In this document: positions 1-64,000 of the stretch, in pieces | Position numbering within the stretch: the stretch's first letter is position 1 | How the letters are laid out: every line of letters begins with the position of its first letter | Virus record (IMG/VR): IMGVR_UViG_2933088407_000001 | Location: 24,120-88,119 of that record | Origin: a virus | Taxonomy: Duplodnaviria; Caudoviricetes | DNA: 64,000 nucleotides | Direction: 5' to 3' (one strand) | The notes under the pieces: model-generated | What the model was told of the DNA's origin: nothing | The model's input: only the letters and a program-made list of their open reading frames with translations | Databases searched by the model: none | Program-made: the position numbers and the translations under genes

Positions 1-266
1 TCACCCGCCAGCTCCAAGAACGCATCGACGGCCTGCGGCGACAGCAGACGCTTCGCAGACCTGCCGCACCCCTCGGGCATCCCCTCATGCTCGACCGCGG
101 CCGCGAGCTGCTTGACCGTCGCCCGCAGCTGCCGGGCCCGCGACACCGACACCTGCCGGCCCCGCCGCAACGGCGGCCGCGCCTCCCACCGCGCAGGGTC
201 CCGCGGCGCCACCCGCTCCACCAACGCCTCAAGCCGCCGCACCGCCGGCGCCTGCTGCTCGGTCAT
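1..266 (-). CDS. hypothetical protein, partial (runs off left edge)
   Basis: Read manually: ATG at 266 with GGAG RBS, MTEQQAPAVRRLEALVERVAPRDP..., open to position 1. Confidence 0.6.
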   Translation of the reverse strand, partial: MTEQQAPAVRRLEALVERVAPRDPARWEARPPLRRGRQVSVSRARQLRATVKQLAAAVEHEGMPEGCGRSAKRLLSPQAVDAFLELAG

Positions 267-283
267 CGTGTTCTCCGCCCGTC

Positions 284-850
284 TCAGGTCAACCCACTCA
301 TGGCGTCCCAGGTGTTCTGCCGAGGGGGTGCTGGCTGCGCGAACTCCTTGCGAAACGGATCCCAGTACCGCAGTTGGACGCCGAGCATCTTGGTTGGGTG
401 ACGCTCGCGGTAGCGGTCGTAGACCGTTCCCGGAAGGCCGTTCATTCCCTCGTTGGTGTTGCAGGTACGGCACAGCAGCCCGCGAACCAGCCCGGTGTCG
501 TGGTCATGGTCCGTCACTAGCCGCTCGACGCCTCCGCAGATGGCGCAGCGGCCATCCTGCCAGGCACGCAATCGGTCCTCCGCTTGTTCTTCAGAGGCGG
601 CGCCGGGTCGGTCTACAGGCCAGCTCCAACAGATGGGAGGGCCCGTCACAAGAGCGGCGTAACGCTGACGGTACGGCTCCCAAGCCGCGGCACTCTCCGC
701 CTGCCTGGCCCTGTAGTCGGTGCGCTCTTCCTGGGTCAAATGGGTCACGCACGACTCGTACGGATGGAGCCGGAAGCCCTGGCACGGTTTCTTTGTCGTC
801 GCGGTGGCTCGACCGCAGCGCGGGGGCGGTACGAACGCGATGTCATTCAC
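284..850 (-). CDS. endonuclease VII-domain (His-Me finger) protein
   Basis: Motif CAICG...LVTDHDHDTGLVRGLLCRTCN. GTG start at 850 overlaps the recombinase stop (GTGA). Confidence 0.85.
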   Translation of the reverse strand: MNDIAFVPPPRCGRATATTKKPCQGFRLHPYESCVTHLTQEERTDYRARQAESAAAWEPYRQRYAALVTGPPICWSWPVDRPGAASEEQAEDRLRAWQDGRCAICGGVERLVTDHDHDTGLVRGLLCRTCNTNEGMNGLPGTVYDRYRERHPTKMLGVQLRYWDPFRKEFAQPAPPRQNTWDAMSGLT

Positions 851-1878
851 AGTCCGAGTCCGATCAGCGCGTTGTCCTGCTCGTCCCACTGGTCCACGAT
901 CTGCATGTAGCCGTCCAGCACCTTCGACCCCTCCTTGTGCCCCGTGATCGCCGCGATGGCCTTACGGTCCTTGCCCTTGCGGCGTGCCTCCGTCGCGAAC
1001 CCGGAGCGTACCGAGTGGCCCGTGAACAGAGCCTCGACCCCAGCGCGGAGGCCGGCCGCGGTGATGAGATCGCCGGCACGCTGCGGCGTGAGGCCCTGCG
1101 GCTGCACGGCGCCGGTGTGGTGGATGCGGCGGAAAGCGTGCCGGTCCGGGGCGGCGATCTGCGCGGCCTCGACCCATTCCTTCCAGGCCCGCACGGGGCA
1201 GGTGGCCGGGTTGGTGCCGAACGGTACGGGCACCGTGCGGGGCTCGGTCTTGGACACGCGCACGTCGACCAGGAGCCCGTTGTCGTCGTCGCGGATGTTG
1301 CGCAGGCGCAGTCCGGCGAGCTCGGCGCGGCGGGCTGCGATGGAGAACCCGAGGAGCAGCATGGCCCGGTCGCGGATACCGAAGATGTCGCCGTCGCACT
1401 TGTCGACGATGAGACGCAGTGTGTCCAGCCGCATGGCTGGCGCCTTGCCCCGGCCTCGGGCTGGCTCCTCTGCCTCCTCGGCCTTCTTGCGGTAGTCCTT
1501 CAGCAACTCCCGGGCGGCCTTGGTGTCTTCGGGGCTGATGACGACGCCGTACTGGGTGCGCAGGGTGACGGTGACGCCGGCGAGCTTGCGGTCGATGGTG
1601 GAGTAGGCGCGTTTCTCCCGGTTCCACAGGTAGTCGACGAAGGCGCGCAGCGTGCCGCGGGTGGCGGCGGTGGTGGGGATCTGGAGCTGGCCGCAGAAAG
1701 CGGTCCAGGTCTTCCAGTCCGCGGCGTAGGAGCGGACAGTGTTGTCTGGGCGTTGGTCCTGGGCGTGCTCGTCGGATGCGGTGTCGAGGGCGGCGAGGCG
1801 AGCGCGGAGGGCGTCGTCGAACTCTGCGGGCAGCAGCGGGGCTTGGGCGGGTCTGGCGGGCAGATTGTCGGTGCTCAC
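847..1878 (-). CDS. Cre-like tyrosine site-specific recombinase
   Basis: RDRAMLLLGFSIAARRAEL (catalytic R), VSKT (K), GHSVRSGFAT (HxxR), ITGH..LDGY (H, Y). N-terminal core-binding domain NTVRSYAADW. GTG start overlaps the upstream stop. Confidence 0.9.
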   Translation of the reverse strand: MSTDNLPARPAQAPLLPAEFDDALRARLAALDTASDEHAQDQRPDNTVRSYAADWKTWTAFCGQLQIPTTAATRGTLRAFVDYLWNREKRAYSTIDRKLAGVTVTLRTQYGVVISPEDTKAARELLKDYRKKAEEAEEPARGRGKAPAMRLDTLRLIVDKCDGDIFGIRDRAMLLLGFSIAARRAELAGLRLRNIRDDDNGLLVDVRVSKTEPRTVPVPFGTNPATCPVRAWKEWVEAAQIAAPDRHAFRRIHHTGAVQPQGLTPQRAGDLITAAGLRAGVEALFTGHSVRSGFATEARRKGKDRKAIAAITGHKEGSKVLDGYMQIVDQWDEQDNALIGLGL

Positions 1879-2126
1879 GCCTGGCCGCCACTGTCCGCGG
1901 GGACAGGACCTGTCTCGAGAGAGTTGGTCAGGAGGACCGCTTCGGCAGAGATCAGGGAGGCAGCCTCGGTGTGACCTTGGGCGCGCAGCTTGTCGGCTAG
2001 TGCCCACGTGTAACGGGCGAGGTTGGCGTCGATGACCCATTCCTCGCCGGGCTTGAGCATACGGCGGGAGTGCAGCGCCTCGATGAAGGTGTCTCGGGCG
2101 CTGCCCATGACTGTCTGGTCGGCCAT
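1875..2126 (-). CDS. hypothetical protein
   Basis: ORF track. ATG at 2126 has an AAGGGG RBS, and the stop is coupled to the recombinase start. Confidence 0.6.
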   Translation of the reverse strand: MADQTVMGSARDTFIEALHSRRMLKPGEEWVIDANLARYTWALADKLRAQGHTEAASLISAEAVLLTNSLETGPVPADSGGQA

Positions 2127-2149
2127 CTTCGTCCCCTTGTTCGGATCGC

Positions 2150-2195
2150 GATCACTCGCCATATGTGAGCTTATCCCGCATCAGAACGAGTGATC
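2150..2195. promoter_or_regulatory. candidate recombinase crossover / operator site
   Basis: Inverted repeat GATCACTCG/CGAGTGATC brackets a dif/lox-like core ACTCGCCATAT-GTGAGC-TTATCCCGCAT, just upstream of the recombinase operon. Confidence 0.3.
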
Positions 2196-2254
2196 CCCTA
2201 TCTGGCGACCCGATCCTCTTGCGATCAATACCTTAAGGACTGTAAGGTTTCTTC

Positions 2255-2689
2255 ATGCAGAAGTCCTACGGCATTGAAGCCGCCCGCGCCCAGCTCGGCG
2301 AAATCGCCGACTACGTCCGCACCAGCGGCGAAACCATCGCCTTGACCCGGCACGGCCGACCCATCGCAGTCATCGGTCCCACCAAGGCCGTAAAGCCGGC
2401 CGGCGGCGTGGAGGCCACGTTGTACTACCCGCACACTGAGCGAACCTGCGTCCTACCCGCCCTCCCCCGAACCGGCGAAGAGCTCGTCCAAGACGAGGAA
2501 TTGAGCCCGACTGAGAGCACCGAAACGAGGTGGATCATTACCGAAGTGCAGTGGCACCTGGCCGTCGACAGCTCACCCTCAGTCGGTATCACCCTCGACC
2601 CGGCAGACGACCACACGCGCCAGATCATGAAGCAGCAGGAAGCAGACCGCATCGCAGCCGCACGCGCCCGCCGTACCACCGAGCAGTGA
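2255..2689 (+). CDS. Phd/YefM-type DNA-binding domain protein (orphan antitoxin-like)
   Basis: N-terminus YGIEAARAQLGEIADYV..GETIALTRHGRPIAVI is a typical Phd/YefM fold. TAAGGT -10 lies 6 nt before the ATG (leaderless). Confidence 0.75.
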   Translation: MQKSYGIEAARAQLGEIADYVRTSGETIALTRHGRPIAVIGPTKAVKPAGGVEATLYYPHTERTCVLPALPRTGEELVQDEELSPTESTETRWIITEVQWHLAVDSSPSVGITLDPADDHTRQIMKQQEADRIAAARARRTTEQ

Positions 2690-2693
2690 GGAC

Positions 2694-2912
2694 ATGACCA
2701 TGAGCGGACAGCGCCAATACGACGTCGACTGGACCGACGAAGGCAACCCGCGCATCGTCCACGCCCAGCCCGGCGACGACGCAATGACCTTGATCGAAGC
2801 TCAGCAGGCCCTGCGTGACGGCTTGGACGAGGTCGAGGCCGCCCGAGAGTCGGTCGAGCAGGGCCTGGAGAGCATGTTCCGGCGCCTCGGCCAGCCAACC
2901 ACTGAGCAGTGA
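2694..2912 (+). CDS. hypothetical protein
   Basis: ORF directly after the previous gene, GAGG RBS, acidic helical protein. Confidence 0.6.
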   Translation: MTMSGQRQYDVDWTDEGNPRIVHAQPGDDAMTLIEAQQALRDGLDEVEAARESVEQGLESMFRRLGQPTTEQ

Positions 2913-2933
2913 GGACGCCCCCTCCGCACGTAT

Positions 2934-2966
2934 GAAGTCCCGGCCGCTGGAATCGGCCGGGGCTTC
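2934..2966. terminator. intrinsic terminator-like hairpin between convergent units
   Basis: GAAGTCCCGGCCG-7 nt-CGGCCGGGGCTTC. Confidence 0.65.
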
Positions 2967-3093
2967 TACATCCCACAGTAGATCAAGCCAGGCCCCCGAC
3001 CGCAGGAGCGGGCCGCGAAGCGGCTGGTCAGAGGCGCAGCTAAGCGGAATGCTCGACCCCGTTATTTATGTCCCAGAAGTATAGGACGCCGGA

Positions 3094-5019
3094 TCAGGCA
3101 GGCAGAATCTCACGCCACGCAGCCACAATCCGCCGCGACAGATAGACGTGCCCCGCGTCCGTCGGATGCACCGCATCCCCACCCACGTAAGCCGCCGCGT
3201 TGCCGCTCGTGATGAACCCGCCATGCGTCGCCAGCAACGTCCCGGCCGCGTCGTACACCGCCCCCGTGATCGGCGAGACGAACGGGAACCCGGCGTTCGC
3301 GGCCGCCGTGCGCAGCGTGGTGTCCGTGTTTGTGATGCTCGCTCCAGGGCTCGCCGTCGGAGACCAGCACCCCAGCACCAGTACCTGGCAGTTCGGCAGC
3401 CCCGTCTTGATGGCGGAGAACAGGCTCGCCGCGGCTGTGCCGATCGCGGACTGCGAGCCGCCGTTGTCGTTGTAGCCTCCCCACACCACCAGGCGGTCCG
3501 GTGCCCACGCCACCACATCCGCGGCCAGCCGGTCCGCGAACGTCGCGTAGCTGCCCGGGGTGATGTACCCCGTGCCGCCCCTCCCCTGGTCCCACGCATC
3601 CGTCGAACCGAGCAGCCGAGCCGCGCGGTGAAACCACGTGCCGGCCCCGGCGCCGGTGTTGTGCGCCGAGCCGTCGCTGATGCTGTCGCCCAGCACCATC
3701 AGCCGGCCGCCCTGCAGCGGCACGCGCCACATCGTCGCCGACGGCGGGAGGTAGACCCCACCGAACGGCATCGTGTAGAAGTCCAGCCGGATCCGGCGCG
3801 GAGCAGCCGACCCCAGGTCAATCGTCAGCATGTGCCCGGAGCCTGCGGTCGTGCCGCCGCTGGACTGCGTCAGGTCTGTCACCTTGCGGCCGTCGATGCT
3901 CAGCCGGTACATGCTCGCCGAGGAGATGTACTTGAATCTGACCTGCAGCGTCTGGGCGTCCGTGCCGAACTCCACCGACCACACGCCCTGGCCCGAGCTG
4001 TAGGTGTTCGGGTACTTGCTGAGCGGCAGGACGTAGTTGGTGTCCGGGCTGCTCGCCCCGATCGCGAAGCTCCCGGCGCCGGCGTAGGCGTACGGCCCGG
4101 TCACGTCCGTACCCGCCAAAGCCACCAGCGGCGGGGCGTACTTGATGTAGCCAGTCGTCGGCGTCGTCGTCTGTGCCGTGCTGATAGTCGGCGCGCTCCC
4201 GGTGTACAGGGAGTCCGCCAGCGCGGGATCCGGAAGGTCCCGGCGCCGCCATGCCGTAGCGACCGGTCCCTGCGGACCGGTCGCACCTGTGGCTCCCGTC
4301 GGGCCAGCAGGCCCCTGTGCGCCCGTCGCTCCGGTCGCGCCTTGCGGGCCAGTTGCGCCAGTCGGGCCGGGATCCCCCTGCGGGCCCTGGCTTCCGGTCG
4401 CCCCCGTGGGTCCCGCCGGTCCTTGCTCCCCGGTGTCGCCCTTGGGGCCGGTCGCGCCGGTGGGTCCTGTATCGCCGGCGTCCCCCTTCAGGCCTTGCGC
4501 TCCCGCCGGTCCCGTGGGGCCGGGGTCTCCCTGGTCTCCCTTCGGGCCAGTGGTGCCGGCCGGGCCTTGAGGGCCTGTTGCTCCGGTCTCGCCCTGCGGT
4601 CCGGCGGGTCCACTTGCCCCGGCCGGTCCGGTCGGTCCGGCCGGGCCCGGCACGTAGACGATCGTGCCCGTGCCCAGTGGCGTGCCGGACAGTGCGATAC
4701 GCAGGTCTCCCAGCCAGTACGGCCCGTCGGTCTCCGGGACCACGACGTACGCGGTGTTCGGGGTGCCATTCAGTGCGCGGCCCTCGGTTATCGCCCAGGC
4801 CGTGTCGCCGGCATCCGCGGTGATGGCCCCGTTCGGGGTGAGGTCCAGTTCCCAGGACCCGTCCTCGCCGGGCGTCACCGAGTCCTGCCCGGTGATCTCG
4901 CCACTCTCACTGGAGACGTAGCCCACCACCCGCTCCCCCGCCAGATCCACCAGCACCGCTGTGACCTGCACGCGCGTCGGGTCTGGCACATCAAGCAGCT
5001 TGCCCTGCACCACGGTCAT
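3094..5019 (-). CDS. collagen-repeat protein with C-terminal SGNH/GDSL hydrolase (putative fibre/esterase)
   Basis: 43 Gly-X-Y triplets. SGNH blocks GDSIS, GRGGTGY, GGYND, DAVHP. Confidence 0.85.
4261..4647 (-). repeat. collagen Gly-X-Y coding repeat (43 triplets)
   Basis: Uninterrupted [12 protein letters not shown]... triplets, counted in the translation. Confidence 0.9.
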
Positions 5020-5336
5020 CGATCAGCGTCCTTCGGGTTGGGGCGCTGAACACGGAGGACCATCACCGTGCGCTGCGCCAATAGGCCGGCGATCAGCAGG
5101 AGAACCACGGCCCGCAGAATGCGCAGGGCAGCAGCCGCGGGACCTTCCTGGCCCACGATGGCTATGGCGACGGTGTACGCGCCCAACGCGCCGATCGCTG
5201 CGCCCAGCGACATCAGGTGCCAGCCCATGATGGTCGAGCGCCACGGGGCCTTGAGGTGGTACGTCACGACGAACACGAGCGCGGAAACGAAGACAATTCC
5301 ACTGACCACGGTGTTGATCCACTCGGCGCTGCTCAT
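5016..5336 (-). CDS. putative holin (3 TM)
   Basis: Three hydrophobic segments and a WRST.MG.HLM motif, within the lysis cassette. Confidence 0.65.
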
Positions 5337-5554
5337 CTCGGGGTCCCCTCGATGGCCTCGCGGAACATCTCCGCAAAGTGGTTCCGCTCCCTCAGCCTGC
5401 GCAGCTTATTGGTGGCCTCGTCGACCTCTGGGCGACGCTCCTCAGCCTCAAGCCGGGCGGCCTGCGCGCGCTCAACCGCGCGCTGGGCCGCCTTCTGGCC
5501 GGGGGTGGGGCGCCCCCTCCGCCTAACGCAGAGGAGCCTCGTCCATCGGATCAC
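5333..5554 (-). CDS. small coiled-coil lysis-region protein
   Basis: Overlaps its neighbours; ends ERNHFAEMFREAI, typical of actinophage lysis cassettes. Confidence 0.6.
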   Translation of the reverse strand: MIRWTRLLCVRRRGRPTPGQKAAQRAVERAQAARLEAEERRPEVDEATNKLRRLRERNHFAEMFREAIEGTPR

Positions 5555-5822
5555 TCTGCACCTCCCCCCGCTTGGGCAGAGAGTCCAGGACGTGGCCCGC
5601 GGTATGCGCGAGCTCCATCAGCTGCCGGTTCTGGTCGCGTTCCTCGGCCCGTGCCGCCTCCGACTCGGTGTGAGCGTCGCGCCAGGTGTTTCGCTCTTCC
5701 CTCATGTCGTCGTAGGTGCGCCGCGGTATCAGCCGGCCCGTGAGGACCATCAGGACGACGACGGCCAGCAGGGCCACAGCGCCACCTTGGGCGATGTCGA
5801 TGCCCATCAGCTCAGCAGCCAT
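5523..5822 (-). CDS. membrane protein (1 TM + coiled coil), lysis cassette
   Basis: GGAVALLAVVVLMVLTGRLIPR followed by a coiled coil; GGAGG RBS. Confidence 0.7.
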   Translation of the reverse strand: MAAELMGIDIAQGGAVALLAVVVLMVLTGRLIPRRTYDDMREERNTWRDAHTESEAARAEERDQNRQLMELAHTAGHVLDSLPKRGEVQSDPMDEAPLR

Positions 5823-5950
5823 GCCGCCTCCAGGATCTTGCGTTCACTGCGTGTGGGGTCCGATTCGTGGGTGGGTGGTCGACATGGTGGGCGGCTCATT
5901 CGTCTGCCGTGCTGCCGCAGCAGTCAGCGCGGCAGACGGGAGCCGCCACA

Positions 5951-6316
5951 TCAGACGCTGCGGACGGTGGTCGCGGGCCGGACCTCCGCGGCAGATACCG
6001 GGGCGGTGACCTGCGTGCGGTCGAACATCGCCACCAGCGCGGCCGCGAGGGACATGAACACGGCCTGCTTGTCCGCCGACCAGTCCAGGCCGAAGCCGAC
6101 TGCCAGGGCGACGACGGCCTGGACGAAGCCGAGGACGGCCGCGCCGATCGCGTCGTGCGCCATGACCGCGAGGATCAGGCCGACCGCGGCCGCCGCCACG
6201 GCGTTGATCCACGCCTGCTGGTCCGCGGTGACCTCGAGGGCGAAGGCGGAAACGACCTTCACGAGGATGGCGATGAAGCTCAAAATGAGTGCCGGTTCCC
6301 GGCCGAAGATCTTCAC
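5951..6316 (-). CDS. holin
   Basis: Starts VKIFGREPAL, has 4 hydrophobic segments and ends RTQVTAPV; immediately downstream of the endolysin. Confidence 0.8.
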   Translation of the reverse strand: MKIFGREPALILSFIAILVKVVSAFALEVTADQQAWINAVAAAAVGLILAVMAHDAIGAAVLGFVQAVVALAVGFGLDWSADKQAVFMSLAAALVAMFDRTQVTAPVSAAEVRPATTVRSV

Positions 6317-6350
6317 GATGGTTCTCCAATGGATGGGGGTGTGTAGGTGC

Positions 6351-7655
6351 TCAGACCTTGGGGACCTTGAGGGCCGCCCACGACTTGGCGCCGGGAATCC
6401 CGTCGGCGTCTGATCCGGAATAGCCGAGCTTGATCTGCCAAGCGCGATAGCTGGCCTTGTCGACGTTGGTCCAGTTCGGACCGGGGCCGTCCTTGTACCG
6501 GCCGCAGCCTTCAGCGACGAGCCGGCGGCCCATCGCGGTGATGATCTGGCTGTGTCGGCCGCCGTGGAAGAATGACGAGCCGGGGAACGGCTCGTACTGC
6601 GGAGTGCTGGGCTTGGACGCGGCGCCGGAGACCTTGAGCTTCTGGCCAACCTTGATCTCGTCGGCGTCCTTGAGGTCGTTCAGCGAGACGAGCTTGGCGA
6701 CGGTCGTGCCGTACTTCTTCGCGATGGCGGAGAGCGTGTCGCCCTTCTTCACCGTGTACGTCGTCGTACCGCCGCTGTCCGAGGAGCCACCCGTGTCGCT
6801 GGCAGCCTTGCCGGGGACCTTGGCCGTGTCGATCGCGCCCGGATCTCCGTGATCATTGCCGGGGACCTGGGAGTGGCCGTAATGCCCGGCCTTGGACTGC
6901 CAGACCGACCGGGACCGGGCATCGCTTCCGCTCGGGTAGGCCGGCGGCTTACCCGCGGGCCAGGTGTCGGGGATTCCCCAGGCGCGGCCAGCGGCCAGCA
7001 GCTTCTGGAAGTTCGGCTTCTTCGCCGGATCGAAGCCGTTGGTCCACGGGGATGCGGCGCGGCCAAGGACCTCGACCTGGATGTTGACCTTGCCCTCGCG
7101 GTTGGTGCGGCGGGCGCCGTCGTTCTTGAGGGCGCGGCCGGACTGGTTGAGGGGCCCGAACTGGCCGATCTTGTCGGTGACGGGATCGTAGATGACCTGA
7201 GGCTCGGCGCCGACGCGGATCAGGTACGCGCCGATCGACGTCAGGTACGAGCTGCCTGCCGGGGATTCGGTGGTGTGCCAGGTGAACCGCGCTCCGGACT
7301 CGGGGTGGTCCATGGAGCCGCCGATGGACTGGTCGCCGAGCTTGGTGGCGCCGGATATGTACGCCGGGCCGGATGCCTGCCGCGGCATGCCCTCCTCGGC
7401 CGGTCCCGGGTAAGGCTGCCGGACGTCGAACGCCGGGGCGTCGGTCGGCACGTACACGTCCAGGTCGCCGTCGTCCCGGAGTACGCAGAACGCGCCGGGC
7501 TGCCGGTGCTCCTTTACGAAGCGCGGCGCCTTGTCCAGCGCGGCGATGGCGCGGACCTCGTCGGCGTGCGCCTGGTCGACGGTGCCGAGGTAGGTGGTGG
7601 TGAGCTGGTTGGTCTCGGGGTCGAGGTGATCGACCGCGACGTGGTACTCGGTCAT
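6351..7655 (-). CDS. endolysin: N-acetylmuramoyl-L-alanine amidase + LysM + C-terminal peptidoglycan-binding domain
   Basis: Amidase Zn motifs WHTTE and [16 protein letters not shown]; Lys[18 protein letters not shown]; C-terminal ADGIPG..SW PG-binding motif. Confidence 0.88.
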
Positions 7656-8476
7656 TGGCTGGTCCTGTCGAGGCGGGGCTGGACGAGGTCGATCTCGCTG
7701 CGCAGCTGCTGGTAGACGGCGAGGGACATGCGGAAGGAGCCGGAGTCGCCCCAGGAGGAGCCCCAGCTGTTTTGCACGCGCAGGACGGTGTGCTCGTAGG
7801 AGAAGTCGCCCTCGACCTCGGCGACGGACTCCAGGGCTGTGATGAGGACTTCGTGGCCGCCGGCGACCGGAGAGGACTCCCAGTTGGGGATCTCATCGAG
7901 GAGTGCTGTGCTGGAGACCGGGGTGAAGAAGGCGTCCCGCCAAGGCATTCCCATGAGGACGGGGCCGGTCTGGAGGAGCATGCACAGCTCTTCGGCGGTG
8001 GTGGCGTGGCCGTACTGGTCGATGAGGCCTCGGCGTCGGAGGGCCTTGGCGACGCCGAGGCCGGAGGAGCCGCAGTCGTCGTTGGGCCAGGTGTAGTCCA
8101 GCCATTCGTCGGCCTGGGTGGCGTCGGCGTACAGGCCGATCGCCCACCGTTCGGCGGCGATCGGGTCGCTGGTGTCGAGGCCCGCGGCGGTGCAGGCGGC
8201 GGAGTCGAGGAGGACGGAGATGCAGGCGGTGGCGGCGTTGGCGGTGCAGGAGCCGAGGGCGTCCACGTCGTCCACGCCGTTGAACATCTCCGACGTCCTG
8301 ATGCCTTGCTTCAGCAGGTCCTGCTGGTCCAGGAGCGGAATCTTCGGGGCCCACTCGACGGTGCGGATGGTCTCGCCGGAGTAGGGGCGGCGGTAGGCGA
8401 GGCTGCGCGGGTCCAGCACGCGGTGCCGGCCCAATGAGCCAGTTACGTCGTACTGCTGAATGTCGAGGTCGGGCAA
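7652..8476 (-). CDS. papain-like (C1) cysteine peptidase
   Basis: Catalytic motifs GSCTANA, GGHEV, VQNSWG..WG..G. TTG start with GGAG RBS. Confidence 0.85.
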
Positions 8477-8577
8477 CGCCCCGGGCTCCTACGCTCCCCG
8501 CGCCTGAGCTGATGTGTGTCTCTGACCGGCGCGGTGCGCTGTCAGTCCCTCGGGGAGAGCGGAGGGTCGCTGGGTTC

Positions 8578-8609
8578 AGAGTACGGGCGATCAGTCCCGG
8601 CGTTGCCCC
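8578..8609 (-). promoter_or_regulatory. putative phage late promoter for the lysis cassette
   Basis: Minus strand GGGGCAACGCC-N15-TACTCT, same motif and spacing as upstream of the portal gene. Confidence 0.6.
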
Positions 8610-8620
8610 TGCAGGGGTCA

Positions 8621-10498
8621 TCAGGCGATGCGGGTGACGCGCATCCACGAGCCGACGGCCATGCGGTTGAAGGTGGTGGACGACGTGGACTGTGCCCAAC
8701 CGAGGGCGAGGGTTCCGGCGCTGGTGGTGGTGACGGTGCCCGTTTCGATGGCGTAGCAGACGTTGGTGTTCACGTTGCGGCGGCCGTAGGTGATGGTGGT
8801 GCCGAAGTTGTGTGCGCCGCTCCTCATGGTGATGCCGTCGCCGTTGTTGTTGCCCGCGGTGGCTTCAGTCGCGGCCGAGGACGGGCCCATGGCGCCCTTG
8901 AGGCCGGTAGCGCCGGTGGGCACCAGCCACTCCGTCACCGTGAGAGCGAACGTACTGCCGCCGGTGAACAGGTGGAACTCCACGATGTAGGTGGCGTTCG
9001 CGAGGAGCGACACCGTCAGGTGTGGGTCTGCGGTCCGGCTGGTGGTGCTCGTGCGGTCGGTGTTCGCCGGCTTGCTGACCAGGTACGGGGTGTTCTGGGC
9101 CATGACGCTGCCCGTGACGGAGAGGCCGGACGAGGTGAACGTGTGATCGCTGCCGTTAGCGTTTACGTTCACGTAGTCGCCGGTGACGTAGACGGAGCTG
9201 TGCTTGCCGGTACCGGTGCCGTCCTGGACGTACATGTTCATGTACGAGGCGCCAGCGGTGGAAGAGCCGGAGGCGGCGTCGATCGCGGCGAAACCGATCT
9301 CGCTCGTGGCCGTTGGGGCGTTCGTTGCCACGGCGAAGCGGCCGGGGAAGGATCCGGCTTTCGGTGATCCGAGGGAGATGACGGCTTGGCTGTAGGCGCC
9401 GCTGGAGTCCTGGGCGACGATCGGCGCCCCGAGAGCTGTGGTGGGCTGCGCCGGGACACCCACGGTGGGGCCGGCGTTGAGCCCGGCGGGGAAGAGCTCA
9501 CCGGTGACGCCGGAGTACAGGAGCATCGTCGGCCGGTTCACCATGCCGGCGGGCGGGGTGGGGGTGACCACGACGCGGGAGCCGGTGGTGTTGGTTTGGA
9601 GGACGCCGCCGGTGACGGTGGCGCCGGTGATGTCGGTGCCGTTGATGGTGCCGCCGGTGATGGTCTTGCCGGTGATGGCGTCGGCCTTGATGGCGGTGGC
9701 GTCGACGCTGCCTGCGGCGAGCTTGGCGGTGGTGACGGCGTTGGCGTCGAGCTTGTCGGTGGTGATGGCGAGGGCTGCCACCTTCGCTGCGGTGACGGCC
9801 TCGGCGGCGAGCTTGTCGGTAAGGATGGCGCCGGCGGCTATCTGTCCGGCGAGGATCGCCCCGGCCACGATCTTCTGCGTGGTGACGGCGTCGTCGGTGA
9901 TTTCGGTGGTGCCGACGGCCCCGGCGGCGATTTTCGCGGCGGTCACGGCGTCGGCCGCGAGCTTCGCCTCGGTGACGATGCCGTCGAGGATGTCGGACGC
10001 GACGACCGGTGTCGGCCCGTACGGGCCGGCCTCGGTGGAGGGGGTTGAGGCGGCGCCGGACGTGTTGCGGGCTAGCAGTTGTACGTACACCGGGTCGTCC
10101 GTCACTACGACGACGGTGGCGCCCTGCGCCGTCTCGATCGTGGACTGTAGCGTCGCCGCGGTCGCCGTGAAGCCGCTGCTGGTGGAGGCGTGGACCTCGA
10201 TCCGGGCCCAGTCCAGGGGGATCACCGCGGCGTCGGCGAACTGGCCGTCCCACGAAACGGTGACGCCGCCCAGCACGGAGGCGACGACCGGGGTGGACGG
10301 GGCCGGGGGCGGGGGTCCGTTGACGACCTGGATGCCGGAGGTGCCGTCGGCCTGCTGCCCGACGATCGCGCGCAGGCCACCAAAGTCGTCGCGGGCCACG
10401 AGGGCGGTTCCGTCGAGGGAGGCTGACGAGAGGCGAGAGGCGCGTTCGACCTTCTTGATGCGGGCTTCCAGGATGGCGAGCTGGGCTCCGATGTCCAT
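8621..10498 (-). CDS. minor tail / tail fibre protein
   Basis: Starts MDIGAQLA (TGATG coupling). FnIII-like region and decapeptide AVTxxKIA repeats typical of actinophage fibres. Confidence 0.8.
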   Translation of the reverse strand: MDIGAQLAILEARIKKVERASRLSSASLDGTALVARDDFGGLRAIVGQQADGTSGIQVVNGPPPPAPSTPVVASVLGGVTVSWDGQFADAAVIPLDWARIEVHASTSSGFTATAATLQSTIETAQGATVVVVTDDPVYVQLLARNTSGAASTPSTEAGPYGPTPVVASDILDGIVTEAKLAADAVTAAKIAAGAVGTTEITDDAVTTQKIVAGAILAGQIAAGAILTDKLAAEAVTAAKVAALAITTDKLDANAVTTAKLAAGSVDATAIKADAITGKTITGGTINGTDITGATVTGGVLQTNTTGSRVVVTPTPPAGMVNRPTMLLYSGVTGELFPAGLNAGPTVGVPAQPTTALGAPIVAQDSSGAYSQAVISLGSPKAGSFPGRFAVATNAPTATSEIGFAAIDAASGSSTAGASYMNMYVQDGTGTGKHSSVYVTGDYVNVNANGSDHTFTSSGLSVTGSVMAQNTPYLVSKPANTDRTSTTSRTADPHLTVSLLANATYIVEFHLFTGGSTFALTVTEWLVPTGATGLKGAMGPSSAATEATAGNNNGDGITMRSGAHNFGTTITYGRRNVNTNVCYAIETGTVTTTSAGTLALGWAQSTSSTTFNRMAVGSWMRVTRIA

Positions 10499-11592
10499 CA
10501 CATGCCTCCGTAGACGTAGGAGCCGGCGGGCTTGAGCTGGAGGGTGGCCTGCTCGCCGCCTTGGGCGGTGGGCTTGACGGTCCAACTGACGATGCGGCAC
10601 CAGCCCGCGAATGAGGTCCAGGGGTTGTTGACGCGGACGCGGACGTCGTCGCCGACCTGCCACGAGCCGATGGGGGCCGCGGGGTGGTCCCGCACGGTGA
10701 TTTCCTGTACGGAGCCGAGGGTCTGGCGCCATTTCGATTCGGCGGCGGCGCGCTGGGCCAGTAGGTCGGTGCCGTTGACGTCGGGCAGGTCGAGGACTGT
10801 TTCGAGGCGGAGGCGGCCGTTGCGGATGGCGTTGATCGACCGCTTCTTCGCGGAGCCGTCTCCGGTGCCGACGGCGACGACGACCTGGGCGTACTCGTCG
10901 CCGGCCTGCGGTACCTCGGGGTCCTCGAGGATGTTGACGCCGGTCGCGAAGCTGATGTCGGTCCGGCGCGCTCCGAGGCGTGGCCAGCCGAGCCGGACCC
11001 TGCGCACGGGCGCGGTACGGCCGGTGTTCCAGGCGACGTCGCAGGCGTAGTCGGGGGTCGCGTCCCCGGAGACGAGGTCATCGATGGCGTCGCCCAGCAC
11101 CGGGCTCTCCCACCAGGAGAACTTCAGCGGCTCGGCGGTGGTGCCGACCTTCGCGGTGCTGGTGGTGGCGTCGACGGTGACGCCAAGGTTGCCGTCGGCG
11201 ATGGACTGCGCGTAGGCCCAGACGTCGCGGATGACGGTGCAGGGGTCGGCGTTGGCGTAGGGGCCGCGGCCACCGAGGTTGCCGTCCAGGTCGTGGCGGT
11301 GCTGGAGGTAGGAGGACCAGCCGGCCGCCTCGATGGCGTATTCAGAGCCTTGCGGGCGGGCGTCCCAGACGAGGCCGCCCCAGCGCAGCAGCCCGTCGCG
11401 CTCGACGTAGATGAGGGTGGTGCCTGGGTCGGTGAGGGTGGTGTTGGAGGCGAGGAGGTGCGGGGCGAGCGTGCCGGATAGGGAGCCGGGCCCGTTCAGT
11501 TCGGAGCCGTACTCCAGGTCGGTGATCGGGAGGGCTTTGGACAGCCACTGGCCGGTGAGGGCGTGCTGGGTCAGTACCCGGTAGCCGGCCAT
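10498..11592 (-). CDS. minor tail protein (Tal/baseplate hub-like)
   Basis: Position downstream of Dit; SELNGPGSLSG and LRWGGLVW motifs. Confidence 0.75.
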   Translation of the reverse strand: MAGYRVLTQHALTGQWLSKALPITDLEYGSELNGPGSLSGTLAPHLLASNTTLTDPGTTLIYVERDGLLRWGGLVWDARPQGSEYAIEAAGWSSYLQHRHDLDGNLGGRGPYANADPCTVIRDVWAYAQSIADGNLGVTVDATTSTAKVGTTAEPLKFSWWESPVLGDAIDDLVSGDATPDYACDVAWNTGRTAPVRRVRLGWPRLGARRTDISFATGVNILEDPEVPQAGDEYAQVVVAVGTGDGSAKKRSINAIRNGRLRLETVLDLPDVNGTDLLAQRAAAESKWRQTLGSVQEITVRDHPAAPIGSWQVGDDVRVRVNNPWTSFAGWCRIVSWTVKPTAQGGEQATLQLKPAGSYVYGGM

Positions 11593-12533
11593 CAGTACGG
11601 CGCCTCGAAGAATTCGACGTCCGCGATGATCGTCGTTGAGGAGTCGACGGAGAACTTGCCCGCGTTGCCGGAGAAGCCGGCGACTTGGAGGCGCAGGAGC
11701 TGGGTGGTGCCGCGGTAGGCGGAGGGGATGAGGAGGTTGTCGCCGAGGACAACGGTGCCGCGGCGGACGCCGGTGCCCTGGTTGTCGTCGAGGATGACCT
11801 GCTGGACGGTGAGGCTGGCGCCGAAGGTGGCGCGGAGTTGCCCGAAGATCGTGCCGGTGCTGTAGCGGATCTGCCCCACGTCGATCTTGATTTTGACGCG
11901 GGCTGCCCAGGCGGGGATGGCGATGTTCCAGCCCGCGGCGGTGCTGAAGTAGGAGTAGGTGCCGCTGGATCCGCTGATCTCGGTGGACAGGGAGCCCGGG
12001 GACTGCATGTTCAGGGTGCGGTCGCGGCGGGCGTTGGCGATGCTCCGCAGGTCCGTGATCATCGCGTCGGTGATGATGGACGTCGATGCCGGTATGTCGA
12101 TGCGGGCCAGGGGGATCGCCGTGCGGGAGTCCGGGATTGCCGTGGCGGTGGAGGTGACACCGGAAATGATCTGGAAGTATTCGATCTGGTCGGTGGCCGG
12201 GTCGAGGCTGCTGCCGGGGTATTCGGGGTCCTCGACCCTCAATACGATCATGTCGGATCGCGGGGTGCCGCCTGTGGGCGCGATGTCGATGGTTTCGGTA
12301 CCCACGTTGCAGACGGCATAGGAGCCCTGGAAGGCGTTGTCACGTCCACGGACAATGCCTGAGCCGTCGGAGATGTTGACGGACGCCCCCGGTGTGGACA
12401 GGGCCGTTACCTTCAGGTCGTCTCCTTCGGTGATGCCCTCCGACCCGCGGGCCAGGTCCCGCACGAGCATGCGGAACTGCTGTGCGCTGTGTGAGGCGCC
12501 GTCCGTGAGGATCGGTGCTTGGAACAGGGCCAT
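11592..12533 (-). CDS. minor tail protein
   Basis: PRSDMIVLRVEDPEY and IPLARIDIPA..ITDAMITDLR motifs common in actinophage tail proteins. Confidence 0.75.
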   Translation of the reverse strand: MALFQAPILTDGASHSAQQFRMLVRDLARGSEGITEGDDLKVTALSTPGASVNISDGSGIVRGRDNAFQGSYAVCNVGTETIDIAPTGGTPRSDMIVLRVEDPEYPGSSLDPATDQIEYFQIISGVTSTATAIPDSRTAIPLARIDIPASTSIITDAMITDLRSIANARRDRTLNMQSPGSLSTEISGSSGTYSYFSTAAGWNIAIPAWAARVKIKIDVGQIRYSTGTIFGQLRATFGASLTVQQVILDDNQGTGVRRGTVVLGDNLLIPSAYRGTTQLLRLQVAGFSGNAGKFSVDSSTTIIADVEFFEAPY

Positions 12534-12542
12534 GTCGTGCTC

Positions 12543-13445
12543 CTAGAGGGCGGTGTAGGCGTCGCGCCAGGTGATGGTGAGCCGGGCTGTGTTGGTCGGG
12601 TCGACGGCGGTCCACCGCATCTCGGACGTGCCGGGGGGCAGGGAGAACAGGTCGAGACGGGAGGCGGCGGCCAGGTACGTTTCGGCGTTGCCGCCGTTCT
12701 CCCGCACCACCGACAGTCGCCCCGGCCGGGTGTCCATCTCCACCCACTGGCCCGCGGTGAGGGCGAGCGTCGGCAGGGCCAGGACGCGGCCCGAGGTGGC
12801 GTGAGTGATGGTGACGTTGTTGCACGGCCCCTGGATGCGCAGGACGGGCCAGGTGTCGCGGGTGCCGGCGTTGGTGACCCACCCGGGGCGTTCCGCGGTG
12901 GTGGTGGCGGAGGTGACGAAGATGGGTGCGACGACGGGGGCGGTGAATCCGCCGCCGGTCATCCAGCCGAGGGGGATGTCGAGGGTCTGCTCGGTGTCGC
13001 CGTACCAGGTGGGGTCGGTCGCTTCGAATGCCATGTCGAGTTCGATGCGGCCGTGGATGGCGGTGGCCATCTCCGGGGCGCAGCGGCGCAGTCGGCCGTT
13101 GGCGCGTCGGGTGGTGCCGCCGGGCCGGCGGACGCGTAGCGGCATCGTGGCGCCGCCGACGAGCCGGATGGCGGGATCATCGGCGGCGGCCTGGAGCTGC
13201 GCGAGGAGGGCTTCGCAGGCGGGGCCGTTGCCGGGGATGGTGATGCCGCCGTCGAACTCGATGGTGCGGGCCGTGTAGTAGTCCGGGCCCGGGTAGGTGC
13301 CGTCAGCGGACGGCCGGTCGACGTCGGAGTCGCGGGTTCCGGGCCAGCCGAGGCCGGTGACTTCCTTGAAGCGGATCGGGGTGCCGGTGCCCATGAGGAC
13401 ACCGCCGAGGTCCCACTGCCCCTCGTTCAGGTCAACGTCCGGCAC
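12543..13445 (-). CDS. distal tail protein (Dit)
   Basis: Directly after the tape measure; FEATDPTWYG and NAGTRDTWPVLRIQGP motifs. Confidence 0.75.
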   Translation of the reverse strand: MPDVDLNEGQWDLGGVLMGTGTPIRFKEVTGLGWPGTRDSDVDRPSADGTYPGPDYYTARTIEFDGGITIPGNGPACEALLAQLQAAADDPAIRLVGGATMPLRVRRPGGTTRRANGRLRRCAPEMATAIHGRIELDMAFEATDPTWYGDTEQTLDIPLGWMTGGGFTAPVVAPIFVTSATTTAERPGWVTNAGTRDTWPVLRIQGPCNNVTITHATSGRVLALPTLALTAGQWVEMDTRPGRLSVVRENGGNAETYLAAASRLDLFSLPPGTSEMRWTAVDPTNTARLTITWRDAYTAL

Positions 13446-16400
13446 GGGCTGCCACCCCTCCCCTGCGTGCGCGCCGCATCTGCCGGCCGACCTGGTGGCC
13501 GATGTCGTAGGCGGATGCGCCGGTCCTGGTCACGGGCACGTTCACGGTGGTGGGGCCTTCCTGGCTGATGACGACGGCACGTCCGGCGTTCGCGTCGGTC
13601 AGGCCGACGCCGAAGCGCTGGGCGACGTCGCCGAGGACTGCGGTGGCCGAGGCCCGCTTGTTGGCGCCGAGGGGGATGTACGCCTCTCCGCCGGTGGAGG
13701 GCTCGGCGAACGTGACGGCGCCGGCGCGGGTTCCGTAGATGCCGGGGCGGATGCCGCCGTTGGCGTATGACAGGCCCTTCTGTGCGCGGGCCAGGTCGGC
13801 GAGGAATTTCGCAGAGCGGGAACCGAGGCTGCTCTTGATCTGACTGCTGGCTTTGGTGGCGACGGTGACGATGTCGTCTTCGCCCAGCCCGGTGGCGGAG
13901 GCCACGTCGTGGATGCCGGTCTTGGAGCTCTTGACCGCGGCGATGATCTGCACCAGTTGGGCGATCTGGTCGGAGGACAGTGCGTTGTTTGCCGCGGTGG
14001 CGGCCTTGTTTGCCGAAGCTGCCTTGCTCTTGTCCTTGGCTGCGGCGGCGGCCAGAGCCTCGGCGTCCTGATCGTTCTGCGACGCGAGGCGCGTGGCGAG
14101 AGCCCCGTAGCCGCTGGCAGCGAGCCTGGTGAGGTTCGCCTGGAACGCGGCCTGGTCTTTCACCGCGGCGTTGAGCTGCGAGGTGTACTCGCCCAGGGAC
14201 GCCTTGGCCGAGGCTGCGAGGTTCCGCAGCTGAGAGGCCATGTCGTTGATGTACTTCGACGAACCGTGGGCCATTTTCTTCGTCAGCGCGATGCCTTCGT
14301 CGCCCATGTCGGCGAGTGCGGCAGCGACGTCCTGGCCGGCGCGGGATGCGACCGTGGCGAGGTCCTTGCGCCAGGCGTCGAGAGCGTTGTTGGAAGCGCG
14401 CAGCTTGCTCGTGAAGACCGAGAGGCTGAAGTTGCCGTTCTTGTCGTTTGAGGCGGAGATCAGTCCAGACAGGGTGTACTTCTGGGCTGCGCCGCCGAAT
14501 CCGGAGTAGGTGAAGTCCAGGCCGCCGCCGTCAGCGAACCGGGTAACGGAGCCGTCGGCGTTCCACGCGATGCCCCGGCCGCCCAGGCGGCGCACGGTCT
14601 CCTCGGCGATGGCGCGGGAGCGGCGCCGCTTGCCAACGGCGAGGGGAATGTAGGCCTCGCCGCCGGTCTCGTCTTCGGCCCACACGCGCCATTCGCCGGC
14701 GCGGGCGATCTGCGCGGTGTGCTGCTCGCGCCGCATGCCACCGCCGGCGTAGTGCGCGACCTGGACGGATCCGTCGGCCTGGTAGCCGCTGGCGTACGGG
14801 CCTGGGTTGGCCTTCCTGACGATCGTGTCGATGAACGTTTTCTTGTAGATGCTGATGGTCGCTGAGCTGCCGTGGACACTGTCGATGGCACCCTGGATTG
14901 CGGCGACCTGGGATTTCGGGGTGCCGGTCGGCACGCTGACAACGACCGTTTTCCCGTCCGTCGACTGGATTTTGAATCCGAGGAGTTCCAGCTGGCGGCG
15001 CCCCTCTGCGGTGGGGACGTTCATCGTGATGGTCTTGCCGTGTTGCTTTTGGACCGCTGCCTTGAGGTTTTCCAGATCGCGGAGTGCCCCGGCGGTCTTC
15101 GCGCTCATGTTGAGGCTCTTGCCGCCGGGTACGGCCTGCATCTGCTTGAGCAGGTTGGCGAGGTCTGCTTTTGCCTGCCCGGTCTTCGCGGTGACCTTGT
15201 ATTCGCGGGTTCCCGGGATGAGCTTGACGGTGTAGCCGAGCTCCTCGAGCTTCTTCTTCGCGTCGTCGGACAGGGTGTCGACCTTGACCGTCTTGGACTT
15301 CGGGACCTTCGCGAACTCCGCTTGGACGGCGAGGAGCTCGGCGAGGGTGGAGTCGACGCCCTTGGTTTGGAGCAGGATGGAGACCTGGCCGGGGATGAGG
15401 CCCATCGCGTCGGCGACGCCCTGCGCCTGCTTGCTGGACAGGCCGTAGCCTTCGCCGAGCTTGATGGCCGCGTCGCGGGCCTTTTGCATCTCCGCCTGTG
15501 AGGCCTTCAAGCTCTCGGGAAGGCCCTTGCCCTGCGACTGCGCGAAGTCGTAGGCCGCGATTGCGGCGTCCGCTGACCCGTCGGCGATGTTGTTGAAGGT
15601 GTTGAACAGCGACTGGCCGTTCTTCGTGGTGGTGTCGATCTGCCCGTTGGCTTTGACGAGGGCCTTGCCCCAGCCGTCGCTCTTGCTGATGCCGTTGGTC
15701 ATTGCGTCGTTGGCCTGGGTGATGGCCTCGTTTACGCGTGCCTGGGCGGCTTGGAGGCTGATGCTGCCGCCGGAGAGCAGGTCGAGGCTGGCGCGCAGGG
15801 CGCGGGTGCGGGAGTCGGCGTCGCCGGTCTTGTCGGCGAGAGCCGCAACCGAGTCCTTGAGTCGCTGGTAGGCGGAGACGCCGTCTTCGGATCCCTTCTG
15901 CGCGGCAGCCAGTTCTTTCGCAGACCGCGCCGCTCCGGACATCTCCCCCTTCATGCTGCCCAGGGCGGCGGCCGCGTCCTTCGCGGACTTGCCGACCGGG
16001 TCGATGTCGGTGACGACGCCGCCGCCGCTGGAGACGGTTACCTTCGTGTGCGCTTCAGCGACTCCCTCCAGTTGCTTTTGGAGTTCGCCGAGGCTCTTGC
16101 CTTCGCCCAGGTAGGAGCTTGTGAGGCTCTTGAGGGAGACGCCGGAGCGGCGCATCACGTCGACGAGTTTCTGCCGGCCGTCGCCGACCTTCATGTCCTG
16201 GATCTGTTGAGCGGCGACGGCGCGGACGTTGTCATCGACAGCGCCTTTGGACTCGCGCAGAGCCTGGGAGAGGTTCGCGATCCGCTGGTCGTGCTCTGCG
16301 GCGGCTTGGGCTGCTTTCTGCTGTGCGCTGGCGAGGAAGCCCAGGGCAACGGTTGCGCCAGCGATGGCTACGCCCCACGGGCCGCCCATGGCTGCGGTGA

Positions 16401-18636
16401 GGCCGGTCATGGCTCCGCGCAAGCCGGTACCTGCTGCTGCGGCGACTCCGCGGAGTGTGCTGGTGAATCCGGATCCGGCGGCGGCGGCGGTCCGGAAGCT
16501 GCCGGCCATACGGCCGATGATCGGCACCCGGTCTTGGAGGACAGCGAATGCCGCACCGTAGCGGGAGAGGGATTGGCCGGCTGCACCAGCGAGGGTGCGC
16601 TGGTAGGCCATCTGCTGTGACAGGGACTGGAAGGCTCCGGTGACGCGGCCGCGGACGGTGTTGGCGATGTTGGACAGGGGGCCCTGGACGCGGCGGAAGA
16701 GGAGCATCGCGGCGACGGCTGCCTGCACCGGGCCGGGGAGCGACCCGAAGGCGGAGACGATGCCGCCGACGACGTGGCCGATGGGGCCGAGGATCCCGGA
16801 GAGCCAGCCCAGCACGGACAGGACCGCGTCGAGGGCCATGACGGCGATGTCGACGGCTGTGCCGAGGCCGGAGGAGCCCTTGGCTAGCGAGGAGAAGCCG
16901 GAGACGACGGGCTCGATGAAGGCGACGATGTTGGAGAAGATCTCGCCTGCGGTGTCGCCGATGGACAGCAGGGTGTGCAGGAACTGGGCGAGGGCGTGCT
17001 CGCCGAAGTCTTTGAGCGGGCCGATCATGCCGGAGACGCTTTTGCCGAGGGTCGAGAAGCGGCTGGAGAGGGCGGCGCCGATTTCCGGGCCGAAGAGGGT
17101 GGCCGCGGAGTTGAGGTACTGGAAGAACTTTTCGATCTTCGGGGTGGCGGCGGATAGTCCCTTGGTGATGCCGCGGGTCATCCATTCCATCCCGGGGGCC
17201 ATGCCCTGGTAGATGGCGAGTCCGGTCTGGCGGGCCTGGGTTTTGAGGCCGAGCATGGCGCCGGCCAGGCCCTTGCCCTTCGCGGCGGCGATGTCGGCGG
17301 CCGAGCCGGTGCCCTTGACTGCGGCCATGAGGTTGTCGAAGGAGTCGACGCCCTGGTGGGCCATGGCGATAGCGCCAGACATGGCGGGCTTGCCCATGGA
17401 CTTCTTGACGGCGGCCGCGAAGTCCTGCTGGGTCATGTTGTGCTGGGCCTTGGACAGGCCGTCGATGACGTAGCGCAGGCCCTTGAAGTTGCCCTGGGCG
17501 TCCCACGCTTCGATGTTCATGGCCTTGAGGCCTTCGATCATCTGCGGGGTGGGGGCGGCGAGGTTGGCCATCATGCCGCGGAGGGTGGTGCCGGCGGTCT
17601 GGCCGAGGATGCCTGCCTTGCCGAGCATGCCGACTGCGGACGCGGTCTCCTCGATGGAGACACCGAGCCCGTGGGCGACAGGTCCGGCATATTTCATTGC
17701 ATAGTAAATGTCCTTAATGTCGCCCGATGCCGCGTTGGCGGTGGACGCGAGGGTGTCGGCGGCGCGGGATGCCTGGTCGGCACCCATGCCGAACTGGTCC
17801 ATGATGTCGCCGAGATACTTCGCGGAGTCGGCGGCGTTGACCTGGGCGGCGGAGGCGAGGCGCAGGGATGCGCTGGTGGCGGAGATGGCCTGGTCGGTGC
17901 GGAAACCGGCCTTGGCGAGTTCGACCATGGCCTCGGCGGCGTCGCCGGCGGTGGCGCCCGGCAGGGACAGGTCGTTGCCGAGCTGGTTGGCGGTCGCGGC
18001 CGCGCGCTTCATCTGCATCTGGGTGGCGCCGGTGACCGCCCCGAAGGCGTTCATCTCCTGCTGGTACTCATTGCCCTCTTTGACCATGGCGCCCAGGCCC
18101 ATGACCAGTGCGCCACCGGACAGGAGGGCGGCCATGCTGCGCAGCTGGGAGTGGGCGCGGCCGGTCTCGCCGGCGAAGCGCCGCATGTTCGAGACGCCTC
18201 GGTCGCCGACCCGGTTGGTGTGGGCGGCTGCGGTGCGGGCTGCCGTGCCGAGGCGGTTGAGGTCGCGGATGGCGCCGCTGAGCTGGCTGGACATGCGGGA
18301 GATCTGGCGGGATGCGTCGCGGCTGTTGGTGCCGAGGCGGTCCATGCCGCGCTGGGCGGTGCGGGCCGCGTCGCCGTAGCGGTTGAGGTTGCGTGCGGCG
18401 TCGCGGCTGGCGTTGGCCAGGCGCTGGATGTCGCGTGCGGCGTTGCGGGCCTCACGGCCGAGGGAGCGGAGGTTGCCGCGGGCGGCGAGGGCGGCTGTGT
18501 CGAGTTCGCGCAGGCCGGTGCGGGCCCGGGTGAGGGACTGGTCGAGGGTGCGGGCGTGGGTGGCGGACTCGCGGAGCGCGCGGGCCAGGCTGGTGCCGTT
18601 TCCCCGCAGGTCAACGCTGAGGTTCCAGTTCGCCAC
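13432..18636 (-). CDS. tail tape measure protein
   Basis: 1734 aa, Ala/Gly-rich, with a TP901-type core (AMKYAGPVAHGLGVSIEETASAVGML..AGTTLR). Two AE..TGGEAYIPL motifs near the C-terminus. Confidence 0.95.
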   Translation of the reverse strand: MANWNLSVDLRGNGTSLARALRESATHARTLDQSLTRARTGLRELDTAALAARGNLRSLGREARNAARDIQRLANASRDAARNLNRYGDAARTAQRGMDRLGTNSRDASRQISRMSSQLSGAIRDLNRLGTAARTAAAHTNRVGDRGVSNMRRFAGETGRAHSQLRSMAALLSGGALVMGLGAMVKEGNEYQQEMNAFGAVTGATQMQMKRAAATANQLGNDLSLPGATAGDAAEAMVELAKAGFRTDQAISATSASLRLASAAQVNAADSAKYLGDIMDQFGMGADQASRAADTLASTANAASGDIKDIYYAMKYAGPVAHGLGVSIEETASAVGMLGKAGILGQTAGTTLRGMMANLAAPTPQMIEGLKAMNIEAWDAQGNFKGLRYVIDGLSKAQHNMTQQDFAAAVKKSMGKPAMSGAIAMAHQGVDSFDNLMAAVKGTGSAADIAAAKGKGLAGAMLGLKTQARQTGLAIYQGMAPGMEWMTRGITKGLSAATPKIEKFFQYLNSAATLFGPEIGAALSSRFSTLGKSVSGMIGPLKDFGEHALAQFLHTLLSIGDTAGEIFSNIVAFIEPVVSGFSSLAKGSSGLGTAVDIAVMALDAVLSVLGWLSGILGPIGHVVGGIVSAFGSLPGPVQAAVAAMLLFRRVQGPLSNIANTVRGRVTGAFQSLSQQMAYQRTLAGAAGQSLSRYGAAFAVLQDRVPIIGRMAGSFRTAAAAGSGFTSTLRGVAAAAGTGLRGAMTGLTAAMGGPWGVAIAGATVALGFLASAQQKAAQAAAEHDQRIANLSQALRESKGAVDDNVRAVAAQQIQDMKVGDGRQKLVDVMRRSGVSLKSLTSSYLGEGKSLGELQKQLEGVAEAHTKVTVSSGGGVVTDIDPVGKSAKDAAAALGSMKGEMSGAARSAKELAAAQKGSEDGVSAYQRLKDSVAALADKTGDADSRTRALRASLDLLSGGSISLQAAQARVNEAITQANDAMTNGISKSDGWGKALVKANGQIDTTTKNGQSLFNTFNNIADGSADAAIAAYDFAQSQGKGLPESLKASQAEMQKARDAAIKLGEGYGLSSKQAQGVADAMGLIPGQVSILLQTKGVDSTLAELLAVQAEFAKVPKSKTVKVDTLSDDAKKKLEELGYTVKLIPGTREYKVTAKTGQAKADLANLLKQMQAVPGGKSLNMSAKTAGALRDLENLKAAVQKQHGKTITMNVPTAEGRRQLELLGFKIQSTDGKTVVVSVPTGTPKSQVAAIQGAIDSVHGSSATISIYKKTFIDTIVRKANPGPYASGYQADGSVQVAHYAGGGMRREQHTAQIARAGEWRVWAEDETGGEAYIPLAVGKRRRSRAIAEETVRRLGGRGIAWNADGSVTRFADGGGLDFTYSGFGGAAQKYTLSGLISASNDKNGNFSLSVFTSKLRASNNALDAWRKDLATVASRAGQDVAAALADMGDEGIALTKKMAHGSSKYINDMASQLRNLAASAKASLGEYTSQLNAAVKDQAAFQANLTRLAASGYGALATRLASQNDQDAEALAAAAAKDKSKAASANKAATAANNALSSDQIAQLVQIIAAVKSSKTGIHDVASATGLGEDDIVTVATKASSQIKSSLGSRSAKFLADLARAQKGLSYANGGIRPGIYGTRAGAVTFAEPSTGGEAYIPLGANKRASATAVLGDVAQRFGVGLTDANAGRAVVISQEGPTTVNVPVTRTGASAYDIGHQVGRQMRRARRGGVAARAGR

Positions 18637-18648
18637 CGTCCCCCCTCC

Positions 18649-19604
18649 CTACTCGTCGTCGTGGTCGTGGTGCGTGCGTCGGGCTGCTTGGAGTTGCTTC
18701 ATTGCCTCGGTGGCGGCGTGCACCGTGGCGGGGATGAGCAGGACCTTTTTGCCGCGGCTGCTGGCGTCGTCGTCTTTGAGGGAGTCCTGTTTGTCGGCGA
18801 TGGTCTGGCAGCCGATGCACAGGTGGGTGACGGCGACGTAGGCGTCTTCGGTGTCGTCGTCTCCGCCCTGGTCCCAGTCGTCGGCGCGGGTGCCGCACTG
18901 GGGGCAGACGGTGCGCTGGTAGTCGCGGTAGGCCAGGGCCTTGGCGCGGTCGCGCGGGGTCCATTCGCCGGTGCCGAGTCCGCGGAACTGCGAGTGCGGG
19001 ATGCCCCATCGGTCGCACAGTTCGAGTTCGCCGCGTAGCCGGGCATCGGCGATCAGCCTTTTCCCAGGTCCAGGCGGGACTCCAGCTGGACGTTCCAGGC
19101 GGTGGAGAAGAGGGCGCCGGCTTCGGCGTCGGACCAGGTGTCGAGGAATTCGCGGGCCTGCTCTTCGGTCATGCCGTCGGTGTTGGAGGCGGCGACGAGG
19201 GCGGGCCCGAGGGTGTCGGCGTTGATTTCGAAGCCGTCTTCGGCCTGCTCCTCGGTGGGCGGGTGGGCCTTCTTCAGGGCGTCGAGGTCGGTGCGCTCCA
19301 GGGCCCGGAAGGTGAGCACGATGGATGCGTCGTCCACGGCCTTCTGGGCGGCTGCGACCTTCTGTTCGGCGGCGCGCAGGGCCTTCTTGGCTTCGGGGGT
19401 TGTCTCGTTTCCCTCGTACTGGCGCTGGGTGTTGCGCTGCTCGTAGTGGGCGGTGCCGAGGTTGTTCTTGGCGGCGCTGTCGTCGCAGATGGTGAGGGTG
19501 GCGGTGGGGCGCTGGCGGTTGCGCAGGCGCTCCAGGGTGGAGGCCCAGTGGGCGTCCTGGGCGACGGCGTTGGCCGGGGGCTGGGGCTGGGTGGTGGTGG
19601 TCAT
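18649..19604 (-). CDS. tail assembly chaperone, long form via -1 frameshift
   Basis: Slippery G GGA AAA at 19059-19065. The -1 frame is open to TAG at 18649-18651 (RLIADARLRGELELCDRWGIPHSQF...CPQCG...CIGC). Confidence 0.8.
19053..19604 (-). CDS. tail assembly chaperone, short form
   Basis: Lies between major tail and tape measure genes, starts MTTTTQPQ with GGAG RBS, ends DLGKG*. Confidence 0.85.
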   Translation of the reverse strand: MTTTTQPQPPANAVAQDAHWASTLERLRNRQRPTATLTICDDSAAKNNLGTAHYEQRNTQRQYEGNETTPEAKKALRAAEQKVAAAQKAVDDASIVLTFRALERTDLDALKKAHPPTEEQAEDGFEINADTLGPALVAASNTDGMTEEQAREFLDTWSDAEAGALFSTAWNVQLESRLDLGKG

Positions 19605-19686
19605 GGTGTCTCCAGTGGGAAGGGGCCCGGCCGGCACCGCGGCGCCCCTTCCCAAAAGCGGAGGGCGCCGGCCGGGGGCTGGTGGG

Positions 19687-20160
19687 TCAGGTGGCGGCCG
19701 GGACGGCTGCGCCCTGTACCGGGGTGTCCGTGATGCTGAACTTGGCCATCCACTTGGCGGCCTCGTTGTCGGCGGTGATCTCCGAGCTGCGGGAGGCGAC
19801 ACGCACCGGGTAGACGTCCATGCTGTTGGAGGCGGGGACGTCGCCCTTGCGGAGGATGATGATGAAACCCGTGGTGCCCTTGGCGAGGGACTGCTCGAGG
19901 TCGTCGTCGGTGTCGTCCTCGTAGAACGTCAGCGAGGAGTCGGCGGCCTGGTCGGAGCCGGGGATCTTGGAGTCGAACGTGGACTCCATGTCGGGGGTTT
20001 CGATCTCCTGGTTTTCCAGGGAGAACCCGTCGACCGCGGCGATGGCCTTGGTGAGCTTGGTGGCGCCGGTGATTTCGACGCGGGTGGGGATGTATGTCGT
20101 CGCCGCGATGGTCTCGGCGAACAGGATCTTGGTTACGCCCTTACGGGAAAACCTGGCCAT
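19687..20160 (-). CDS. major tail (tube) protein
   Basis: MARFSRKGVTKILF...IPTRVEI...SKIPG..ADSSLTFYED; synteny. Confidence 0.85.
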   Translation of the reverse strand: MARFSRKGVTKILFAETIAATTYIPTRVEITGATKLTKAIAAVDGFSLENQEIETPDMESTFDSKIPGSDQAADSSLTFYEDDTDDDLEQSLAKGTTGFIIILRKGDVPASNSMDVYPVRVASRSSEITADNEAAKWMAKFSITDTPVQGAAVPAAT

Positions 20161-20278
20161 GAGATGGGCCCCTTGTCCCGGGGCCGGTGGCCCCTTCACG
20201 TCTGTGTGGGTCGTCTCGGCCACGAGGTGGCACGTCCGCGAAAGGGGCCGCCGCGGTGCGGTAATGCCTGACCAGGGG

Positions 20279-20734
20279 TCAAGCTGGGGTCAGGTCGAAC
20301 CTGAACCGCTGCACGTAACTGATGATGCCATCGGCGGGATCATTCATTGCCCCGGGTTCGGTCTCCAGCTCCCGGCACATGCAGCGGACACTGGGCACGG
20401 TGAGGGCGTTGGTCCACTGGCCGGTGGTGGGGTGTCGGGAGAGGAACGCCGTGCGGGCTTTGTCGGCGAGGCCTTCGGCCTGCTCGAGGGTGCCGGCGCT
20501 GCCGGGGCGGGTCTTGTCCGGGGCGGAGACCGAGGTGACCTGGACGACGAGGGACAGGTCCTCGTTCATGTCGGCGTAGAACGCGCCGGAGAGGGAGGAG
20601 TCCAGGGGGGTCAGGACGTAGTAGGCGGTGGCGTTCGCGGCCCCGGCTGGCAGGACGCCCTTGCCGACGGGCAGGCTGGTGGCCGTACCGAGGAGGCTTG
20701 TCAGCGCGTTGGTGACCAGGCGGCGTTCGATCAC
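20279..20734 (-). CDS. tail terminator / completion protein
   Basis: GTG start overlapping the upstream stop; synteny before the major tail gene; YYVL..QVTSV. Confidence 0.65.
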   Translation of the reverse strand: MIERRLVTNALTSLLGTATSLPVGKGVLPAGAANATAYYVLTPLDSSLSGAFYADMNEDLSLVVQVTSVSAPDKTRPGSAGTLEQAEGLADKARTAFLSRHPTTGQWTNALTVPSVRCMCRELETEPGAMNDPADGIISYVQRFRFDLTPA

Positions 20735-21117
20735 CGCAGCACCTCCGCGACGGCGGACAGCATCCCGAACCGCAAGGCCGCTGTCATGGCGGGCAGGGAC
20801 GGCTGCACGTGCGGGTACGGCGGCTGGTTGTATACGCGGCCCAGGCTGTCGGCACCCACGAACCCGAATTCGAGGCGCCGGCCGTAGGGCTCTTCGGTGC
20901 CGATGGTGCACTGCGCGCCGTAGGGCAGGCGGCGCGTCTCGATCTGCCAGCTGTTGCGGTAGTAGCCGGTGATGACGTTCGGCCCGGGGCGCCCGGAGGC
21001 GTGGCCCTTGATCTGCGCGCGCCCGAAGTCGGCTGCGTGCTCGACGCTGTGGGTGATGGCGGGTCCGATGCGGTGCGCGGCCGCCTCCAGCCGGGCGGCC
21101 AGCTGCTCGGGCGTCAT
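20731..21117 (-). CDS. HK97 gp10-like neck protein
   Basis: GRPGPNVITGYYRNSW..YGRRLEFGF..QPPYPH motif. Confidence 0.8.
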   Translation of the reverse strand: MTPEQLAARLEAAAHRIGPAITHSVEHAADFGRAQIKGHASGRPGPNVITGYYRNSWQIETRRLPYGAQCTIGTEEPYGRRLEFGFVGADSLGRVYNQPPYPHVQPSLPAMTAALRFGMLSAVAEVLR

Positions 21118-21563
21118 GCCGCCCCCCGCGGTGCCTGGTTCTGGTCAAGCGGAGTGATCCGTACGACCTCCACCGTGGCGGCGCGGGAGGGGTCCTGGCT
21201 GGTCCATGACCGGCCGAGGAGCGCCAGGTTCGCGGTGTTGTGGACGCCGATGACCTCGATGGTGGCGTCCTTGGGTGCGATGGGGGCGGTGAGGGGGGTC
21301 AGGAGCCTGTAGCGGCTCTTGGTCTCTCCCACCCACATCTGCCCGGCGTCCGGGGTGGCGCTGATCTCGGACTGGGCGGTGCCGCCCTGTACAGCGCCGG
21401 GGCCCTCGTAGAGGACCTCGCCCGGCGGGTATTCGTTCTGGCCGGTGTCGGGGTTGTAGACCGGGCCGTCGGTGGCGGGCGCGGTGATGCGGACCGTGTC
21501 GACGAGGAGGTTGGCGCCGAGCCAGCGGGTGACGCTGGCGAGCGCGGCATCGAGGCCTGCCAT
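21114..21563 (-). CDS. head-to-tail stopper (DUF6093-like)
   Basis: LLVDTVRIT...YNPDTG...LYEGPGAVQ; synteny. Confidence 0.7.
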   Translation of the reverse strand: MAGLDAALASVTRWLGANLLVDTVRITAPATDGPVYNPDTGQNEYPPGEVLYEGPGAVQGGTAQSEISATPDAGQMWVGETKSRYRLLTPLTAPIAPKDATIEVIGVHNTANLALLGRSWTSQDPSRAATVEVVRITPLDQNQAPRGAA

Positions 21564-21943
21564 CAGGCTGCTCCTCTCTCGTCGGCCCACTCCATCAGCT
21601 GGGTGAGCATGGCCCGGGTGAGGGCGTACCGCTCGTCGTCCAGGTCGTCCCGGTCGAGGGCGGCCTGCTCGAGTTGGACGGGGTTCACGGCGCACAGGAA
21701 CGTGCGGATGGTTTCGGCGGGGTCGGGCTGGTCGGCTACCGCGACGTGCGCCAGTCCTTCGAAGGTGGCGCTGGCAGGCTGCCGGATGTGCAGGACCAAC
21801 TGCGGCAGGGACCCGTGGACGTCGTGCTGGAGGGTGTAGCCGATGACGTCGTGCCCGACTTCGGTGCCGTCGAGGCGGATGCTGGCGCTGCCGGGTTGGG
21901 CGTCGATGCGGACGCCGTGCGCGGTGGGCTGCTGGTCGCTCAT
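21563..21943 (-). CDS. hypothetical virion-region protein
   Basis: ATG at 21943, coupled to neighbours on both sides. Confidence 0.65.
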   Translation of the reverse strand: MSDQQPTAHGVRIDAQPGSASIRLDGTEVGHDVIGYTLQHDVHGSLPQLVLHIRQPASATFEGLAHVAVADQPDPAETIRTFLCAVNPVQLEQAALDRDDLDDERYALTRAMLTQLMEWADERGAA

Positions 21944-22782
21944 GCCGGGTCTCCGTCCGCGATGTCGGTCCGGCCAGTGAGGTCGGGGCGGGGGTAGAAC
22001 TCCCGTATGCAGCCGTGATGCGCACTGGGGTAGGTGGCGCATTCGTCGGCGGAGCGGAGGGTGCCGTCGGCGTGGTCGGTGTCCGGATGGCTCGTCCATC
22101 CGCACTCCGGCCCGTCCCGGACCTGCATCCACTCGGCGTCGAGCTCGTCGCGGGCGGTGTTGATCGAGCCGTGGTTGGCGGTGACGACGCCCTGCCAGGA
22201 GAGCGCGGCCGCGGCCCAGGCGTGGACGGGGTGGCGGGCCTGGTTGGAGTAGATGACGGTGTCGAGGGGGTGTTCCTCGAGGAGCCGTTCCGCCTGTACG
22301 CCGAGGACGGAGCGGGCGGCGTCCTGCGCTGCGCGGGCGAAGGCATGGGCGCGGCGGACTGCTTCGGTGATGCGGCGGATCAGGTCGGCCCAGAACGGGG
22401 CGGTCAGGCCGGTGACGGAGGCCTGGTGGCTGGCGGTCCAGGTGAACAGGCCGGCGTCGGCTTCGGCCGCGCGGAGGGCGCGGACGGCTCCGTCGCGGTA
22501 GGCGATGGGGAGGTCCTGGGCCGCCCAGCGTTCGGCGAAGGCGCGGGCGCGGCGGTCGAACTCGCCGACGTCGGCGTTGAACGCGACGAGCGCGGTGCGG
22601 ATCTGCTGCGTGGCCCCGACGGCGCGGCCGCCCTGGATCTGGTCGAGGCGGTCGAGGAGGGTGTGCTGGCTGGTGTGCAGGATCGACCAGGCGGTGGTGA
22701 GCTGCACGGCGCCGGCGGCGATGAGCGTGGTGAGCTCTTCGCGGCCTTGACGGGTGCGGGTGTCGCGTACGGGCGTGGTCAT
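21940..22782 (-). CDS. minor capsid / MuF-like head morphogenesis protein
   Basis: C-terminal DGPECGW...HHGCIREF (C...HxxCxR) signature. Confidence 0.65.
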   Translation of the reverse strand: MTTPVRDTRTRQGREELTTLIAAGAVQLTTAWSILHTSQHTLLDRLDQIQGGRAVGATQQIRTALVAFNADVGEFDRRARAFAERWAAQDLPIAYRDGAVRALRAAEADAGLFTWTASHQASVTGLTAPFWADLIRRITEAVRRAHAFARAAQDAARSVLGVQAERLLEEHPLDTVIYSNQARHPVHAWAAAALSWQGVVTANHGSINTARDELDAEWMQVRDGPECGWTSHPDTDHADGTLRSADECATYPSAHHGCIREFYPRPDLTGRTDIADGDPA

Positions 22783-23117
22783 CGGCGGCGCCTCTCGACG
22801 AGGCGGATGATCCCGAAGCGGCTGTCGCTGTCGTCGCCTGTGTCGGCGGGCTCGTCGGGGGCGGGCGGAGCGTCTTCGGATTCGAGGTAGGCGATCTGCC
22901 GCTCGAGGGCGGCGATGTTGCCTGTTGTGTTGATGTTCACGACGGAGCTGACGCCGATGACGCTGGGCTGCGCGATGAGGTCGGCTTTGCGCTGGTTGAG
23001 GATTTCGATGGCGACGGCGCGGGCTTTGCCGAGGCGGGTATAGCGGGCTTCGAGGTCGGCGAGGTTGGTGTCGGTGCCGAGCTGGGACAGGAGCCAGTTG
23101 CGTGTGGCGTCGTCCAC
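22779..23117 (-). CDS. putative head-to-tail adaptor
   Basis: Helical 112 aa protein, two genes downstream of the major capsid; GGAGG RBS. Confidence 0.6.
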   Translation of the reverse strand: MDDATRNWLLSQLGTDTNLADLEARYTRLGKARAVAIEILNQRKADLIAQPSVIGVSSVVNINTTGNIAALERQIAYLESEDAPPAPDEPADTGDDSDSRFGIIRLVERRRR

Positions 23118-23199
23118 TGCGGCCTCCGGTGTGTGGTGCGGGTGGGAAGGGTGGGGTTGTGCGGGCCCTGGCGCCCCAGCTCAGGGCCCGCACGGTGCG

Positions 23200-23493
23200 T
23201 CAGCTGCCTGCGCCCTCGTCGGCTGCTGACTTCCGGCCCCGAGCCGGTCGGTTGGCCGCCGCCTTCTTCGCGGTGGCCGGCTTGTCGCCCTCGTCGCCGT
23301 CCGGCGACGGTTCGGGCGTGGACTGCTCCTCAGTGGCCTTCTTGGCCGGGGTGGGGAGCTTGCCGTCCTGCCAGCACGCCGGGTTGGTCACCAGCGCCGC
23401 GAGGTGCGGCTCCGGCTCAGACCCTTCGGGCAGGACGGTCATCTGGTGCGTCTCCGGGTCCACGACGTGCGTGGTCGCTGCGAGCCGCGCCAT
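23200..23493 (-). CDS. small virion-associated protein
   Basis: MARLAATTHVVDP..VTNPACW with a low-complexity tail; follows the major capsid. Confidence 0.65.
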   Translation of the reverse strand: MARLAATTHVVDPETHQMTVLPEGSEPEPHLAALVTNPACWQDGKLPTPAKKATEEQSTPEPSPDGDEGDKPATAKKAAANRPARGRKSAADEGAGS

Positions 23494-23495
23494 GA

Positions 23496-24545
23496 TCAGA
23501 ACACCGACGCCGTGACGTGGATGTCCGGGACATACATCACCGGCATGGCGACAGCGGCGCCCTTGGTCCACACCTGGACCGGGTCGTCCTTGTAGCCGTG
23601 GGTGACGACGATGCCGGGGGCTTCCTCCCGCTCGATGGCGGGGTTGCCGCCGGAGGACAGGACCAGGGACTCGGCGGTGACGCCGTACTGCGTCTCGGCC
23701 CACTCCTGCGGGTTCGGGGGCAGCAGGATCCACTTGTTGTCGGGGATGGGGCGGGCGGTGGTGCCGTCGTCCAGGGGGATCTGCACGTCGTAGATCTGGA
23801 TGGGCGGCAGCCCGTAGCGCGCTCTCACGACGTCGACCTCGTTGGGCGCGAGGGTCGCCGTGGGGGTGTTCGACGGGTTCACCGAGCCGTAGTAGGCGGC
23901 GCGATAGGCGTTGTTCGCCATGAGCAGCGCGCGGGCCTTGTAGGAGGTCAGGACGCGGGAGGGAAGAGGCGCGCCGGAGGCCCGGAGCGTTTCGATCCAG
24001 GCCTGCTCGTCGGCGATGGCGTCGGCGGTCGGGTCCGTCCACGCGGTCGAGGCGGTCGGCATGTTCGCCGAGGGAACGCCGGCGTCGTACTCGACGGTCA
24101 GGCCGTTCTCTCCGGAAAGGGTGAACTTGCCGTCGGTGAGGAGGTCGCCGACGGCGAGCTCCAGGCGGGACTTGATGGACTGCACGTGGGCGGCGACGTC
24201 CTGGTAGAGCAGTTCGACCAGTTCGGAGGAGTCGGCGCCGCGGGCGGTGTCGAGGAGGATCTGCTCCAGTTCGCCGACCAGGTACTTCTGGCCGAGCGGG
24301 GGCAGCATGCCCTCGGTGACGATGCGCTGCGCCTCGCGGGTGGCGACGGCGGTCTGCGCGTCCCAGGCGCGGTACTTGGCGGCGGCGACCCGTCGCGAGC
24401 TGCGCTTGATGCGGAACTTGACGGAGTTGATGGCGCGTTCCGGCATGACCGAGAGGGTCAGGGCGTAGTCGGCGGGTGTCTGGACCTCGCGGACGAACGC
24501 GTTGATCGCGGTGGCGTCGATGTCCCTGAGCAGGGCGTCAAGCAT
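23496..24545 (-). CDS. major capsid protein (Phage_cap_E-like)
   Basis: 349 aa; YRAWDAQT, LPPLGQK, ETQYGVTAE, DPVQVWTKGAAVAMPV; synteny after scaffold and decoration genes. Confidence 0.92.
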   Translation of the reverse strand: MLDALLRDIDATAINAFVREVQTPADYALTLSVMPERAINSVKFRIKRSSRRVAAAKYRAWDAQTAVATREAQRIVTEGMLPPLGQKYLVGELEQILLDTARGADSSELVELLYQDVAAHVQSIKSRLELAVGDLLTDGKFTLSGENGLTVEYDAGVPSANMPTASTAWTDPTADAIADEQAWIETLRASGAPLPSRVLTSYKARALLMANNAYRAAYYGSVNPSNTPTATLAPNEVDVVRARYGLPPIQIYDVQIPLDDGTTARPIPDNKWILLPPNPQEWAETQYGVTAESLVLSSGGNPAIEREEAPGIVVTHGYKDDPVQVWTKGAAVAMPVMYVPDIHVTASVF

Positions 24546-24560
24546 GGTGTGTCACCCCTT

Positions 24561-25292
24561 TCAGGAGAAGTTGATGGAGTCGGTGCGGCCGGTGGATGCC
24601 GGGCGCTCGAAGGGGAGGGGGAGCTTGTCCATGCGGACGTCGCCGTGGACGAGCATTGCGGCGCCGCACTTGGTGGAGCCGGGGTTGAACGCGGTCTCGG
24701 TGTAGAGGAGGCCGGCGAAGACCTGGGTGCCGTCGGAGGCTCCGGCCGCGCCTCCGGCGGTGGTAGTGGCGACCGAGACGGCGGGGCTGGAGCCGCCGGT
24801 GAGGGAGGCGCCGGAGGCGGTCATCTGCGCGACGTCGTCGCCGAGGTTCGCGCCGCCGAAGGTGACGGTGTAGGGGCCGCCCGCGGATCCGGTGACGGTG
24901 ACGTCGCCGGGCGCGATGTTGGACAGGGCCTCCAGCGCGGTGCGCACGGTGGCGGCGGTCGCGTTGTAGGCGATGGCGGCGGTGGTCTGCGAGTTCCAGG
25001 TCAGGGTGAACGTGCCGCCCGTGGGCGACCCGGTGATGGTGACGGTCTGGACCTCGTTGGTGGCACCGGCGTACGGCGCGTACAGGCCGGAGGAGGTGAC
25101 CTTGCCGAGCGGCAGGCCGGACTTCAGGCGCCGCATCGGCTGGTAGGCGGTGCCCTCGACCCAGTGGACGTTCTCGGAGAACTTCGTCAGGTCGAGGGTG
25201 ACGGTCTTGTTGGTCTCGGAGCCGTGGAGGGACAGCAGCCAAGGCCGGTCCGCTGTGACGGTCTCACTCGTGGTGGTCGGCTGGATGTCCAC
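24561..25292 (-). CDS. head decoration protein with inserted Ig-like segment
   Basis: SGLPLGKVTSSGLYAPY...DGTQVFAGLL core, interrupted by an NEVQTVTITGSPTGGTFTL domain. Confidence 0.8.
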   Translation of the reverse strand: MDIQPTTTSETVTADRPWLLSLHGSETNKTVTLDLTKFSENVHWVEGTAYQPMRRLKSGLPLGKVTSSGLYAPYAGATNEVQTVTITGSPTGGTFTLTWNSQTTAAIAYNATAATVRTALEALSNIAPGDVTVTGSAGGPYTVTFGGANLGDDVAQMTASGASLTGGSSPAVSVATTTAGGAAGASDGTQVFAGLLYTETAFNPGSTKCGAAMLVHGDVRMDKLPLPFERPASTGRTDSINFS

Positions 25293-25398
25293 GCCGTCCT
25301 CCCCTTTCGCGATGATCGCGGGATGTGTTCGGCTTCACCGCTGGGGTGTCGCGTCCACGTGGGGAGGGCGTGGTCCCTGGCTCTATGGGTGGTGCGGG

Positions 25399-26145
25399 TC
25401 AGGCGGCGTCGGAGCGGGTGCGGAAGCCCATCTGCTCGGCGCGCTTGCGGGCCTGCGCCTTGACGTTGTCCTTGGTGGCTGGAGTGCGCGGCGGCGGTCC
25501 GCCGGCGGGGGATCCGCCGGGAGCGGGCGGCAGCGCGGTCGCGGGCTGGGGGGCGGGGTGGGCGCCGAACAGTTCGGGGCGGCGTTCCTTCAGCTTCTCC
25601 GCGGCCTCGGCCAGCGCGGCATCGTCGGCGTCGTCGGCGACGCGCAGCAGGGCCGCGGCGTCCTCAAGGTCCTCGCCGGTCGCACCAAGTCCGACCAGGA
25701 CGGAGCGGCGGCTGGCGGCGCGTTCCCGGGCTACGGCGGCGGCTTCCTTGGCGGCGAGCTCCTGCTCGCGCTTGTCGAGGGCGGCCTTGCGCTTCTCTTC
25801 CTCGGAGAGCGCTGCTTCCTTGGCCTGGCGGGCGGCTTCGATGAAGGCCTTGGCGTCGTCGGCGCTGCTGAAGCCGTTGGCGGTGGCGAAGTCCTCGAGG
25901 GCCTTGCGGGCGCCGGCGCGTTCACCCTGGGACTTTTCCTTGGCGGCGAGGGCCGCAACTTCGTCCTGGGTGAAGACCTTGGTGGAGGGCGGGGCGGGCT
26001 TGGGAGCCTCGGAGGCGGGCGCCGGTTCGGTGGGCGGGTCGCCGCCGTCGGCGTAGAACGTGTGTGAGTTCGTGGCGTAGGGGTGCGACCAGCCGGCCGC
26101 GTGCGCGGCGGCAGTGTGCGGGTGGTGCAGCGCGGGGCGGCGCAT
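25399..26145 (-). CDS. scaffolding protein
   Basis: FYADGGD, FTQDEV, a coiled coil and LKERRPELF; ATG at 26145 after GGAGG. Confidence 0.8.
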   Translation of the reverse strand: MRRPALHHPHTAAAHAAGWSHPYATNSHTFYADGGDPPTEPAPASEAPKPAPPSTKVFTQDEVAALAAKEKSQGERAGARKALEDFATANGFSSADDAKAFIEAARQAKEAALSEEEKRKAALDKREQELAAKEAAAVARERAASRRSVLVGLGATGEDLEDAAALLRVADDADDAALAEAAEKLKERRPELFGAHPAPQPATALPPAPGGSPAGGPPPRTPATKDNVKAQARKRAEQMGFRTRSDAA

Positions 26146-26173
26146 GGGGCGTAGTCCTCCCACAGGAGAGTCG

Positions 26174-26226
26174 TCAGGCCCCGCGCCTGTGATCAGGGTA
26201 GGCACATTCGTCATCGGGTATTCCCC
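26174..26226 (-). promoter_or_regulatory. putative late promoter with 5' hairpin (scaffold-capsid operon)
   Basis: GGGGAATACCC-N15-TACCCT-N5-CAGGCGCGGGGCCTGA. Confidence 0.6.
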
Positions 26227-28160
26227 CTATCCTGCCCGGGTTTCCCGTTTCCGCTGGTCACGGCTTCCGCCTGGGTCCCGTCGGCGGCTGCCTGATCGTC
26301 AGCTGCGGCCTGGTCTCCGGGGAGCGCCGGGAGGACGACGGCTGGGGCGACGGGGTCGGGGTTGAGGTCGAGGCCGAGGTAGTCGCCGACGGCGCCGCTG
26401 TCGCCGGTGGCATCGGCCAGGGCCTTGGCGGCGTCGAACTGCCTGGACTGGATGCGCTCGATCTCCTCGGCAGCGTCGTCGATCGGGAATCCAGCGTCCT
26501 CGAGCATGCGCACACCCGTCTCCAGGGAGAGGACGCCCTTCTCGACGCCGGTGGTGACCTGCTCGAGGACCGCAGTCTTGTCGGTGGGGGTGTAGGCGCC
26601 GAAGGTGAGCTTCGCGGGCTGCGGTTGGATGCCGGCCCAGTCGGGGTGCTGTCCCGCCAGGAAGAGGCGCTGCACCATCTTCAGGAGCAGGGCGTACTTG
26701 TGGTCGCGGGCCAGGCGCATGGCGGCGACGAGGGAGTCCAGCGGTCCGAGGGATAGCTGGAGGGCGTAGCCGGACGGGACCTTGGAGGGGTCCATGGTGC
26801 CGAGGGCGACGGCGGGGATGCGGGCGACGTTTGCGGTGCGGTCGTGGAGGTCGTGGACGTGGTTGCGGAGTTCGGCGAGGTTGCGGCTGGTGTCGACGGC
26901 GACCATGCCGCCGCCTTCCCCCAGCGTGTAGACGATTCCTGGGCCGACCTCCTCGAGGACGCCGCTGCCGGTGGCGGCCTTGCCCCAGATGCCGATGGGC
27001 GGGGATCCGGTGGTGGCGGAGGCGCGGGCCGAGTCGGTGTCGGAGCCGGCGAGCTCGTCGAGGACCTGGAGGACCTTGGCGAGGGAGGACTGGCCCCAGT
27101 GCTCCTCCGCCGGGGGCACCGTGTTGGGGAGGTGGATGACCGGGATGAAGTCCAGCAGGAGGTCGAGGTGGTCGAGGACTTCGCCGTCGGAGCGGGTCGC
27201 GAACGTCGCGGCGCCCAGCGGAAGACTGTCGACGTCGCAGGGGCCCTTGATGTCGCCCAGGTTCCAGGTGGCGTCGGTCAGGTAGCAGGTGGCAAAGGAT
27301 GGCTGGTCGTTCCAGGCGTACATGCGGGAGATGGCACCGCTGCCGGGGTCGAACATATCGCCGGGGCCAAGCGGCGGGGGCGGCTGCTCGCCTTCGACGG
27401 CGTCCTCGGGCAGTTCGACGGGGAGCGGGGCGCGCACGGCCCGGCCGGCCTGGTCGACGCCGGATGCGGTGGCGGGGCGGATCCAGTCCAGCTCGTAGGT
27501 GATGCGCCGGATCCGGGCCTTGAGGCCGCGCTTGGGGTCCTCGGGCAGTTCCCAGGCGAAGTGGACACGGGTGGGGAACTCGCCACCGTCGTCGTCCTCG
27601 CCGATCACCGGGAAGTAGAAGCCCGGGTCGTGGACGCGGAGGGTGGGCCGGTTCTTGCCGCGGTCCCACGCGAGGCGGTAGACGCCGTCGCCGAGGGAGA
27701 CCGCCTTGCGTTCGGCCTGCTGAAGGCGCATCGGGAGCTGCTCGGCCTCGGACCAGTCGCGCAGCAGCTCCTGCACCTTCGCGGCCATCGCGGTGTCCGC
27801 GTCGGCGGCGTCGGAACCTTCGTGCTCAGCTCCGGGCACGGTGATGGTCTGCTCGCGCCCCAGGACGTGGGCCATGACAGTGTCGATCAGCATGCTGGGG
27901 TCGCCGAACTCCCGGCGGTCCCGCGCGTGGATGTCCCCGCCGACTGCGGCGAGCTCGGCGGCCTGGTTCTGGTCGTACGCAGCGAGGAGCTTGTAGGCGG
28001 CGAGGCGCTTCTCGTCTTCGGCGGGCACCCACATGGCGTGGGCCTCGGTGAAGGCGCGGCGGTTGGGCATGCCGTTCGTGTCGCTGCTGTAGATCGGCTT
28101 GTAGTTCAGCCATGACCAGGCATGGATGACGACCTCGCGGCTTCGCCCGAGCAGGCCCAC
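26211..28160 (-). CDS. portal protein
   Basis: 649 aa between terminase and scaffold; SLGDGVY, IPVIHLPN, WGQSSL, PSGYALQL motifs. Confidence 0.85.
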   Translation of the reverse strand: MGLLGRSREVVIHAWSWLNYKPIYSSDTNGMPNRRAFTEAHAMWVPAEDEKRLAAYKLLAAYDQNQAAELAAVGGDIHARDRREFGDPSMLIDTVMAHVLGREQTITVPGAEHEGSDAADADTAMAAKVQELLRDWSEAEQLPMRLQQAERKAVSLGDGVYRLAWDRGKNRPTLRVHDPGFYFPVIGEDDDGGEFPTRVHFAWELPEDPKRGLKARIRRITYELDWIRPATASGVDQAGRAVRAPLPVELPEDAVEGEQPPPPLGPGDMFDPGSGAISRMYAWNDQPSFATCYLTDATWNLGDIKGPCDVDSLPLGAATFATRSDGEVLDHLDLLLDFIPVIHLPNTVPPAEEHWGQSSLAKVLQVLDELAGSDTDSARASATTGSPPIGIWGKAATGSGVLEEVGPGIVYTLGEGGGMVAVDTSRNLAELRNHVHDLHDRTANVARIPAVALGTMDPSKVPSGYALQLSLGPLDSLVAAMRLARDHKYALLLKMVQRLFLAGQHPDWAGIQPQPAKLTFGAYTPTDKTAVLEQVTTGVEKGVLSLETGVRMLEDAGFPIDDAAEEIERIQSRQFDAAKALADATGDSGAVGDYLGLDLNPDPVAPAVVLPALPGDQAAADDQAAADGTQAEAVTSGNGKPGQDRGNTR

Positions 28161-28178
28161 AGTGGTCTCCGTCCACGT

Positions 28179-28231
28179 TCAGGCCCCGCGCCTGATCACA
28201 GGGTACGGGCGGATCGTGTGGGCGTTGCCCC
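28179..28231 (-). promoter_or_regulatory. putative late promoter with 5' hairpin (portal)
   Basis: GGGGCAACGCC-N15-TACCCT-N5-CAGGCGCGGGGCCTGA. Confidence 0.65.
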
Positions 28232-28349
28232 CGGTGCCGGGGCGGGAGTCTTGCGGGGCGGTTGGCGTGGAGGCGCTTCTCCGCTCGGGTACGGTACGGA
28301 CGGCGCCCCGGCTGCTTTCCTCAGCCGGGGCACCGCTGCGTTTGGCCAC

Positions 28350-29171
28350 TCACTCGTCGTCGTCCGCCTCACCCTCGTCGGTCGGTTCGGTGGCGCACTC
28401 CTCGCAGCCGACCGCTGGCTGCTCCTCGTGCTCGTGGCAGACGACAAGGATCTCGATCTTGTCGGTCTCGTCCTCTTTGGCGAGCTGCCCGAGTTCGTCC
28501 GCCGCCCAGTTCGCGACATCGGTGGCGCAGTCGCCGGAGTAGACGAAGCCGCCCGCGCCCTCGGACCACGCGCCGTAGGTGGTACCGGGCTCGCATGCCG
28601 GGATCGTGCCGAGCTCGATCGCCCGGCCGCCGCGCTTGTCCTCGATGCTGTGGGCGTTGCAGTTGGTCTGGCTGCTGCATGTCGCGCGGCGCTGACGGAT
28701 GGTCTCGCTTTGGCGGGCGGCCTCGGTTACCTCGTCTGCGCTGTTCTCCTGCGCCTTTTGGCCCTCGGCCTTGTCGATCGCCTTAAGGGTCTGCTCAAGC
28801 GCCGCCTCCAGTCGGCCAACCCAGTAGATCGGGTTCGTCTTCCAGCCATTGACCTTCAGTTCAGTCAGGGCGATGCGGGCGGCAGCGATGGCGGCGTCAC
28901 TCGACGGCACGTACTCATCAGAGTCAGTGCTGGTGATGGCGGGCTCGGTCACGGTGGTCTCCTGTGCGTCTTCGATGGTCTCTTCGGTGGTGCCGAAGTG
29001 GGCGTAGGGCTTGTTGCTGCCGGGGCATGGGGCGGCGGCCATGTCCTGGACGGAGTTCGGGCGGCCCCACTTGTCTTCGCGTGTCGCCGGGCGGTGCTTG
29101 CGCATGGTGCCGTCCTGGTTCACGGGGCCGTACCACATGCAGTAGTTGCAGCATTCGCGTTCGCGCTTCAT
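28350..29171 (-). CDS. Cys-rich multi-domain hypothetical protein (moron)
   Basis: GGAG RBS; N-terminal CxxC..H..CPGS, central YWVGRLE helix, C-terminal CxxH..CxxC. Confidence 0.7.
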   Translation of the reverse strand: MKRERECCNYCMWYGPVNQDGTMRKHRPATREDKWGRPNSVQDMAAAPCPGSNKPYAHFGTTEETIEDAQETTVTEPAITSTDSDEYVPSSDAAIAAARIALTELKVNGWKTNPIYWVGRLEAALEQTLKAIDKAEGQKAQENSADEVTEAARQSETIRQRRATCSSQTNCNAHSIEDKRGGRAIELGTIPACEPGTTYGAWSEGAGGFVYSGDCATDVANWAADELGQLAKEDETDKIEILVVCHEHEEQPAVGCEECATEPTDEGEADDDE

Positions 29172-29208
29172 CTCGGTCTCCCCTGCTCGCCACTCCCTTA
29201 TGCCCTTA

Positions 29209-29260
29209 AGGTTGGCCTAGCAACTTGGCATTGTCAAGTGGTTCGGCCTAGCAGCTTGGC
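29209..29260. promoter_or_regulatory. divergent promoter region with two operator-like repeats
   Basis: GGCCTAGCAACTTGGC (29214-29229) and GGCCTAGCAGCTTGGC (29245-29260). Minus-strand TTGACA-N17-CAACCT overlaps the first repeat. Confidence 0.6.
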
Positions 29261-29283
29261 CAAGTAGATGGCATGATGGCGGC

Positions 29284-29505
29284 ATGGATACCGCCAAGCT
29301 CGAACTCGCGGCGCAGCGCTACCGCGAAGCGGAAGCCGCACTCGATGCAGCCAGGGCAGACCTCCGCGCCGAAGCTGTCGCCGCGATGCGCCAGGACCCC
29401 AAGCGCGGCGACCAGGCAGAAGTTGTCCGCATCACCGGATGGACACGCGAGCAGATCCGGCTGCTCATGAAGGCCGCAGAACAGGGGACTTCAACGACGG
29501 CCTGA
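29284..29505 (+). CDS. small HTH DNA-binding protein (putative repressor of the moron)
   Basis: QAEVVRITGWTREQIRLL helix-turn-helix; CATGAT -10 lies 6 nt before the ATG. Confidence 0.75.
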   Translation: MDTAKLELAAQRYREAEAALDAARADLRAEAVAAMRQDPKRGDQAEVVRITGWTREQIRLLMKAAEQGTSTTA

Positions 29506-31056
29506 GAGTCGCCTGTCGGTGTACGCGAGCGTCCCGACTGCCGCCGCGGCGGGGTCTGCAAGCTCGGTGAGGGCGTGCACGGCCGCGTCCATCCGGTCCG
29601 GGGAGTCAAGGCCAGGGAGCCAGGTGACCATCTGCGTCTCCAGCTGTGGAAGCTCCCCCACGTGGTGGACGAGTCCCTGCTCGTATAGCTGGGCGATCGG
29701 CTCGGCGCGGAGGCGTTTGCCCTTCTTCGCGTTGACTTCGATGATCCGCGGCGCCGTGCGGCCCTTGGTGAGGTTCTCCCGCTGGAGCTGTTCCCAGCCT
29801 TGGACGACGGCTTGGCGAGCCATGTCGCCGCCGTAGTTGGTCTCCACGACGATGGCGTCGGCGTCGAGCTCGAGGGCGAGGAGGCAGGCTTCGCGGCCGC
29901 GGTCGTTGGGGCCGTGGCGTCCGGAGCGGTCGGCGAGGACGTAGTACTCCCCCGCGGCGTCACGGCCGGCTGCAACGATGCCGCTCTCGTCGTTGGTGGC
30001 GCTGTCGCCGCCGGCGGGGTCGAGGGCAACGACAACGCGAGTGAGGTCGACGCCGCGGAATGCCATGGGGCTGGTGCGGTGGTCGGTGATCCAGGCCCAT
30101 TGCCATACGCCGCCTTCGAGGGGGCGGGGCTGCTGTTGGTAGAGGGCCCACCAGACGCGTTCACCGACGGCGCGCTTGGTGCGGGCGAGCTCCTCGGCGT
30201 CGTACTGCTCGGGCCACAGGGCGTCGCCAGGTTGCCTGCCAAGGGGGTCGTCCTCGGAGAGGGCCAGTGCCGGCAGGTCGATGAGGGTCCAGTTTTCTGG
30301 CTCGGTGGCGAGGATCCGGCCGGAGAGGTCGTCCTCGTGCCAGCGTGTGTTGATCAAGACTATGGAGGCGCCGGGTGCGCGGCGGGTGTAGAAGACGGAC
30401 TGGTACCAGTCCCAGACGCGTCCTCGCTGGGCAGGGCTGTTCGCATCGTCGGAGCCCTTAAATGGATCATCGATAATGCCGAGCGAAAATCCCTTGCCAG
30501 TCAAGCTCCCCCCGACGCCGGCGGTGACCATGCCGCCGCGGATGCTGGAGCCGCGGGGGGCTGCGAGGTCGAAGCGGTTGGCAGCGCGGGAGGCATCGTC
30601 GAGGCGGACGCCGAGGGTGTCGGCGTGTTCGCGGAGCTGGTCGCGGACCCACCGGCCGTGGTCGTCGGCGAGATCTGCCCCGTAGGAGGCAAGCATGACG
30701 CGGGCGGTCGGGTTGCGCCGCAGATACCAGAGCGGTCCCCATCGCGACGCTCTTTGCGATTTTCCGTGTCGAGGAGGCATCGTCAGCATGACCTGCATCC
30801 GCTCGCCTGCGGCGATGCGCTGGAAGACGCCGTCGATCAGGTCGAGATGGCGGGCCTGCTTCTCCCGTCCCTCGGTGAGGACCGCGGCGAGAGCTCCTGG
30901 TGAGCGGTCCATAGCCATCTGCCGCTCTACCCAGGCGAGGCGGAGGCGTACCTCGGGCCCGGCTCGTTCGGCGATGCGGCGGCGGTCGGCGGTGGGCAGG
31001 GTGCGGTAGTGCTGGAGGAGGGCGTCCTCGAGGAGGTCATCCGTCGCTGTGGTCAC
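29491..31056 (-). CDS. terL: terminase large subunit
   Basis: Walker A MPPRHGKS, Walker B IIDDP, TRWHEDDL, ALYQQQP, nuclease motifs LDPAG and SPDRMDA. Confidence 0.95.
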   Translation of the reverse strand: MTTATDDLLEDALLQHYRTLPTADRRRIAERAGPEVRLRLAWVERQMAMDRSPGALAAVLTEGREKQARHLDLIDGVFQRIAAGERMQVMLTMPPRHGKSQRASRWGPLWYLRRNPTARVMLASYGADLADDHGRWVRDQLREHADTLGVRLDDASRAANRFDLAAPRGSSIRGGMVTAGVGGSLTGKGFSLGIIDDPFKGSDDANSPAQRGRVWDWYQSVFYTRRAPGASIVLINTRWHEDDLSGRILATEPENWTLIDLPALALSEDDPLGRQPGDALWPEQYDAEELARTKRAVGERVWWALYQQQPRPLEGGVWQWAWITDHRTSPMAFRGVDLTRVVVALDPAGGDSATNDESGIVAAGRDAAGEYYVLADRSGRHGPNDRGREACLLALELDADAIVVETNYGGDMARQAVVQGWEQLQRENLTKGRTAPRIIEVNAKKGKRLRAEPIAQLYEQGLVHHVGELPQLETQMVTWLPGLDSPDRMDAAVHALTELADPAAAAVGTLAYTDRRLSGRR

Positions 31057-31570
31057 CGTCAGCGTCCTGGTCTTCGGCGGCCGCGGGCGAGGCCTGGCCG
31101 GCTAGGCCGATGAGGGCGTTGAGTTCGGCGAGGGAGCCGTTGCCGAGGGGCACGGCGCCACCGTCGGGTCCGGACAGTTCGGTGCGGACGGGCGCGTCGA
31201 GGCCGTTGAGCTTGGCTCGGCGGTCCATGAGGCGCAGGACTGTGTCGACGGCGCGCATGTCGATCTCCTCGGCGACGACGTTGCCTTCCTTGTCGAACAC
31301 CGGGTGGGGCTTTGTGGCGCGGGGCCAGGCGGCCTCGAGGAGCGCGTCCAACCGCTCGTTCTCTTCTTGCCGGTAGACGGAGACCTCGGCGGCCTGTTCG
31401 TCGCGGGCCTGCTCCAGGGCGCGGATGAAGTCCTTGCGGGCGGCACCGGGGGTGGCGTACCCGAGGGTGGTGATGCGTTCGTCGTCGTACCGGACGCCTT
31501 GGCGGCGTAGGGCGACGAGGTGTTTGCGTCGGTCGGCGACCTCGGCTTGTTCGGCTTTGTTTCGGGGCAT
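31037..31570 (-). CDS. terS: terminase small subunit
   Basis: N-terminal HTH (LRRQGVRYDD..LGY) and MDRRAKLNGLDAPVRTELSGPDG; directly upstream of terL. Confidence 0.85.
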   Translation of the reverse strand: MPRNKAEQAEVADRRKHLVALRRQGVRYDDERITTLGYATPGAARKDFIRALEQARDEQAAEVSVYRQEENERLDALLEAAWPRATKPHPVFDKEGNVVAEEIDMRAVDTVLRLMDRRAKLNGLDAPVRTELSGPDGGAVPLGNGSLAELNALIGLAGQASPAAAEDQDADGDHSDG

Positions 31571-31603
31571 GGCGGTGGGGCTCCCGCTGTGTCGTTGTCG
31601 TGC

Positions 31604-31656
31604 TCAGGCCCCGCGCCTGTCTTGATGATCCCGCGGTTTTGGTTGAACCTTCCCCC
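31604..31656 (-). promoter_or_regulatory. putative late promoter with 5' hairpin (terminase)
   Basis: GGGGGAAGGTT-N15-GATCAT-N5-CAGGCGCGGGGCCTGA. Confidence 0.55.
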
Positions 31657-31685
31657 TTGTCCGCTGGTGGTGGGATCCTCCGGGC

Positions 31686-32117
31686 ATGAGACGTAGTGGT
31701 GGTGTGGGGGCCGCGGTACTGGTCGCGACGGCATTGGTGCTGGTGTCGGGGTGTTCGGACAGCGGCGATGGCGGGGGCGGCGGGAGGGCGTCGGCTTCGC
31801 CGTCGGTCCGGTCGTCGGCGCCGGCCCTGACGGTGGAGGAGGCGCTGGAGCGGTACGGCGAGGTGACGTCCTCGGGCTGTACGGATGCGGCGGCCTGCCA
31901 GAAGTTCATGGCGGCAAAGCTCGCGGCGGCGGAGGAGTTGCGGGTGGCGATGGTCGCGGAGAGCCCTACGCGGTATGCCGAGCCGATCGGTTCGTTGGAG
32001 GAGGCGGCCCGGCGGGCGGATCACTACGGTCGGGACAACCTGGGGGCGAAGGGCAACAGCTTCGCGGTGTCGCAGCCGATCCAGGAGGCGATCGCCTGGT
32101 TGCGGGGGAACCGCTGA
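31686..32117 (+). CDS. lipoprotein
   Basis: Signal peptide with lipobox LVSG-C, followed by an S/G-rich linker. Confidence 0.75.
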   Translation: MRRSGGVGAAVLVATALVLVSGCSDSGDGGGGGRASASPSVRSSAPALTVEEALERYGEVTSSGCTDAAACQKFMAAKLAAAEELRVAMVAESPTRYAEPIGSLEEAARRADHYGRDNLGAKGNSFAVSQPIQEAIAWLRGNR

Positions 32118-32362
32118 CGTGAAGGGGCCCCGCGCCACGGGGGATGTGGGCGGGGCCGGCCCGGGGGGGTGCGTTGCCTGCCGGGCGGTGCGCCTGGTCT
32201 GGGGGATGACGGGCGCACGATTGGGGGTGCACGGCCCAGTGGTTCCTCGGCGCGGGGACACTAAGGAGTCCCGGGCCGTGCACTGATGATGCTGCTGCAC
32301 ATCTGGGGGTTTGTCCGACGTGTATTGCCCCGGTGCTCCTGGCGGCGACCCGGCGGGTGTGG

Positions 32363-32836
32363 TCAGAACGCGTCTTGCAGGTCGAAGGGCCGGTTGCCCT
32401 TGCCTTGGCCGGGGCGGGCGGTGTGGATGAAGGGGAGGAAGCCGCGGGCGCCGTCGTGGAATTCGAGGCCGACGCCGGGGTGGGCGGTGGGGGTGTCGCC
32501 GGCGGAATAAGGGTAGGTCCGCTTGATCTCTGCGTTGCCGGAGTTGTTGAGGATGGCTGCGATGTACGCCTCGGCGGAGGTTGGTGTGACCTTTCCGTTC
32601 TGGAGGAGGTCGGGAACGGGGATCTCGGCGGGAGGTGCCTCGGTGACTGGCTTCTCGGAGTATCCGCCGGGCGGGGAGGCGCCCACGACGCCGCACCACA
32701 TTTCGGCTCCGGTGGCGAAGGTGGCCTGGACGCCGAAGGGCCGGGTGGTGCCTTCCTGCCACACCTCTGTTCGCTGGACCTCGGGGGCGTTTCCGAGGGT
32801 TGTAGCGACGAATTCCATGAGGCGTTGCGGGTGCAT
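32363..32836 (-). CDS. hypothetical protein (two-fold internal repeat)
   Basis: GAAGGA RBS; repeated RT....PxGV...F..GA units. Confidence 0.7.
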   Translation of the reverse strand: MHPQRLMEFVATTLGNAPEVQRTEVWQEGTTRPFGVQATFATGAEMWCGVVGASPPGGYSEKPVTEAPPAEIPVPDLLQNGKVTPTSAEAYIAAILNNSGNAEIKRTYPYSAGDTPTAHPGVGLEFHDGARGFLPFIHTARPGQGKGNRPFDLQDAF

Positions 32837-33058
32837 GTGCGGCAGTCCTTCCGGTGGGGAGCGAGTCAGTTTACGAGGCGGGGCGGTTGATCACTTCGTG
32901 GTCAGGGGTGAGGTGCGCGGCGCGCAGGGCTCGCTGGAGGGGGCTGAGGGGGTCGTGCACGAGGTGTGCGATGACGAGCCGCCCATCGTCGGTGCGGGCG
33001 GCGTATACGTCGGTGGTGCGGTCCGGTTCGGGGGCCGGGGTGGTGCGGGGCACGTGGG

Positions 33059-35329
33059 CTACTCCCCCGTGGCTGTTTCGTCCGGGGCGGGGCCGAGGCC
33101 GTACATGCCGCGGATGGGCTTGCCGTCCTGGGTCTGCCCGTGGATCTTTCCGGCTTTCTTGAGGCGGGTCAGAGCGTTGTCGAAAGTCTGTCCGGATGCG
33201 CCGGCCAGCTTGGCGATCTCGTCCTTGTGCTTGTAGATGACGTCGATGCCCAGCGGGTCAGCGGTGTCTTCGAGGGCTTGGAGGATCTTCTCATCGGTGC
33301 TGGCCGGCTTCTTGGGGGCTTCGAATCCACCGAAGAAAGGGCTGGGAGAGTCGCTGAAGTCTCCGTCTGCGCCGTCCTCGCCGAGGATGGACGTGGCGGC
33401 GATCTCGTGGCGGTTCTCCCAGTCGGGCCAGTCCACCGGGTAGGCGACGGCGTTCGGGTCGATGTAGGGGGCTGCGGATTCGAGGATGAAGGTGCGCATC
33501 ATTTCGGCGGCGCCGCCGGGGCCGAGGGTGTAGCCGAGGCCGAAGGTGGAGCGGGGGTCTTGGAGGGCGACGTTCTCGTCGTAGATGAGGGGGCGGTCGA
33601 CGTCCCAGGCAGCGGGGATCTGGCCGGGGTCGACGCCTTCGAAGCCGGTGGTGGCGAGGTGCTGCTGGTCGGAGTCGGTGCGGAGCATGACGAGGCTGCC
33701 GCCTTGGATGACGTTGGTGCGCAGGGCGGTGGAGCCGCCGAGCTTGTCGGCGTTGACGGCCTGGTTGACGACGCAGAGGCAGATGCCGAGGGAGCGGGCC
33801 TTTGCGGCGAGGGCTTCCAGGATGATGCGGGCTTCCTTTTTGTGGTGGTCGAGCTCGGAGAGGGGGACGTGGGCCTCGTCGAGGATGAAGCGGACCCAGG
33901 GCCGTTCGGGAGTGGCCTGGAAGTTCTTCATCTTCAGGCGGGCGGATTCTTCGATGCGCCACTGCATGAGGGCGTAGGCGACGCGGAGGGCGCCCATCGA
34001 GCCGTCTTCGCCGAGGCCGGAGTAGGCGGCCATGGTTTCGACGTCGGGGTTGGAGGAGCCCTTGGGGTCGGCGTAGATGATGGCGTGGCCGTTGACGTGG
34101 TCGCCGAGGGCGATGATCTGGACGAGGCCGCCCTTGCCGGAGCCGGTGACGCCGGCGACGAAGACGTGCTTGGCGCCGCTGACGGGGTCGGTGAACTGGA
34201 TGCGGGCGGGGAAGCCGGAGACGTGGCGGCCGATCTGGACGTAGCCGCCTTCGGAGATTTTCAGGACGTCGGTGCCGGGGAACGGGGTGCCGTCCTCCAG
34301 GGGGTTGTGTTGCATCAGTCGGATCTCTCCGCGGCGGGGGTTGCCGGGGGTGGGTGAGTAGGAGCACAGGAGGGTGGTGGTGCGGAGGGCTCCGGCGAGG
34401 TCGTCTTGGCTGGGGGTGACGAGGCGGGCGGTGTCTTCGTTGGCGACGACGACGGCGACTTCGCCGCCGGTGTGGGGGTCGGTCTGGACTTCTTCGAGGT
34501 GGGAGCCCTTCATCACGGAGGGGGCGACGTACTTCTTCCAGGCGCCGGCGAGGGTTGAGGGGTCGAGCTCGGCGGGCGGGGTGAGGTTGACAGTGATGTG
34601 CTTCTCCCCGACGTGGGCGCCGGGCTTGAAGGTGATCCAGGCGGCGTCCTTGCGGTAGACGGAGGAAACGTTCTCCGCGGTGACGGTGACGGATTCTCCG
34701 ATGGGGGCGGTGATGGTGCCGGTCCAGCGGGTGGGGCCGAGAGTGCGGAGGGTGAGTTCCTGGCCCTTGTGGGTGCCGTCCTGGGGGTGGGAGATGTGCT
34801 GGGCCCACTGCTTGAGGATGTCGTCAGCGTCGGTCGGTGCGAGCGCGGTCGCCAGCTCCGCGGCCGCGGTCTCGGACACGACGGCCTTTCGCGCCTTGCG
34901 GCCAAGGACGTTGCGGAGCTTCCACGGGACGAGGCCGACGGCAGCCCACCAGCCGAGGGAGACCATGCCGGGGATGGAGGGCTGGTCGAGGGCGCCGGCC
35001 ATAAGGGCGTCGGCGCCCTCGGGGCCCATGAGGGTGCCCATGCCGAGGGCCATGCCGGTGGTGAGGGTGCTGATGAACATCGGGGATCGGTGGGCCTGCA
35101 TGATGTCCGCGGCGGGGACGTTGGCGGCCAGGCCGCGCGGGAGGCGGTTCATATAGTTGGCGGCCATGAAGCCTGCGGCGCCTCCGTAGGCGACGGCTGC
35201 GGTGAACGCGGCGCCGCCGTCGAGGAACGGGGCCAGGACGCCGACGGCGACGGGTGCGGCGGTCGTGGCGAAGGCGACGGCGCGTTCGGTGGATGTCGCG
35301 CGGGGGGTGGTGGCGGCGGGCGTGGTCAC
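33059..35329 (-). CDS. traB: FtsK/SpoIIIE-like conjugative DNA translocase TraB
   Basis: N-terminal TM segments, Walker A AGVTGSGKG, Walker B FILDEAH, KARSLGI, C-terminal winged helix (KDEIAKLAG...ALTRLKKAGKI...YGL). Confidence 0.85.
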   Translation of the reverse strand: MTTPAATTPRATSTERAVAFATTAAPVAVGVLAPFLDGGAAFTAAVAYGGAAGFMAANYMNRLPRGLAANVPAADIMQAHRSPMFISTLTTGMALGMGTLMGPEGADALMAGALDQPSIPGMVSLGWWAAVGLVPWKLRNVLGRKARKAVVSETAAAELATALAPTDADDILKQWAQHISHPQDGTHKGQELTLRTLGPTRWTGTITAPIGESVTVTAENVSSVYRKDAAWITFKPGAHVGEKHITVNLTPPAELDPSTLAGAWKKYVAPSVMKGSHLEEVQTDPHTGGEVAVVVANEDTARLVTPSQDDLAGALRTTTLLCSYSPTPGNPRRGEIRLMQHNPLEDGTPFPGTDVLKISEGGYVQIGRHVSGFPARIQFTDPVSGAKHVFVAGVTGSGKGGLVQIIALGDHVNGHAIIYADPKGSSNPDVETMAAYSGLGEDGSMGALRVAYALMQWRIEESARLKMKNFQATPERPWVRFILDEAHVPLSELDHHKKEARIILEALAAKARSLGICLCVVNQAVNADKLGGSTALRTNVIQGGSLVMLRTDSDQQHLATTGFEGVDPGQIPAAWDVDRPLIYDENVALQDPRSTFGLGYTLGPGGAAEMMRTFILESAAPYIDPNAVAYPVDWPDWENRHEIAATSILGEDGADGDFSDSPSPFFGGFEAPKKPASTDEKILQALEDTADPLGIDVIYKHKDEIAKLAGASGQTFDNALTRLKKAGKIHGQTQDGKPIRGMYGLGPAPDETATGE

Positions 35330-35372
35330 GGGGATACTCCTGGGTGCGGGTTGTAGTGATCCGAGAGGTAGA

Positions 35373-35404
35373 GGGCGGGACCGGGGTGCCTCCCGGTCCC
35401 GCCC
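35373..35404. terminator. 13-bp perfect hairpin upstream of traB
   Basis: GGGCGGGACCGGG-6 nt-CCCGGTCCCGCCC. Confidence 0.55.
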
Positions 35405-35417
35405 GTCGGGTTTGCAG

Positions 35418-35795
35418 CTAGTCCTGGCGGAGCCAATTCCGGTCGAGGTGGCTCATGTCGAACGCGGCTCGGGAGAATGCCTCCTGAATACCGCCGTGGG
35501 TGGTGTTGGCCTGGATGGCGGCGGCGGCCGCGGATTTGGCGGTGTTGTCGCCGGCGGAGGCGTAGGCGATGGCCGCTTCGGAGACGCCGTTCATGAGGCG
35601 CGACAGGTCGCGGGTCTCGCCGACGGTGGCGGTGTCGACGCCCATCCCGGCGATCATCTCTGCGATGCGGGCGGTGTCCTTGGCTTCCTCGTCGATCTGC
35701 TGGGCTCTGCCGCGGATAGCGTCTGAGGCCCGGCTGACCTCCTTGGCGAGGCCTTCGACGGCGGCCTTGAGCTGCTTGTAGGTGATGTCAGCCAT
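35418..35795 (-). CDS. small helical plasmid-transfer-region protein
   Basis: Ala-rich coiled coil with MGVDTATVGE and HGGIQEA; adjacent to traB. Confidence 0.7.
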   Translation of the reverse strand: MADITYKQLKAAVEGLAKEVSRASDAIRGRAQQIDEEAKDTARIAEMIAGMGVDTATVGETRDLSRLMNGVSEAAIAYASAGDNTAKSAAAAAIQANTTHGGIQEAFSRAAFDMSHLDRNWLRQD

Positions 35796-37695
35796 GGGTG
35801 GTGGCTCCGTCCTTGTAGAAGTCCATTTCTCCGGGTACTTCCTCGTCGGAGTCGACGACGGCCTTGTACATGGCGCCGTATCGGGTCTGAGCGTTGGCGA
35901 GGACTGCGGCGCAGCCGTCGGCGGCGCGGACGGCCCGCTTGTGGGTCTCCTCGGCCAGGTCGGCCTGGACCTTCGCGTCGTCCGCGGTCTTGACCAGGGA
36001 GGCGATCAGCTTTTCCCCGCCTTTGACTGACTTGGTGGCCTCCATGAGCGCGGTGGCCTTCTGGGACTGCGCCTCCGCGTGGGCTTTCAGCAGCTTTGTT
36101 CCTTCCGCGGCCTTCTTCATGGACGTCACTTTCGTCTCCAGGCGGCGTTCGAAGTGTTTGAGGGACCGGACCTCGCCGCGGCTGAGGGAGTTCCGGTCGG
36201 CGCCTTCGCCCAGCCAGACGGTGTCGGCGTCGATGCCTTTCACTTCGATGGGCTGGGGTTTGTGGTGGTCGGCGCTGCTGCCGGCTCCGCTCACGTCTTG
36301 CTCCTTTTCTCGGGCTGCGTCCTGGGCCTTGTTGCGTTCCTGGTGTGCCTTGTCGAGGTGGGCTTTCTGCCGTTCGGCGGCTTCTGTGGTGTCGGTCCAG
36401 CCGTCTTTGGCGCCGTCGCGGTAGGCCTTGGCGTGGGCGACGATCTTGGCTGCTCGGGTGCCGTCGCGGTATCCGGTCTCGCGGGATTCCTTGGTCGAGA
36501 AGGGCTTGCCGTCGGTCTTCTTGCCGGGCGTGGTCGCGGCCTGGGGCTTGGCGTCCTTGCTGGCGTTGCCGTCGTCGTCGGTTTTGGCCTTGTCCTTGGT
36601 GGTCTTGTCTGGCTTGGTGGTGGTGTCCGGCCGGGCCGGGGCGGGGTTTCCGGGCTTCGCCCCGGCGTTCTTGCGGAGGTCGACCTTTCCGGCCTTGCTG
36701 TTCTTGGTGCTGGCCTTGTCGGTGCCGGTCTTGTCGCGGCTGGCCTTCGGGCTGGGGGTCTTGCTGTCCTTGCCGGCGTCGGCGGGACCAGTGCCCTTGG
36801 TGCTACCGCCGTTGGTGGTGGTGCCGCTCTTGCCGGTGGCGCCTGCCGGTCCGGTGGCGCCGTTCTTGCCGCCGCTGGCTCCTGCGTCGCGACCGCCGTG
36901 GCTGCGGTCCTTGCCCTTGACCCTGTCCTTGGTCAGGTCGGTCTTCGAGGGCTTCGGGCCGTGCCCCTCCTTGCCCCCGTCCGTTTTGGGGCCCTTCGGC
37001 GTGGCGCCACCTCCGCGGCTGGCACTGCCGTTGCCCCCAGCGGCCCCACTGCCAGCGGGACCGCGGCCGCCCCCCGACCTGCCGCCGACGCCGGCGTCAC
37101 CACCGGACCGGCCTCCCGACCCCTTGTGAGCGTTCCCGTTGGAATGGCCTTCGCTCTTCGCCGGGCCCTTGGCGGGGCCTTTCCCGGACGTACCTGAACT
37201 TCCCTTTCCGCCACCAGAAGACCCCTTTCCGCCGCCCGAGTTCCCATTGGCAGCCGAACCCGCAGAGCCCTTTCCGGGAAGCAGGCCGCCGGAGCGGTTC
37301 ACGGAAATCTGCCGCGCCTCTTTCACTTGATGCGCTGCAACTTTTGCTTTCAGCATGTCGAGGCGCTTGTTGTGCGCGCCTCCGCCCTTTGCCCAGCGGG
37401 CTGCGCCGGCGAGGAGCCAGGCTCGCCAAATGCCTTTCTTGTCGGCGGTTGTGCTGCTCTTTGGGCCGGTGCTGTTCGCTTCGTCGCTGCCGTGGTAGAC
37501 GGCGCTGGAGGCGCCCGTGACGGGGGCGTCGGTGGCGCCTTCCCCGGTGGTGGGGGTGAGGTCGAACGTGGTCGGGCGGGCGGGTTCAACGGGGGCGAGC
37601 ATGGATGCGAGCAGCCCGGAGGGGGCGGCGCTGGGGCTGGTGTTGGCCGGGTCGTTCGGGTCGGGAACGGCCGCGGGGACGGTGGCGGTTGCCAT
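35788..37695 (-). CDS. low-complexity (G/K/S/T-rich) transfer-region protein with helical C-terminus
   Basis: GAGGAG RBS, long disordered middle, C-terminal coiled coil ending RYGAMYKAVVDS..FY. Confidence 0.7.
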   Translation of the reverse strand: MATATVPAAVPDPNDPANTSPSAAPSGLLASMLAPVEPARPTTFDLTPTTGEGATDAPVTGASSAVYHGSDEANSTGPKSSTTADKKGIWRAWLLAGAARWAKGGGAHNKRLDMLKAKVAAHQVKEARQISVNRSGGLLPGKGSAGSAANGNSGGGKGSSGGGKGSSGTSGKGPAKGPAKSEGHSNGNAHKGSGGRSGGDAGVGGRSGGGRGPAGSGAAGGNGSASRGGGATPKGPKTDGGKEGHGPKPSKTDLTKDRVKGKDRSHGGRDAGASGGKNGATGPAGATGKSGTTTNGGSTKGTGPADAGKDSKTPSPKASRDKTGTDKASTKNSKAGKVDLRKNAGAKPGNPAPARPDTTTKPDKTTKDKAKTDDDGNASKDAKPQAATTPGKKTDGKPFSTKESRETGYRDGTRAAKIVAHAKAYRDGAKDGWTDTTEAAERQKAHLDKAHQERNKAQDAAREKEQDVSGAGSSADHHKPQPIEVKGIDADTVWLGEGADRNSLSRGEVRSLKHFERRLETKVTSMKKAAEGTKLLKAHAEAQSQKATALMEATKSVKGGEKLIASLVKTADDAKVQADLAEETHKRAVRAADGCAAVLANAQTRYGAMYKAVVDSDEEVPGEMDFYKDGATTHG

Positions 37696-37724
37696 CACAC
37701 TCCTCACTCTCGGTAGCTGACTTG

Positions 37725-37824
37725 AGTTCCTACTACTCGTCCAACGGCCCGAAAATGCCTCTTCGGGCGGGCTTCAGGGGGTGCGAGGAGGTTCTTTCGG
37801 GCCGTGGGATGAGTAGTAGGAACT
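37725..37824. repeat. 30-bp inverted repeat (28/30) with 40-nt spacer
   Basis: AGTTCCTACTACTCGTCCAACGGCCCGAAA ... TTTCGGGCCGTGGGATGAGTAGTAGGAACT. Confidence 0.9.
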
Positions 37825-38419
37825 AGGCGGGGTTACTGCGCGTGCCCTTCTTCGCGGCGTAGACGAGGAACAGGACGAGGGCTCCGCCGCCGATGAGGAG
37901 GCCCTGGTTGACGCCTCCGCTGCTGCTGTCGCCGGCGGTCTGGGAGGAGGCGGCGGCCTCCATGTCGCTGCCGTTGAGGGTGTCGGCGTACTGGGTCTGG
38001 CACGCTTCGACGACGTCGCGGTAGGTGGTGCCGAGGACCTTGCCGACCTGGTCGTCGTGGCTTTTCACGCACGAGTCGATGGAGGCCTGGCGGTTCTTGG
38101 CCTGACTGTTCTGCGCCTTCCGTCCTGCCTCGTTGACCTGGTCTTTCCATTTCATCTTCTGGAGTTCGAGTTCTTGGGTCTTGAGGGCGATTTCCTGTGC
38201 CTTGACTTCGTTGGCGGCGTGAATCTGGTAGCCGACCAGTCCGCTGCTGGCGATGACGGCTGCGCCGATTCCGAGTGCGACCTTGCCGCGCTTGGTCAGG
38301 CCCGGCTTGGTGGTGTGGTGGGGGCCGCCGTAAGGGGTGTTGTCGACGTATTCGGCGGGGTGGTTCACGGGGAATTCCTGGTTCATGATTCGGTCGAATT
38401 CGGGGTCGGGGGCGGGCAT
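37823..38419 (-). CDS. membrane protein (2 TM, periplasm-like coiled coil)
   Basis: MPAPDPEF start after GGAG; TM segments at both ends and a Cys pair. Confidence 0.7.
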   Translation of the reverse strand: MPAPDPEFDRIMNQEFPVNHPAEYVDNTPYGGPHHTTKPGLTKRGKVALGIGAAVIASSGLVGYQIHAANEVKAQEIALKTQELELQKMKWKDQVNEAGRKAQNSQAKNRQASIDSCVKSHDDQVGKVLGTTYRDVVEACQTQYADTLNGSDMEAAASSQTAGDSSSGGVNQGLLIGGGALVLFLVYAAKKGTRSNPA

Positions 38420-38420
38420 T

Positions 38421-38927
38421 TCACTCTCCGTTTTGTCGGGCGGTGCGGGCGGCGGTTTCGAGGAGGGTCTGGACGGCGGGAAACTGCTGGTCGGGGAGGT
38501 CGTTCCAGGCGAAGAACTGCATGCGGACACCGGCCTGGGCGAGGGTCTGCTGCATGTAGTGAGTGGCGCGGTCGCGGGCTTGGGGGGTGACGTGGCCGGT
38601 CTTTTCGAGGAGTTGCTGGGCGCCGCGGATGCAGAGCCGGCCGGTGGGGCTGGTGTCGAGGGACTGGCACCAGCCGTAGCGGCGGAGCACGGCGAGGGTC
38701 TGGTCGAGGTGCGCGGACGGCTTCTGGGGGGTGGGGTCCTGCCACCAGCCGAGGTCAGCGAGCAGACCGCGGACGGTGGCGGGGAGGAGGCGGTGCCCCC
38801 ACGACGGGGCTTCGGGGGCCGTCGGGAGCCCGCGCAGGGCCTCGTCGACCAACTGCCGCGTGGACTTCGAGGGCAGCGGCACAACGGTCGCCGGCGCTGG
38901 CCGTACAGCTTGGTCGATGCTGCTCAT
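38421..38927 (-). CDS. hypothetical protein (GW.Q...G..C..GA...WND family)
   Basis: YGWCQS..GRLCIRGA..FAWND motif; AAGGAG RBS. Confidence 0.7.
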   Translation of the reverse strand: MSSIDQAVRPAPATVVPLPSKSTRQLVDEALRGLPTAPEAPSWGHRLLPATVRGLLADLGWWQDPTPQKPSAHLDQTLAVLRRYGWCQSLDTSPTGRLCIRGAQQLLEKTGHVTPQARDRATHYMQQTLAQAGVRMQFFAWNDLPDQQFPAVQTLLETAARTARQNGE

Positions 38928-38971
38928 GGCGGTCTCCTTCCGGTGCAGGTTGGGGTGTTTGCGCTGGTCAG

Positions 38972-39448
38972 TCAGCCGGTGAGGGCTTGGCCGTAGCACC
39001 GGTCAGCGTGCTCCTGGGCGTGCTTGACGGCGTTGACGAACCAGGCGATGACGTGGCCCTGGCCGCATCCGTGGCAGGTCCAGCGGACGGATTCCTCGCC
39101 GGTGTCGCGGTTGTCGGTGGGGCGGGGGCGGGTGGCGATGACCTCGACGGGGGCGTGGGCGCGGTTGTTGATGCGGAGCCAGACGTGGCCGTTTCCGCTG
39201 GTGGGGAGGTCGGGGCGGAGGGCGTAGACGGCGCTGCGGTCGGTCTCGTGGAGGCGTCCGCTGCTGTGCAGGGCGTGGAGGGCGTTGTAGGCGTCGGTGT
39301 AGCCGACGGTGGGCTGGCCGGCGCCGCGGAGGTATTCGATGACGGTGAAGGGGGTGATGCGTTCGTTGATCTCGGCGACCTGGTGGAGGTTGGCGGCGAG
39401 GTCGGCGATGAGCTCGTCGGTGGACAGCGGCTGGGCGACGGTGGTCAT
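38972..39448 (-). CDS. hypothetical protein with C-terminal CxxC...HxxxC zinc finger
   Basis: WTCHGCG...AQEHADRC; AAGGAG RBS. Confidence 0.7.
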   Translation of the reverse strand: MTTVAQPLSTDELIADLAANLHQVAEINERITPFTVIEYLRGAGQPTVGYTDAYNALHALHSSGRLHETDRSAVYALRPDLPTSGNGHVWLRINNRAHAPVEVIATRPRPTDNRDTGEESVRWTCHGCGQGHVIAWFVNAVKHAQEHADRCYGQALTG

Positions 39449-39508
39449 GTCGGGCTCCTTCGGTCAGGTGTGGGTGGCTTGTGATGGGCGGTTCAGAGCG
39501 GTTGGCGG

Positions 39509-40714
39509 TTACGCGTTGTTGCCGGTGACCTTGGTGTGGACGTCCTTGTACAGGGCGCGAATGTCGTCGGTCTTCAGCCCGTATCCGGCATCGCGCCACG
39601 CCTTCTCGAAGGCGTTCTGCGAGGGGGCCGGGCCGGTCTTGCGGAGGTCGAAGTAGAGGTCGAAGGCGAGCCTGTGCCGGTCCGCTGTGCCCGTGTCGGG
39701 CCCCTTGTTCGCCTTCGCCTCGCCGGGGTTCGCCTCGGGCGTGCCTTCCTCTCGCCCCTGGGTGCGCCCTGATGCGCCCCCGCTGGTCAGGGCGCTGATG
39801 TCGTCGGGCGTGGCCTCCGGTGCGCCCTGCGGGTCGCTGGCGGGGCGCAGGGACCGCAGGGCGTAGGTCTCGGCCCGTTCCGGGAGGTTTTTGAAGGCGC
39901 CCATGCGGTCGATGCGGGTGGTGATCTGCATCTCGACGCCGAGCTGGTCGAGGGTGTCGTTCAGGCCGTGGAAGGAGGCGTCGCCGGCGCGCATCAGGGC
40001 CTTCTCGTAGCGGCGCTGGCCGAGCTTGCCACCGAGCCACCAGGGCTTACCGAGAGTGGCCAGTGCGACGATCTTGTCCTGTGCGTTGCGGCGGCTGATG
40101 GACTGGGCGTCGGCGCCGCGGGTTCCGATGCCGAGCTTGGATTCGAGGCGCTTCATCCGGTCGCGCCACGCGCGGGCGAGCATGCTGTCGGACTTGACCT
40201 GGATCTTGCCGAGCTTCGCCTCGAGGCCGAGGAGCTTGTGCAGGCCATAGGCGAGCATCACCGGGCCGACGATCCGGACGAACGCGGTGCCAAGGTCCTC
40301 GTGCTCTTGCCGGACGACCTCGACGGCTCCGATCGCCTGGGCGAAGACGAGGAAGTAGGCGGTGCGGGTTGAGCCCTTGTCGTTGAAGGCCCAGGCGTAC
40401 AGCGACAGGCCGAGGACGATTGCCTCGAGCACGAGGCCGACCGTCATGTGAAGCGGCGACTCCATGTGGAGCCGCTTCTGGGCGAAGCGGGCCGAGGTGT
40501 TGGTGGAGAGGGCGAGGCCGGCGGCGGCGACGAGGCTCATGCCGAGGAAGCCGATGAGGCTGCGGCGCTTCTTGGCGTCGCGGGGCTTCTTGCGGTCGGT
40601 GCGGCCGCGGGTCTTGGCGATGCGGTAGCCGAAGGCGAGGGTGAACAGGGCGAGCAGGACGGCCCATGCCTCTCCGGGCACCTGCGCGACCGCGTTCAGC
40701 GTCTGGGAAAGCAT
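39509..40714 (-). CDS. multi-TM plasmid spread (Spd-like) protein
   Basis: Several N-terminal TM helices, soluble C-terminus with an HTH-like end; located in the transfer operon. Confidence 0.6.
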   Translation of the reverse strand: MLSQTLNAVAQVPGEAWAVLLALFTLAFGYRIAKTRGRTDRKKPRDAKKRRSLIGFLGMSLVAAAGLALSTNTSARFAQKRLHMESPLHMTVGLVLEAIVLGLSLYAWAFNDKGSTRTAYFLVFAQAIGAVEVVRQEHEDLGTAFVRIVGPVMLAYGLHKLLGLEAKLGKIQVKSDSMLARAWRDRMKRLESKLGIGTRGADAQSISRRNAQDKIVALATLGKPWWLGGKLGQRRYEKALMRAGDASFHGLNDTLDQLGVEMQITTRIDRMGAFKNLPERAETYALRSLRPASDPQGAPEATPDDISALTSGGASGRTQGREEGTPEANPGEAKANKGPDTGTADRHRLAFDLYFDLRKTGPAPSQNAFEKAWRDAGYGLKTDDIRALYKDVHTKVTGNNA

Positions 40715-40792
40715 GGGCGGGTCGGTCCTTTCGGTGTGGTGGTGCTGCGGGGCCTGGCCTGTCGGCTCGACCAGGTCCCGGTCGATGGGGGG

Positions 40793-40999
40793 TTAGTTGC
40801 TGCGCAGGGTGTCTGCGGCGTTCTTGAGGGGTCCGCCGGCGTCGTCGATCGCGTCGCGGGCGGTGTAGGCGGCTTCGACGACGCGGTTGATGTCGGTGTC
40901 GGTCATGCCTGCGGGGTCGTGGGAGGCGCCGGATTCCGCGAGGGCGGTGCGGCGGTTGTCGATGGCGGCGATTGCTTTGGTTTCGGCCTTGGGCAGCAC
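40793..40999 (-). CDS. hypothetical protein
   Basis: GTG start after AAGGAG. Confidence 0.6.
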   Translation of the reverse strand: MLPKAETKAIAAIDNRRTALAESGASHDPAGMTDTDINRVVEAAYTARDAIDDAGGPLKNAADTLRSN

Positions 41000-41026
41000 T
41001 GGGTCTCCTTCAATGCGATTGGGGGT

Positions 41027-41060
41027 GGTGGGGCCCGCCGTGTCGGCTCCGGCGGGCCCC
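41027..41060. repeat. 34-bp intergenic hairpin, copy 1
   Basis: GGTGGGGCCCGCCGTGTCGGCTCCGGCGGGCCCC, 33/34 identical to 41816-41849. Confidence 0.85.
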
Positions 41061-41072
41061 CGCGGGCGGTGG

Positions 41073-41363
41073 CTACTTGTCGCGCTTGCCGGTGAGGTTG
41101 ATCCGGACTCGGGACTGCGGCATATGGGCGGGGAGGGCGTCACGCACGTGGGCGGGGAGCTTGAAGGCGTTGCGCACGTAGTCCTGGTCCGACAGTTCGG
41201 TGCTGCCTTCCAGCGCGTCGCGGACCCAGGTGGTGTCCATGAGGCTTCCGGCGTCGGCGACGCGCAGCCACAGTTCGCGGATGACGGCGTTGAGTTCGCT
41301 GACCTGGGCGTTGAGGCGCTGGTTGTCGGCTTCGATGCTGGCTGGCGTCGCGGTGGCGCTCAT
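41073..41363 (-). CDS. hypothetical protein
   Basis: ORF track; GGAG RBS. Confidence 0.65.
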   Translation of the reverse strand: MSATATPASIEADNQRLNAQVSELNAVIRELWLRVADAGSLMDTTWVRDALEGSTELSDQDYVRNAFKLPAHVRDALPAHMPQSRVRINLTGKRDK

Positions 41364-41383
41364 CGGGTTCTTCTCCGTTCTGG

Positions 41384-41794
41384 TCAGCGGTTGTCGGCGG
41401 TCTGGGTGACGGTGAGGTCGGGGTGGAACTCGCGGGTGTGTGCGATGCGCTGGTCGGCGATGTCGGGGGCGTTGGTGGTGAACTGGTCGAGGAAGGTGCC
41501 GTCGGCGTCTTCGACGCGGTAGCGGGTGAGGTCCATGGCTGCTCCTTCGTGGTCTGCGGAGGGTGCGGGCCCCGCGGGGAGGGGTGGCCAGTTGCCGCGC
41601 TTGGTGCCGCCGCGCCAGCGGGACACCTTCGCGGCGGCCGCGTTGGCGGCGGCGTTGAGGCGCTGGTACTCGGGGGTCTCCTCGCGGATGCCGGCGCGGC
41701 GTTCGCGGTCGCTGTTGTCGTTGAGGGCCTTGTCGGCGGCGCGGAGGTCGGCGATGGCCTGCCGCTTGGCGGCTCGGTCTTCCTTGCTGCTCAT
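41384..41794 (-). CDS. hypothetical protein; probably two in-frame genes (second start ATG at 41536)
   Basis: Both ATGs are preceded by CACGAAGGAGCAGCC, and the linker is a GC-rich intergenic-like sequence. Confidence 0.55.
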   Translation of the reverse strand: MSSKEDRAAKRQAIADLRAADKALNDNSDRERRAGIREETPEYQRLNAAANAAAAKVSRWRGGTKRGNWPPLPAGPAPSADHEGAAMDLTRYRVEDADGTFLDQFTTNAPDIADQRIAHTREFHPDLTVTQTADNR

Positions 41795-41815
41795 GGGCTG
41801 CTCCTTCGTGGTTGG

Positions 41816-41849
41816 GGTGGGGCCCGCCGTGTCGGCTCCGACGGGCCCC
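41816..41849. repeat. 34-bp intergenic hairpin, copy 2
   Basis: GGTGGGGCCCGCCGTGTCGGCTCCGACGGGCCCC. Confidence 0.85.
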
Positions 41850-41859
41850 GGGAGGGTGG

Positions 41860-42048
41860 TCAGTCCTTGGCGGTGTTGAGCTGGGCGATCGTGTGCCAGG
41901 GGTACGTGGTCTCGCGGGTCGGGTAGAGGGTGCGGACCATCACGCCGTGGCCGAGGACGTGGAGCTGGACGTTGTCGTCGTCGGTGAAGTCGCTGCGCTT
42001 GATGGGGTCGCCGTTGATGAGGCTGATGGTCCAGTTGGTGGGCTCCAT
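41860..42048 (-). CDS. hypothetical protein
   Basis: AGGAG RBS; fits the operon. Confidence 0.6.
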   Translation of the reverse strand: MEPTNWTISLINGDPIKRSDFTDDDNVQLHVLGHGVMVRTLYPTRETTYPWHTIAQLNTAKD

Positions 42049-42058
42049 GGCGGGTCTC

Positions 42059-42421
42059 CTATGCGGGGTTGAGGTTGTAGGCGGCGGTCTCGGCGAGTCC
42101 GCTGCGGCTCAGGTCGGTCAGTTCGGCGGCGATCTGCCGGAGGGCTGCCTTGGCGGCGTGCCGGCGGTCGGCGGGGAGGTTCTGTACGGCCGGGGAGTCG
42201 GCCTTCGCCTTCACCGCGAGGGCGAGGAGGGCGAGGGCGCCGTCTTCCGCGAAGAGGCTGGCGGTGAGGTTGGCGAGCTGGTCGGAGTCGTGACTGGTGT
42301 GGTGGATGGTGAGGATGGAGTTGAGGAGTTGGTCGAGCGGGGTGCTCGTGCCGTACAGCTCGTCGGCCGTGGTCAGCAGGTCGGCGGTGACGTCCGGGGT
42401 GGCCGTCAGGGCGGCGGTCAC
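42059..42421 (-). CDS. hypothetical protein
   Basis: GTG start overlapping the upstream TGA. Confidence 0.6.
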   Translation of the reverse strand: MTAALTATPDVTADLLTTADELYGTSTPLDQLLNSILTIHHTSHDSDQLANLTASLFAEDGALALLALAVKAKADSPAVQNLPADRRHAAKAALRQIAAELTDLSRSGLAETAAYNLNPA

Positions 42422-42600
42422 GTGAGGTCCATGCCGAGGTGCGGCGCGAGGGCGAGGAGCGCGGTGAACGCGATCTCGACGTTGGGCGCGTTGTCCATGA
42501 GGTCGATGGCGATCTCGTCGTAGTCGATGCCGACGGCGAAGAAGGCGTTGACCTCGGCGACCAGCTGGGGCGGGTACCCGGCGTCGGGGAATCCGGTCAT
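42418..42600 (-). CDS. hypothetical protein
   Basis: ATGA coupling to the upstream gene. Confidence 0.55.
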   Translation of the reverse strand: MTGFPDAGYPPQLVAEVNAFFAVGIDYDEIAIDLMDNAPNVEIAFTALLALAPHLGMDLT

Positions 42601-42896
42601 CGGGCGCCGTCCGGGCGGGGCATCGCGCGGCACTTCTCGGCGTGCGCCTGGGCCCACTCGCGGCTCTCGGGCAGCGCCTCTTCGACACGCTCGGCCTCCC
42701 GCTCCGGCGGGTCATCGAGGCGTCCGTGGGTCTCGGTGTACTCGTCGTCGCCGCAGCCTGCGCAGGTGGCGACGAGGTACCCGCTGTGGCTGGTGTAGGT
42801 GATCTCGACGTAGGCGGTCGGGTCGGCCGTACCGGCGACGGTCAGGTAGCGGGCGATGACGCCCTCGGGCCAGGTGGCCTGGGTGCTGGTGCTCAT
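42597..42896 (-). CDS. zinc-finger protein (CxxC...HxxxC)
   Basis: WPEGVIARYLTVAG...CAGCG...AQAHAEKCRAMP; similar C-terminal motif to 38972-39448. Confidence 0.7.
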   Translation of the reverse strand: MSTSTQATWPEGVIARYLTVAGTADPTAYVEITYTSHSGYLVATCAGCGDDEYTETHGRLDDPPEREAERVEEALPESREWAQAHAEKCRAMPRPDGAR

Positions 42897-43276
42897 CAGG
42901 CACCTCCGACGGCGACGAGGCGCGGGCGCTGCGCGGGCTCGGCGACGGCGTCCATGACCGCGGTCAGGTCGTCATCGCCAGCCAGGCGATCCGCGGCGTC
43001 GTTGAACACGCGGGTCAGGGTCCGGACGACGCTCGCGGGGAGACCGGAAGCGCCACCGACGGTGGTGCGGGTGGCGGGGTCGGCGATGTCGTGGCTGGCG
43101 GCCATCTCCCCCAGCTCCCCAGCGGGGGCGGCGTCGAGGGCGGCCTGCACGAGGCGAGCGAAGGCGACAGCGTGCTCAAGGAGCAGATCGTCGGCCTGGG
43201 GCCGGATCGGGACCACCGGGCGCGTAATGCGCGGGGTGATGGCGCTCCTTGTCGAAGCGCAAGTAGCATCGAACAT
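42896..43276 (-). CDS. hypothetical protein, first gene of the transfer operon
   Basis: ATG at 43276 after CAGGAGG; this is the 3' end of the spurious 1112-aa ORF. Confidence 0.65.
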   Translation of the reverse strand: MFDATCASTRSAITPRITRPVVPIRPQADDLLLEHAVAFARLVQAALDAAPAGELGEMAASHDIADPATRTTVGGASGLPASVVRTLTRVFNDAADRLAGDDDLTAVMDAVAEPAQRPRLVAVGGA

Positions 43277-43442
43277 GGTTGACCTCCTGGTTACGCAGGG
43301 GTTTGACCGGTCCGTCCAGGCGTTGGCGCGCCGTTCGGGATATGAGAGGCCCCGGTCGGCCGAGAACCGACCGGGGTTTCTTGCTGTCTCCGACACTAGA
43401 GCAGTACTGGCGCATTGACAAGTACTATGGAGAGGTGAGCAA

Positions 43443-43730
43443 ATGAAGGAGTCGAACGAAAGGAGGGAAGTCCCGGAAATGGTGACGTTCACAGAGATCG
43501 CAAAGCGCGTGACCGACCGGAACCTCGTCTCGAGACCGATCACGCGGCAAGGCGTCCGCCACATCGCCGAGACGGATCCGGCGTGGCCTGTGCCTGCGGA
43601 CCGCTGGATGAAAATTGGCAACGCCTGGGCGATGCCCTGGGAGCCCATCAAGGAGTTCTTCGAGCAGAGGGAGAGTCGCGGGCGCGGGCCCGACAAGACT
43701 CCCCGACGCCGTACAGACAGGGAGGACTGA
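43443..43730 (+). CDS. Xis/MerR-like winged-helix DNA-binding protein (Kor-like, divergent from the transfer operon)
   Basis: VTFTEIAKRV..ITRQGVRHIA..WP; TTGACA and AGTACT palindromes upstream. Confidence 0.65.
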   Translation: MKESNERREVPEMVTFTEIAKRVTDRNLVSRPITRQGVRHIAETDPAWPVPADRWMKIGNAWAMPWEPIKEFFEQRESRGRGPDKTPRRRTDRED

Positions 43731-43732
43731 GG

Positions 43733-44131
43733 TTGACGAACGCGCCGTCCGCAGGAGCTGTCCCCCACCCAGGGGTCGGCGCCGGCGACCAGACGTCGGT
43801 CTACCGCTTGCGGGACCGAGCAGGGCACCTGCTCTACGTCGGCATGGGCCGCAACCCGATGGGCCGCTGGGCGTCGCATGCCGAGCAGCACGCGTGGTGG
43901 AGCAATGTGGCCACATTCGACGTGCTCTGGTTCGACACTCGCACAGAGGCGGCAGAGGCGGAGCGGCGCGCGATTCGGGAGGAATCCCCCATGCACAACA
44001 TTCACGGCCGGCCGGGCTGGGGGCGCTACACGGTGGCCAAGTACGCCGAGACCCGGAAGCGCAATGCCGCACTGCAAGCCGAGCGAAGGGCTCAGCGCCG
44101 CCTGAGTGGATCGGGGTGCAGCGACGACTAG
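43733..44131 (+). CDS. GIY-YIG nuclease family protein
   Basis: SVYRLRD..LLYVG..R W..H..WW..EAAEAERRAI..P.HN. Confidence 0.8.
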   Translation: MTNAPSAGAVPHPGVGAGDQTSVYRLRDRAGHLLYVGMGRNPMGRWASHAEQHAWWSNVATFDVLWFDTRTEAAEAERRAIREESPMHNIHGRPGWGRYTVAKYAETRKRNAALQAERRAQRRLSGSGCSDD

Positions 44132-44332
44132 CCAACCCGCGCGCGGGCCTCCGTTGAGGGCTTGAGCGCGCGAGCGGACGACTGGTGTGGAAGACCAGCC
44201 GCCCGCCCTGAGCAACGTCGACCTTCGCAGCCGGTCGACGGAAATGAACCAGCCCTTGTCAGAGAGGTTCCTTGTGAGCGTAACCCTTCCGCTTGGCGCT
44301 CCGCCAAGTGCTGAGTTGATCGAGTCTGCCTC

Positions 44333-44629
44333 ATGACGGCCTCCGGCCCCGCAGACGAGCAAGACACACGCCTGCCGCCCGCAGTGACTTTCACTTCCGG
44401 CGCTGAGCTGCTGACGCGTCTGGGCATCGTCGAACGGATCACGCGCGAAGGTGTCCGGCACATCTCGACATCGGACCTGTATAGGGACGAATGGCCCTTT
44501 GGTCCTGATAAGCCACACCCGTACGGCAAGGCCGGCACGGCGGTGCTTATGGCAACCGAGCCGTTCCTTGAGTTCTTTCGCACCGTCTACCAGCGCCCGC
44601 GGCCAGAGTCCGATGAAGGCGCCACGTAG
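44333..44629 (+). CDS. Xis-like DNA-binding protein, paralogue of 43443-43730
   Basis: Shared VTF...ITRxGVRHI...WP...M..EP..EFF pattern. Confidence 0.65.
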   Translation: MTASGPADEQDTRLPPAVTFTSGAELLTRLGIVERITREGVRHISTSDLYRDEWPFGPDKPHPYGKAGTAVLMATEPFLEFFRTVYQRPRPESDEGAT

Positions 44630-44640
44630 CCAGAACGCAC

Positions 44641-44677
44641 GAACGGCCAGCGGATTTCGCAGGTCCGCTGGCCGTTC
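44641..44677 (+). terminator. 14-bp perfect hairpin upstream of rep (terminator/attenuator)
   Basis: GAACGGCCAGCGGA-9 nt-TCCGCTGGCCGTTC. Confidence 0.6.
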
Positions 44678-44806
44678 AAGCAGTACAGCGAGTGGCTGCT
44701 CGCTGATGAAGGCACTCCCCGGCAAAAGGAAGGCGCTCTCGATGAGAGTAGCCGACGGCATTGACTCCGTCAGCACAGGGCAGTCCACGTCCGGACTGGT
44801 GGCGCA

Positions 44807-46048
44807 ATGACAGCCCCAGATCGGCCGAAGGAGCCGCACTACACCAAGGTTCCCGAGTGGGCTACCGAATCGGGCGCGAATGGCATGGAGCTGGCCGTCT
44901 ACCAGCACATGGCCAAGCGTCTTCACCACACCAGCAACGAGCGGACGGTAGATCCCAGCCGCGCCAGGTTGGCTGCCGACGTTGGGTTGAAGAAACCAGA
45001 CGACGTCGACCCGTACGTCCGTGCCCTTGCCACCTTGGGCCTGATCGTCATACACGCCCGTAAAGGCATGAGGACGAAGTACGAGCTGCCGCTGTGGCCG
45101 CCGACCGGATGGGAGGGCCCTGCTAACACGTTCGCAGCGGACAAGTGGGAGAGGGAGGACCCGAAGGGGTTCAAGGCGTGGAAGGCAGGCCAGCGAGCCA
45201 AAGTAGAGGCGGCTGAAGCCCCGTACGCGGCGAAGAAGCGTGCTCGTGTGACCAAGAGCAGGGCCAAGAGAGAGGCCTCGAACCACCCCGTTGCAACGGG
45301 TAGCTCCAACTCTTCCGACGTACCCGTTGCAACGGGTAGCCCCGTACCCGCTGCAACGGGTAACCACCAACCTGTTGCAACGGGTACGAACCAGGACGAC
45401 CCAAACGACCAGACGAATATGGGTGACGGCCGTAGGCCAACCCCCTGTAGGGGGGCTGACGGGGGTAGCGGCTTCGCCGCGCCAGCAAGCGAGCGCGATC
45501 AGGCAGACAGCAAGCCGCTGCCGTACGGCGACATCAGCGCCGTTCTCGGGGTGGTTCCCCGTCCGCTGGCTCTTCTCCTCGAGCGGGACTTCCCGGCTGG
45601 CCTGCCTGGAACGGTGCACAAGCGAGTTACCGAAGCCCTCGAGGAACCGCGGACAGTGAACGAGGTGCAGGCTCGGATTAGCCGCAGGTGGGCCCGTTAC
45701 GAGGACGACGCTCTGTCGCTGACCGGGCAGGGGATTAATGAGTCGATTGCCGTGCTGTACGCCCTGATCGCTCCATCCTGGTGCGAGGGCGGCAATGTGC
45801 GGTGTGAAGACGGGATGGACCTGGACCGCGAGGAGGAGTGCCGGATCTGCGTCGAGAAGCGGGCAGAGTTCCACGCCCAGCGCTCCCCCGGGAAGCCGGC
45901 CGACCAGACCGATGCTGACGAGGAGACACCGCAGCCCGCGGCGTACGTGCCGGAGCAGGTAGCTGCTGTTTCCCTCGAGGAGCGGGCAGATGAGTGGAGG
46001 GCCGCTCGTGAACAGGCTCGAGCCAATCGGTCCTCGGCGAAGCTCTGA
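44807..46048 (+). CDS. replication initiator protein (N-terminal wHTH, lambda O-like organisation)
   Basis: YTKVPEW..LAVY..PSRARLAADVG..LATLGLI..Y wHTH; linker containing iterons; C-terminal Cys cluster. Confidence 0.75.
   Translation: MTAPDRPKEPHYTKVPEWATESGANGMELAVYQHMAKRLHHTSNERTVDPSRARLAADVGLKKPDDVDPYVRALATLGLIVIHARKGMRTKYELPLWPPTGWEGPANTFAADKWEREDPKGFKAWKAGQRAKVEAAEAPYAAKKRARVTKSRAKREASNHPVATGSSNSSDVPVATGSPVPAATGNHQPVATGTNQDDPNDQTNMGDGRRPTPCRGADGGSGFAAPASERDQADSKPLPYGDISAVLGVVPRPLALLLERDFPAGLPGTVHKRVTEALEEPRTVNEVQARISRRWARYEDDALSLTGQGINESIAVLYALIAPSWCEGGNVRCEDGMDLDREEECRICVEKRAEFHAQRSPGKPADQTDADEETPQPAAYVPEQVAAVSLEERADEWRAAREQARANRSSAKL
45285..45386. repeat. four palindromic 18-bp iterons (candidate origin)
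   Basis: TACCCGTTGCAACGGGTA-type copies at 45285, 45321 (perfect palindrome), 45345 and 45369. Confidence 0.85.
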
Positions 46049-46314
46049 GGGTGTCGCTGGCGCCTGCGCTGCGGTGCAGGCGCCAGCGGGCGATGGGCAG
46101 GTACAGACCTGGTGGTCAGTTGCGGCGCGTGCATCAAGCTTTTCGTGCATCTCGCCCCCTCTGGCTCCGGTCCGTTCGGCCCGTGAACCAGCCTGCTGCG
46201 GGTCGCGTCTGGGCAAGATTCGCTGGTGATGCACTGGTGATTCACTGCCGGTGCATCAGCGGGCATAACCTGCACAAGAAGCCGTCTACGAGGCGTGGGA
46301 GAGGGGTTTGACGG

Positions 46315-47478
46315 ATGGTCACGGTCGAGCAGTGGACGGGCCGTGAGGCCGTGCTGCTCCAGTCCGTGATGCGGCTGTCGAATCGTGACTTCGCCCGCGT
46401 GCTGGGTGTCTCGTTCGGCACGGTCATGAAGTGGCGGCGGCAGGGCGCCGAGCTGGTGCCGCTGCCGGCCACGCAGCAGATCCTCGACTCCGCGCTCCGC
46501 GATCGGTGCACCGACGAGGAGCGGGAGGCGTTCTACGCCCGCCTCTCCCCGACCGTCCCGGCTCAGAGCGCGGCTCCCGCCGCCTCAGGGGCCCTTCCGG
46601 CGCCGTGCGTGGTTGTCAGTCACAAGTTCCTGCCCGTATACGTCGGCGAACGCCTGGCGGCCGCGTTCGGGGCTGGCCAGGACCAGCGGCCGGGGCCGGG
46701 CGGCCTCGAGCAGCGGACGCTGAGCGTCGAGCACCGCACGGCCGAGGCCGCGACGGTGCACTCCTACGCATGCGGAGTTGCCGTCGTGCACCTCGAGGAG
46801 CACCACCGCCTCGAGACGCTGACCGACCTCGCGGTGTGGCGGTACCGGTCGTACCTCACCGACCGGGCCTGGGCCGGCCGCCAACTCGCAACGCTCCTGC
46901 CCGGCCACGGCCCTGGCGCCTGCGAGCCGCACTACGTCCTGTCCGCCTATGAACTGCGCGACCACGCCTGGGACGACACCGGCCGCGAGACAGCGCTCCA
47001 GCTGCTCACCACCCCGTCCGTCCTCGTCAACCGCGAAGACCCCGACAACGTCGTCCCACTCGCCTCCGGCACCGAGGCGGAGAGGTTCACCGCGGGCTGG
47101 CAGCACCCCGAAGCCATCCCCTTCAGCGGCGGCGCCTCCAGCTCCCTCGGCTTCGCCGGCTGGTCCGGCGTCGCCTACCACCCCCACGCCGAGGAAAGCG
47201 CACTGACGATGGCCGACATCGTCGCCCTGGAGCTGGACGCCCAAGCTCTCTGGGCCCTGTCCTCCCACATCCTCGCCATGGTCGAAGCCGGACAGGATCC
47301 GGTCATGCCGGGGGACTTCGGGTGGCGCTACCTACGGGGCGCGTACTCTCGATTGACGGCGGCGAGACCAGTCGAAACCGCCCAGCACCGCGCCATGCGC
47401 GAGGCGATCCTGGCAACGTCGGAGCTGCCCTACCGGCTTCGATCAGCGCAGGACGCCTTGCGTGACAGCAGCCCCTGA
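46315..47478 (+). CDS. XRE-type HTH protein with large uncharacterised C-terminal domain
   Basis: WTGREAVLLQ..RLSNRDFARVLGVSFGTVMKW HTH. Confidence 0.75.
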   Translation: MVTVEQWTGREAVLLQSVMRLSNRDFARVLGVSFGTVMKWRRQGAELVPLPATQQILDSALRDRCTDEEREAFYARLSPTVPAQSAAPAASGALPAPCVVVSHKFLPVYVGERLAAAFGAGQDQRPGPGGLEQRTLSVEHRTAEAATVHSYACGVAVVHLEEHHRLETLTDLAVWRYRSYLTDRAWAGRQLATLLPGHGPGACEPHYVLSAYELRDHAWDDTGRETALQLLTTPSVLVNREDPDNVVPLASGTEAERFTAGWQHPEAIPFSGGASSSLGFAGWSGVAYHPHAEESALTMADIVALELDAQALWALSSHILAMVEAGQDPVMPGDFGWRYLRGAYSRLTAARPVETAQHRAMREAILATSELPYRLRSAQDALRDSSP

Positions 47479-47501
47479 CCGGACGACGGAAGGCGAAGCG
47501 A

Positions 47502-48065
47502 GTGGATCCCCGAACGACGGCGCTCATCGTGGTGGACGTCCAAAACGGCTTCGTCAACGACCGCAGCCAGCACGCCGTCCCTGTCGTACAGCGCCTCGTC
47601 GACTCCTGGACCAAGGCCGGCGCCCCCTTGGTCTTCGCCCGCTTCTACAACGCCCCAGACTCGCCGTACGAGCGATTCACCGGCTGGACCCGGCTCCGCA
47701 GCGCCGAGGAGCAGAGCATCGTCGCCGACCTCGCCCCGTACCTCCCGTCCGCGGCCGCGGTCATCGACAAGCCCACCTCCAGCGCCCTCACCGCCGACTG
47801 CCTCCAGCTCATCCAGCGGTCCGGCTGGACGGATCTGGTGATCTGCGGCATCGACACCGACTCCTGCGTCTACGACACCGCGGTCTCCGCCTACCACGCC
47901 GGCTACCGCCCTTGGCTCGTCACCGACGCCTGCGCCTCCACCGGCGGAAACGCCTACCACGAAGCCGCGCTGCTCCTCGCCGGCCGCAACCTCGGCCGGA
48001 AGCAGCTCGTCACCACCAATGAAGTGCTGTGCCGACTGACAGCCGCCACGGTGGAGGCGGCATGA
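47502..48065 (+). CDS. isochorismatase-family cysteine hydrolase
   Basis: ALIVVDVQNGF (D), IDKPTSSA (K), GIDTDSCVYDTA (C), LVTDACAS. Confidence 0.9.
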   Translation: MDPRTTALIVVDVQNGFVNDRSQHAVPVVQRLVDSWTKAGAPLVFARFYNAPDSPYERFTGWTRLRSAEEQSIVADLAPYLPSAAAVIDKPTSSALTADCLQLIQRSGWTDLVICGIDTDSCVYDTAVSAYHAGYRPWLVTDACASTGGNAYHEAALLLAGRNLGRKQLVTTNEVLCRLTAATVEAA

Positions 48066-49039
48066 ACGACCTCATCGTCATCGGCGCCGGCCCCGCCGGA
48101 TGCGCGGCCGCGGTAATGGCCGCCAGCCTCGGCCAGCACGTCACCGTGGTCGAAACCGACAAGGTCGGCGGCAAGCTCCACCAGATCAGCGCCCTGGAGA
48201 ACGTCCCCGGCGCCTGGGCCACCGGGCCGGCACTCGCGCAGGCCCTCGCCGCGGACCTCGCCCGGATCCAGCACTCCGGGCGCTGCACGCTGATCGAGGG
48301 CCGGGCGATCAGCGTCGCCGGGCATGACGACCGGGCCGAAGCTGTCCTCAAGGACGGGCAGGTGCTTGCCGCGGCCGCGGTCATCGTCGCCACAGGCGTT
48401 GCCGCCGTCACCCCCGCCACAGCCGACTGGATAGCTGCGCCCGACGGCCTGGACCTGCCGCCTCTGTGGCGTGCCCGGCCGGAGGAACTGCGGGGCCGCA
48501 CCTACGTCCTTGGCGGCGACCGTCCTCTCGGGACGTGGCTGCGGTCGCACCCTGGCGTCACTCGTCGGCTGCACGTCCTGTACCCGGCGGCTGATCACTA
48601 CAAGACCGACGAAGTGCGCGGCGACGACCGTGTCCGGCTGAGTCTCGCCGACCGGGTCACGGTGGCGCGGGAGCGGTACGGCGACGGCTACGAGGTGGTT
48701 GTCGAGGGACCGGAGGGGCGCCGCACGTTCGCCGTGGACACGTTGGTGAGCAACCTCGGGAGCCTTCCCGCAGCTCTCGACGGGCTCGTCCAAGATCCGG
48801 TTGGCTACTGCCCTCCGACCGAGCAACATCCGCGCATCTTGACCGCTGGTGACCTGAGGTCGGGTCGGTTTCAGCGGATCGTCACTGCTCAGGGGTCCGG
48901 CGCGGAAGCTGCTCTCGAGCGTTACTACGCAGCGAAGGCACCTGCGGCGAATCTGGCCTCGCGGGCAGTACGGGCCTCGGCGGTGGACGTGAGCCGCGAT
49001 CTGATCGCGATGGTCGAGGCCGGGAAGGCTGACGAGTAG
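48062..49039 (+). CDS. FAD-dependent oxidoreductase (thioredoxin reductase-like fold)
   Basis: DLIVIGAGPAG, IVATG, ILTAGD..IVTAQGSGAEAA. No CxxC. Confidence 0.85.
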   Translation: MNDLIVIGAGPAGCAAAVMAASLGQHVTVVETDKVGGKLHQISALENVPGAWATGPALAQALAADLARIQHSGRCTLIEGRAISVAGHDDRAEAVLKDGQVLAAAAVIVATGVAAVTPATADWIAAPDGLDLPPLWRARPEELRGRTYVLGGDRPLGTWLRSHPGVTRRLHVLYPAADHYKTDEVRGDDRVRLSLADRVTVARERYGDGYEVVVEGPEGRRTFAVDTLVSNLGSLPAALDGLVQDPVGYCPPTEQHPRILTAGDLRSGRFQRIVTAQGSGAEAALERYYAAKAPAANLASRAVRASAVDVSRDLIAMVEAGKADE

Positions 49040-49231
49040 CCCAGGACCGGGAAAACTCTCCGAGCTTTCTGTTGCGATCACAACAGAGGGAACGCTAGGT
49101 TGTGGGGCGTGGACACCCCGGCCGCTGCCGCTAACAGCGACCAGAGTGTCGCACAACCACAAACCCCCGTCTCCACATGGGTCGTAGGGCCAGGGCAACT
49201 GTGCCCGACGACACCCGCCTGGAGGCAGATC

Positions 49232-49414
49232 ATGACCAGCCAAAACCCGACCGCCATCAGCCACCCCAACACCCCCGCACCGTGGGGCCCCTACAGCCTG
49301 CTCCTCCTCGCCCTCGCCGCACTCCCAGTCGAACAACTTCAGCACCTGGAGCTGGTACTCCGCACCGCGGAGGCCATCGGCGGCCTCATCTGCATGCGGC
49401 TCGGCGTGCGATAG
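49232..49414 (+). CDS. small hydrophobic hypothetical protein
   Basis: GGAGG RBS before the ATG at 49232. Confidence 0.5.
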   Translation: MTSQNPTAISHPNTPAPWGPYSLLLLALAALPVEQLQHLELVLRTAEAIGGLICMRLGVR

Positions 49415-49562
49415 GCCGTCAAACGAGTGCGGCGCGGCCGGCGTCCGTGGCCTCCACCAGTTCCGGGCGCTCGCCGTTCGCTGTGCGCTAACCCCCGGCC
49501 CCCGCCAAGCCGCCCCGCAATACTGGCCGCACCGAACCCCGCCGACCACCACAAAGGACCGC

Positions 49563-50117
49563 ATGAGCACTGAACCCAGCACCGAAAGCACCTTCGAACA
49601 CCAACTGGGCAAGCAGATCATGGACGCCTCCCAACAGGTCAACGATCAGCAGGGCCTGCTCGACTACCTGGAAATGGTCAGCTCCGCCTCGTCCGCGCTG
49701 CACTACGGGCTGCTCAATGCCACTTGGCGCGGACAGCTATGCACTGACACTCCCCCCACGGACCGACCAGCTACGTTGAAGGTGCTGGACCAGTTGACCC
49801 GAGCTGAAGGCGTTTCGCACCCAGGGGAGGCAACCTTCCGTCGTTGTCTGCACGGCACCATGACGGCAGCCAAGGTTGTTGCAGACCTCGCAAGCACGGC
49901 CTGGTCGGCCGGGCTGACCGAGGTGACCCGCGAGAAGGTCGACGAGGCGCACGCAGAGCGCGCAAAGCAGAACCGCGAAGAGACCCTTGAGCTCTTCCAA
50001 GGGGTGATGCGCGCAGTGAAGGCCACAGTTCCTGACCATCTGCTGGGCGAGGTCGAGGCCGCGGTGCGCAAGCAGATCGAAGAGGTTAAGCAGAAGAAGG
50101 CGACGCCCGCCCCGTAA
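49563..50117 (+). CDS. hypothetical protein
   Basis: AAGGA RBS; followed by a hairpin. Confidence 0.7.
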   Translation: MSTEPSTESTFEHQLGKQIMDASQQVNDQQGLLDYLEMVSSASSALHYGLLNATWRGQLCTDTPPTDRPATLKVLDQLTRAEGVSHPGEATFRRCLHGTMTAAKVVADLASTAWSAGLTEVTREKVDEAHAERAKQNREETLELFQGVMRAVKATVPDHLLGEVEAAVRKQIEEVKQKKATPAP

Positions 50118-50137
50118 CTGTCCCGAAGGAATAAACC

Positions 50138-50165
50138 AGCGCCCCTGGCTTCGGCTGGGGGCTCT
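50138..50165 (+). terminator. terminator-like hairpin (related copy at about 51477-51504)
   Basis: AGCGCCCCTGGCTTCGGCTGGGGGCTCT versus AGCGCCCCTGGCTTCAGCCGGGGGCGTT. Confidence 0.6.
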
Positions 50166-50211
50166 GGCGTGTCCGCCCCCTCGGCGCCGTCGGCCCCGGC
50201 AGGATTGCCCC

Positions 50212-50559
50212 GTGCCACTTCCCCACACCCTCACCGAGGCCGAGCGCGATCCGGCCGTCAAGGCAGTCCTCGACGCGCTGAGCGACAGCGAAATGCGCGA
50301 GATCATCGTCGAGGCTGCCGCCCGAGCCCTCAACAACGGCAACACGACCCTCACCCCGAAGGAAGCCGCGAAGGCGCTGGGCTGCGGCGAACGGTTTCTC
50401 CTCGACGGCTGCAACAAGTACGGCTTCCCGTACATCGGCTTGGGAAAGGCAAAGCGGTTTGGGCCGCAGGAGCTGCGGGCGATCCAGGACATGTGCCGGG
50501 TGCCAGCGCAACCGTCCCGTCTCGCGAAAGCTCGCTCCGCCGCTCGCCGTAAGAAGTGA
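50212..50559 (+). CDS. excisionase-like HTH protein
   Basis: LTPKEAAKALGCGERFL...KRFGPQEL. Confidence 0.75.
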   Translation: MPLPHTLTEAERDPAVKAVLDALSDSEMREIIVEAAARALNNGNTTLTPKEAAKALGCGERFLLDGCNKYGFPYIGLGKAKRFGPQELRAIQDMCRVPAQPSRLAKARSAARRKK

Positions 50560-50587
50560 TGGAGCCGTGCCGCGAACAGACTCAACG

Positions 50588-50860
50588 ATGAGCCGGACTC
50601 CCCCACCCGGCCTCCTCTGGATCGAAGACACCGAAGCCGGGCCTGGCATCGCCTCCCGTCTCGGCATCACCCCAGGCACCTACCGGAAATGGCGAATGGC
50701 CGGGAAGGGACCGCGCGCCTTCGTTCTCGGCAAGAGGGTCGTGGCGCGGGTGGAATCCGTGGACGCCTACATCGCGGAACTAGAGTGCCGAGCGTTGCTC
50801 CCAAGTGCCGAGAGACGCCCGCCCGAGCCGAGACGGCCACGGCGAAAGGCGCATCCGTGA
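50588..50860 (+). CDS. AlpA/excisionase-like HTH protein
   Basis: IASRLGITPGTYRKWRMAGKGP..VLGKRV...VDAYI. Confidence 0.75.
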   Translation: MSRTPPPGLLWIEDTEAGPGIASRLGITPGTYRKWRMAGKGPRAFVLGKRVVARVESVDAYIAELECRALLPSAERRPPEPRRPRRKAHP

Positions 50861-51225
50861 CGACACCGGCCAGCCGACCACGCCGCCACCGAGGCGGACG
50901 GTCGACCCGCTCACCTCTGTAGGTCGCGCGTCACCTTCAGGCTTCGAAGACCCGTAACCCTCTCAAGGCCCACGCCCCCTGGCAGTCGCCCAGGGGGCGT
51001 TCGCATGCCCGCACACATTGGGCGGCCGTGACACCGACGTCCTAGATGAAGAGCACCGGCCCCACCCCGCCCCCGGGCGTCGAAGCCCGCGACTTGCGGG
51101 GCTAGGCAACCGACTCCCTAGAACCAATCGGAGACCGGCCAGCGCCCTGTGCCTCCCGTCTCGCCTCACCTGCGCCGCCCCGCCCTGGGGCCGCGTAGCC
51201 CTGCCCACACACCACGGAGACCGCC

Positions 51226-51468
51226 ATGCCCGAAACCCAGCCACCCGTCCTCCCCGGCTACTACAGCGCCGACCGCAGCGTCCTGTGGGTCCGGTGCACG
51301 CACTGCCGAACCTGGACCGGCCACCCCCACCCCGGCGTCCGCGCAGGCCGCGTCATCGGCCTGCGGTGCGGCCGGCAGCACTGCCCGCGACGGACCGACG
51401 GATACCTCGTCGGCGTCAGCACGGTGCCTCTGCCCGAAGCGATCCGGTGCTGGGGAAAGCTGGCCTGA
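51226..51468 (+). CDS. small Zn-ribbon protein
   Basis: CTHC..H.H..C...C..GY; GGAG RBS. Confidence 0.6.
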   Translation: MPETQPPVLPGYYSADRSVLWVRCTHCRTWTGHPHPGVRAGRVIGLRCGRQHCPRRTDGYLVGVSTVPLPEAIRCWGKLA

Positions 51469-51529
51469 CGCTGCTGAGCGCCCCTGGCTTCAGCCGGGGG
51501 CGTTGCCGCGCCGGGCGTACCGTGGAGGT

Positions 51530-51901
51530 ATGGCCGGGCAGGCGCCGCGGTGCGCGTACATCCTCTGCTCCGAGCCGCTGCCGGCAGGAGCCCGCAGCGA
51601 CAAGCAGTACTGCTGCCCCGCCCACAAAGCCGCCGCGCGCCGCTGGCGCCACCACTACGCCGAGGCCGTCGAGATCGGCATCGCCTTCATCCATGGCCTG
51701 GACGACGAGCACATAGCGTGCTGCCCGGTGTGCGGAAGACGGTTTGCGTTGGGCCACGGACACCGCCAGGACGCGGTGTACTGCGGACATGCGTGTCGCC
51801 AGGCCGCGTACCGAGCCCGGCGCAGGGCCGGCCAGCGGGTACGCGTAGCCGTCACGGATTCCCCCAGCGTGACGGATCCGGGTACGGCTACGAGCCGCTG
51901 A
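51530..51901 (+). CDS. double zinc-finger (CGNR-like) protein
   Basis: CAYILC..YCCPAH and CPVCG..YCGHACRQAAYRARR. Confidence 0.7.
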   Translation: MAGQAPRCAYILCSEPLPAGARSDKQYCCPAHKAAARRWRHHYAEAVEIGIAFIHGLDDEHIACCPVCGRRFALGHGHRQDAVYCGHACRQAAYRARRRAGQRVRVAVTDSPSVTDPGTATSR

Positions 51902-51979
51902 CCTGCACTTACGCGGCACCATCGTGGGCCCGCGCGGGAAAGGTATTCACCGAGGTATTCCCTGACGCATACTGGGGTT

Positions 51980-52225
51980 ATGGCTGACACCACCGTGAAG
52001 ATCGACACAGAGACCCGGGACCGATTCGCGGCCATCGCCGCCGCCCGCGGCCAAAGCGTCCGCGCCTACCTCGCCGAGCTCGCCATAGACGAAGAGAACC
52101 AGATCGCCCTCGGCAGAGCGACCGCCGCGTTCCGGGAAGCCATCGCGCAGCCCGGCATCGCCGAAGCCTTCGACGCCGAGTTCGGCGGCCTACCCACGCC
52201 CACCTCCGCGCACCGGGCGGCCTGA
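51980..52225 (+). CDS. RHH antitoxin
   Basis: TTVKIDTETRDRFAAIAAARGQSVRAYL ribbon-helix-helix; directly upstream of the Doc-like gene. Confidence 0.8.
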   Translation: MADTTVKIDTETRDRFAAIAAARGQSVRAYLAELAIDEENQIALGRATAAFREAIAQPGIAEAFDAEFGGLPTPTSAHRAA

Positions 52226-52227
52226 CC

Positions 52228-52620
52228 TTGCACCTCCACATCGACATCCGCTGGCTCCTCGACCGCCAAGAAGAACTCCTCGGCAAAGACCTCGGCGTCC
52301 TCGACTACTCCGCGCTCGTCGCCGCCGTCGCCCGGCACCGCGTAAACACCCCACAGTTGGAGCTGGGTGAACCCGACGCCTACTGGCGGGCGGCCGCACT
52401 CCTGGAGCAGATCGTGCTGCTGCGCCCCCTGCCGGCCCGCAACGAGTACTTCGGATACGGCGTCGCGGTCGCCTACATCCGCGCCTCCGGCGAAACCGTG
52501 GATGCCACCATCGAGCCCTGGTTCGACCTCATCAGGGACATCCGCGCGCTACGAGTGACCGTCTACGACGTCGCCGACCGGCTGCGGTCCATGAGGACTG
52601 GCCAGGGGGATGCACCATGA
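52228..52620 (+). CDS. Doc/Fic-family toxin with degenerate motif
   Basis: VLDYSALVAAVARH..AAALLEQIVLLRPLPARN Fido fold. Confidence 0.75.
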   Translation: MHLHIDIRWLLDRQEELLGKDLGVLDYSALVAAVARHRVNTPQLELGEPDAYWRAAALLEQIVLLRPLPARNEYFGYGVAVAYIRASGETVDATIEPWFDLIRDIRALRVTVYDVADRLRSMRTGQGDAP

Positions 52621-52690
52621 CCGACGATGCCCGCTGTGCCACAGCCACAACGGCAGGAGTGGCTGACACACCGCGGCCGAAACGGCGCCC

Positions 52691-53023
52691 TTGCCGCTCC
52701 CCGCGCCCGGCCCCACCGTGTCGTTCACGACTGGACGACCTTTGGGGGACCCGTTGGCCGGCACCACGACACCCGCACCCCGCCCACGTGCACTCGCCGA
52801 GACCGTCCGCCGATGGCAGGGCCGGGCGCTCCTCGCCTGGGCGCGCATCCTGCAACGCACAGTGGCCGGGGACCGGCTGCGGCAGCAGCACGTCGCCCGC
52901 CGTAACCGCGCCATCCGCGCCGCGGCCGCCCGTGGCGTCACCAAGACCGCTCTCGCCCGCGCCACCGGCCTGAGCGAGGCGACCATCGGGCAGGCCCTGA
53001 AGGGTGAGCCGACCGCCGACTAG
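52691..53023 (+). CDS. HTH protein (start uncertain)
   Basis: RNRAIRAAAARGVTKTALARATGLSEATIGQAL. Confidence 0.55.
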   Translation: MPLPAPGPTVSFTTGRPLGDPLAGTTTPAPRPRALAETVRRWQGRALLAWARILQRTVAGDRLRQQHVARRNRAIRAAAARGVTKTALARATGLSEATIGQALKGEPTAD

Positions 53024-53681
53024 GTGTTCGGGGGTGGTTGGCGGCCCGTTGCCCTTCGGGGTGGCGGGCCGCTTCGTGCTTTGAGCTGGGGATTTGCAGG
53101 GCGTGCAAATGAGGTTTGCGGCCGTGGCGCTGCCGGAGCCGTTCGGCCTCGAGCTGGACACCAGCAGCCTCTGACCCCCGCACGGCGGGCGAGGCCTGGC
53201 GCGTGCCGGTGGTCCTGACTTTCCAACCCTCAATACATTGACGGGGCACCGGCGGCCCCTGACCCGGCGGGCGGTGGCAATTACGTTGTGCCGAGGGGCA
53301 CGTGTTCAGCACCACTTCGTGGATTCATCATCGGTACGCCGCTCGCCTTGTTCGCCTCGTGCAGAGCACGCGTTGTGACGTCGCTCACAAAAGCGCGAGA
53401 GGGAGCTTCAAGGTCAAGGGCTCAACCTGGCTCCCTCAGAGCAACATTCGCGGAATCGTGAAACCGGCCGACGCGACCAGTCATCCACAACTAGGCCCGA
53501 GACAAAAGGTGTTCGCCCTGCGGGTCGGTAGGATCGGGGCAACGCCGCCTCACCGCGACGCCGCAACGCAGAAGAGAGCCCTCTCGACTAATGGCCTAGG
53601 AACCGGGTCGAGAACGGGCTCTCCATGCGATGCGCCACTCCACGAGGTCCGCAAGGACCCCAACATTTCTTGGAGTACACC

Positions 53682-53921
53682 GTGAAACCCGAAGGTACCA
53701 CCCCGCCCGGGGAGGGCAACGGCAACCGCCGCGCCCGCTACTACCAGCGACTGCGCCGCGCCCTGCAGTGGCGCCGGCGCCCGACGCGGCAGAACCTCCC
53801 GACGTGGCAACGGCGCCCTCTGTGGCAGGAACCCCTCCGTGGCGCCCTGTACACGGCCGGCGGCAGCGCCATCACCCTGCTGACCCCCTGGATCCAGCAC
53901 TGGCTCCAGAGCCGTATGTGA
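53682..53921 (+). CDS. small hypothetical protein
   Basis: GGAG RBS before GTG; hydrophobic C-terminus. Confidence 0.45.
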   Translation: MKPEGTTPPGEGNGNRRARYYQRLRRALQWRRRPTRQNLPTWQRRPLWQEPLRGALYTAGGSAITLLTPWIQHWLQSRM

Positions 53922-54321
53922 CCCAGGCCTGAGCGCGCTGCACCCCGGGCGGGAGCTCGTCCGGGGTGCAGCGCGTCACCGGCAGCCCGCGCACCGGCAA
54001 GGCCACCCTGGCGCTCACCATCACCGGCGGCACCCGACCAGCCGCGGCCGTGCGCATGTTCGGCCCGTCTGCATCTACCCGGCCCGCGGCCAGCTCGCCA
54101 AGATGACGCCATGCCCGATGCCCACTGCTCAAAGTGCTGCCCCATCAAGCCACCCAAACCCGAGGTGCCCGCCCCGTGGCCGGCCAGCGCCCTGGTGTGG
54201 CTGGCGATCCTCTGCACCGTCGGGACGGGCCTGTACGCGCTCGTGATGTGGGCGGCGTCGAGCCTGTTCTGAGTCGAGCATTCAAGCGCCGAGCCAGGCC
54301 CAACTCCGGCAGGATGCTGGC

Positions 54322-54678
54322 ATGGCCGACAACGACGCCCCCGCCCAGTTCCCCCAAGCCGCCGCGGACGCCCTGCGCGCCTTCAACCACGCCACCCTCA
54401 GCAAACGCGACGGCTGGGAACAGCCCGGCGATGCCTACACCACGATCGGCAGCCTCACCGAACTGGCCGCGCGCCTGCCCCAAGCAATCGGGCAGACCCA
54501 CCGCCTCGTACGCGACCTGGAAGAGTCCGGGCACCTACGCAGCGACAAGGGCACGCTCGACCAGGACTTGGCCTACGCGTACGACGGTCTGCGTGAAGCG
54601 CGGGATCTCGCCGAGCGGCTGGGGGCTGCCCTTTCTCGCGCACACAGCGGACTCGGTCCCATCGGCCACCAGGACTGA
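54322..54678 (+). CDS. helical hypothetical protein, paralogue of 55584-55943
   Basis: RAFNHAT...LPQAIGQ...LEE pattern. Confidence 0.7.
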   Translation: MADNDAPAQFPQAAADALRAFNHATLSKRDGWEQPGDAYTTIGSLTELAARLPQAIGQTHRLVRDLEESGHLRSDKGTLDQDLAYAYDGLREARDLAERLGAALSRAHSGLGPIGHQD

Positions 54679-54741
54679 CGCTCCGCTGGGAGACCACCGG
54701 ACAGGGGCAACACCCCGGCAGATCCGAGCCAGCATGGACGG

Positions 54742-55479
54742 ATGCCCACTCTCTCCACGCACCTCTCCCCCGCCCACGCCGCCGGCCTCCCCCTCCAGCG
54801 CACCACCACCCCGCGGACGGCGACCACCGGCACCGGCGCGGGCGGCCTCGTCGCCAACGGCCCGGTGTTCGCCGGCACGGGCTGGCGCATCACCACCCAG
54901 TGCCGCGTCTACTGCCTCAGCCCGTCGCAGCAGTACACGATCACGTTCCCCACGCAGGCCCTCAAGGACCGCTACACCCCGTACCTCACCGCCGCCGTCG
55001 CGCAGCTCGTCACCGCCGGCGTCAACCTGGCCATCGGCGGCGTGGAGACCCCCGACTACTCCACCGTGCCGCCCCTCGGGCACATCCAGTACGGCGAGGC
55101 GTACCGGCCCGTCGGAACCGCGGGATACAGCCAAGGCCTCCCCTGCTACAACACCGCCACCAACGCGGTCTGGGGCGGCTACGTCCTGATCGACACCGAG
55201 TACTGGGACGGCACCTGGACCATCACCACCATCAAGCTCAAGAACACGCTGGTCCACGAACTCCTGCACACGCTGGGCCTGGACCACTGCAACAGCGACA
55301 TGAACAACGACGGCGCCATCGCCTCCTACGAGACGGTCAAGGACACCACCGGCGTCAGCCCGATCATGACCAGCCCCAACGGGGGCTACCAGGACTCCCG
55401 GGCCGGCACCCTCACCCCGTACGACCTGAACGGCATCAAGCAGTTGCTGGCCAACGCCACCGCCCTCGGCGTCAGCTGA
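54742..55479 (+). CDS. metzincin-type zinc metalloprotease
   Basis: HELLHTLGLDH (HExxHxxGxxH), Met-turn PIM, LTPYDLNGIKQL. Confidence 0.85.
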   Translation: MPTLSTHLSPAHAAGLPLQRTTTPRTATTGTGAGGLVANGPVFAGTGWRITTQCRVYCLSPSQQYTITFPTQALKDRYTPYLTAAVAQLVTAGVNLAIGGVETPDYSTVPPLGHIQYGEAYRPVGTAGYSQGLPCYNTATNAVWGGYVLIDTEYWDGTWTITTIKLKNTLVHELLHTLGLDHCNSDMNNDGAIASYETVKDTTGVSPIMTSPNGGYQDSRAGTLTPYDLNGIKQLLANATALGVS

Positions 55480-55528
55480 ATCCCGCCCGAACCCGAGCCC
55501 CGGCCCGGCGCCCCGCACCCAGGTCCGC

Positions 55529-55550
55529 TGTCAGTGGCCGCTGCGATACT
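55529..55550 (+). promoter_or_regulatory. RecA-NDp-like (DNA-damage) promoter candidate
   Basis: TGTCAGTG-N8-GATACT, upstream of the gene at 55584. Confidence 0.45.
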
Positions 55551-55583
55551 TCGGACAAACACCCCGAACCGGAGGACAGCGCC

Positions 55584-55943
55584 ATGACCGACGATCCCGC
55601 CGCCCTCGCCTACCAGCTCGCGCAGCAGGTCCACGCACTGAACGCGGCCACGGAGAAGCCTTCCGCGTTCACGGGTACAGCGGACGTGCGGGACGTCGCC
55701 GAAGGCCTGCACCTCGCCGTCGAGCAGCTGCCGCAGGCCTTGGAGCAGCTGTCGGCCGGCATTCGCGCCCTGGAGGAGCAGGCCCTTGAGGGAGACGGTG
55801 CGGGCGGTACGGACGGGGGTGCTTCGGTGCCGCTGCGGGGGCTGCTGAACGCGAGGCAGGCGTTGGTGGTGGCTCGGGGTGAGCTGCGGGGCGTGGTGGA
55901 GGCTCTGGCGGGCGCGTGTGGGCCTGTGGTGGAGGGCGTGTAG
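55584..55943 (+). CDS. helical hypothetical protein, paralogue of 54322-54678
   Basis: GGAGG RBS; HALNAAT...LPQALEQ...LEE. Confidence 0.7.
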   Translation: MTDDPAALAYQLAQQVHALNAATEKPSAFTGTADVRDVAEGLHLAVEQLPQALEQLSAGIRALEEQALEGDGAGGTDGGASVPLRGLLNARQALVVARGELRGVVEALAGACGPVVEGV

Positions 55944-56120
55944 CGCGCCTGGATTGTTCGCGTTGAGCCCCTGCCCGGCGGGTGGGGGCTTTCGTGTACC
56001 CACCCGTGCCTGCATTTCTGTGGCGATCACAACATAAACAAGGTAGAGTCGAGACAAGCAGCAACCGGGCAACACACCACGCCGGACCGCGCAACCATGA
56101 ACCCCTCCCAAGGAGCACCC

Positions 56121-56306
56121 ATGACCACCGCCCTCCAGCCCCTGCCCACCACCCCCGAACAGCTCATCGACCTCGTCATCAACCAGCCGGCAGGAACCGA
56201 CCTGCACGCGCAGCTCTCGGCCCAGGTCGGCGGCCGCCAGGCCAGGCGCATCCTCGCCCGCACCCACGGCCTGATCGCGGACCGCCTGTGGGCCGAAGCA
56301 GCCTGA
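56121..56306 (+). CDS. hypothetical protein
   Basis: AAGGAG RBS. Confidence 0.6.
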   Translation: MTTALQPLPTTPEQLIDLVINQPAGTDLHAQLSAQVGGRQARRILARTHGLIADRLWAEAA

Positions 56307-56412
56307 ACCCCTGTGCCCCGGACTCCCCCAGCCGGGGCACAGGTCTACCCAGACCCGGGCAACACCCGCGCGATACCGCGAAACCATGGACACCCGCCCC
56401 AAGGAGCCCCGA

Positions 56413-56802
56413 ATGCCGCTCGACATGACCGGCGACGCACGCCACAACCCCAGCGTCCACTACCGCCGCTACCTCGACCGCGACAACAAGGTCACCATCG
56501 TCTGCGTCCAGAACTTCGACTACTACGACTACGACGCCTCCCGCTTCGCTGACTACGCCAGCTTCGACACCGATCTCGAAGCCCAGTACGCACCCATCAG
56601 CCCCGACGACGCCCTCGACGCCGCACGCGAACTCCCCGGAGACCGCGTCGCGGCCGCCCAAGCAACGCGGCTCGCAAGCGCCATCCGCATCCACAACACC
56701 CTCGCCGACGGCAACCAGGCCCTCCTGCAGCACCTGGACGAGGTCATCGACGTGGAAGCCGGCCTGCGTCAAATCCTCGACCACGGCAAGGAGCAGCAGT
56801 GA
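56413..56802 (+). CDS. hypothetical protein
   Basis: AAGGAG RBS; coupled to the next gene. Confidence 0.65.
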   Translation: MPLDMTGDARHNPSVHYRRYLDRDNKVTIVCVQNFDYYDYDASRFADYASFDTDLEAQYAPISPDDALDAARELPGDRVAAAQATRLASAIRIHNTLADGNQALLQHLDEVIDVEAGLRQILDHGKEQQ

Positions 56803-57407
56803 CCGACGACCTGCGGCAGCGCATCGCCGATGCCTTCTATGACACCTACGGCCAGCAGAACCGCGACCGCTCCCGCGCCATCGCCGAAGCGTCCCTCGCC
56901 GCCGTCCAGCCCGAACTGGACGAGCTGCTGCACTACCGGAACGCCATCGTCTGGGAAACGTCCTGCCTGTCCTGCTCCCGCATCCTCGACAACGCACGGG
57001 CGCGGGAAGAGGAACTGGAGCGGAACATCGACTACCTCAAGCGGAACATCCGCAGGTCCCGGGACCAGGTAGATGGCTACGACCAGGATCTGGCAGCAGC
57101 TAAGGCCGCCATCGACCGGGCCCGCGCATTGCACCGTCCCGTCAAGCACCTTGGCCGAACGATCTGCGTTGACTGCTCCGCCTGGGACGGCAAGGGGTCA
57201 ACCGATAACTCGCCCGTCGACTACGACCAGTGCGCCACCATCCGCGCCCTCGACGGGCCAGCCGAGCAGCCCCTGTGTGCCGAATGCGGGCACCCGCAGG
57301 ACGAGCACGAAGACGCCGACGAGCCCGTATCCGTCGGCCTCTGCAAGACCTGCGACGCGAAGGGCAGCGACGACGCCTGGCACGACTACGAACCCGAGGA
57401 GGCCTGA
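56799..57407 (+). CDS. Cys-rich coiled-coil hypothetical protein
   Basis: CxxC motifs, coiled coil, ARALHRP..C..C...C.TIRALD. Confidence 0.65.
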   Translation: MTDDLRQRIADAFYDTYGQQNRDRSRAIAEASLAAVQPELDELLHYRNAIVWETSCLSCSRILDNARAREEELERNIDYLKRNIRRSRDQVDGYDQDLAAAKAAIDRARALHRPVKHLGRTICVDCSAWDGKGSTDNSPVDYDQCATIRALDGPAEQPLCAECGHPQDEHEDADEPVSVGLCKTCDAKGSDDAWHDYEPEEA

Positions 57408-58255
57408 TGGCCCGCCTGACGTCAGTGCCCGCACCCGCCAAGGCGGACAGGCCGAAGCGCAGCTACGCGGAGCGGATCAGCGCCATCTACGAGGACCCCC
57501 GCGTCGGCCACGAAGCCCGCGAACTGCTGCTCGCTGTGAGCTACGGCATCCAGCAGGCGGCGGAGAGCGGCGTCAACCCCCTGAAGACCGCCCGCCGAGT
57601 CCTGGGCCGCGACAGTGCCGGCCAGCTCCGCTACAGGCTGCTCGTGAAAGCCGACGCCCCCCGCTACGAACCACCGCGCGAAGCCGGTAACTGGGGCCCG
57701 TCCGGAGCGCCAACCTGTGAGGCGCCGCGCCTCCGCCCGTACAAGCCCCGGGGCTACATTCCGCACAACAAGCCCGACCCGACACTGCCCGAGCCCACAC
57801 CCATCCGGCAGCCCGTCATCCCGCCTGACATCGCGGCCTTCGTTGCCGCCTTTCAAGCGCAGGGCGGGGTAACCCACCGCCCGCCGCGGGATTGGCGCAC
57901 CGAGGACGGCGTATGCGGCGCCCAGTCTCACCACCGTGTTCTGGAGAAAGACCCGCGCACCGGCTGGACGATTCCGCACTGGTTCTGCAAGCGGCACAAG
58001 GGCCACGCTGACCGCGTCGCCGCACAGGTCCGTGAGCAGAACGAGCAGGCTCCCGAGCCGATCCCGAACCGTGGCGGACTGTTGGGCTGCTACTTCCAGG
58101 CGGACTGGGAGACGGTCTACCGGCACTATCTGCCGGGCTGGACGGTCCCGTCGTACGGACTGTGCGCAGACGACTGGCCGGCGCCTGAATCCGCGGTGAA
58201 GCGTGGGCGCCTTCGCGTGCTGGTCAGCAGTGTCGATACCGGCGGCGGCATGTAA
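57407..58255 (+). CDS. hypothetical protein
   Basis: TGATG coupling, GGAGG RBS, C..C..WFCKRH. Confidence 0.7.
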   Translation: MARLTSVPAPAKADRPKRSYAERISAIYEDPRVGHEARELLLAVSYGIQQAAESGVNPLKTARRVLGRDSAGQLRYRLLVKADAPRYEPPREAGNWGPSGAPTCEAPRLRPYKPRGYIPHNKPDPTLPEPTPIRQPVIPPDIAAFVAAFQAQGGVTHRPPRDWRTEDGVCGAQSHHRVLEKDPRTGWTIPHWFCKRHKGHADRVAAQVREQNEQAPEPIPNRGGLLGCYFQADWETVYRHYLPGWTVPSYGLCADDWPAPESAVKRGRLRVLVSSVDTGGGM

Positions 58256-58644
58256 CGCCCCAGTGTCATGTGCGGGGTTCGCGTGCAGGCCGGGCCCTGG
58301 TGGGTGTGAATCCCGTGATGGCCACCGCTCCACTCGAACGAGCGATGGAATCAGGCGAAGGCTGGGTGATACATCTAGTCAATAAGACAGGTGCACTTCA
58401 CGCCACACCCCTTACGTGCGCTTGGCGGGCCACCGGCAGGCTGCGAACTACCGACGACCCGCCCAAGCGGACAGACCACCGCCCGAGACTGCTGAACCCG
58501 GGCGGCTAGCGGCATACGCGACCGCCGCACCCCAAGCATGAATGAACAATCAACCAAATACATCTGGCGGGTTTTCACCGGAAAAACCGCCCCACAAACA
58601 CCCCTACCGCCCAACAGGCCTCACGTGATAACGGGAGAACACCC

Positions 58645-59517
58645 TTGGACGCCACGTCCCTCCAAACCCTGCTCGTCAAGCACCGCAGCCTCATCGACCC
58701 CGAAGTCCACGGCCTGTCCCGCCCCACCCGGCAAGGCCGCCGCGCACCAGGGCTCTCGCAGCAGCAGATGGACGGACTCCTCCACCGCACCGGCGGCACC
58801 TACGCCCGCCTCGAAGCCGGCCGCCACAAGAACCCGTCCATAGAACTCCTCCGCGACGTCGCCCTCATCCTCGTCATGTCCGAGCAGGAGTGGGTGGCTC
58901 TGTGCCGCTACGCGCGCGGCGAAGACCCGCCCTCAGCTCTCCGCCCCCGCTCAGGCAAGATCGTGCCCGGGATGTGGAAGGACGCCGTCGACGGCATCTC
59001 CCACATGGCGTACGTGACGGACTGCTCCTACAACCTGCTGTGCCACAACCAGGCGTTCGCCGGCCTGTTCCCCGAGACGGGCCCGCCGGGCAACATGATG
59101 CGGGGCATGCTCCTCGAGGACACGTTCCGCGGCACCCTCCCCGACCCCAGGCGCGGCAGCACCGCCCGGCCAGGCATCCTCACCGACTGGGCCACCGTCT
59201 GGGCCCCCTACGTCCTGCCCCAGCTCCTCGCCGCCCGCGCGCTGATGCCCGACGACCCGATCCTCAAGGCCATTGAGCACGACGTCCGCGACGACCCCCG
59301 CACCGGACCCATCTACGCATCCGGCACCGCCACCCAGGTCCACCCCGACGGCAACGAACGCCCCCTGCTGCACCCGACGCTGGGCCCGAGCTGGGTCAAC
59401 ATCTGCGCCGCGGGCCCGCTGTCGTCTCCGAACTCACGCCTCATGATCGTGATGGTGTACCCGGGCGAAGAGCAATCCCACGGCCGGCTCCCGCACCTTT
59501 ACGCCAAGGTGTCGTGA
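58645..59517 (+). CDS. MmyB-family XRE regulator with C-terminal PAS-like ligand-binding domain
   Basis: GRRAPGLSQQQM..YARLEAG HTH; AYVTDCSYNLLCHNQAFAGLF..NMMR..L..DW..W..LHPTLG MLTR_LBD pattern. TTG start after GGGAG. Confidence 0.88.
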   Translation: MDATSLQTLLVKHRSLIDPEVHGLSRPTRQGRRAPGLSQQQMDGLLHRTGGTYARLEAGRHKNPSIELLRDVALILVMSEQEWVALCRYARGEDPPSALRPRSGKIVPGMWKDAVDGISHMAYVTDCSYNLLCHNQAFAGLFPETGPPGNMMRGMLLEDTFRGTLPDPRRGSTARPGILTDWATVWAPYVLPQLLAARALMPDDPILKAIEHDVRDDPRTGPIYASGTATQVHPDGNERPLLHPTLGPSWVNICAAGPLSSPNSRLMIVMVYPGEEQSHGRLPHLYAKVS

Positions 59518-59603
59518 ACCTGCAACCTCGCCAAGGGCATTCCGTATCGTTTTCAACCGTAGGGTAAAACCCTCGCTAAACACATGATGCGGAGTGCCCC
59601 CTG

Positions 59604-60653
59604 ATGCCCACTCACGTCTCACGCCCCGCAATAGCCAAGGCCAAGCACCTGGCCACCGCTGATCAAACCTGCGACAACATCACCCTGCACCACGCGGATC
59701 ACCCCAAACTGGGCACCGCGCTGCGCCTGGTCCGCAACACGGGCGTCGAGACCCGCTACCTCCACCACCCCCTCGACTCCGAGCAGATCTCCGGCAGCCT
59801 CGGCATCGCCGACCGCAACCAGCAGGCATGGAACGACGCCGCCACCCTCGCCGAGAAGGCCGCGACACGGGCCCTCGAGAACGCCGGCCTCCGGCCACAC
59901 GACATCGACGCCATCGTCACCAGCAACACCACCAGCTGGGCGAGCCCAGGCCTCGACGTCCACCTCGTCGAAACCCTCCGCCTCCGCCCCGACGTCCGGC
60001 GTATCGCCCTCGCCACCGTCGGCTGTATCGGCGGCGCCCAGGCCCTCACCCGCGCCGCGGACCTCGTTGCGGCGCACCCGGGTAGCCGCGTCCTCGTCGT
60101 CGTGTCCGAGGCGCTGTCCACGATCTATCATCACGCGGACAGCGCGCTGGAGTCGATGATCTACAAGGCTCTGTTCGGCGACTCCGCCGGCGCCTGCGTC
60201 GTCTCCGCCGACCAGCTCACAACCGGTATGCGCATCGAAGACACCTGGGAATACCTCCTCCCCAACTCCCGCGACCGCTACTGGGGTCGCATCGACGAGC
60301 TGGGCATTCACTTCGACTCCACCCGCGCCGCCACCGAGGCACCAGGGGACGCTATGCCCGCCCTGGTGGAGTGGCTGAAGGGCCGCGACGCCACCAACCC
60401 GGACTGGACAGTCGTCCACGCCGGCGGGCCCGCCATCCTCACCGCGGCACAGCAAGGCCTCGACCTCACCGACACCCAGCTCGCCCACTCCCGGGCCAGC
60501 CTCCGCGAGGTCGGCAACCTCGGCGGTATCAGCGTCCTGGACGTCCTCGCCCGCACGTACGCCAGCCCACCCGCCAACCGCGACAAGGGCGTGATGCTGG
60601 CCTACGGGCCCGGGTTCACCACCGCCGCACTCACCGGCACCTGGACCGCCTGA
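59604..60653 (+). CDS. type III polyketide synthase (RppA/PhlD-like)
   Basis: Catalytic Cys-His-Asn in TVGCIGG, VHAGG, VGNLG; also NTGVETRY, ALFGD and AYGPGFT. Confidence 0.92.
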   Translation: MPTHVSRPAIAKAKHLATADQTCDNITLHHADHPKLGTALRLVRNTGVETRYLHHPLDSEQISGSLGIADRNQQAWNDAATLAEKAATRALENAGLRPHDIDAIVTSNTTSWASPGLDVHLVETLRLRPDVRRIALATVGCIGGAQALTRAADLVAAHPGSRVLVVVSEALSTIYHHADSALESMIYKALFGDSAGACVVSADQLTTGMRIEDTWEYLLPNSRDRYWGRIDELGIHFDSTRAATEAPGDAMPALVEWLKGRDATNPDWTVVHAGGPAILTAAQQGLDLTDTQLAHSRASLREVGNLGGISVLDVLARTYASPPANRDKGVMLAYGPGFTTAALTGTWTA

Positions 60654-60782
60654 CCGATCCGCCGGCGCCCTGTGCCACCCTTGGCACTGCCCGGCGGGAC
60701 CGCGCCGAAGGAAGCCGATGCGACCGCCGGGCCCCACCACGCACAGGGGCAATGCCCGGCCGAATCCGCGCCAGCATGAAGC

Positions 60783-61070
60783 ATGGCCCCTTCCCCCGAA
60801 CCACAGCCCGGCGACTGGCACGAAACCCTCGTCGACCTCCTCGCCATGGACCGCGGCATACCCGAGGACCGCGCCCGCCGTTTCCTCGCCCGGTACGCCG
60901 AAGAGGCGCGCGCCTCCGCCCCAATCCCCAGCGAGCAGCGCTCCGATGCGCTGGCCGCCATCGACCGGGTTCAGGCCGTCGCCCGGGATTGGGAGTTCAT
61001 GAGCGGCCGCACCGCAGCCCGCAACGAACTCCTCGCCGCACTCAACGGACCCAGCGGGGAGCAGCGGTGA
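60783..61070 (+). CDS. hypothetical protein
   Basis: Leaderless start behind GGGGCAATGCC-N15-CAGCAT. Confidence 0.6.
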   Translation: MAPSPEPQPGDWHETLVDLLAMDRGIPEDRARRFLARYAEEARASAPIPSEQRSDALAAIDRVQAVARDWEFMSGRTAARNELLAALNGPSGEQR

Positions 61071-61192
61071 GTGACCGTGCGTGCAGCCTCGTCGGCGCGC
61101 TCATCGGCGTCACGGCCGGCGCCGTCCTCACCCTGGCCGCGGCACGCGCCGCCGTCGACTGGGTTATCGCCCAAGCTGCAAAGGCCGACTGA
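61067..61192 (+). CDS. small membrane peptide
   Basis: GTGA coupling; single TM segment. Confidence 0.45.
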   Translation: MSDRACSLVGALIGVTAGAVLTLAAARAAVDWVIAQAAKAD

Positions 61193-61202
61193 GGCGGTTG
61201 GC

Positions 61203-61394
61203 TCAGCTATCGGTGTCAGGTTCCGGTCGACATGGAGGGTTCGCGTCGGGGCGTCGGACGTACCACTCCATGAATAAGCGCAGTTCGGCCGATCGGTCGC
61301 TGTCGACACTTGCTGCTGCTGCTCCGAAGTCCTTCCAGAGCTGGTCAGGGATCCGACGGATCCCACGAAGTTTCTCGCTGTGCACGTTGGCCAT
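61203..61394 (-). CDS. RHH (Arc/MetJ-like) repressor
   Basis: RGIRRIPDQLWKDFGAAA..DRSAELRLFMEWY. Confidence 0.7.
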   Translation of the reverse strand: MANVHSEKLRGIRRIPDQLWKDFGAAAASVDSDRSAELRLFMEWYVRRPDANPPCRPEPDTDS

Positions 61395-61410
61395 GGAATG
61401 AATCCTCGCA

Positions 61411-61471
61411 GGGTGGTTGACCACCCGTCAAGCGTGTGTCATTCTAAGCACATCAAGGTGGTTAACCACCT
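61411..61471. promoter_or_regulatory. two palindromic operators between divergent genes
   Basis: GGGTGGTTGACCACCC (61411-61426) and perfect AGGTGGTTAACCACCT (61456-61471). Confidence 0.7.
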
Positions 61472-61508
61472 CTGATCAGCAGAAGCACCACCAACCGGGG
61501 AGGGCCAC

Positions 61509-61850
61509 ATGACCGCCACCATCGAGACCGGCACCATCGTCCGATGCCCCAAGCGCGTCGACGGTCAGATCGTGGGCACCCGCAAGGCCGTCGTCCTCGG
61601 CCTGTTCAACCCCAACGACCCCAACAGCGGATACGGCGTCTGGTTCTACACCGCCGGCCCCGCCGACACCGGCACCCTCACCCTCGCCTTCGAGCGCGAG
61701 CTCACCCCCGTTGGAACGATCGAGGACATGTCCGAGCGCACCCTGCTCAACCTCGAGCGCGACGGCCGCAACTTCTCAGGCGCCCACGCCCTGCGCATGA
61801 AGGCCAGCACCCTCCGCCTCCGCAAGGCCAGCGCTCGTCGCGGCTACTGA
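61509..61850 (+). CDS. hypothetical protein (SH3-like beta N-terminus)
   Basis: GGGAGG RBS; followed by hairpin CGCCTGCCCC/GGGGCAGGCG. Confidence 0.7.
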   Translation: MTATIETGTIVRCPKRVDGQIVGTRKAVVLGLFNPNDPNSGYGVWFYTAGPADTGTLTLAFERELTPVGTIEDMSERTLLNLERDGRNFSGAHALRMKASTLRLRKASARRGY

Positions 61851-61914
61851 TCGCGCCCCGGCGCCTGCCCCCAGGGGCAGGCGTCTCTATCAGCCACTGG
61901 CATCAAGGAGCGGT

Positions 61915-63351
61915 ATGGGAGCCCTGAATGGAACCCCAGAACAGCACGGTCACGCGGGCTTCCCTCACCCCACGGACCGGCTGGCCGGGCGTCTCGTAGA
62001 CCACCTCGCGCGCCGCATAGGCCACCAAGCCGCAGTGTCCTGGGTCCACGCGGGAGCCGTGCTGTGGTGGACCAACTCGCACAATCTGTTTCCCGGCGCT
62101 ACACCAGCGTCAACCGCAGACGGTATACGCGAAGGCGTCAAACGCCTCGCGGAAGCACACCCATCTCTCAATGGGTTCGCCGACCCGCAACAAACCGCCC
62201 TATGGAACGCAGGCATCGAAGACACTGAGGCGCAAGCGATCCACGAACTGTGGGAAAAACACCCTCCAGCGGACCCTCCATGCAGGCCACATGGCTACCT
62301 ACTCGGCAACGCCTACCAGGCCCTGTCCGAGGAGTCCCGCAAGCACCGCGCACTGGCCCAAACCCCGCGCTACATCACCGACCTGCTCCTGGACCTGGCA
62401 TTCCACCCTGCCGCAGCCCGCTGGGGCATGGACAGCTTCCAGGCCATCGACCCTTCATGCGGAACAGGTCACATCCTGTACGAGATGCTGGCCGCTGCGC
62501 AGGCGTGGACGCCTGGCGGACGCCGAACCGAGCGTCTCATGCAGCCCGGCGAGCGGCTGGAGCGTGCCCTCCACGTGGTGCACGGGGTGGACCTGGACCC
62601 GTATGCGGTGCTGATAGCCAGGCTGCGGCTGGTCGCCGCGGCCACCCTGTGGCTGAGTGCGAATCGCGTTAACCATCCGACGCTGCCGGACCGTATGCCC
62701 GATGATTGGCCGGTCAACGTGACCGCAGCGGACACCCTTCTGGACCGGACCGAGCCCCTGCTGGAGCGCGGCCGATATCACGTCGTGGTGGGCAATCCGC
62801 CATACGTGACACCGAAGACCGCTGAGCAGCGAGATGCGGTGCGTGCCTCGTACCCACAGGTGTGCCATATGAAGTACGCCCTGTCGTTGCCGTTCCACCA
62901 GCTAATGACTGACCTCCTCGTCCCGGGCGGGTGGTGCGCACAGCTGACCGCAAACTCCTTCATGAAGCGGGAGTTCGGTCGGCGATTCGTTGAGGAGTAC
63001 CTGCCGCGACAGGACCTGCGCTGGGTGATCGACACGGCCGGCGCCTACATTCCCGGCCACGGAACCCCAACGGTGATCCTCGTCCACCGCAACCAAGCAC
63101 CGGTCGGCGACACCGTATCTGCGGTACTCGGTATCCGCGGCGAGCCGGCAAAGCCAGAGGACCCCTCACGCGGCGTGGTGTGGCAGAGCATCGCCAGCAA
63201 GGTACGGGAGAAGCTGGCGTTTCAGAGACTGGCGGCCGCCGCAGAGCGCGAGATAGGGCCAGAGCCAAAGTCCCCGCCAGTCATCGAGCCGAGCGTGAAG
63301 GTCGTGAAACAGCTGTCTCTGTTCGGCGAATCACTGGCAGACGCAGCCTGA
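61915..63351 (+). CDS. N6-adenine DNA methyltransferase, truncated BREX-2 PglX-like
   Basis: Motif I IDPSCGTGHIL, motif IV VVGNPPY, and PglX-type strings TANSFMKREFG, IDTAGAYIPGHGTPTVIL, RGEP..PEDP..G.VW. Only 478 aa. Confidence 0.85.
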   Translation: MGALNGTPEQHGHAGFPHPTDRLAGRLVDHLARRIGHQAAVSWVHAGAVLWWTNSHNLFPGATPASTADGIREGVKRLAEAHPSLNGFADPQQTALWNAGIEDTEAQAIHELWEKHPPADPPCRPHGYLLGNAYQALSEESRKHRALAQTPRYITDLLLDLAFHPAAARWGMDSFQAIDPSCGTGHILYEMLAAAQAWTPGGRRTERLMQPGERLERALHVVHGVDLDPYAVLIARLRLVAAATLWLSANRVNHPTLPDRMPDDWPVNVTAADTLLDRTEPLLERGRYHVVVGNPPYVTPKTAEQRDAVRASYPQVCHMKYALSLPFHQLMTDLLVPGGWCAQLTANSFMKREFGRRFVEEYLPRQDLRWVIDTAGAYIPGHGTPTVILVHRNQAPVGDTVSAVLGIRGEPAKPEDPSRGVVWQSIASKVREKLAFQRLAAAAEREIGPEPKSPPVIEPSVKVVKQLSLFGESLADAA

Positions 63352-63362
63352 TCGACAGACCT

Positions 63363-63435
63363 GCCCGGGTGGCGCAGCGGCAGACGCGACCGCCTTAAAA
63401 GCGGACCCCCGCGGGTTCGAATCCCGCCCCGGGCA
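63363..63435 (+). tRNA. tRNA-Leu(UAA)-like (reads UUA; bldA-type anticodon) with short variable loop
   Basis: Acceptor GCCCGGG/CCCGGGC with A73; Leu-like D arm GCG..GGCAGA.CGC; anticodon stem CCGC/GCGG with loop CT-TAA-AA; T arm GCGGG-TTCGAAT-CCCGC. Confidence 0.85.
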
Positions 63436-63462
63436 CCCACCACCCCGCCCCAGGAGGACACC

Positions 63463-64000
63463 TTGAGCCTCAACCCCATCACCGAAATCCTCCGACACGG
63501 CTACTCCCTCGACGACCTCGACCGCCTCACCCGCACCGCCCTAGTCATCGACCGCTGGCGCAACGACATCAACACCGCAGACCGATACGCCGCCATCCAC
63601 TTCGCCATCACCGAACAGATCCTCACCGCGGACCAGCCGCCCGCCAGCGGCGACCTGATCGCCTGCGGCAGGCAAGCAGCCAACCGCTACGTCCGCACCC
63701 AGATGCACCACCACGGCTACGACCAACGCGACGCAGCCGCCGGCCCCCGAGCACTGCCCGGATATCAGCGGTACTGGCAGCAATCCGGCCACACCCCCTG
63801 GGACGAACGCCTAGTGGAGTCCCTAACCCTCGCGCAGATCTGGCCGCACCTCACCCTCGCCCAGCAGCAAGCCGTCATGGCCCTCGCTCTCACCGGCGAC
63901 CACCAGGAAGCCGCCGACTCCCTAGGACTGACGCTGACCGCGTTCTCCGGGCGGCTCAAGAAGGCCCGCGGCCGGGTATTCGCGCTCTGGTACGAGCACG
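63463..64000 (+). CDS. sigma-70 region-4-like DNA-binding protein, partial
   Basis: Read manually: TTG after CAGGAGG, ...IWPHLTLAQQQAVMALALTGDHQEAADSLGLTLTAFSGRLKKARGRV (sigma-4 HTH pattern). Runs off the right edge. Confidence 0.65.
   Translation, partial: MSLNPITEILRHGYSLDDLDRLTRTALVIDRWRNDINTADRYAAIHFAITEQILTADQPPASGDLIACGRQAANRYVRTQMHHHGYDQRDAAAGPRALPGYQRYWQQSGHTPWDERLVESLTLAQIWPHLTLAQQQAVMALALTGDHQEAADSLGLTLTAFSGRLKKARGRVFALWYEH

Follow-up and report, generated by a model that had tools for sequence, protein, structure and literature searches.

A divergent vioB/vioA-type regulator and type III polyketide synthase pair, probably optional cargo of a pZL12-like Streptomyces phage-plasmid

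We analysed a window of 64,000 nucleotides (the whole stretch of DNA studied here, positions 24,120 to 88,119 of the virus record IMGVR_UViG_2933088407_000001), in which a regulator gene is followed, after a gap of 86 nt, by a gene encoding a polyketide synthase (PKS) of type III. The dyad sequences described in the original prediction are indeed present at the coordinates given there, and the locus comprises the following features.

58566..58591, no strand assigned: inverted repeat GGCGGGTTTTCACCGGAAAAACCGCC, a candidate operator for autoregulation and/or part of a -35 region, judged from sequence and conservation
58572-58586: conserved AT-rich core TTTTCACCGGAAAAA of this repeat
58645..59517, plus strand: VioB-like XRE-HTH/MmyB-type regulator of 290 aa, with a TTG start and GGGAG at 58633-58637, assigned by Pfam, profile and fold
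59549..59573, no strand assigned: PKS promoter region, with the -10-like TAGGGT (59560-59565) flanked by GTTTTCAACC and the short palindrome AGGGTAAAACCCT
59604..60653, plus strand: VioA-like stand-alone type III PKS of 349 aa, with an ATG start, GGAG at 59591-59594 and the catalytic residues Cys141-His272-Asn305

The regulator ORF matches HTH_31 with 27.8 bits (cut-off 27) and MLTR_LBD (PF17765) with 27.4 bits (cut-off 26.3); taken alone, both matches are marginal. A phmmer search of the regulator against the PDB returned nothing at E ≤ 1. PF17765 is matched by all 28 of the 28 aligned homologues (best E 5e-21), and a profile search against the PDB places 3pxp at the top (E 8.1e-5). The AlphaFold model (pLDDT 88.8) has 3pxp_A as its best Foldseek match (E 9.8e-9, probability 1.00; TM only 0.40, sequence identity about 17%), and PAS domains rank next. 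Because the homologue matches, the profile search and Foldseek all agree, the family assignment is secured: the protein consists of an N-terminal XRE HTH and a C-terminal PAS-like ligand-binding domain, the arrangement of the MmyB-like (MltR) family to which it belongs, as had been predicted. Members of this family often adjoin antibiotic-related genes, and MltR binds a fatty acid as a dimer suited to a palindrome (PMC3406030). MmyB itself is described as an activator answering furan signals from a separate pathway, whereas VioB, the characterised relative of the present protein, is a repressor.

The synthase matches Chal_sti_synt_N (PF00195, 84.6 bits) and Chal_sti_synt_C (PF02797, 46 bits), with cut-offs of 27. 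C141, H272 and N305 are invariant across 16 homologues and align with 1u0m and with 3v7i, which we take to be Gcs. The claim of a type III PKS with an intact Cys-His-Asn set is thus upheld. None of the 17 NCBIfam families matched by the protein reaches its cut-off (the best, DpgA, gives 100.1 of 425 bits), and PhlD is not among them; the name 'PhlD' occurs for this PKS only as a RefSeq database name. Within about 3 kb of the pair, the flanking ORFs have no Pfam match, or match DUF6409 or an Eco57I-type methylase, in agreement with the earlier statement that tailoring and transport genes are lacking there. Tailoring by a trio of genes at 46312-49039 (isochorismatase, FAD-oxidoreductase and a protein of unknown type) was considered and dropped, as the trio is near the pair in 1 of 80 genome loci. 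In that exceptional locus (L047) it lies 4 kb downstream, at 45-57% identity; another locus (L071) has one gene of the trio, weakly similar and on the opposite strand.

The two-gene arrangement corresponds to that of the vio system. In S. somaliensis SCSIO ZH66, deletion of vioA abolishes violapyrone B and deletion of vioB raises it about eightfold, while the ORFs flanking the two genes are dispensable (Huang et al. 2016, PMC4924298). Violapyrones are 3-methyl-4-hydroxy-6-alkyl-alpha-pyrones made by VioA alone, with VioB as the repressor (PMC4924298, PMC5898002); introduced by itself into S. coelicolor M1146, vioA yielded 14 violapyrones (Hou et al. 2018, PMC5898002), and 21 further vioAB genomes are tabulated in the same paper.

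We compared the window with VioA and VioB through two proxies, pCQ3.110c and pCQ4.19c, which are 95% identical to VioA and VioB, respectively (PMC4924298). The PKS aligns with pCQ3.110c over residues 1-349 (174/352 identical, E 4e-116, 328 bits) and the regulator with pCQ4.19c over its full length (150/284 columns identical). Under a mapping that runs via pCQ3.110c and assumes that it shares its numbering with VioA (each 350 aa), I174, Y226 and S239 of the window's PKS align with I174, Y229 and S242 of VioA, and L190 and G228 (= G231) are kept too. Judged through the proxies, homology to VioA, the VioA residues and an adjacent VioB-like regulator on the same strand are all present, as in a vioB/vioA-type cluster. 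The pair thus resembles vioA/vioB in having an XRE/MmyB-type regulator directly upstream of a type III PKS of about 350 aa, in forming a two-gene unit and in its full-length homology. It differs in being only 49% (PKS) and 53% (regulator) identical to the proxies, in belonging to a separate clade and in a 16-residue insert of the regulator, seen in the alignment with pCQ4.19c.

The window's PKS also belongs to a subfamily common to it and Cpz6, the presulficidin synthase of the caprazamycin and liposidomycin clusters; the PKS of the liposidomycin producer SN-1061M (P0110) is 51% identical to it. VioA and Cpz6 both make violapyrone B, which is the same as presulficidin A (PMC4924298). Unlike the window, the Cpz6-type branch (P0110, L070, L036, L037) has no MmyB-type regulator upstream, and there the PKS lies within a large nucleoside-antibiotic cluster and its pyrone serves as a sulfate carrier (PMC4924298).

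The enzyme had been described as RppA-like, and it might be read as an RppA-type tetrahydroxynaphthalene synthase supplying a pigment or melanin precursor. Among solved structures, the naphthalene synthase 1u0m matches it best (180 bits, E 6e-52, full length), pZL12.100 is annotated as 'similar to RppA', and tetrahydroxynaphthalene synthase is one of the UniRef names among the homologues. We nevertheless consider this reading highly improbable, and the RppA-like label was not sustained: the VioA proxy is by far the stronger match, the active-site surroundings SEALST and GNLGG resemble those of 3v7i more than those of 1u0m, and the surrounding 3 kb or so contain no P450, cupin or other partner gene. 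Additionally, a THNS-like enzyme distinct from VioA exists in the S. somaliensis strain; it is 72% identical to the S. coelicolor THNS, and its deletion leaves violapyrones unaffected (PMC4924298). Given the match to 1u0m, a non-pyrone product is conceivable on sequence. Besides, the identity of the product is less certain because the window's PKS lies outside the clade of pCQ3, pCQ4 and ZL12.

The original prediction placed related AT-rich dyads before both genes. The dyad upstream of the regulator gene stood up to comparison. Inverted repeats of this kind, 26 nt long, number only 6 in the window, this one included. Of 83 related loci, 67 have a T3+-N4-10-A3+ element at -92..-43 relative to the regulator gene, compared with 0.27% of random 50-nt windows; as the loci are related, the 67 conserved dyads do not amount to 67 independent events. 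The GC arms of the repeat are not conserved among relatives. In some of these, a promoter of the form TTTAnn-N17-TAAATA can be read, with the T-run as its -35 hexamer; the element may therefore be a promoter rather than an operator. A scan of 58200-60900 for consensus sigma-70 promoters gave 0 sites. The dyad is not a recognisable terminator either, since the sole terminator-like site in 58200-60900 lies on the other strand, at 58410-58389.

The dyad upstream of the PKS gene, on the other hand, did not prove to be a conserved feature. The T/A dyad pattern precedes the PKS in 1 of 83 loci, and the palindrome is absent from the closest relative (L001, 85% PKS identity) and from other relatives. 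Within the window, AGGGT-AAA-ACCCT is one of 100 equally good repeats with 5-nt arms, and it overlaps the -10-like TAGGGT. What 72 of the 83 loci do share, against a background of 2.6%, is a TAnnnT between -65 and -25 relative to the PKS start; GTAnnTT is found in 52 of 83 PKS-upstream regions (background 0.2%). The half-site-like words GTTTTCA and AAAACC do precede both genes in the window. We rejected an operator common to both promoters as a conserved feature, because the spacing of these words differs (4 nt vs 11 nt) and they are lost in the closest relative.

These observations allow us to propose how the cassette may work. By analogy with VioA, the PKS would load a fatty-acyl starter, short or medium in length and often branched, that host lipid metabolism supplies, and would need no other enzyme; as its clade is distinct, chain length or extender may differ from those of VioA. 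The regulator, presumably a dimeric XRE-HTH protein with a lipid-type pocket, would keep the synthase low, as the genetics of VioB suggest. Its conservation makes the AT-rich dyad, about 73 nt upstream of the regulator's own start, the probable binding site, and the ligand is probably amphipathic, either the pyrone or a precursor of acyl or fatty-acid type. A conserved -10-like promoter element of its own precedes the PKS. Among the points that count against this explanation is that the regulator's only visible site lies in its own promoter, while the PKS has a separate one.

The element that carries the pair is a complete circular 88-kb pZL12-like Streptomyces phage-plasmid (record of 88,119 bp, 95-nt terminal overlap, rated complete). 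It encodes phage structure, lysis and an integrase, as well as a ParA-like ATPase, DciA, ERF and a WhiB-domain protein, and carries a tRNA-Leu(UAA). Its terminase is 56-82% identical to the terminases of 34 Streptomyces and Kitasatospora plasmids, including pCQ3, pCQ4 and pSLE1, each of about 85-94 kb except for one of 152 kb. On gene content it thus belongs to the pZL12-like phage-plasmids, with a tailed-phage gene set, a partition gene, a circular replicon and pZL12, pCQ3, pCQ4 and pSLE1 as relatives, and the phage-plasmid setting that had been proposed for the pair is borne out by the phage genes, the ParA-like ATPase and the circular complete record. Megablast of 56000-64000 against the phage collection gave no match, and phage ZL12 was found by protein search. 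We also considered control of the pair through TTA codons and the element's tRNA-Leu(UAA), and dropped it, as neither the regulator gene nor the PKS gene contains a TTA codon.

Similar pairs occur on related replicons. Phage-plasmid pZL12 (phage ZL12, GQ919031) is likewise circular, of about 86-90 kb, and has an adjacent regulator and type III PKS (pZL12.99/pZL12.100), already annotated; its PKS is 50.6% identical to that of the window and is placed in another phage-plasmid clade. Like the PKS of pZL12, the type III PKS of pSLE1 has been published before; it was reported as lying outside any cluster (PMC4487206). The vioA/vioB pair itself is borne by a circular, roughly 85-kb plasmid, the closest relatives of which, pCQ3 and pCQ4, have the window's terminase at 70-82% identity. 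The vio papers treat this replicon simply as a plasmid, and the word 'phage' is absent from both (PMC4924298, PMC5898002).

According to the original prediction, the pair serves phage communication: the pyrone would be a lysogen signal and the MmyB-type protein its receptor, tuning lysis, lysogeny or transfer to the density of lysogens in a LuxI/LuxR-like manner. This would resemble PpyS/PluR of Photorhabdus and arbitrium of Bacillus phages, in which a small diffusible product and a cytoplasmic receptor are encoded side by side. PluR is a LuxR solo and arbitrium a peptide system; to our knowledge, PpyS is not a type III PKS. The window pair has no homology to either system and is mostly non-phage.

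Several observations agree with such a role. Synthase and ligand-binding regulator are adjacent and are inherited as a unit: 74 of the 80 best genome loci, and 8 of the 8 plasmid, phage or viral loci examined, have the regulator immediately before the PKS gene in the same orientation, and the co-phylogeny that had been proposed as a test of the pair is evident from the correlation of regulator and PKS pairwise identities (Mantel r = 0.87, 0 of 999 permutations as high). The pocket of the regulator family suits amphipathic molecules (PMC3406030), and 26 of the 34 related phage-plasmids keep the pair, with its PKS. Furthermore, alpha-pyrones signal elsewhere, and the literature already contains the proposal that violapyrones have a signalling role, made by comparison with photopyrones, which are alkyl-alpha-pyrones (cited in PMC12113368). 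Low-level expression of VioA turns on silent clusters in other strains (PMC12113368).

The distribution of the cassette points the other way. No phage-plasmid gene lies within 10 kb in 72 of the 80 best loci in species genomes. These chromosomal loci occupy at least seven different syntenies, with widely varying flanks; the neighbours are GNAT, MocA oxidoreductase, MFS, TetR, SDR, alpha-galactosidase and NYN genes. A pair found mostly on chromosomes within larger biosynthetic clusters had been named as speaking against the communication role; the chromosomal location was indeed what we found, the clusters were not. When whole plasmids were searched beside two positive controls, 8 of the 34 related plasmids proved to lack the PKS, so the pair is accessory rather than a core decision module. 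In the PKS tree, the window's sequence belongs with good support to a clade made up of 10 phage-plasmid sequences, the sister group of which comprises 15 chromosomal ones; pCQ3, pCQ4 and ZL12 lie in a different clade, and the phage-plasmid label needs at least 4 changes. This tree implies at least four transfers of the cassette between chromosome and phage-plasmid, which speaks against a fixed tie to the mobile element.

Evidence that the receptor controls life-cycle genes of the element was not obtained either. The pattern TTTT-N5-7-AAAA, the core of the regulator-upstream dyad, has a single occurrence in the 88-kb genome, at the pair's own promoter, and a wider regulon is therefore not visible; since the operator is itself putative, this lone dyad is weak negative evidence. 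A search of the element for a transfer gene of the FtsK/SpoIIIE type found none. VioB acts as a repressor of the synthase, the available passages of PMC4924298 report no life-cycle phenotype, and the homologous vio products are weakly antibacterial alkyl-pyrones (PMC4924298). Taken together, phage communication in this form appears distinctly unlikely, and an arbitrium-like function as the primary role is disfavoured. Somewhat broader, and still unlikely, is a virus-encoded alpha-pyrone signal and receptor circuit that couples induction and maintenance, or host development and antibiotic output, to carrier density. If it existed, it would be a polyketide counterpart of peptide-based phage communication, with the chromosomal copies being domesticated or ancestral.

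In our view, the pair is probably an alpha-pyrone cassette of two genes, of the vioB/vioA type, that a pZL12-like Streptomyces phage-plasmid carries as optional cargo. As a divergent vioB/vioA copy in the role of optional cargo, the unit is real but largely known, and is probably not a phage decision switch. Most likely, it is an accessory trait rather than a part of the lysis-lysogeny circuitry; expressed in the lysogen, it would provide a diffusible antibacterial or signal-like metabolite that aids the carrier strain.

One specific form of such beneficial cargo would be chemical defence, in which the pyrone shields the lysogen from competing bacteria or superinfecting phages. We regard this as possible, if doubtful. 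Violapyrones act against MRSA, with a best MIC of 25 ug/mL and activity that increases with the lipophilicity of the alkyl chain (PMC4924298), and against influenza (PMC5898002), and the cassette is stand-alone, mobile and often found on plasmids. The reported activities are weak, however, the available passages of the vio papers hold no anti-phage test, and the regulator keeps production low under laboratory conditions (PMC4924298).

The cassette might also modulate host development or germination, if a germicidin-like pyrone acted on the carrier or its neighbours and linked the element to the sporulation cycle of the host. Germicidin, a related Streptomyces alpha-pyrone, is an autoregulatory germination inhibitor. 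Published trees group VioA with Cpz6, DpyA and Gcs, the germicidin synthase (PMC5898002), and in S. somaliensis the developmental control exerted by WblA extends to the vio cluster (PMC4924298). In the window, 3v7i is the second-best solved match of the PKS, and the element adds its WhiB-domain gene and tRNA-Leu(UAA). Nevertheless, this is very unlikely, as the likeness to germicidin is only at the level of compound class and a germination or developmental effect of violapyrones is absent from the available passages of the vio literature.

Because the genes belong to a characterised two-gene pyrone pathway, the pair should not be reported as a new system. What is new here is the status of the cassette as optional cargo, its mostly chromosomal spread and its repeated movement, together with the conserved dyad upstream of the regulator and the lack of conservation of the one upstream of the PKS. 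It is worth stressing that the best-studied copies of the vio pathway sit on replicons that are both temperate phage and plasmid, on which the natural-product papers are silent. A literature search, mainly of titles and abstracts, found no link between violapyrones and phages, or between phage-plasmids and type III polyketides, beyond one survey remark.

The cassette, a self-contained unit whose promoter architecture is conserved, moves repeatedly between chromosomes and phage-plasmids. It therefore offers a tractable example of an entire secondary-metabolite pathway being spread among Streptomyces by a virus, and a cheap system for asking what a pyrone metabolite does for a phage-plasmid. PHROGs has a family for neither the regulator nor the PKS. 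The spacing within the pair varies between phage-plasmids: in ZL12 the intergenic region is 250 nt long and contains a GC-rich hairpin, compared with the shorter gap of the window.

The cassette consists of two genes on the forward strand with their upstream elements (window coordinates):

58566-58591: dyad 1, an inverted repeat with an AT core, upstream of the regulator gene
58645-59517, + strand: regulator of 290 aa with a TTG start and GGGAG 8 nt upstream; XRE-HTH plus an MmyB-like ligand domain
59549-59573: dyad 2, before the PKS gene
25-65 nt before the PKS start: -10-like TAnnnT, overlapped by dyad 2
59604-60653, + strand: type III polyketide synthase (PKS) of 349 aa, recognised by Pfam, with C141, H272 and N305

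The anatomy given in the original prediction, a stand-alone unit of an XRE-HTH/PAS-like MmyB regulator and a type III PKS with an intact Cys-His-Asn triad, was confirmed. The regulator alone exceeds the Pfam cut-offs by a narrow margin. PF17765 was matched by 28 out of 28 aligned homologues (best E 5e-21), a profile of homologues ranked 3pxp first in the PDB (E 8e-5), and Foldseek with the AlphaFold model (pLDDT 88.8) returned 3pxp_A as the best hit (E 9.8e-9, TM 0.40), followed by PAS domains. These results settle the MmyB-type assignment. In the PKS, C141, H272 and N305 are invariant among 16 homologues. No NCBIfam model passed its own cut-off on this protein (the best, DpgA, reached 100 of 425 bits), so the RefSeq label "PhlD" is a name only. 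Up to about 3 kb away, neighbouring ORFs either lack a Pfam match or encode DUF6409 or an Eco57I-type methylase; thus, the pair stands alone.

The same gene pair is known as vioB/vioA of S. somaliensis. As reported by Huang et al. (2016), it is carried by a circular, roughly 85-kb plasmid; vioA (350 aa, 95% identical to pCQ3.110c) is needed for violapyrone B, deletion of vioB, which encodes an XRE regulator 95% identical to pCQ4.19c, raises violapyrone B about eightfold, and the flanking ORFs are dispensable (PMC4924298), so that the vio cluster comprises vioA and vioB only. Hou et al. (2018) describe 14 violapyrones from vioA alone in S. coelicolor M1146, a grouping of VioA with Cpz6, DpyA and Gcs, and VioA mutants that are crippled (I174A, Y229A) or without activity (S242A) (PMC5898002). 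With pCQ3.110c and pCQ4.19c as proxies for VioA and VioB, identity amounts to 49% for the window PKS, in a full-length match, and to 53% for the regulator; the PKS keeps the residues aligned, via pCQ3.110c, to VioA I174, L190, Y229, G231 and S242. Judged by these alignments, the pair is a divergent addition to the characterised two-gene vio pathway, and its modest interest lies in the link of that pathway with phage-plasmids, so far unexamined. By analogy with the S. somaliensis relative only, the PKS would convert a host fatty-acyl starter with malonyl and methylmalonyl units into 6-alkyl-4-hydroxy-alpha-pyrones, while an MmyB-type dimer would hold expression low and answer to an amphipathic ligand. 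MltR has been crystallised with a fatty acid (PMC3406030).

Further copies were found by tblastn in phage ZL12 (50.6% PKS identity), where pZL12.99 and pZL12.100 are annotated as "transcriptional regulator" and "type III polyketide synthase", and in 209 plasmid records, headed by about 35 circular plasmids of Streptomyces (84-102 kb). The PKS of pSLE1 and pZL12 was already mentioned by Gomez-Escribano et al. (2015), by whose account its neighbours form no cluster (PMC4487206), and Sharma et al. (2023) report type III PKSs only in plasmid-located prophages (PMC10023795).

As the original prediction assumed, the element is a phage-plasmid, and it is of the pZL12 type, because its terminase shares 56-82% identity with the terminases of 34 Streptomyces and Kitasatospora plasmids (about 85-94 kb, one 152 kb), including pCQ3, pCQ4 and pSLE1. 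The virus record of 88,119 bp, rated complete, has ends that overlap by 95 nt, which indicates a circular assembly; the window covers bases 24120-88119, with a GC content of about 69%. Phage genes encode an integrase, endolysin, tail fibre, tape-measure protein, major head protein, portal and large terminase; beyond the window lie genes for a ParA-like ATPase and for DciA-, ERF-, RusA-, NERD- and WhiB-domain proteins. No FtsK/SpoIIIE-type transfer gene was found in the element. The tblastn matches to the PKS include 26 of these 34 plasmids, and a whole-sequence search in which two positive controls scored found no PKS in the other 8.

A search with 16 aligned PKS homologues through prokaryotic genomes, each species represented once, yielded 175 relatives; the best 80 loci, which include the contig of the window itself, were analysed. 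In 74 of these 80, the PKS gene is immediately preceded by a regulator homologue in the same orientation (gap 83-381 nt); in one the regulator homologue is 4.5 kb away, and five (L036, L037, L070, L048 and L072) lack it. All eight loci examined from plasmids, phages and viruses show the same order, with two small ORFs between the genes in pCQ4. Right after the PKS gene, four loci of a chromosomal group (L017, L020, L021, L025) have a second regulator of the same family, encoded on the opposite strand.

Other genes shared with this phage-plasmid occur within 10 kb in only 8 of the best 80 loci (L012-14, L043, L052, L069, L076, L086). Whole-genome checks placed a related terminase on the contig of the pair in L052 and L076 and on a different contig only in L041, and found none in the L053 and L083 genomes. 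The remaining 72 loci show at least seven distinct gene orders, and their neighbours (GNAT, MocA-type oxidoreductase, MFS transporters, TetR regulators, SDR, alpha-galactosidase and NYN protein; domains scanned in 10 representative families) form no common biosynthetic cluster. By the original prediction, a mostly chromosomal pair within larger biosynthetic clusters would speak against it: the first part describes these 72 loci, the second does not.

A quick maximum-likelihood tree was built from 91 PKS sequences under LG+G4 and rooted at its midpoint, with SH-aLRT as the only support measure and several long branches flagged. In it the window PKS falls among 10 phage-plasmid sequences that form a clade (support 100), whose sister group comprises 15 chromosomal sequences (support 99). 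ZL12, pCQ3 and pCQ4 lie elsewhere, interleaved among chromosomal copies, and the phage-plasmid label changes at least four times. Among the loci that lack an upstream regulator, L036, L037 and L070 fall on one well-supported branch together with P0110, a type III PKS from the liposidomycin producer; this is the Cpz6-like, cluster-embedded version of the enzyme. Pairwise identities of regulator and PKS are correlated (Mantel r = 0.87, 0 of 999 permutations as high), which fits transfer as a unit; shared descent would give the same.

The AT-rich dyad predicted before the regulator was borne out. Dyad 1 is one of 6 inverted repeats of its quality in the window, and its AT core is unique within the 88-kb genome. 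A T-run/A-run element is found at about -67 to -87 from the regulator start in 67 of 83 loci, a count that overstates independence as these loci are akin to each other, versus 0.27% of random 50-nt windows; its strict form occurs in 21 of 83 (background 0.03%). The element is retained at about 50% protein identity and across differing neighbourhoods. Since the window's clade and two chromosomal groups show it as a clean TTTTC-N4-GAAAA palindrome, and at other loci its T-run reads as the -35 of a TTTAnn-N17-TAAATA/TAATTA promoter, we take dyad 1 as a putative promoter-overlapping operator. The related dyad proposed before the PKS did not hold up: its short palindrome counts among 100 of equal quality in the window, is lost in L001 (the closest PKS relative) and overlaps the -10-like TAnnnT. 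This motif is conserved in 72 of 83 loci (background 2.6%), so the PKS gene probably has its own promoter. The ZL12 group has a GC-rich hairpin between the two genes.

The predominantly chromosomal distribution of the pair, its loss from a quarter of related elements and its repeated transfers, together with the absence of other dyads of this kind from the element, point to accessory cargo rather than to the arbitrium-like communication or decision circuit of the original prediction, an idea that is not absurd because violapyrones have been compared to photopyrone signals and silent clusters in other strains are reported to be awakened by low-level VioA expression (PMC12113368). Violapyrones are also described as weak antibacterials (PMC4924298).

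Unlike the window, the sister phage-plasmids L002, L003, L010, L011 and L013 have a PKS leader whose last ~35 nt can pair into an 8-9-bp stem, AAGGCCTC ... GAGGCCTT, enclosing the ribosome-binding site GGGGGAGG; this stem may be a translational control element. Deletion of host wblA switches on the vio cluster in S. somaliensis (PMC4924298), and for this reason a phage-plasmid-borne Wbl protein might act on the same control. A WhiB domain is C-terminal in a 351-aa protein of the element (G000:C1:18184-19239, locus L005, outside the window).

The element also encodes a tRNA-Leu with anticodon UAA (63362-63439), which we take to be bldA-like; TTA, the codon read by this anticodon, is rare in Streptomyces. 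Of the element's 109 predicted ORFs, only 3 contain it, the integrase (847-2040) among these; the regulator and PKS genes do not. Three metabolic genes on the + strand (46312-49039) code for an unknown protein of 388 aa, a hydrolase of the isochorismatase family and an FAD/NAD-dependent oxidoreductase; the chromosomal pair of L047, alone among the best 80 loci, has relatives of the full trio (45-57% identity) 4 kb downstream. Downstream of the pair (61509-63351) are the DUF6409 gene and a 478-aa protein with an Eco57I/MmeI-type N6-adenine methyltransferase domain and no nuclease part recognisable in Pfam, which may be an orphan methylase against host restriction. The terminase of the window is uninterrupted, whereas in several related phage-plasmids (e.g. 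NC_013449.1, NZ_CP032230.1, NZ_CP108353.1, NZ_CP134214.1, NZ_CP109524.1) the large-terminase match is broken in two and a homing-endonuclease gene (HNH or LAGLIDADG) is annotated beneath it, which suggests that introns or inteins have inserted there.

Follow-up and report, generated by a model that had tools for sequence, protein, structure and literature searches.

The Gene and Its Neighborhood

The window analyzed here is a stretch of 64,000 nucleotides (positions 24,120 to 88,119 of IMG/VR record IMGVR_UViG_2933088407_000001) from a Streptomyces phage record of 88,119 bp with a 95-bp terminal repeat. The phage carries the hallmark genes for a large terminase, portal, major head protein, tape measure and integrase, together with a gene predicted to encode an N6-adenine methyltransferase (MTase) that resembles the BREX-2 protein PglX and has no target-recognition domain (TRD). 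The features of the locus are as follows.

61509..61850, + strand: gene for a DUF6409 protein of 113 aa, the upstream neighbor (Pfam E 3e-18; phrog_21348 E 1.2e-18)
61905..61910, + strand: Shine-Dalgarno sequence AAGGAG, by sequence reading, with the ATG 4 nt downstream
61915..63351, + strand: gene for the predicted TRD-less, PglX-like N6-adenine methyltransferase (from the ORF, family matches and AF2 model)
61966..62259, + strand: N-terminal helical bundle, about residues 18-115 (AF2 model)
62296..63255, + strand: gamma-class N6-adenine MTase core, about residues 128-447, with a terminal long helix
62449..62472, + strand: motif I, DPSCGTGH (SAM binding), residues 179-186
62794..62805, + strand: motif IV, NPPY (catalytic), residues 294-297
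63256..63309, + strand: disordered Pro/Ala-rich linker, residues 448-465 (pLDDT ~50)
63310..63324, + strand: QLSLF, candidate beta-clamp-binding motif, residues 466-470 of 478
63340..63348, + strand: C-terminal ...DAA-COOH, residues 476-478
63362..63439, + strand: tRNA-Leu (anticodon TAA; ARAGORN), 11 nt past the stop codon

The ORF, whose coordinates include the stop codon, encodes 478 aa from an ATG, and this choice of start is supported by relatives that share the N-terminus MG.L.GTP.QHGHAGFP. GC at the three codon positions is 0.72/0.49/0.75, the GC3 being lower than for most genes of the phage. A promoter and terminator scan of positions 61000-64000 gave no promoter-like site and a single terminator-like site, not exceeding what shuffled sequences give. 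Among sequencing runs, one DNA run, probably the source, contains this stretch, and no RNA run is listed as containing it. The immediate neighbors are the DUF6409 gene, the tRNA and a gene for an HTH protein, with no cognate restriction gene adjoining; the DUF6409 gene is not beside the methylase gene at the other loci, and a NERD-domain ORF that lies ~1.3 kb downstream on the opposite strand is not conserved there either. A second copy of the tRNA is absent from the host assembly, which means that the tRNA is no att-site duplicate there. In the present phage, the methylase gene itself is located in an accessory arm that also holds a type III PKS cassette, and not in a replication module.

Domain Architecture and Predicted Structure

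The AlphaFold2 (AF2) model of the protein (pLDDT 87.7, pTM 0.90) predicts with confidence a folded body at residues 18-447 followed by a disordered tail, with pLDDT falling to ~50 from residue 448 on. The body opens with a bundle of helices at residues 18-35, 37-55, 68-81, 83-89 and 103-115, which aligns with gaps to the N-terminal region of PglX, where a helical bundle has been described (PMC11341690, PMC12839542). The predicted core that follows contains the Pfam Eco57I match (residues 222-374) and is closed by a long helix at residues 421-447. Motifs I and IV are both present, as the initial annotation of this gene had it, and all the strings it named were located in the 478-aa protein: TANSFMKREFG at residues 345-355, GAYIPGHGTPTVIL at residues 376-389, RGEPAKPEDPSRGVVW at residues 408-423, and QLSLF in the tail. 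Relatives differ in the length and the sequence of the linker that precedes QLSLF, in which Pro makes up 22% and Ala 18% of the residues.

Fold comparison of the model returned the adenine DNA methyltransferases CamA, MmeI and BrxX as well as HsdM subunits. The BFVD viral structure library holds no close equivalent, every match being at 24% identity or less and the top 45 at 18% or less, and the best-scoring matches there are mostly much larger proteins.

Relation to PglX and to Other Methyltransferases

The relationship to PglX proposed in the initial annotation is borne out by profile comparison. The NCBIfam model BREX_2_MTaseX (NF033451) matches with an E of 9.9e-93 and 311.7 bits over profile positions ~112-509 of 1185, below the 400-bit cut-off of that model, above which no match occurs in the phage. 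The PglX model of PADLOC (E 1.8e-99, 332 bits) outscores the best type IIG model (242 bits), and BLASTP against the BREX-2 PglX P0180 gives 38% identity with an E of 4e-81. These scores indicate that the similarity is real and far beyond chance. The strings SFMKREFG, GHGTPT and GEPxxPxD also occur in 101-118 of 120 full-length PglX proteins, and NPPY in 120/120. Features common to the two thus comprise the N-terminal helical bundle, the gamma-class motifs I and IV and these long strings.

The alignment with P0180 covers residues 64-502 of its 1182 and ends at residue 432 of the phage protein. BREX-2 PglX, of ~1200 aa, goes on with a TRD, spacer helices and a C-terminal DUF7008, all of which the phage protein lacks, and is encoded with pglW, pglY and pglZ; no pglZ neighbors the phage gene. 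The observation in the initial annotation that the target-recognition half is missing can be extended to the whole phage: neither DUF7008 nor PglZ (PF08665) was found in it, and the HsdS-type domain PF01420 gave no match at E<=0.1. By these searches, neither the protein nor the rest of the phage has a target-recognition domain. The gene stands alone on this phage, as had been noted.

Other families match less well. Type IIG/IIL restriction-modification enzymes (Eco57I/MmeI) have a nuclease N-terminus and a C-terminal TRD, whereas the phage protein matches only their methylase part and begins with a helical bundle. The Pfam N6_Mtase model scores 20.4 bits, just at its cut-off, and PHROGs contributes only a weak methylase family (phrog_16674, 2.1e-10).

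NPPY marks glutamine-N5 methylases too, and we therefore considered whether protein or RNA rather than DNA is the substrate. Weak NCBIfam matches to PrmC (E 2.3e-4) and to an L3 glutamine methylase (E 0.2) would fit that idea, but every strong sequence or fold match is to a DNA adenine methylase and the gene is found together with other DNA MTases and with replication genes (see below), which makes a non-DNA substrate very improbable.

A Separate Lineage of Short Methyltransferases

A search for relatives of near length returned 1300 matches at E<=1e-3 among 8000 proteins scored. The best 120 of these 1300 are mostly 400-520 aa long and 47-72% identical to the phage protein, and the highest-scoring full-length PglX reaches 278 bits. 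An exhaustive scan gave the same picture: the first 18 representatives, at 260-777 bits, have lengths of 263-694 aa, and proteins of ~1200 aa appear from 250 bits down. Short relatives of ~420-520 aa number in the hundreds, in Streptomyces and other actinomycetes, and a single branch with a support of 100 splits 118 sampled short relatives from 60 full-length PglX proteins. Their catalytic residues are under strong constraint. NPPY is kept in 118/119 short relatives and motif I in 115/119; D179, P180, C182, G183, G185 and H186 are invariant in both alignments of relatives (A1 and A2), as are N294, P296 and Y297, while P295 is invariant in A2 and conserved at 90% or more in A1. The short form, with dN/dS at 0.19-0.44 pointing to purifying selection, makes up a lineage that is old, widespread and separate from PglX.

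This changes how the words "truncated" and "captured" in the initial annotation can be read, since in the sense of a recent event they do not apply. The end point recurs in relatives, coincides with the boundary of the MTase domain and is neither unique to this phage nor accompanied by relaxed selection. That the gene is a functionless, decaying remnant of a captured pglX is accordingly close to negligible as an explanation: the GC3 below that of the rest of the phage and the occurrence of broken relatives (one frameshifted, L010, and one cut to 366 aa, L030) could be read that way, but length and end point are repeated in hundreds of proteins of one clade, dN/dS stays below 0.45, neither catalytic motif is damaged, the fold is confidently predicted, the Shine-Dalgarno sequence is strong and the tail motif is conserved.

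The family takes two forms, one without the tail on large Streptomyces plasmids and one with it on phages and prophages. The plasmid-borne copies are accompanied by other methylases, and at each of 7 plasmid-branch loci a gene of ~453 aa without known family lies 33-108 nt upstream. The idea that these loci hold a split pglX was rejected, the flanking genes matching the C-terminal half of PglX only at E 0.38 and 0.26. The evidence for the tail-bearing form on phages comes entirely from prophage-like or uncultured contigs; among 50,697 sequenced phage records, tblastn with the protein found no copy and megablast with positions 56000-64000 of the window no match. A tail-bearing MTase gene follows genes for a UvrD-like helicase, DnaB and SSB at one locus (L004) and genes for SSB and an N6_N4 MTase at another (L006), has a C5 MTase gene upstream at a third (L008), and lies within a prophage at a fourth (L028). 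No neighbor is common to the phage loci examined.

A Possible Missing Specificity Subunit

Type I HsdM normally requires a separate specificity subunit, HsdS, which it holds through a long helix. The fold of HsdM is matched over the whole chain of the model, with TMq 0.48/TMt 0.53 over 457 columns for 2okc_B and 0.51/0.50 for 7vru_B; StySJI M (2okc), PacII M (7vs4) and EcoKI M (2y7c) share with the phage protein a helical N-domain, an MTase domain and a terminal helix, all at a TM of ~0.5 over 410-457 columns, and the long helix that closes the predicted body resembles the one that holds HsdS. BrxX, moreover, is inactive alone in vitro (bioRxiv 10.1101/2024.04.12.589305). On account of this whole-chain likeness and of the behavior of BrxX, the phage enzyme may be inactive alone, and it could be an HsdM-like catalytic subunit that takes its specificity from an unrecognized partner supplied by the element or the host, with the tail as a clamp tether or some other contact. 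The ~453-aa gene of the plasmid branch might be such a partner. The type I subunits differ, however, in that they are only 14-16% identical to the phage protein and that HsdS and HsdR were not found in the phage, which lacks PF01420 and the PglX C-terminal domain alike; the genes beside the plasmid-branch copies show no resemblance to the C-terminal half of PglX, and the phage loci offer no shared neighbor. We regard a catalytic subunit of this kind as unlikely.

The C-terminal Tail

The likeness of the tail to a clamp-binding motif, noted in the initial annotation, proved to be a conserved property of the phage-borne relatives. A strict motif, Q-[L/P]-x-L-[F/L] within the last 25 aa (a regular expression written after the tails had been seen), is present in 55/120 of the best short relatives, against a mean of 1.09 and a maximum of 5 in 1000 shuffles, and none of 120 full-length PglX proteins has such a tail. 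It sits after a linker that cannot be aligned; Q466 is invariant in the 58 tail-bearing relatives of alignment A2 and L469 is kept in 54/58, and relatives show the variants QLALPL and QLPLPGL at the same site. The motif is conserved, position-specific and non-random. It is followed by an AA ending in 41/55 motif-bearing relatives, as opposed to 4/65 of those without the motif and 1/120 full-length PglX proteins. Of the 148 coding-like ORFs of the phage, only this one has the motif at its C-terminus. On the tree the tail/no-tail label changes 19 times, in part because the strict expression misses QMDLF, QGSLF and QLALPL, so this count supports no conclusion on how often tails were gained or lost.

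QLSLF fits the beta-clamp-binding consensus QL[S/D]LF (given as QL(S/D)LF in PMC9690074) and lies near the terminus in a segment predicted to be disordered. NucS, an actinobacterial clamp client (PMC11109965), ends in KLRLF in the host as well. We read the QLxLF-type peptide as a candidate beta-clamp-binding motif.

Such a peptide might in principle be the effector itself, occupying the cleft of the host clamp so that host replication is slowed or redirected, with methylation secondary. Binding of the clamp cleft by SocB is described as inhibiting replication (PMC9690074), and MuC of phage Mu is reported to enlist the clamp (PMC12867686). For that role a complete and conserved catalytic MTase domain would be needless, and relatives without the tail retain the same core; we think it quite improbable that the tail acts in this way.

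A Decoy for Pgl/BREX-2?

The initial annotation had put forward an anti-Pgl/BREX-2 factor, and the results lend this no support. A decoy of this kind would use its N-terminal bundle to compete with host PglX for PglZ, PglY or PglW and so disable the complex. PglX types share a conserved bundle, for which a role as an interface with other BREX components has been suggested (PMC12839542; bioRxiv 10.1101/2024.04.12.589305), PglX and PglZ are described as interacting genetically in PMC4365076, and BREX-2 PglX is the nearest family by score. The catalytic motifs, for which a decoy has no need, are nevertheless strictly conserved, and the bundle is the part least similar to PglX, shortened relative to it as the alignment gaps indicate. 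The lysogen genome contains no full-length PglX (no NF033451 match over the cut-off), and its best PglZ match (PF08665), at 21.9 bits, falls short of the 25-bit cut-off. Furthermore, the same family occurs on large plasmids with other methylases, and a decoy leaves the tail motif unexplained. Taken together, these points render a decoy improbable. Nor would PglX-like self-methylation protect against Pgl, since in the Pgl model as given in PMC4365076 the methylated phage is the form that is restricted.

A Proposed Clamp-tethered Orphan Methyltransferase

The other alternative raised in the initial annotation, a replisome-tethered methylase, is favored by the conservation of the QLSLF tail in phage-borne relatives. 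On the basis of sequence and model we put the probability at about 0.5 that the gene encodes an orphan adenine methylase that is recruited to replicating DNA by the host sliding clamp and protects the element from restriction. The protein would be an active, stand-alone N6-adenine DNA methyltransferase of an old actinomycete mobile-element family, docked by its tail peptide on the host clamp, DnaN; the clamp would supply the DNA contact otherwise given by the missing TRD and C-terminal domain, adenines of newly replicated element DNA would be methylated with short or relaxed specificity, and this methylation would blunt host restriction. An artificial N-terminal domain (NTD) of PglX was soluble with no DNA binding shown (PMC11341690), and a search of the phage for a clamp gene of its own found none; both would point to a need for a tether to the host clamp. 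The replication genes and other orphan MTases next to tail-bearing copies also speak for this proposal, as do the precedents among mobile-element methylases discussed below. What the analysis shows is a family separate from PglX, with conserved catalytic motifs, a confidently predicted fold and disordered tail, and a conserved tail motif; clamp binding, a DNA substrate, relaxed specificity and a protective role are inferred.

Several observations weigh against this proposal. The tail-less plasmid branch shows that members of the family can function when the motif is absent. The location of the present gene in an accessory arm, its lower GC3, the lack of a copy in the sequenced phage records, the whole-chain likeness to HsdM and the inactivity of BrxX alone count against it too, as does the fact that the tail expression was written with the tails already in view. 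In addition, S. coelicolor is described as having no detectable DNA methylation and as possessing methyl-specific restriction enzymes (PMC4365076), so heavy adenine methylation could be a liability in some hosts.

Counter-defense by orphan methylases is already known from phages and plasmids. What would be unusual in the clamp-tethered enzyme, if the proposal is true, is that the host sliding clamp, and not a target-recognition domain, gives it access to DNA. A DNA methyltransferase would then join the bacterial beta-clamp clients, and the PglX methylase module would be an independent unit on mobile elements, which, given that the isolated PglX N-terminal domain binds no DNA, would matter for understanding how BREX/Pgl methylases are put together and switched on. 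A compact methylase whose specificity is relaxed might also serve for passing actinomycete restriction barriers.

Comparison with Known Systems

The closest functional parallels to a clamp-tethered orphan methylase come from other mobile elements. The plasmid enzymes M.BceJIII and M.EcoGIX are described as promiscuous, as acting with Pol I and as protecting against restriction (PMC7736820). They resemble the phage enzyme as orphan m6A methylases of mobile elements that work in connection with a replication protein; that protein is DNA polymerase I, on single strands, whereas for the phage enzyme it is proposed to be the beta clamp, bound via a linear motif. The prophage enzyme M.EcoGII is described as non-specific and believed to overcome many restriction systems (PMC5778455). 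It is likewise a prophage-borne orphan adenine methylase, but belongs to the beta class, has a central TRD and is not reported to carry a clamp motif, and for the phage enzyme non-specificity is only suggested.

The tail itself belongs to the pentapeptide class found in bacterial beta-clamp clients (polymerases, MutS/L, Hda and NucS), and our literature search found no DNA methyltransferase among the clients described. A methyltransferase coupled to replication in this manner is known in DNMT1, which is described as carrying a PCNA-binding peptide (PMC9690074); DNMT1 is a cytosine-5 methylase that uses a PIP box to bind PCNA, and its likeness to the phage enzyme is by analogy alone. If the analogy is pursued, and we do so tentatively, the phage enzyme may be a prokaryotic counterpart of the DNMT1-PCNA pair, in which a clamp peptide replaces the DNA-reading half of PglX-type enzymes, the host clamp moves the methylase along nascent DNA and adenines are marked there with little sequence preference. 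The AA-COOH terminus might then be a protease tag that spares only the clamp-bound enzyme, and the PglX defense enzymes and counter-defense enzymes of the present type could have arisen from one methylase module.

A short PglX-type methyltransferase

The PglX-like methyltransferase (MTase) gene has a coding signature (GC1/2/3 of 0.72/0.49/0.75), and all of the strings named in the initial annotation were located in its protein.

Features of the MTase gene and protein
Window 61915..63351, + strand: PglX-like MTase gene, intact ORF, 478 aa
4 nt 5' of the MTase ATG: ribosome-binding site AAGGAG
Residues 179-186: motif I, DPSCGTGH
Residues 294-297: NPPY
Residues 345-355: TANSFMKREFG
Residues 376-389: GAYIPGHGTPTVIL
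Residues 408-423: RGEPAKPEDPSRGVVW
Residues 466-470: QLSLF
Residues 476-478, window 63340..63348, + strand: C-terminal ...AA-COOH

The proposed likeness to PglX was confirmed by profile searches, in which the top NCBIfam family is BREX-2 PglX (E 9.9e-93; 311.7 bits, below the 400-bit cut-off) and the top PADLOC model is PglX, at 332 bits versus 242 for the best type IIG model. The MTase covers positions ~112-509 alone of the 1185 in the BREX-2 PglX profile, and its BLASTP alignment with a named BREX-2 PglX spans subject residues 64-502 of 1182, stopping at MTase residue 432. The AlphaFold2 model, built on a 58-sequence alignment (pLDDT 87.7, pTM 0.90), comprises a helical bundle (~18-115), a Rossmann-type MTase closing with a long helix (421-447) and, from residue 448, a tail at pLDDT about 50; the ESM Atlas model of the identical sequence is also confident (pTM 0.85).

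Foldseek searches of the PDB matched the MTase core of CamA and, in part, MmeI, BrxX/PglX, DrdV and BsaXI, while the whole chain matched the type I HsdM subunits 2okc, 7vs4/7vru and 2y7c (TM about 0.5). With the whole-chain fold of an HsdM subunit, which normally requires a separate specificity subunit, the MTase may be an HsdM-like protein that takes its specificity from an unrecognised partner; however, a search of the phage for a specificity subunit returned none, nor any HsdS-type domain. Salmonella PglX is described as a bundle (1-227), MTase (227-661), hinge (654-659) and target-recognition domain (TRD; 662-849) (PMC11341690), and by these limits the phage protein ends at the MTase/hinge boundary. 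As modelled, it is in effect a natural 'PglX NTD'.

A short family distinct from full-length PglX

A near-length search scored 8000 proteins, 1300 of them at E<=1e-3. The best 120 of these share 47-72% identity with the MTase, are nearly all 400-520 aa and are spread over Streptomyces, Kitasatospora, Actinomadura, Streptosporangium, Actinoplanes and other taxa; the top full-length relatives reach 278 bits at most, with 35-46% identity over 63-90% of the query. When 1.84 billion cluster representatives were scanned exhaustively with HMMER, 1841 passed E<=1e-3; the 18 with the highest scores (260-777 bits) measure 263-694 aa, and PglX proteins of ~1200 aa start at 250 bits. A FastTree phylogeny was built from 178 rows, all cut 45 residues past GHG[TS]P (the window protein, 117 short and every second of 120 long relatives; three relatives, P0001, P0028 and P0069, and the 60 unsampled long ones were left out), and a single branch with support 100 separates every short protein in the tree from the long ones. 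This branch, and the recurrence of the same short length across the family, argue against a recent capture or one-off truncation of PglX.

NPPY is kept in 118/119 short relatives and motif I in 115/119. Pairwise NG86 dN/dS between the window gene and six other loci (L003, L008, L004, L007, L028 and L023) is 0.19-0.44, values that are rough because dS (1.1-1.3) is near saturation; with the retained catalytic motifs, they speak against relaxed selection. We make these family-level statements with high confidence. Some copies look broken: at viral locus L010 (9905..11539) the match is split over two frames and the protein end is unrelated, and the copy at bacterial-genome locus L030 (9965..11065) ends at 366 aa, within the MTase core.

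A conserved C-terminal tail in one of two branches

Alignment and a tail survey divide the short family into two branches. Members of one (about 431-440 aa) stop right past the last helix; those of the other continue through a variable-length Pro/Ala-rich linker to a motif 7-20 residues before the protein end. In 58 selected tail-bearing sequences this motif begins with Q (58/58), followed by P (27) or L (26), then S, D or T, L (54/58), F (43) or L (9), and D/A-L-L. A strict pattern, drawn up after the data had been seen, occurs in 55 of 120 short relatives taken without selection, within the C-terminal 25 residues, against a mean of 1.09 and a maximum of 5 in 1000 shuffles of the last 40 residues; it occurs in 0/120 full-length PglX proteins and elsewhere in those short proteins merely 10 times in 51,758 residues. 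Variants in the same place include QMDLF, QGSLF, QLALPL, QLPLPGL and QLSF[ED]SL; the hexapeptide-like QLALPL and QLPLPGL appear akin to the alternative clamp motif known from Hda and Pol IV. Among 148 coding-like ORFs of this phage, the MTase gene alone has the C-terminal motif. An AA ending, which to us recalls ssrA-type ClpX tags, is found in 41/55 motif-bearing proteins versus 4/65 short proteins without the motif and 1/120 long ones.

Docking motifs usually take this form, a short conserved peptide that follows a disordered linker of non-conserved sequence. The pentapeptide QL(S/D)LF is found in bacterial beta-clamp clients, often C-terminally (PMC9690074), and the QLSLF of the MTase fits this consensus exactly. 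A C-terminal KLRLF is reported for all Streptomyces NucS proteins (PMC11109965), and the NucS encoded by the lysogen likewise ends ...KLRLF. The exact match and the excess over shuffled tails bear out the resemblance to a clamp-binding motif, and on sequence grounds the tail probably binds the clamp.

The tail is present in 6/8 viral loci (L003-L010, of which L007 and L009 encode one identical protein and L010 looks frameshifted) and in 2/13 bacterial-genome loci (L018-L030), one of which, L028, is followed 2.5 kb downstream by a large terminase. In phage contigs other than the present one, the MTase gene closes the replication module or adjoins further orphan methylases: the gene order at L004 is UvrD-like helicase, DnaB-like helicase, SSB, MTase, HTH protein and terminase, and at L006 SSB, N6_N4 methylase and MTase; at L008 a C5 methylase lies upstream. 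A search of 50,697 sequenced phage records turned up no relative.

Members of the tail-less branch lie in a syntenic block at no fewer than 7 actinomycete genome loci and are also found on large plasmids of Streptomyces (39 plasmid records gave tblastn matches, 32 of them from Streptomyces; 223-968 kb among the 30 records listed). Their neighbours are mostly hypothetical proteins, with further N6 methylases, GNAT, DUF4007, ADP-ribosylglycohydrolase-phosphatase, amidoligase and gamma-glutamylcyclotransferase. This branch shows that a core lacking the motif can function, or at least persist, which counts against a tether. The conserved block of ~20 kb, shared by the plasmids and genome contigs (L019, L020, L022, L023, L025, L027, L030; L097), also holds several methylases, an HU-like protein and, directly upstream, a protein of ~453 aa that belongs to no family; the block may serve in establishment or anti-defence.

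The phage and its lysogen

The window covers the final 64 kb of a virus record that measures 88,119 bp and has an exact terminal repeat of 95 bp. We assign the record to a temperate siphovirus because genes for large terminase, portal, major head protein, tape measure and integrase are present in it. The identical 88,119-bp sequence is a separate contig (L017) of a Streptomyces isolate assembly. The MTase gene lies in an accessory arm outside the replication module, a location that counts against the tether, in the order FAD oxidoreductase, IclR-type HTH protein, MmyB-type regulator, type III polyketide synthase, DUF6409 protein, MTase, tRNA-Leu(UAA) and 264-aa HTH-like protein. Its GC3 (0.75) is below that of most genes in the record (0.80 to 0.98), which suggests later acquisition.

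Other features of the phage
Window 847..2040 (-): integrase
Window 58645..60653 (+), also 48029..49039 (+): biosynthetic cassette
Window 61509..61850 (+): DUF6409 protein, 113 aa, adjoining the MTase 5' side (Pfam 3e-18; phrog_21348)
Window 63362..63439 (+): bldA-type tRNA-Leu (anticodon TAA)
Window 63463..64000 (+): 264-aa ORF 3' of the tRNA, complete in L017 11549..12343
L017 12727..13338 (-): NERD (nuclease-related domain) protein, 202 aa (Pfam 1.7e-10), outside the window at the record start, ~1.3 kb downstream of the MTase on the opposite strand
L017 14131..14700 (-): LuxR/GerE double-HTH protein, after the NERD protein

The polyketide synthase (349 aa; Chal_sti_synt_N 9e-24, Chal_sti_synt_C 7e-12) has the MmyB-type regulator (HTH_31 + MLTR_LBD) directly upstream and the FAD/NAD oxidoreductase farther upstream in the same arm; a phage-borne biosynthetic cassette is unusual. 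TTA codons occur in only 2/106 coding-like ORFs (22,066 codons), one being the integrase (codon 10 of the longest ORF); no second copy of the tRNA-Leu (TAA) was found in the host assembly, and the phage tRNA might gate integrase translation. The DUF6409 protein is no conserved neighbour of the MTase at other loci. The 264-aa ORF, for which no Pfam or PHROG family was found, has a homologue (35% identity) directly upstream of the short methylase at L010. A NERD domain is also present in PglW (PMC4365076).

In the Pgl model, PglX modifies phage in round one and restriction strikes the modified phage in the following round; PglX is toxic without PglZ (PMC4365076). Since copying the PglX mark would harm the phage, an anti-Pgl/BREX-2 role is coherent only as a decoy. 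We consider this very improbable: NPPY and motif I, needless for a decoy, are kept almost without exception, and divergence from PglX and shortening are greatest in the bundle, which has been proposed as the interaction surface. The lysogen, moreover, is without a Pgl system, as its assembly (G001, 8.5 Mb) yielded no second PglX-like gene and a sole PglZ match of 21.9 bits, under the cut-off of 25. Neither PglZ, DUF7008 nor a sliding clamp was found in the phage.

A possible clamp-tethered methylase and known systems

The isolated Salmonella PglX N-terminal domain is reported as soluble and monomeric, binding neither DNA nor Ocr, with DNA contacts coming from the C-terminal half (PMC11341690), and BrxX alone is reported to have no methyltransferase activity in vitro (bioRxiv 10.1101/2024.04.12.589305). 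An enzyme that naturally consists of the NTD alone must therefore reach DNA in some other way. The clamp ring, sliding on DNA behind the fork, would be an obvious means, and the tail would dock the MTase on it. Of the interpretations in the initial annotation, such a replisome-tethered methylase is favoured by the conserved tail motif, and recent capture and the anti-Pgl decoy are disfavoured. S. coelicolor is reported to have no detectable methylation and to possess methyl-specific nucleases (PMC4365076), so adenine methylation is not always advantageous in Streptomyces. We put the full mechanism, a clamp-tethered protective methylase, at about even odds (roughly 0.5).

A full-text literature search found no clamp-binding motif on a described bacterial or phage DNA methyltransferase. 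The text of a 2026 BREX survey (PMC12839542) lacks 'truncated', 'solo' and 'prophage', and a stand-alone short PglX is not described in 12 passages of the 27 places matched there; its supplements may list short PglX-like proteins. By analogy, there are precedents for mobile-element methylases of relaxed specificity tied to replication. The promiscuous m6A enzymes M.BceJIII and M.EcoGIX appear to work together with DNA polymerase I, and they shield a plasmid from restriction on entry (PMC7736820), the prophage-borne M.EcoGII methylates adenine in any context (PMC5778455), and a PCNA-binding motif serves DNMT1 in eukaryotes (PMC9690074). Orphan protective methylases carried by mobile elements are a known kind of gene; the TRD-less PglX-type build and the clamp-type tail make this a new variant.

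Follow-up and report, generated by a model that had tools for sequence, protein, structure and literature searches.

Streptomyces is the main source of antibiotics, and decoding of UUA, the rarest codon of the Streptomyces host, by the bldA tRNA is one of its classic developmental checkpoints. A tRNA gene with the anticodon UAA on a Streptomyces phage raises the question of whether such a tRNA works and of which genes, those of the phage or those of its host, it would serve. We analyzed a stretch of 64,000 nucleotides (referred to as the window) that contains such a gene, together with the remainder of the phage genome, related elements and the host genome.

The phage contig (C25 of a Streptomyces isolate assembly, L204, G006) comprises 88,119 bases with a terminal overlap of 95 bases, so that the phage genome is circular, with a length of 88,024 bases and a G+C content of 69%. 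An earlier note, made from the letters of the window, had taken the DNA for a phage element, an assignment supported by the siphophage genes for a tape measure protein, a large terminase and a portal on the circular 88-kb contig, which also encodes a holin and a tyrosine integrase. The circular contig in an isolate assembly, taken together with the tyrosine integrase, indicates that the element is probably temperate or plasmid-like. Other Streptomyces assemblies contain similar contigs of 86-92 kb. An exact 95-base end overlap was found in the phage contig and in three relatives (G411:C28, G407:C30 and G002; 86-91 kb), so these four contigs were assembled as circles apart from the chromosome, and the phage family may persist as plasmid-like prophages or may have been replicating in the cultures. 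A megablast search of window positions 62000-64000 against cultured phages returned zero matches. Upstream of the tRNA lies an accessory region with genes of the secondary-metabolism type, in which an MmyB-like regulator (HTH_31 and MLTR_LBD) adjoins a type III polyketide synthase (chalcone/stilbene synthase domains) at window positions 58645-60653 (+).

The tRNA gene was recognized by Rfam model RF00005 over the full model (positions 1-71) with 52.6 bits (gathering score 29; E = 1.9e-8). ARAGORN, which had been named earlier as a check, called a single tRNA in the 64-kb window, a tRNA-Leu(taa) at 63362-63439 (+) with one extra T-A pair at the acceptor end. It is also the sole tRNA of the whole phage genome that passes Rfam; a 99-nt "tRNA-Ala(ggc)" called by ARAGORN at genome positions 9554-9652 lies inside a coding region, has no Rfam match and was discarded as a false positive. 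The gene and its neighbors are listed in the table.

Table. Features of the tRNA locus and of the TTA-bearing gene (window coordinates unless stated otherwise).
Feature	Position	Strand	Basis
478-aa N6-adenine DNA methyltransferase, PglX / type IIG-like	61915..63351	+	Pfam, PADLOC
11-nt spacer, methyltransferase stop codon to tRNA position 1	63352..63362	+	sequence
Type I tRNA-Leu, anticodon UAA, 5-nt variable loop	63363..63435	+	Rfam, ARAGORN, covariation
27-nt spacer 3' of the tRNA, begins CCCACCA; AGGAGG at 63452-63457, 5 nt before the next start	63436..63462	+	sequence
264-aa ORF, TTG start, 5' part in the window, runs round the circle (full L320:5760-6554)	63463..64000	+	ORF
NERD-domain gene, TTA codon 200 of 203	genome 736-1347 (= L320:6938-7549), outside the window	-	Pfam, PHROG

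The gene folds into a cloverleaf with an acceptor stem of 7 bp (GCCCGGG/CCCGGGC), a D stem of three pairs in which C13:A22 is unpaired, G18 and G19 in the D loop, and a T loop (UUCGAAU) that contains U54-A58. U8 and A14 are both present and are invariant in all 10 aligned homologues. The anticodon loop CUUAAAA yields the anticodon UAA, the anticodon stem contains an A27:A43 mismatch, and the variable region consists of five nucleotides (CCCCC) including C48. Since A73 is followed by CCCACCA, no CCA is encoded at positions 74-76: the gene has C at 74 and 75 and C instead of A at 76, and trimming and the addition of CCA would shape the mature 3' end. All structural features that the earlier note had read from the letters (the cloverleaf, UAA, A73, CCCCC, the A-A mismatch and the lack of CCA) were recovered by ARAGORN, Rfam and inspection of the sequence, and its prediction of a UUA decoder is consistent with the CUUAAAA loop.

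Comparison of 10 related tRNAs showed that 91.4% of the cells were paired and that 13 of the 21 pairs had changed on both sides, a result reached by none of 500 shuffles. Judged by this alignment, the cloverleaf is more than chance, and its stems are kept by compensatory change. Positions 13:22 are unpaired in 9 of 9 homologues and positions 27:43 in 7 of 10, which marks C13:A22 and A27:A43 as family traits and not as decay. The UAA anticodon and the CUUAAAA loop are invariant across all nine phage or element homologues, while the stems co-vary. The minimum-free-energy fold differs from the cloverleaf (-37.5 vs -32.3 kcal/mol; z-score -1.97); the thermodynamic fold was given little weight since the tRNA is GC-rich.

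The short variable loop had led the earlier note to call the tRNA atypical and to doubt its leucine identity. However, Streptomyces itself possesses a tRNA-Leu of this form. According to Fan et al. (2019, PMC6614811), S. coelicolor has five tRNA-Leu, of which tRNA-Leu(CAA) is a native type I tRNA with a 5-nt variable loop, and a single LeuRS charges both tRNA-Leu types. For the charging of type I by LeuRS the same source reports that the length of the loop counts and not its bases, with at least 5 nt including nucleotide 48, that U8:A14 is important in Streptomyces, and that A73 is no identity element there while C74 is essential; a bldA tRNA with a short loop kept 14% efficiency. It further states, crediting Pettersson and Kirsebom (2011), that tRNA-Leu(CAA) recoded to UAA is able to replace bldA (PMC6614811). 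With the exception of the CCA tail, which has to be added, the phage tRNA carries the published LeuRS elements: U8:A14, five variable nucleotides with C48, G18G19 and U54-A58; the gene itself has a C at 74.

The host draft assembly gave 68 Rfam tRNA matches (53 distinct sequences), all of which were run through ARAGORN. Its sole CAA-anticodon tRNA found is a 76-nt type I tRNA-Leu(CAA) at G006:C7:183506-183580 (-); a type II CAA tRNA was not found among the 68 matches, which in a draft assembly means "not found" and not "absent". The type I CAA sequence pattern occurred in 10 of the 31 Streptomyces genomes sampled. The host bldA gene is intact (type II, 84 nt, G006:C17:43561-43642, with a 15-nt variable arm). 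The short loop is thus explained by known biology, because a native type I tRNA-Leu(CAA) exists and is charged by LeuRS; as the host has its own copy, the phage tRNA most likely works.

Global pairwise identity to the host tRNAs did not discriminate (many shared about 54 identical positions), and a domain-wise comparison was used instead. With the anticodon arm and the variable loop left out, the closest host tRNAs were Leu(GAG) and Leu(CAG), each with 41 of 51 positions, followed by bldA with 39/51. Leu isoacceptors being the best-matching host tRNAs, the Leu-type D arm reported earlier is right, and the D arm itself shares 16 of 19 positions with the host type II Leu tRNAs. However, Arg(CCG) tied with bldA at 39/51 and type I Leu(CAA) reached only 38/51, so ancestry from sequence alone is weak evidence.

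An alternative raised previously is that the tRNA is mischarged or poorly charged and disturbs host TTA genes, to which a decaying, non-functional gene may be added as a variant. The unpaired A27:A43 and C13:A22 and the missing CCA would fit such a state, but these unpaired positions are common to the homologues, about 46 of the 53 distinct host tRNA sequences (sequence ends read by eye) likewise lack an encoded CCA, and the tRNA family is conserved across elements. Alanine tRNAs are marked by G3:U70, SerRS uses the long variable arm, and most other synthetases read the anticodon, for which, by established knowledge, UAA suits none of them. The phage tRNA has neither G3:U70 nor a long arm and does have the known Leu elements, and we consider mischarging or decay highly improbable.

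The phage tRNA shares a Leu anticodon, the 5-nt variable loop, U8:A14, G18G19, A73 and a length of about 73-76 nt with the type I tRNA-Leu(CAA) of S. coelicolor and of the host, and it occurs in the same host genus. In contrast to that chromosomal tRNA, which has the anticodon CAA and the variable loop ACAGC or ACAGU, it is phage-borne and combines UAA with CCCCC; its D arm is nearer to the host type II Leu tRNAs (16/19) than to type I tRNA-Leu(CAA) (13/19). With host bldA it has in common the UAA anticodon, and hence the codon, and a nearly identical acceptor stem (GCCCGGA/UCCGGGC in bldA). However, bldA has a 15-nt variable arm instead of 5 nt and a CUUAAAC loop, is chromosomal (contig C17) and under developmental control, and has a single G in the D loop (PMC6614811), whereas the phage tRNA has both G18 and G19. 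The phage tRNA is not a bldA orthologue.

Short-armed, phage-encoded Leu tRNAs are also found in phages Tomas (NC_070781.1), which has an annotated 75-nt tRNA-Leu(taa) with the same UAA anticodon, and Comrade (NC_048728.1), which has a 75-nt tRNA-Leu(caa). Both tRNAs are only distantly like the one described here in sequence, and they lie in 6-kb stretches with four (Tomas) and three (Comrade) tRNA genes in phages of 129-134 kb, whereas the phage described here, with 88 kb and an integrase, has no other tRNA. The tRNA type is therefore already documented and in that respect ordinary. What is new is that it is the sole tRNA of its phage, that it stands 6-11 nt behind a PglX-like methyltransferase in four elements, and that the phage has one credible in-frame TTA, in a NERD-domain gene. 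The literature searched contained no report of a Streptomyces phage that encodes a UUA tRNA.

The distribution of such tRNAs was examined with a search pattern consisting of a UAA anticodon loop and a standard T arm at the spacing of type I tRNAs. This pattern matched more than 119 viral contigs. All 85 loci scanned by ARAGORN gave tRNA(taa) calls, 82 of them of 73-79 nt, a result that reflects abundance and not proportion because the short distance is built into the pattern. Among cultured phages, 76 records matched the host type I tRNA-Leu(CAA) (20 Streptomyces, 45 Mycobacterium), mostly annotated as tRNA-Leu, and blastn of the phage tRNA against cultured phages yielded matches of 76-81% at best, mostly to tRNA-Val. 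The short UAA form is rare in Streptomyces genomes, occurring in 4 of the 401 searched, this host among them; homologous tRNAs of 76-90% identity are present on other Streptomyces elements. No tRNA match was found in any of five related IMG/VR genomes. The UAA pattern was seen in one of five genomes that host related Streptomyces contigs, where it lies on G411:C28, itself a related phage contig, and in none of four host genomes of further relatives; an unrelated provirus (G416) has the pattern. Two of 24 viral records with a NERD gene carry a tRNA, one a tRNA-Glu(ctc) and one, in G425, a 76-nt tRNA-Leu(taa). Any tRNA carried by phages of this set is usually of the tRNA-Leu(UAA) type.

The gene directly upstream matches Pfam Eco57I (7.2e-15) and, in PADLOC, PglX (PDLC02529, 1.8e-99). 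The match lies within the 1189-position PglX profile, and the 478-aa methyltransferase is much shorter than this profile. Neither promoter-like nor terminator-like sites were found between 62800 and 64000 with a sigma-70-type consensus only, and because the tRNA has no promoter-like site of its own we infer that it derives from an operon transcript; this suggests co-transcription with the methyltransferase. Downstream, the 264-aa ORF had no Pfam or PHROG match at 1e-3 and a weak hint of HTH_31 (E = 0.02). On the related phage contig G411:C28 (L318), a tRNA that is 87% identical is likewise followed by a homologue of this ORF (tblastx, 38% over 98 aa). In L001, G416 and G425 the stop codon of a methyltransferase homologue precedes the tRNA by 6-9 nt, and these enzymes are 27-55% identical to that of the window. 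As the pairing has been kept among methyltransferases this divergent, the methyltransferase and the tRNA appear to form an old, mobile two-gene unit, and the position of the tRNA directly after them argues for its long-term retention. A short PglX-like methyltransferase (478-496 aa) followed within 6-11 nt by a tRNA-Leu(UAA) was observed in the window, L001, L319/L324 and L388. The methyltransferase ORFs of the window, L001, G416 and G425 contain no TTA. Pfam searches of the flanks of tRNA homologues in other Streptomyces genomes were uninformative.

The 6-11 nt spacing after the methyltransferase stop, conserved in four elements, and the lack of a promoter or terminator found for the tRNA itself could also be read as signs of a non-decoding role, in which the tRNA would assist the processing or stability of the methyltransferase transcript or be left over from an integration site. 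However, the anticodon and the CUUAAAA loop are invariant in all nine homologues while the stems co-vary. The gene is full length and no 3' fragment, the integrase is about 25 kb away, and elsewhere in the phage there is no block of bldA or another host tRNA longer than 17 nt. An att-site remnant, which had been put forward before as the finding that would deprive the tRNA of meaning, is excluded by the full length of the tRNA, its distance of about 25 kb from the integrase and the at most 17 nt (16 identical) that the phage has in common with any host tRNA. Non-decoding roles as a whole appear very unlikely. Integration into bldA itself was likewise rejected: the only hit, at window positions 2342-2358 (-), agrees with the variable and T arms of bldA in 16 of 17 positions, lies inside an ORF (2255-2689) and misses the 3' end of the tRNA. 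This match is situated about 200 bases from the integrase operon, nothing comparable was found in relatives, and it is probably due to chance.

The genome contains 147 TTA trinucleotides on both strands, all of which were screened by the composition of the reading frame, and one credible in-frame case was left. A codon-model gene caller found no in-frame TTA in the 101-102 called genes; such counts are lower bounds, because the caller misses genes with atypical codons, among them the NERD gene. One TTA in about 22,000 called codons of the phage is host-like avoidance, in agreement with the report that Streptomyces phages are usually without UUA (PMC10732093). Two further candidates were considered. 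The TTA at window position 2011, at the integrase, was rejected, being in a frame that is non-coding in composition and upstream of the real start, where an overlapping 95-aa ORF is coding-like. The TTA at window position 5406 belongs to a 398-aa ORF without support, which overlaps with a holin gene, supported by Pfam, on the opposite strand; a genuine codon there is unlikely. As far as can be judged, the earlier observation that the genes of the window have no in-frame TTA holds, and extending the count to the full element, which the note had advised, placed the one credible TTA outside the window, in the NERD-domain gene.

Relatives with the tRNA have 0 (+1), 5 and 3 TTA and those without it 2 and 2, no clear difference; five phage genomes together contain 12 TTA among 9788 Leu codons. 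With about one TTA, and similar counts with or without the tRNA, the tRNA is no supplement for bulk codon usage. This also bears on the suggestion, made in the earlier note, that the tRNA backs up a tRNA cut by a defence nuclease, and on the variant that it serves as a decoy for such a host tRNA during infection. Phage tRNAs counter anticodon nucleases in other hosts, and here the tRNA adjoins a probable counter-defence gene, the PglX-like methyltransferase. However, UUA is nearly unused by the phage (one credible codon) and also infrequent in the host (S. coelicolor has 145 such codons; PMC6614811), and no nuclease targeting tRNA-Leu(UAA) was found in the literature searched. Since bulk translation depends on UUA in neither phage nor host, the suggestion is weak; cleavage of the UUA reader would barely hinder the phage and leave little for a back-up to do, and we regard this role as extremely unlikely.

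The single TTA directs attention to the gene that contains it. Its product matches Pfam NERD (1.8e-10) and phrog_38277 (3.7e-47, residues 4-202). On the circle, the gene follows the tRNA at a distance of about 1.2 kb, is convergent to the tRNA operon and is preceded by a membrane protein gene (phrog_2470) with a 4-base overlap. Between the convergent units, the region of the 264-aa ORF and the NERD gene, a G+C-rich hairpin (GAGCCCCAC...GTGGGGCTC) at genome positions ~683-716 may be a two-way terminator. No converging gene has its stop codon at the TTA of the NERD gene. The closest relatives are without the tRNA and also use TTA for this C-terminal Leu of NERD, although codons next to it have changed; in other NERD homologues the TTA lies at different places, such as codon 14, behind a start that is conserved.

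Among 35 distinct NERD homologues from Streptomyces assemblies and viral contigs, 20 contain TTA, amounting to 21 TTA among 742 Leu codons in 8 different alignment columns, although these counts are non-independent because the sequences are related. In contrast, terminases from the same kind of phage, used as a control, have TTA in 0 of 38 distinct homologue segments (0 of 1620 Leu codons). TTA at 8 positions implies repeated gain or retention in the NERD family, and the pattern suggests that this family is selected to hold a TTA, that is, that the gene is gated by bldA. Given such selection, the gene would presumably be bldA-gated in the relatives without the tRNA. Most relatives lack the tRNA yet have TTA in the NERD gene, so the tRNA is dispensable for the lineage. 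The reverse combination also occurs: G425 has the tRNA and a NERD homologue without TTA, and G416 has the tRNA and no NERD homologue. With these two exceptions the link between tRNA and NERD is not general. No paper linking NERD genes with TTA was found in the literature searched.

A rare TTA in a Streptomyces phage gene has been read as a bldA-dependent regulatory device before: phage Hau3 has UUA codons in its terminase gene, and these were proposed to act as a sensor of the host growth stage (PMC10732093). In Hau3, however, the TTAs are in frame-breaking terminase inserts and were proposed to be bypassed (PMC10732093), whereas the phage described here has a single in-frame TTA in a NERD-domain gene, at a position that varies across homologues, and brings along its own decoder.

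We infer expression and processing of the tRNA, its leucylation, for which the type I tRNA-Leu(CAA) of the host and published kinetics (PMC6614811) speak, and its link to the NERD gene, and the following course of events appears probable. The tRNA would be transcribed with the upstream PglX-like methyltransferase gene and then excised from the transcript, a host enzyme would add CCA, and the host LeuRS, which natively serves type I tRNA-Leu, would charge it with leucine. The charged tRNA would read UUA independently of the developmentally controlled host bldA tRNA. As there is about one TTA in about 22,000 called codons, bulk translation has no need of the tRNA, and its likeliest direct client would be the single TTA-bearing gene of the phage, the NERD gene. 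Host TTA genes would be opened as well, either as a side effect or as a second purpose. On balance, we consider it likely that the phage carries a working type I tRNA-Leu(UAA) that reads UUA without bldA and has the TTA-bearing NERD gene as its likeliest direct client.

The earlier note had proposed that the element overrides the bldA checkpoint of the host. Such host-directed conversion, in which the lysogen would decode UUA at all stages, the checkpoint on adpA and pathway regulators would be lifted, and development and antibiotics would be altered to the benefit of the phage, may even be the main purpose of the tRNA. The phage is nearly without TTA of its own, its circular isolate contig and tyrosine integrase mark it as probably temperate or plasmid-like, and its accessory region holds the MmyB-like regulator and the type III polyketide synthase. 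The recoded tRNA-Leu(CAA) that can replace bldA (PMC6614811) and the UUA reported in adpA of many species (PMC10732093) indicate that a decoder of this type could act on the host. However, the host keeps an intact bldA and the tRNA is missing from most relatives, and we think it unlikely that conversion of the host is the main purpose.

A self-run switch would join the two possible clients. In the relatives, NERD would await bldA as a sensor of development; here, the methyltransferase-tRNA cassette would retime NERD and at the same time open the bldA regulon of the lysogen, which would make the tRNA a gene of lysogenic conversion. We put this forward tentatively, as a possibility on the doubtful side. 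Returning to the tRNA with the NERD gene as its likeliest direct client, the sequence comparisons are consistent with a tRNA that may release the NERD gene from control by bldA, and perhaps TTA genes of the host as well.

The tRNA is of interest as the only tRNA of a probably temperate phage, with a PglX-like methyltransferase fixed in front of it and, nearby, a member of a gene family in which its codon is retained. It would also provide a compact, naturally occurring means of expressing gene clusters that contain TTA. A mobile UUA decoder could shift the timing of sporulation and antibiotic production in the strains that carry it, and the contrast in TTA between NERD and terminase genes suggests that phages of this kind gate one gene by the rare-codon checkpoint of their host.
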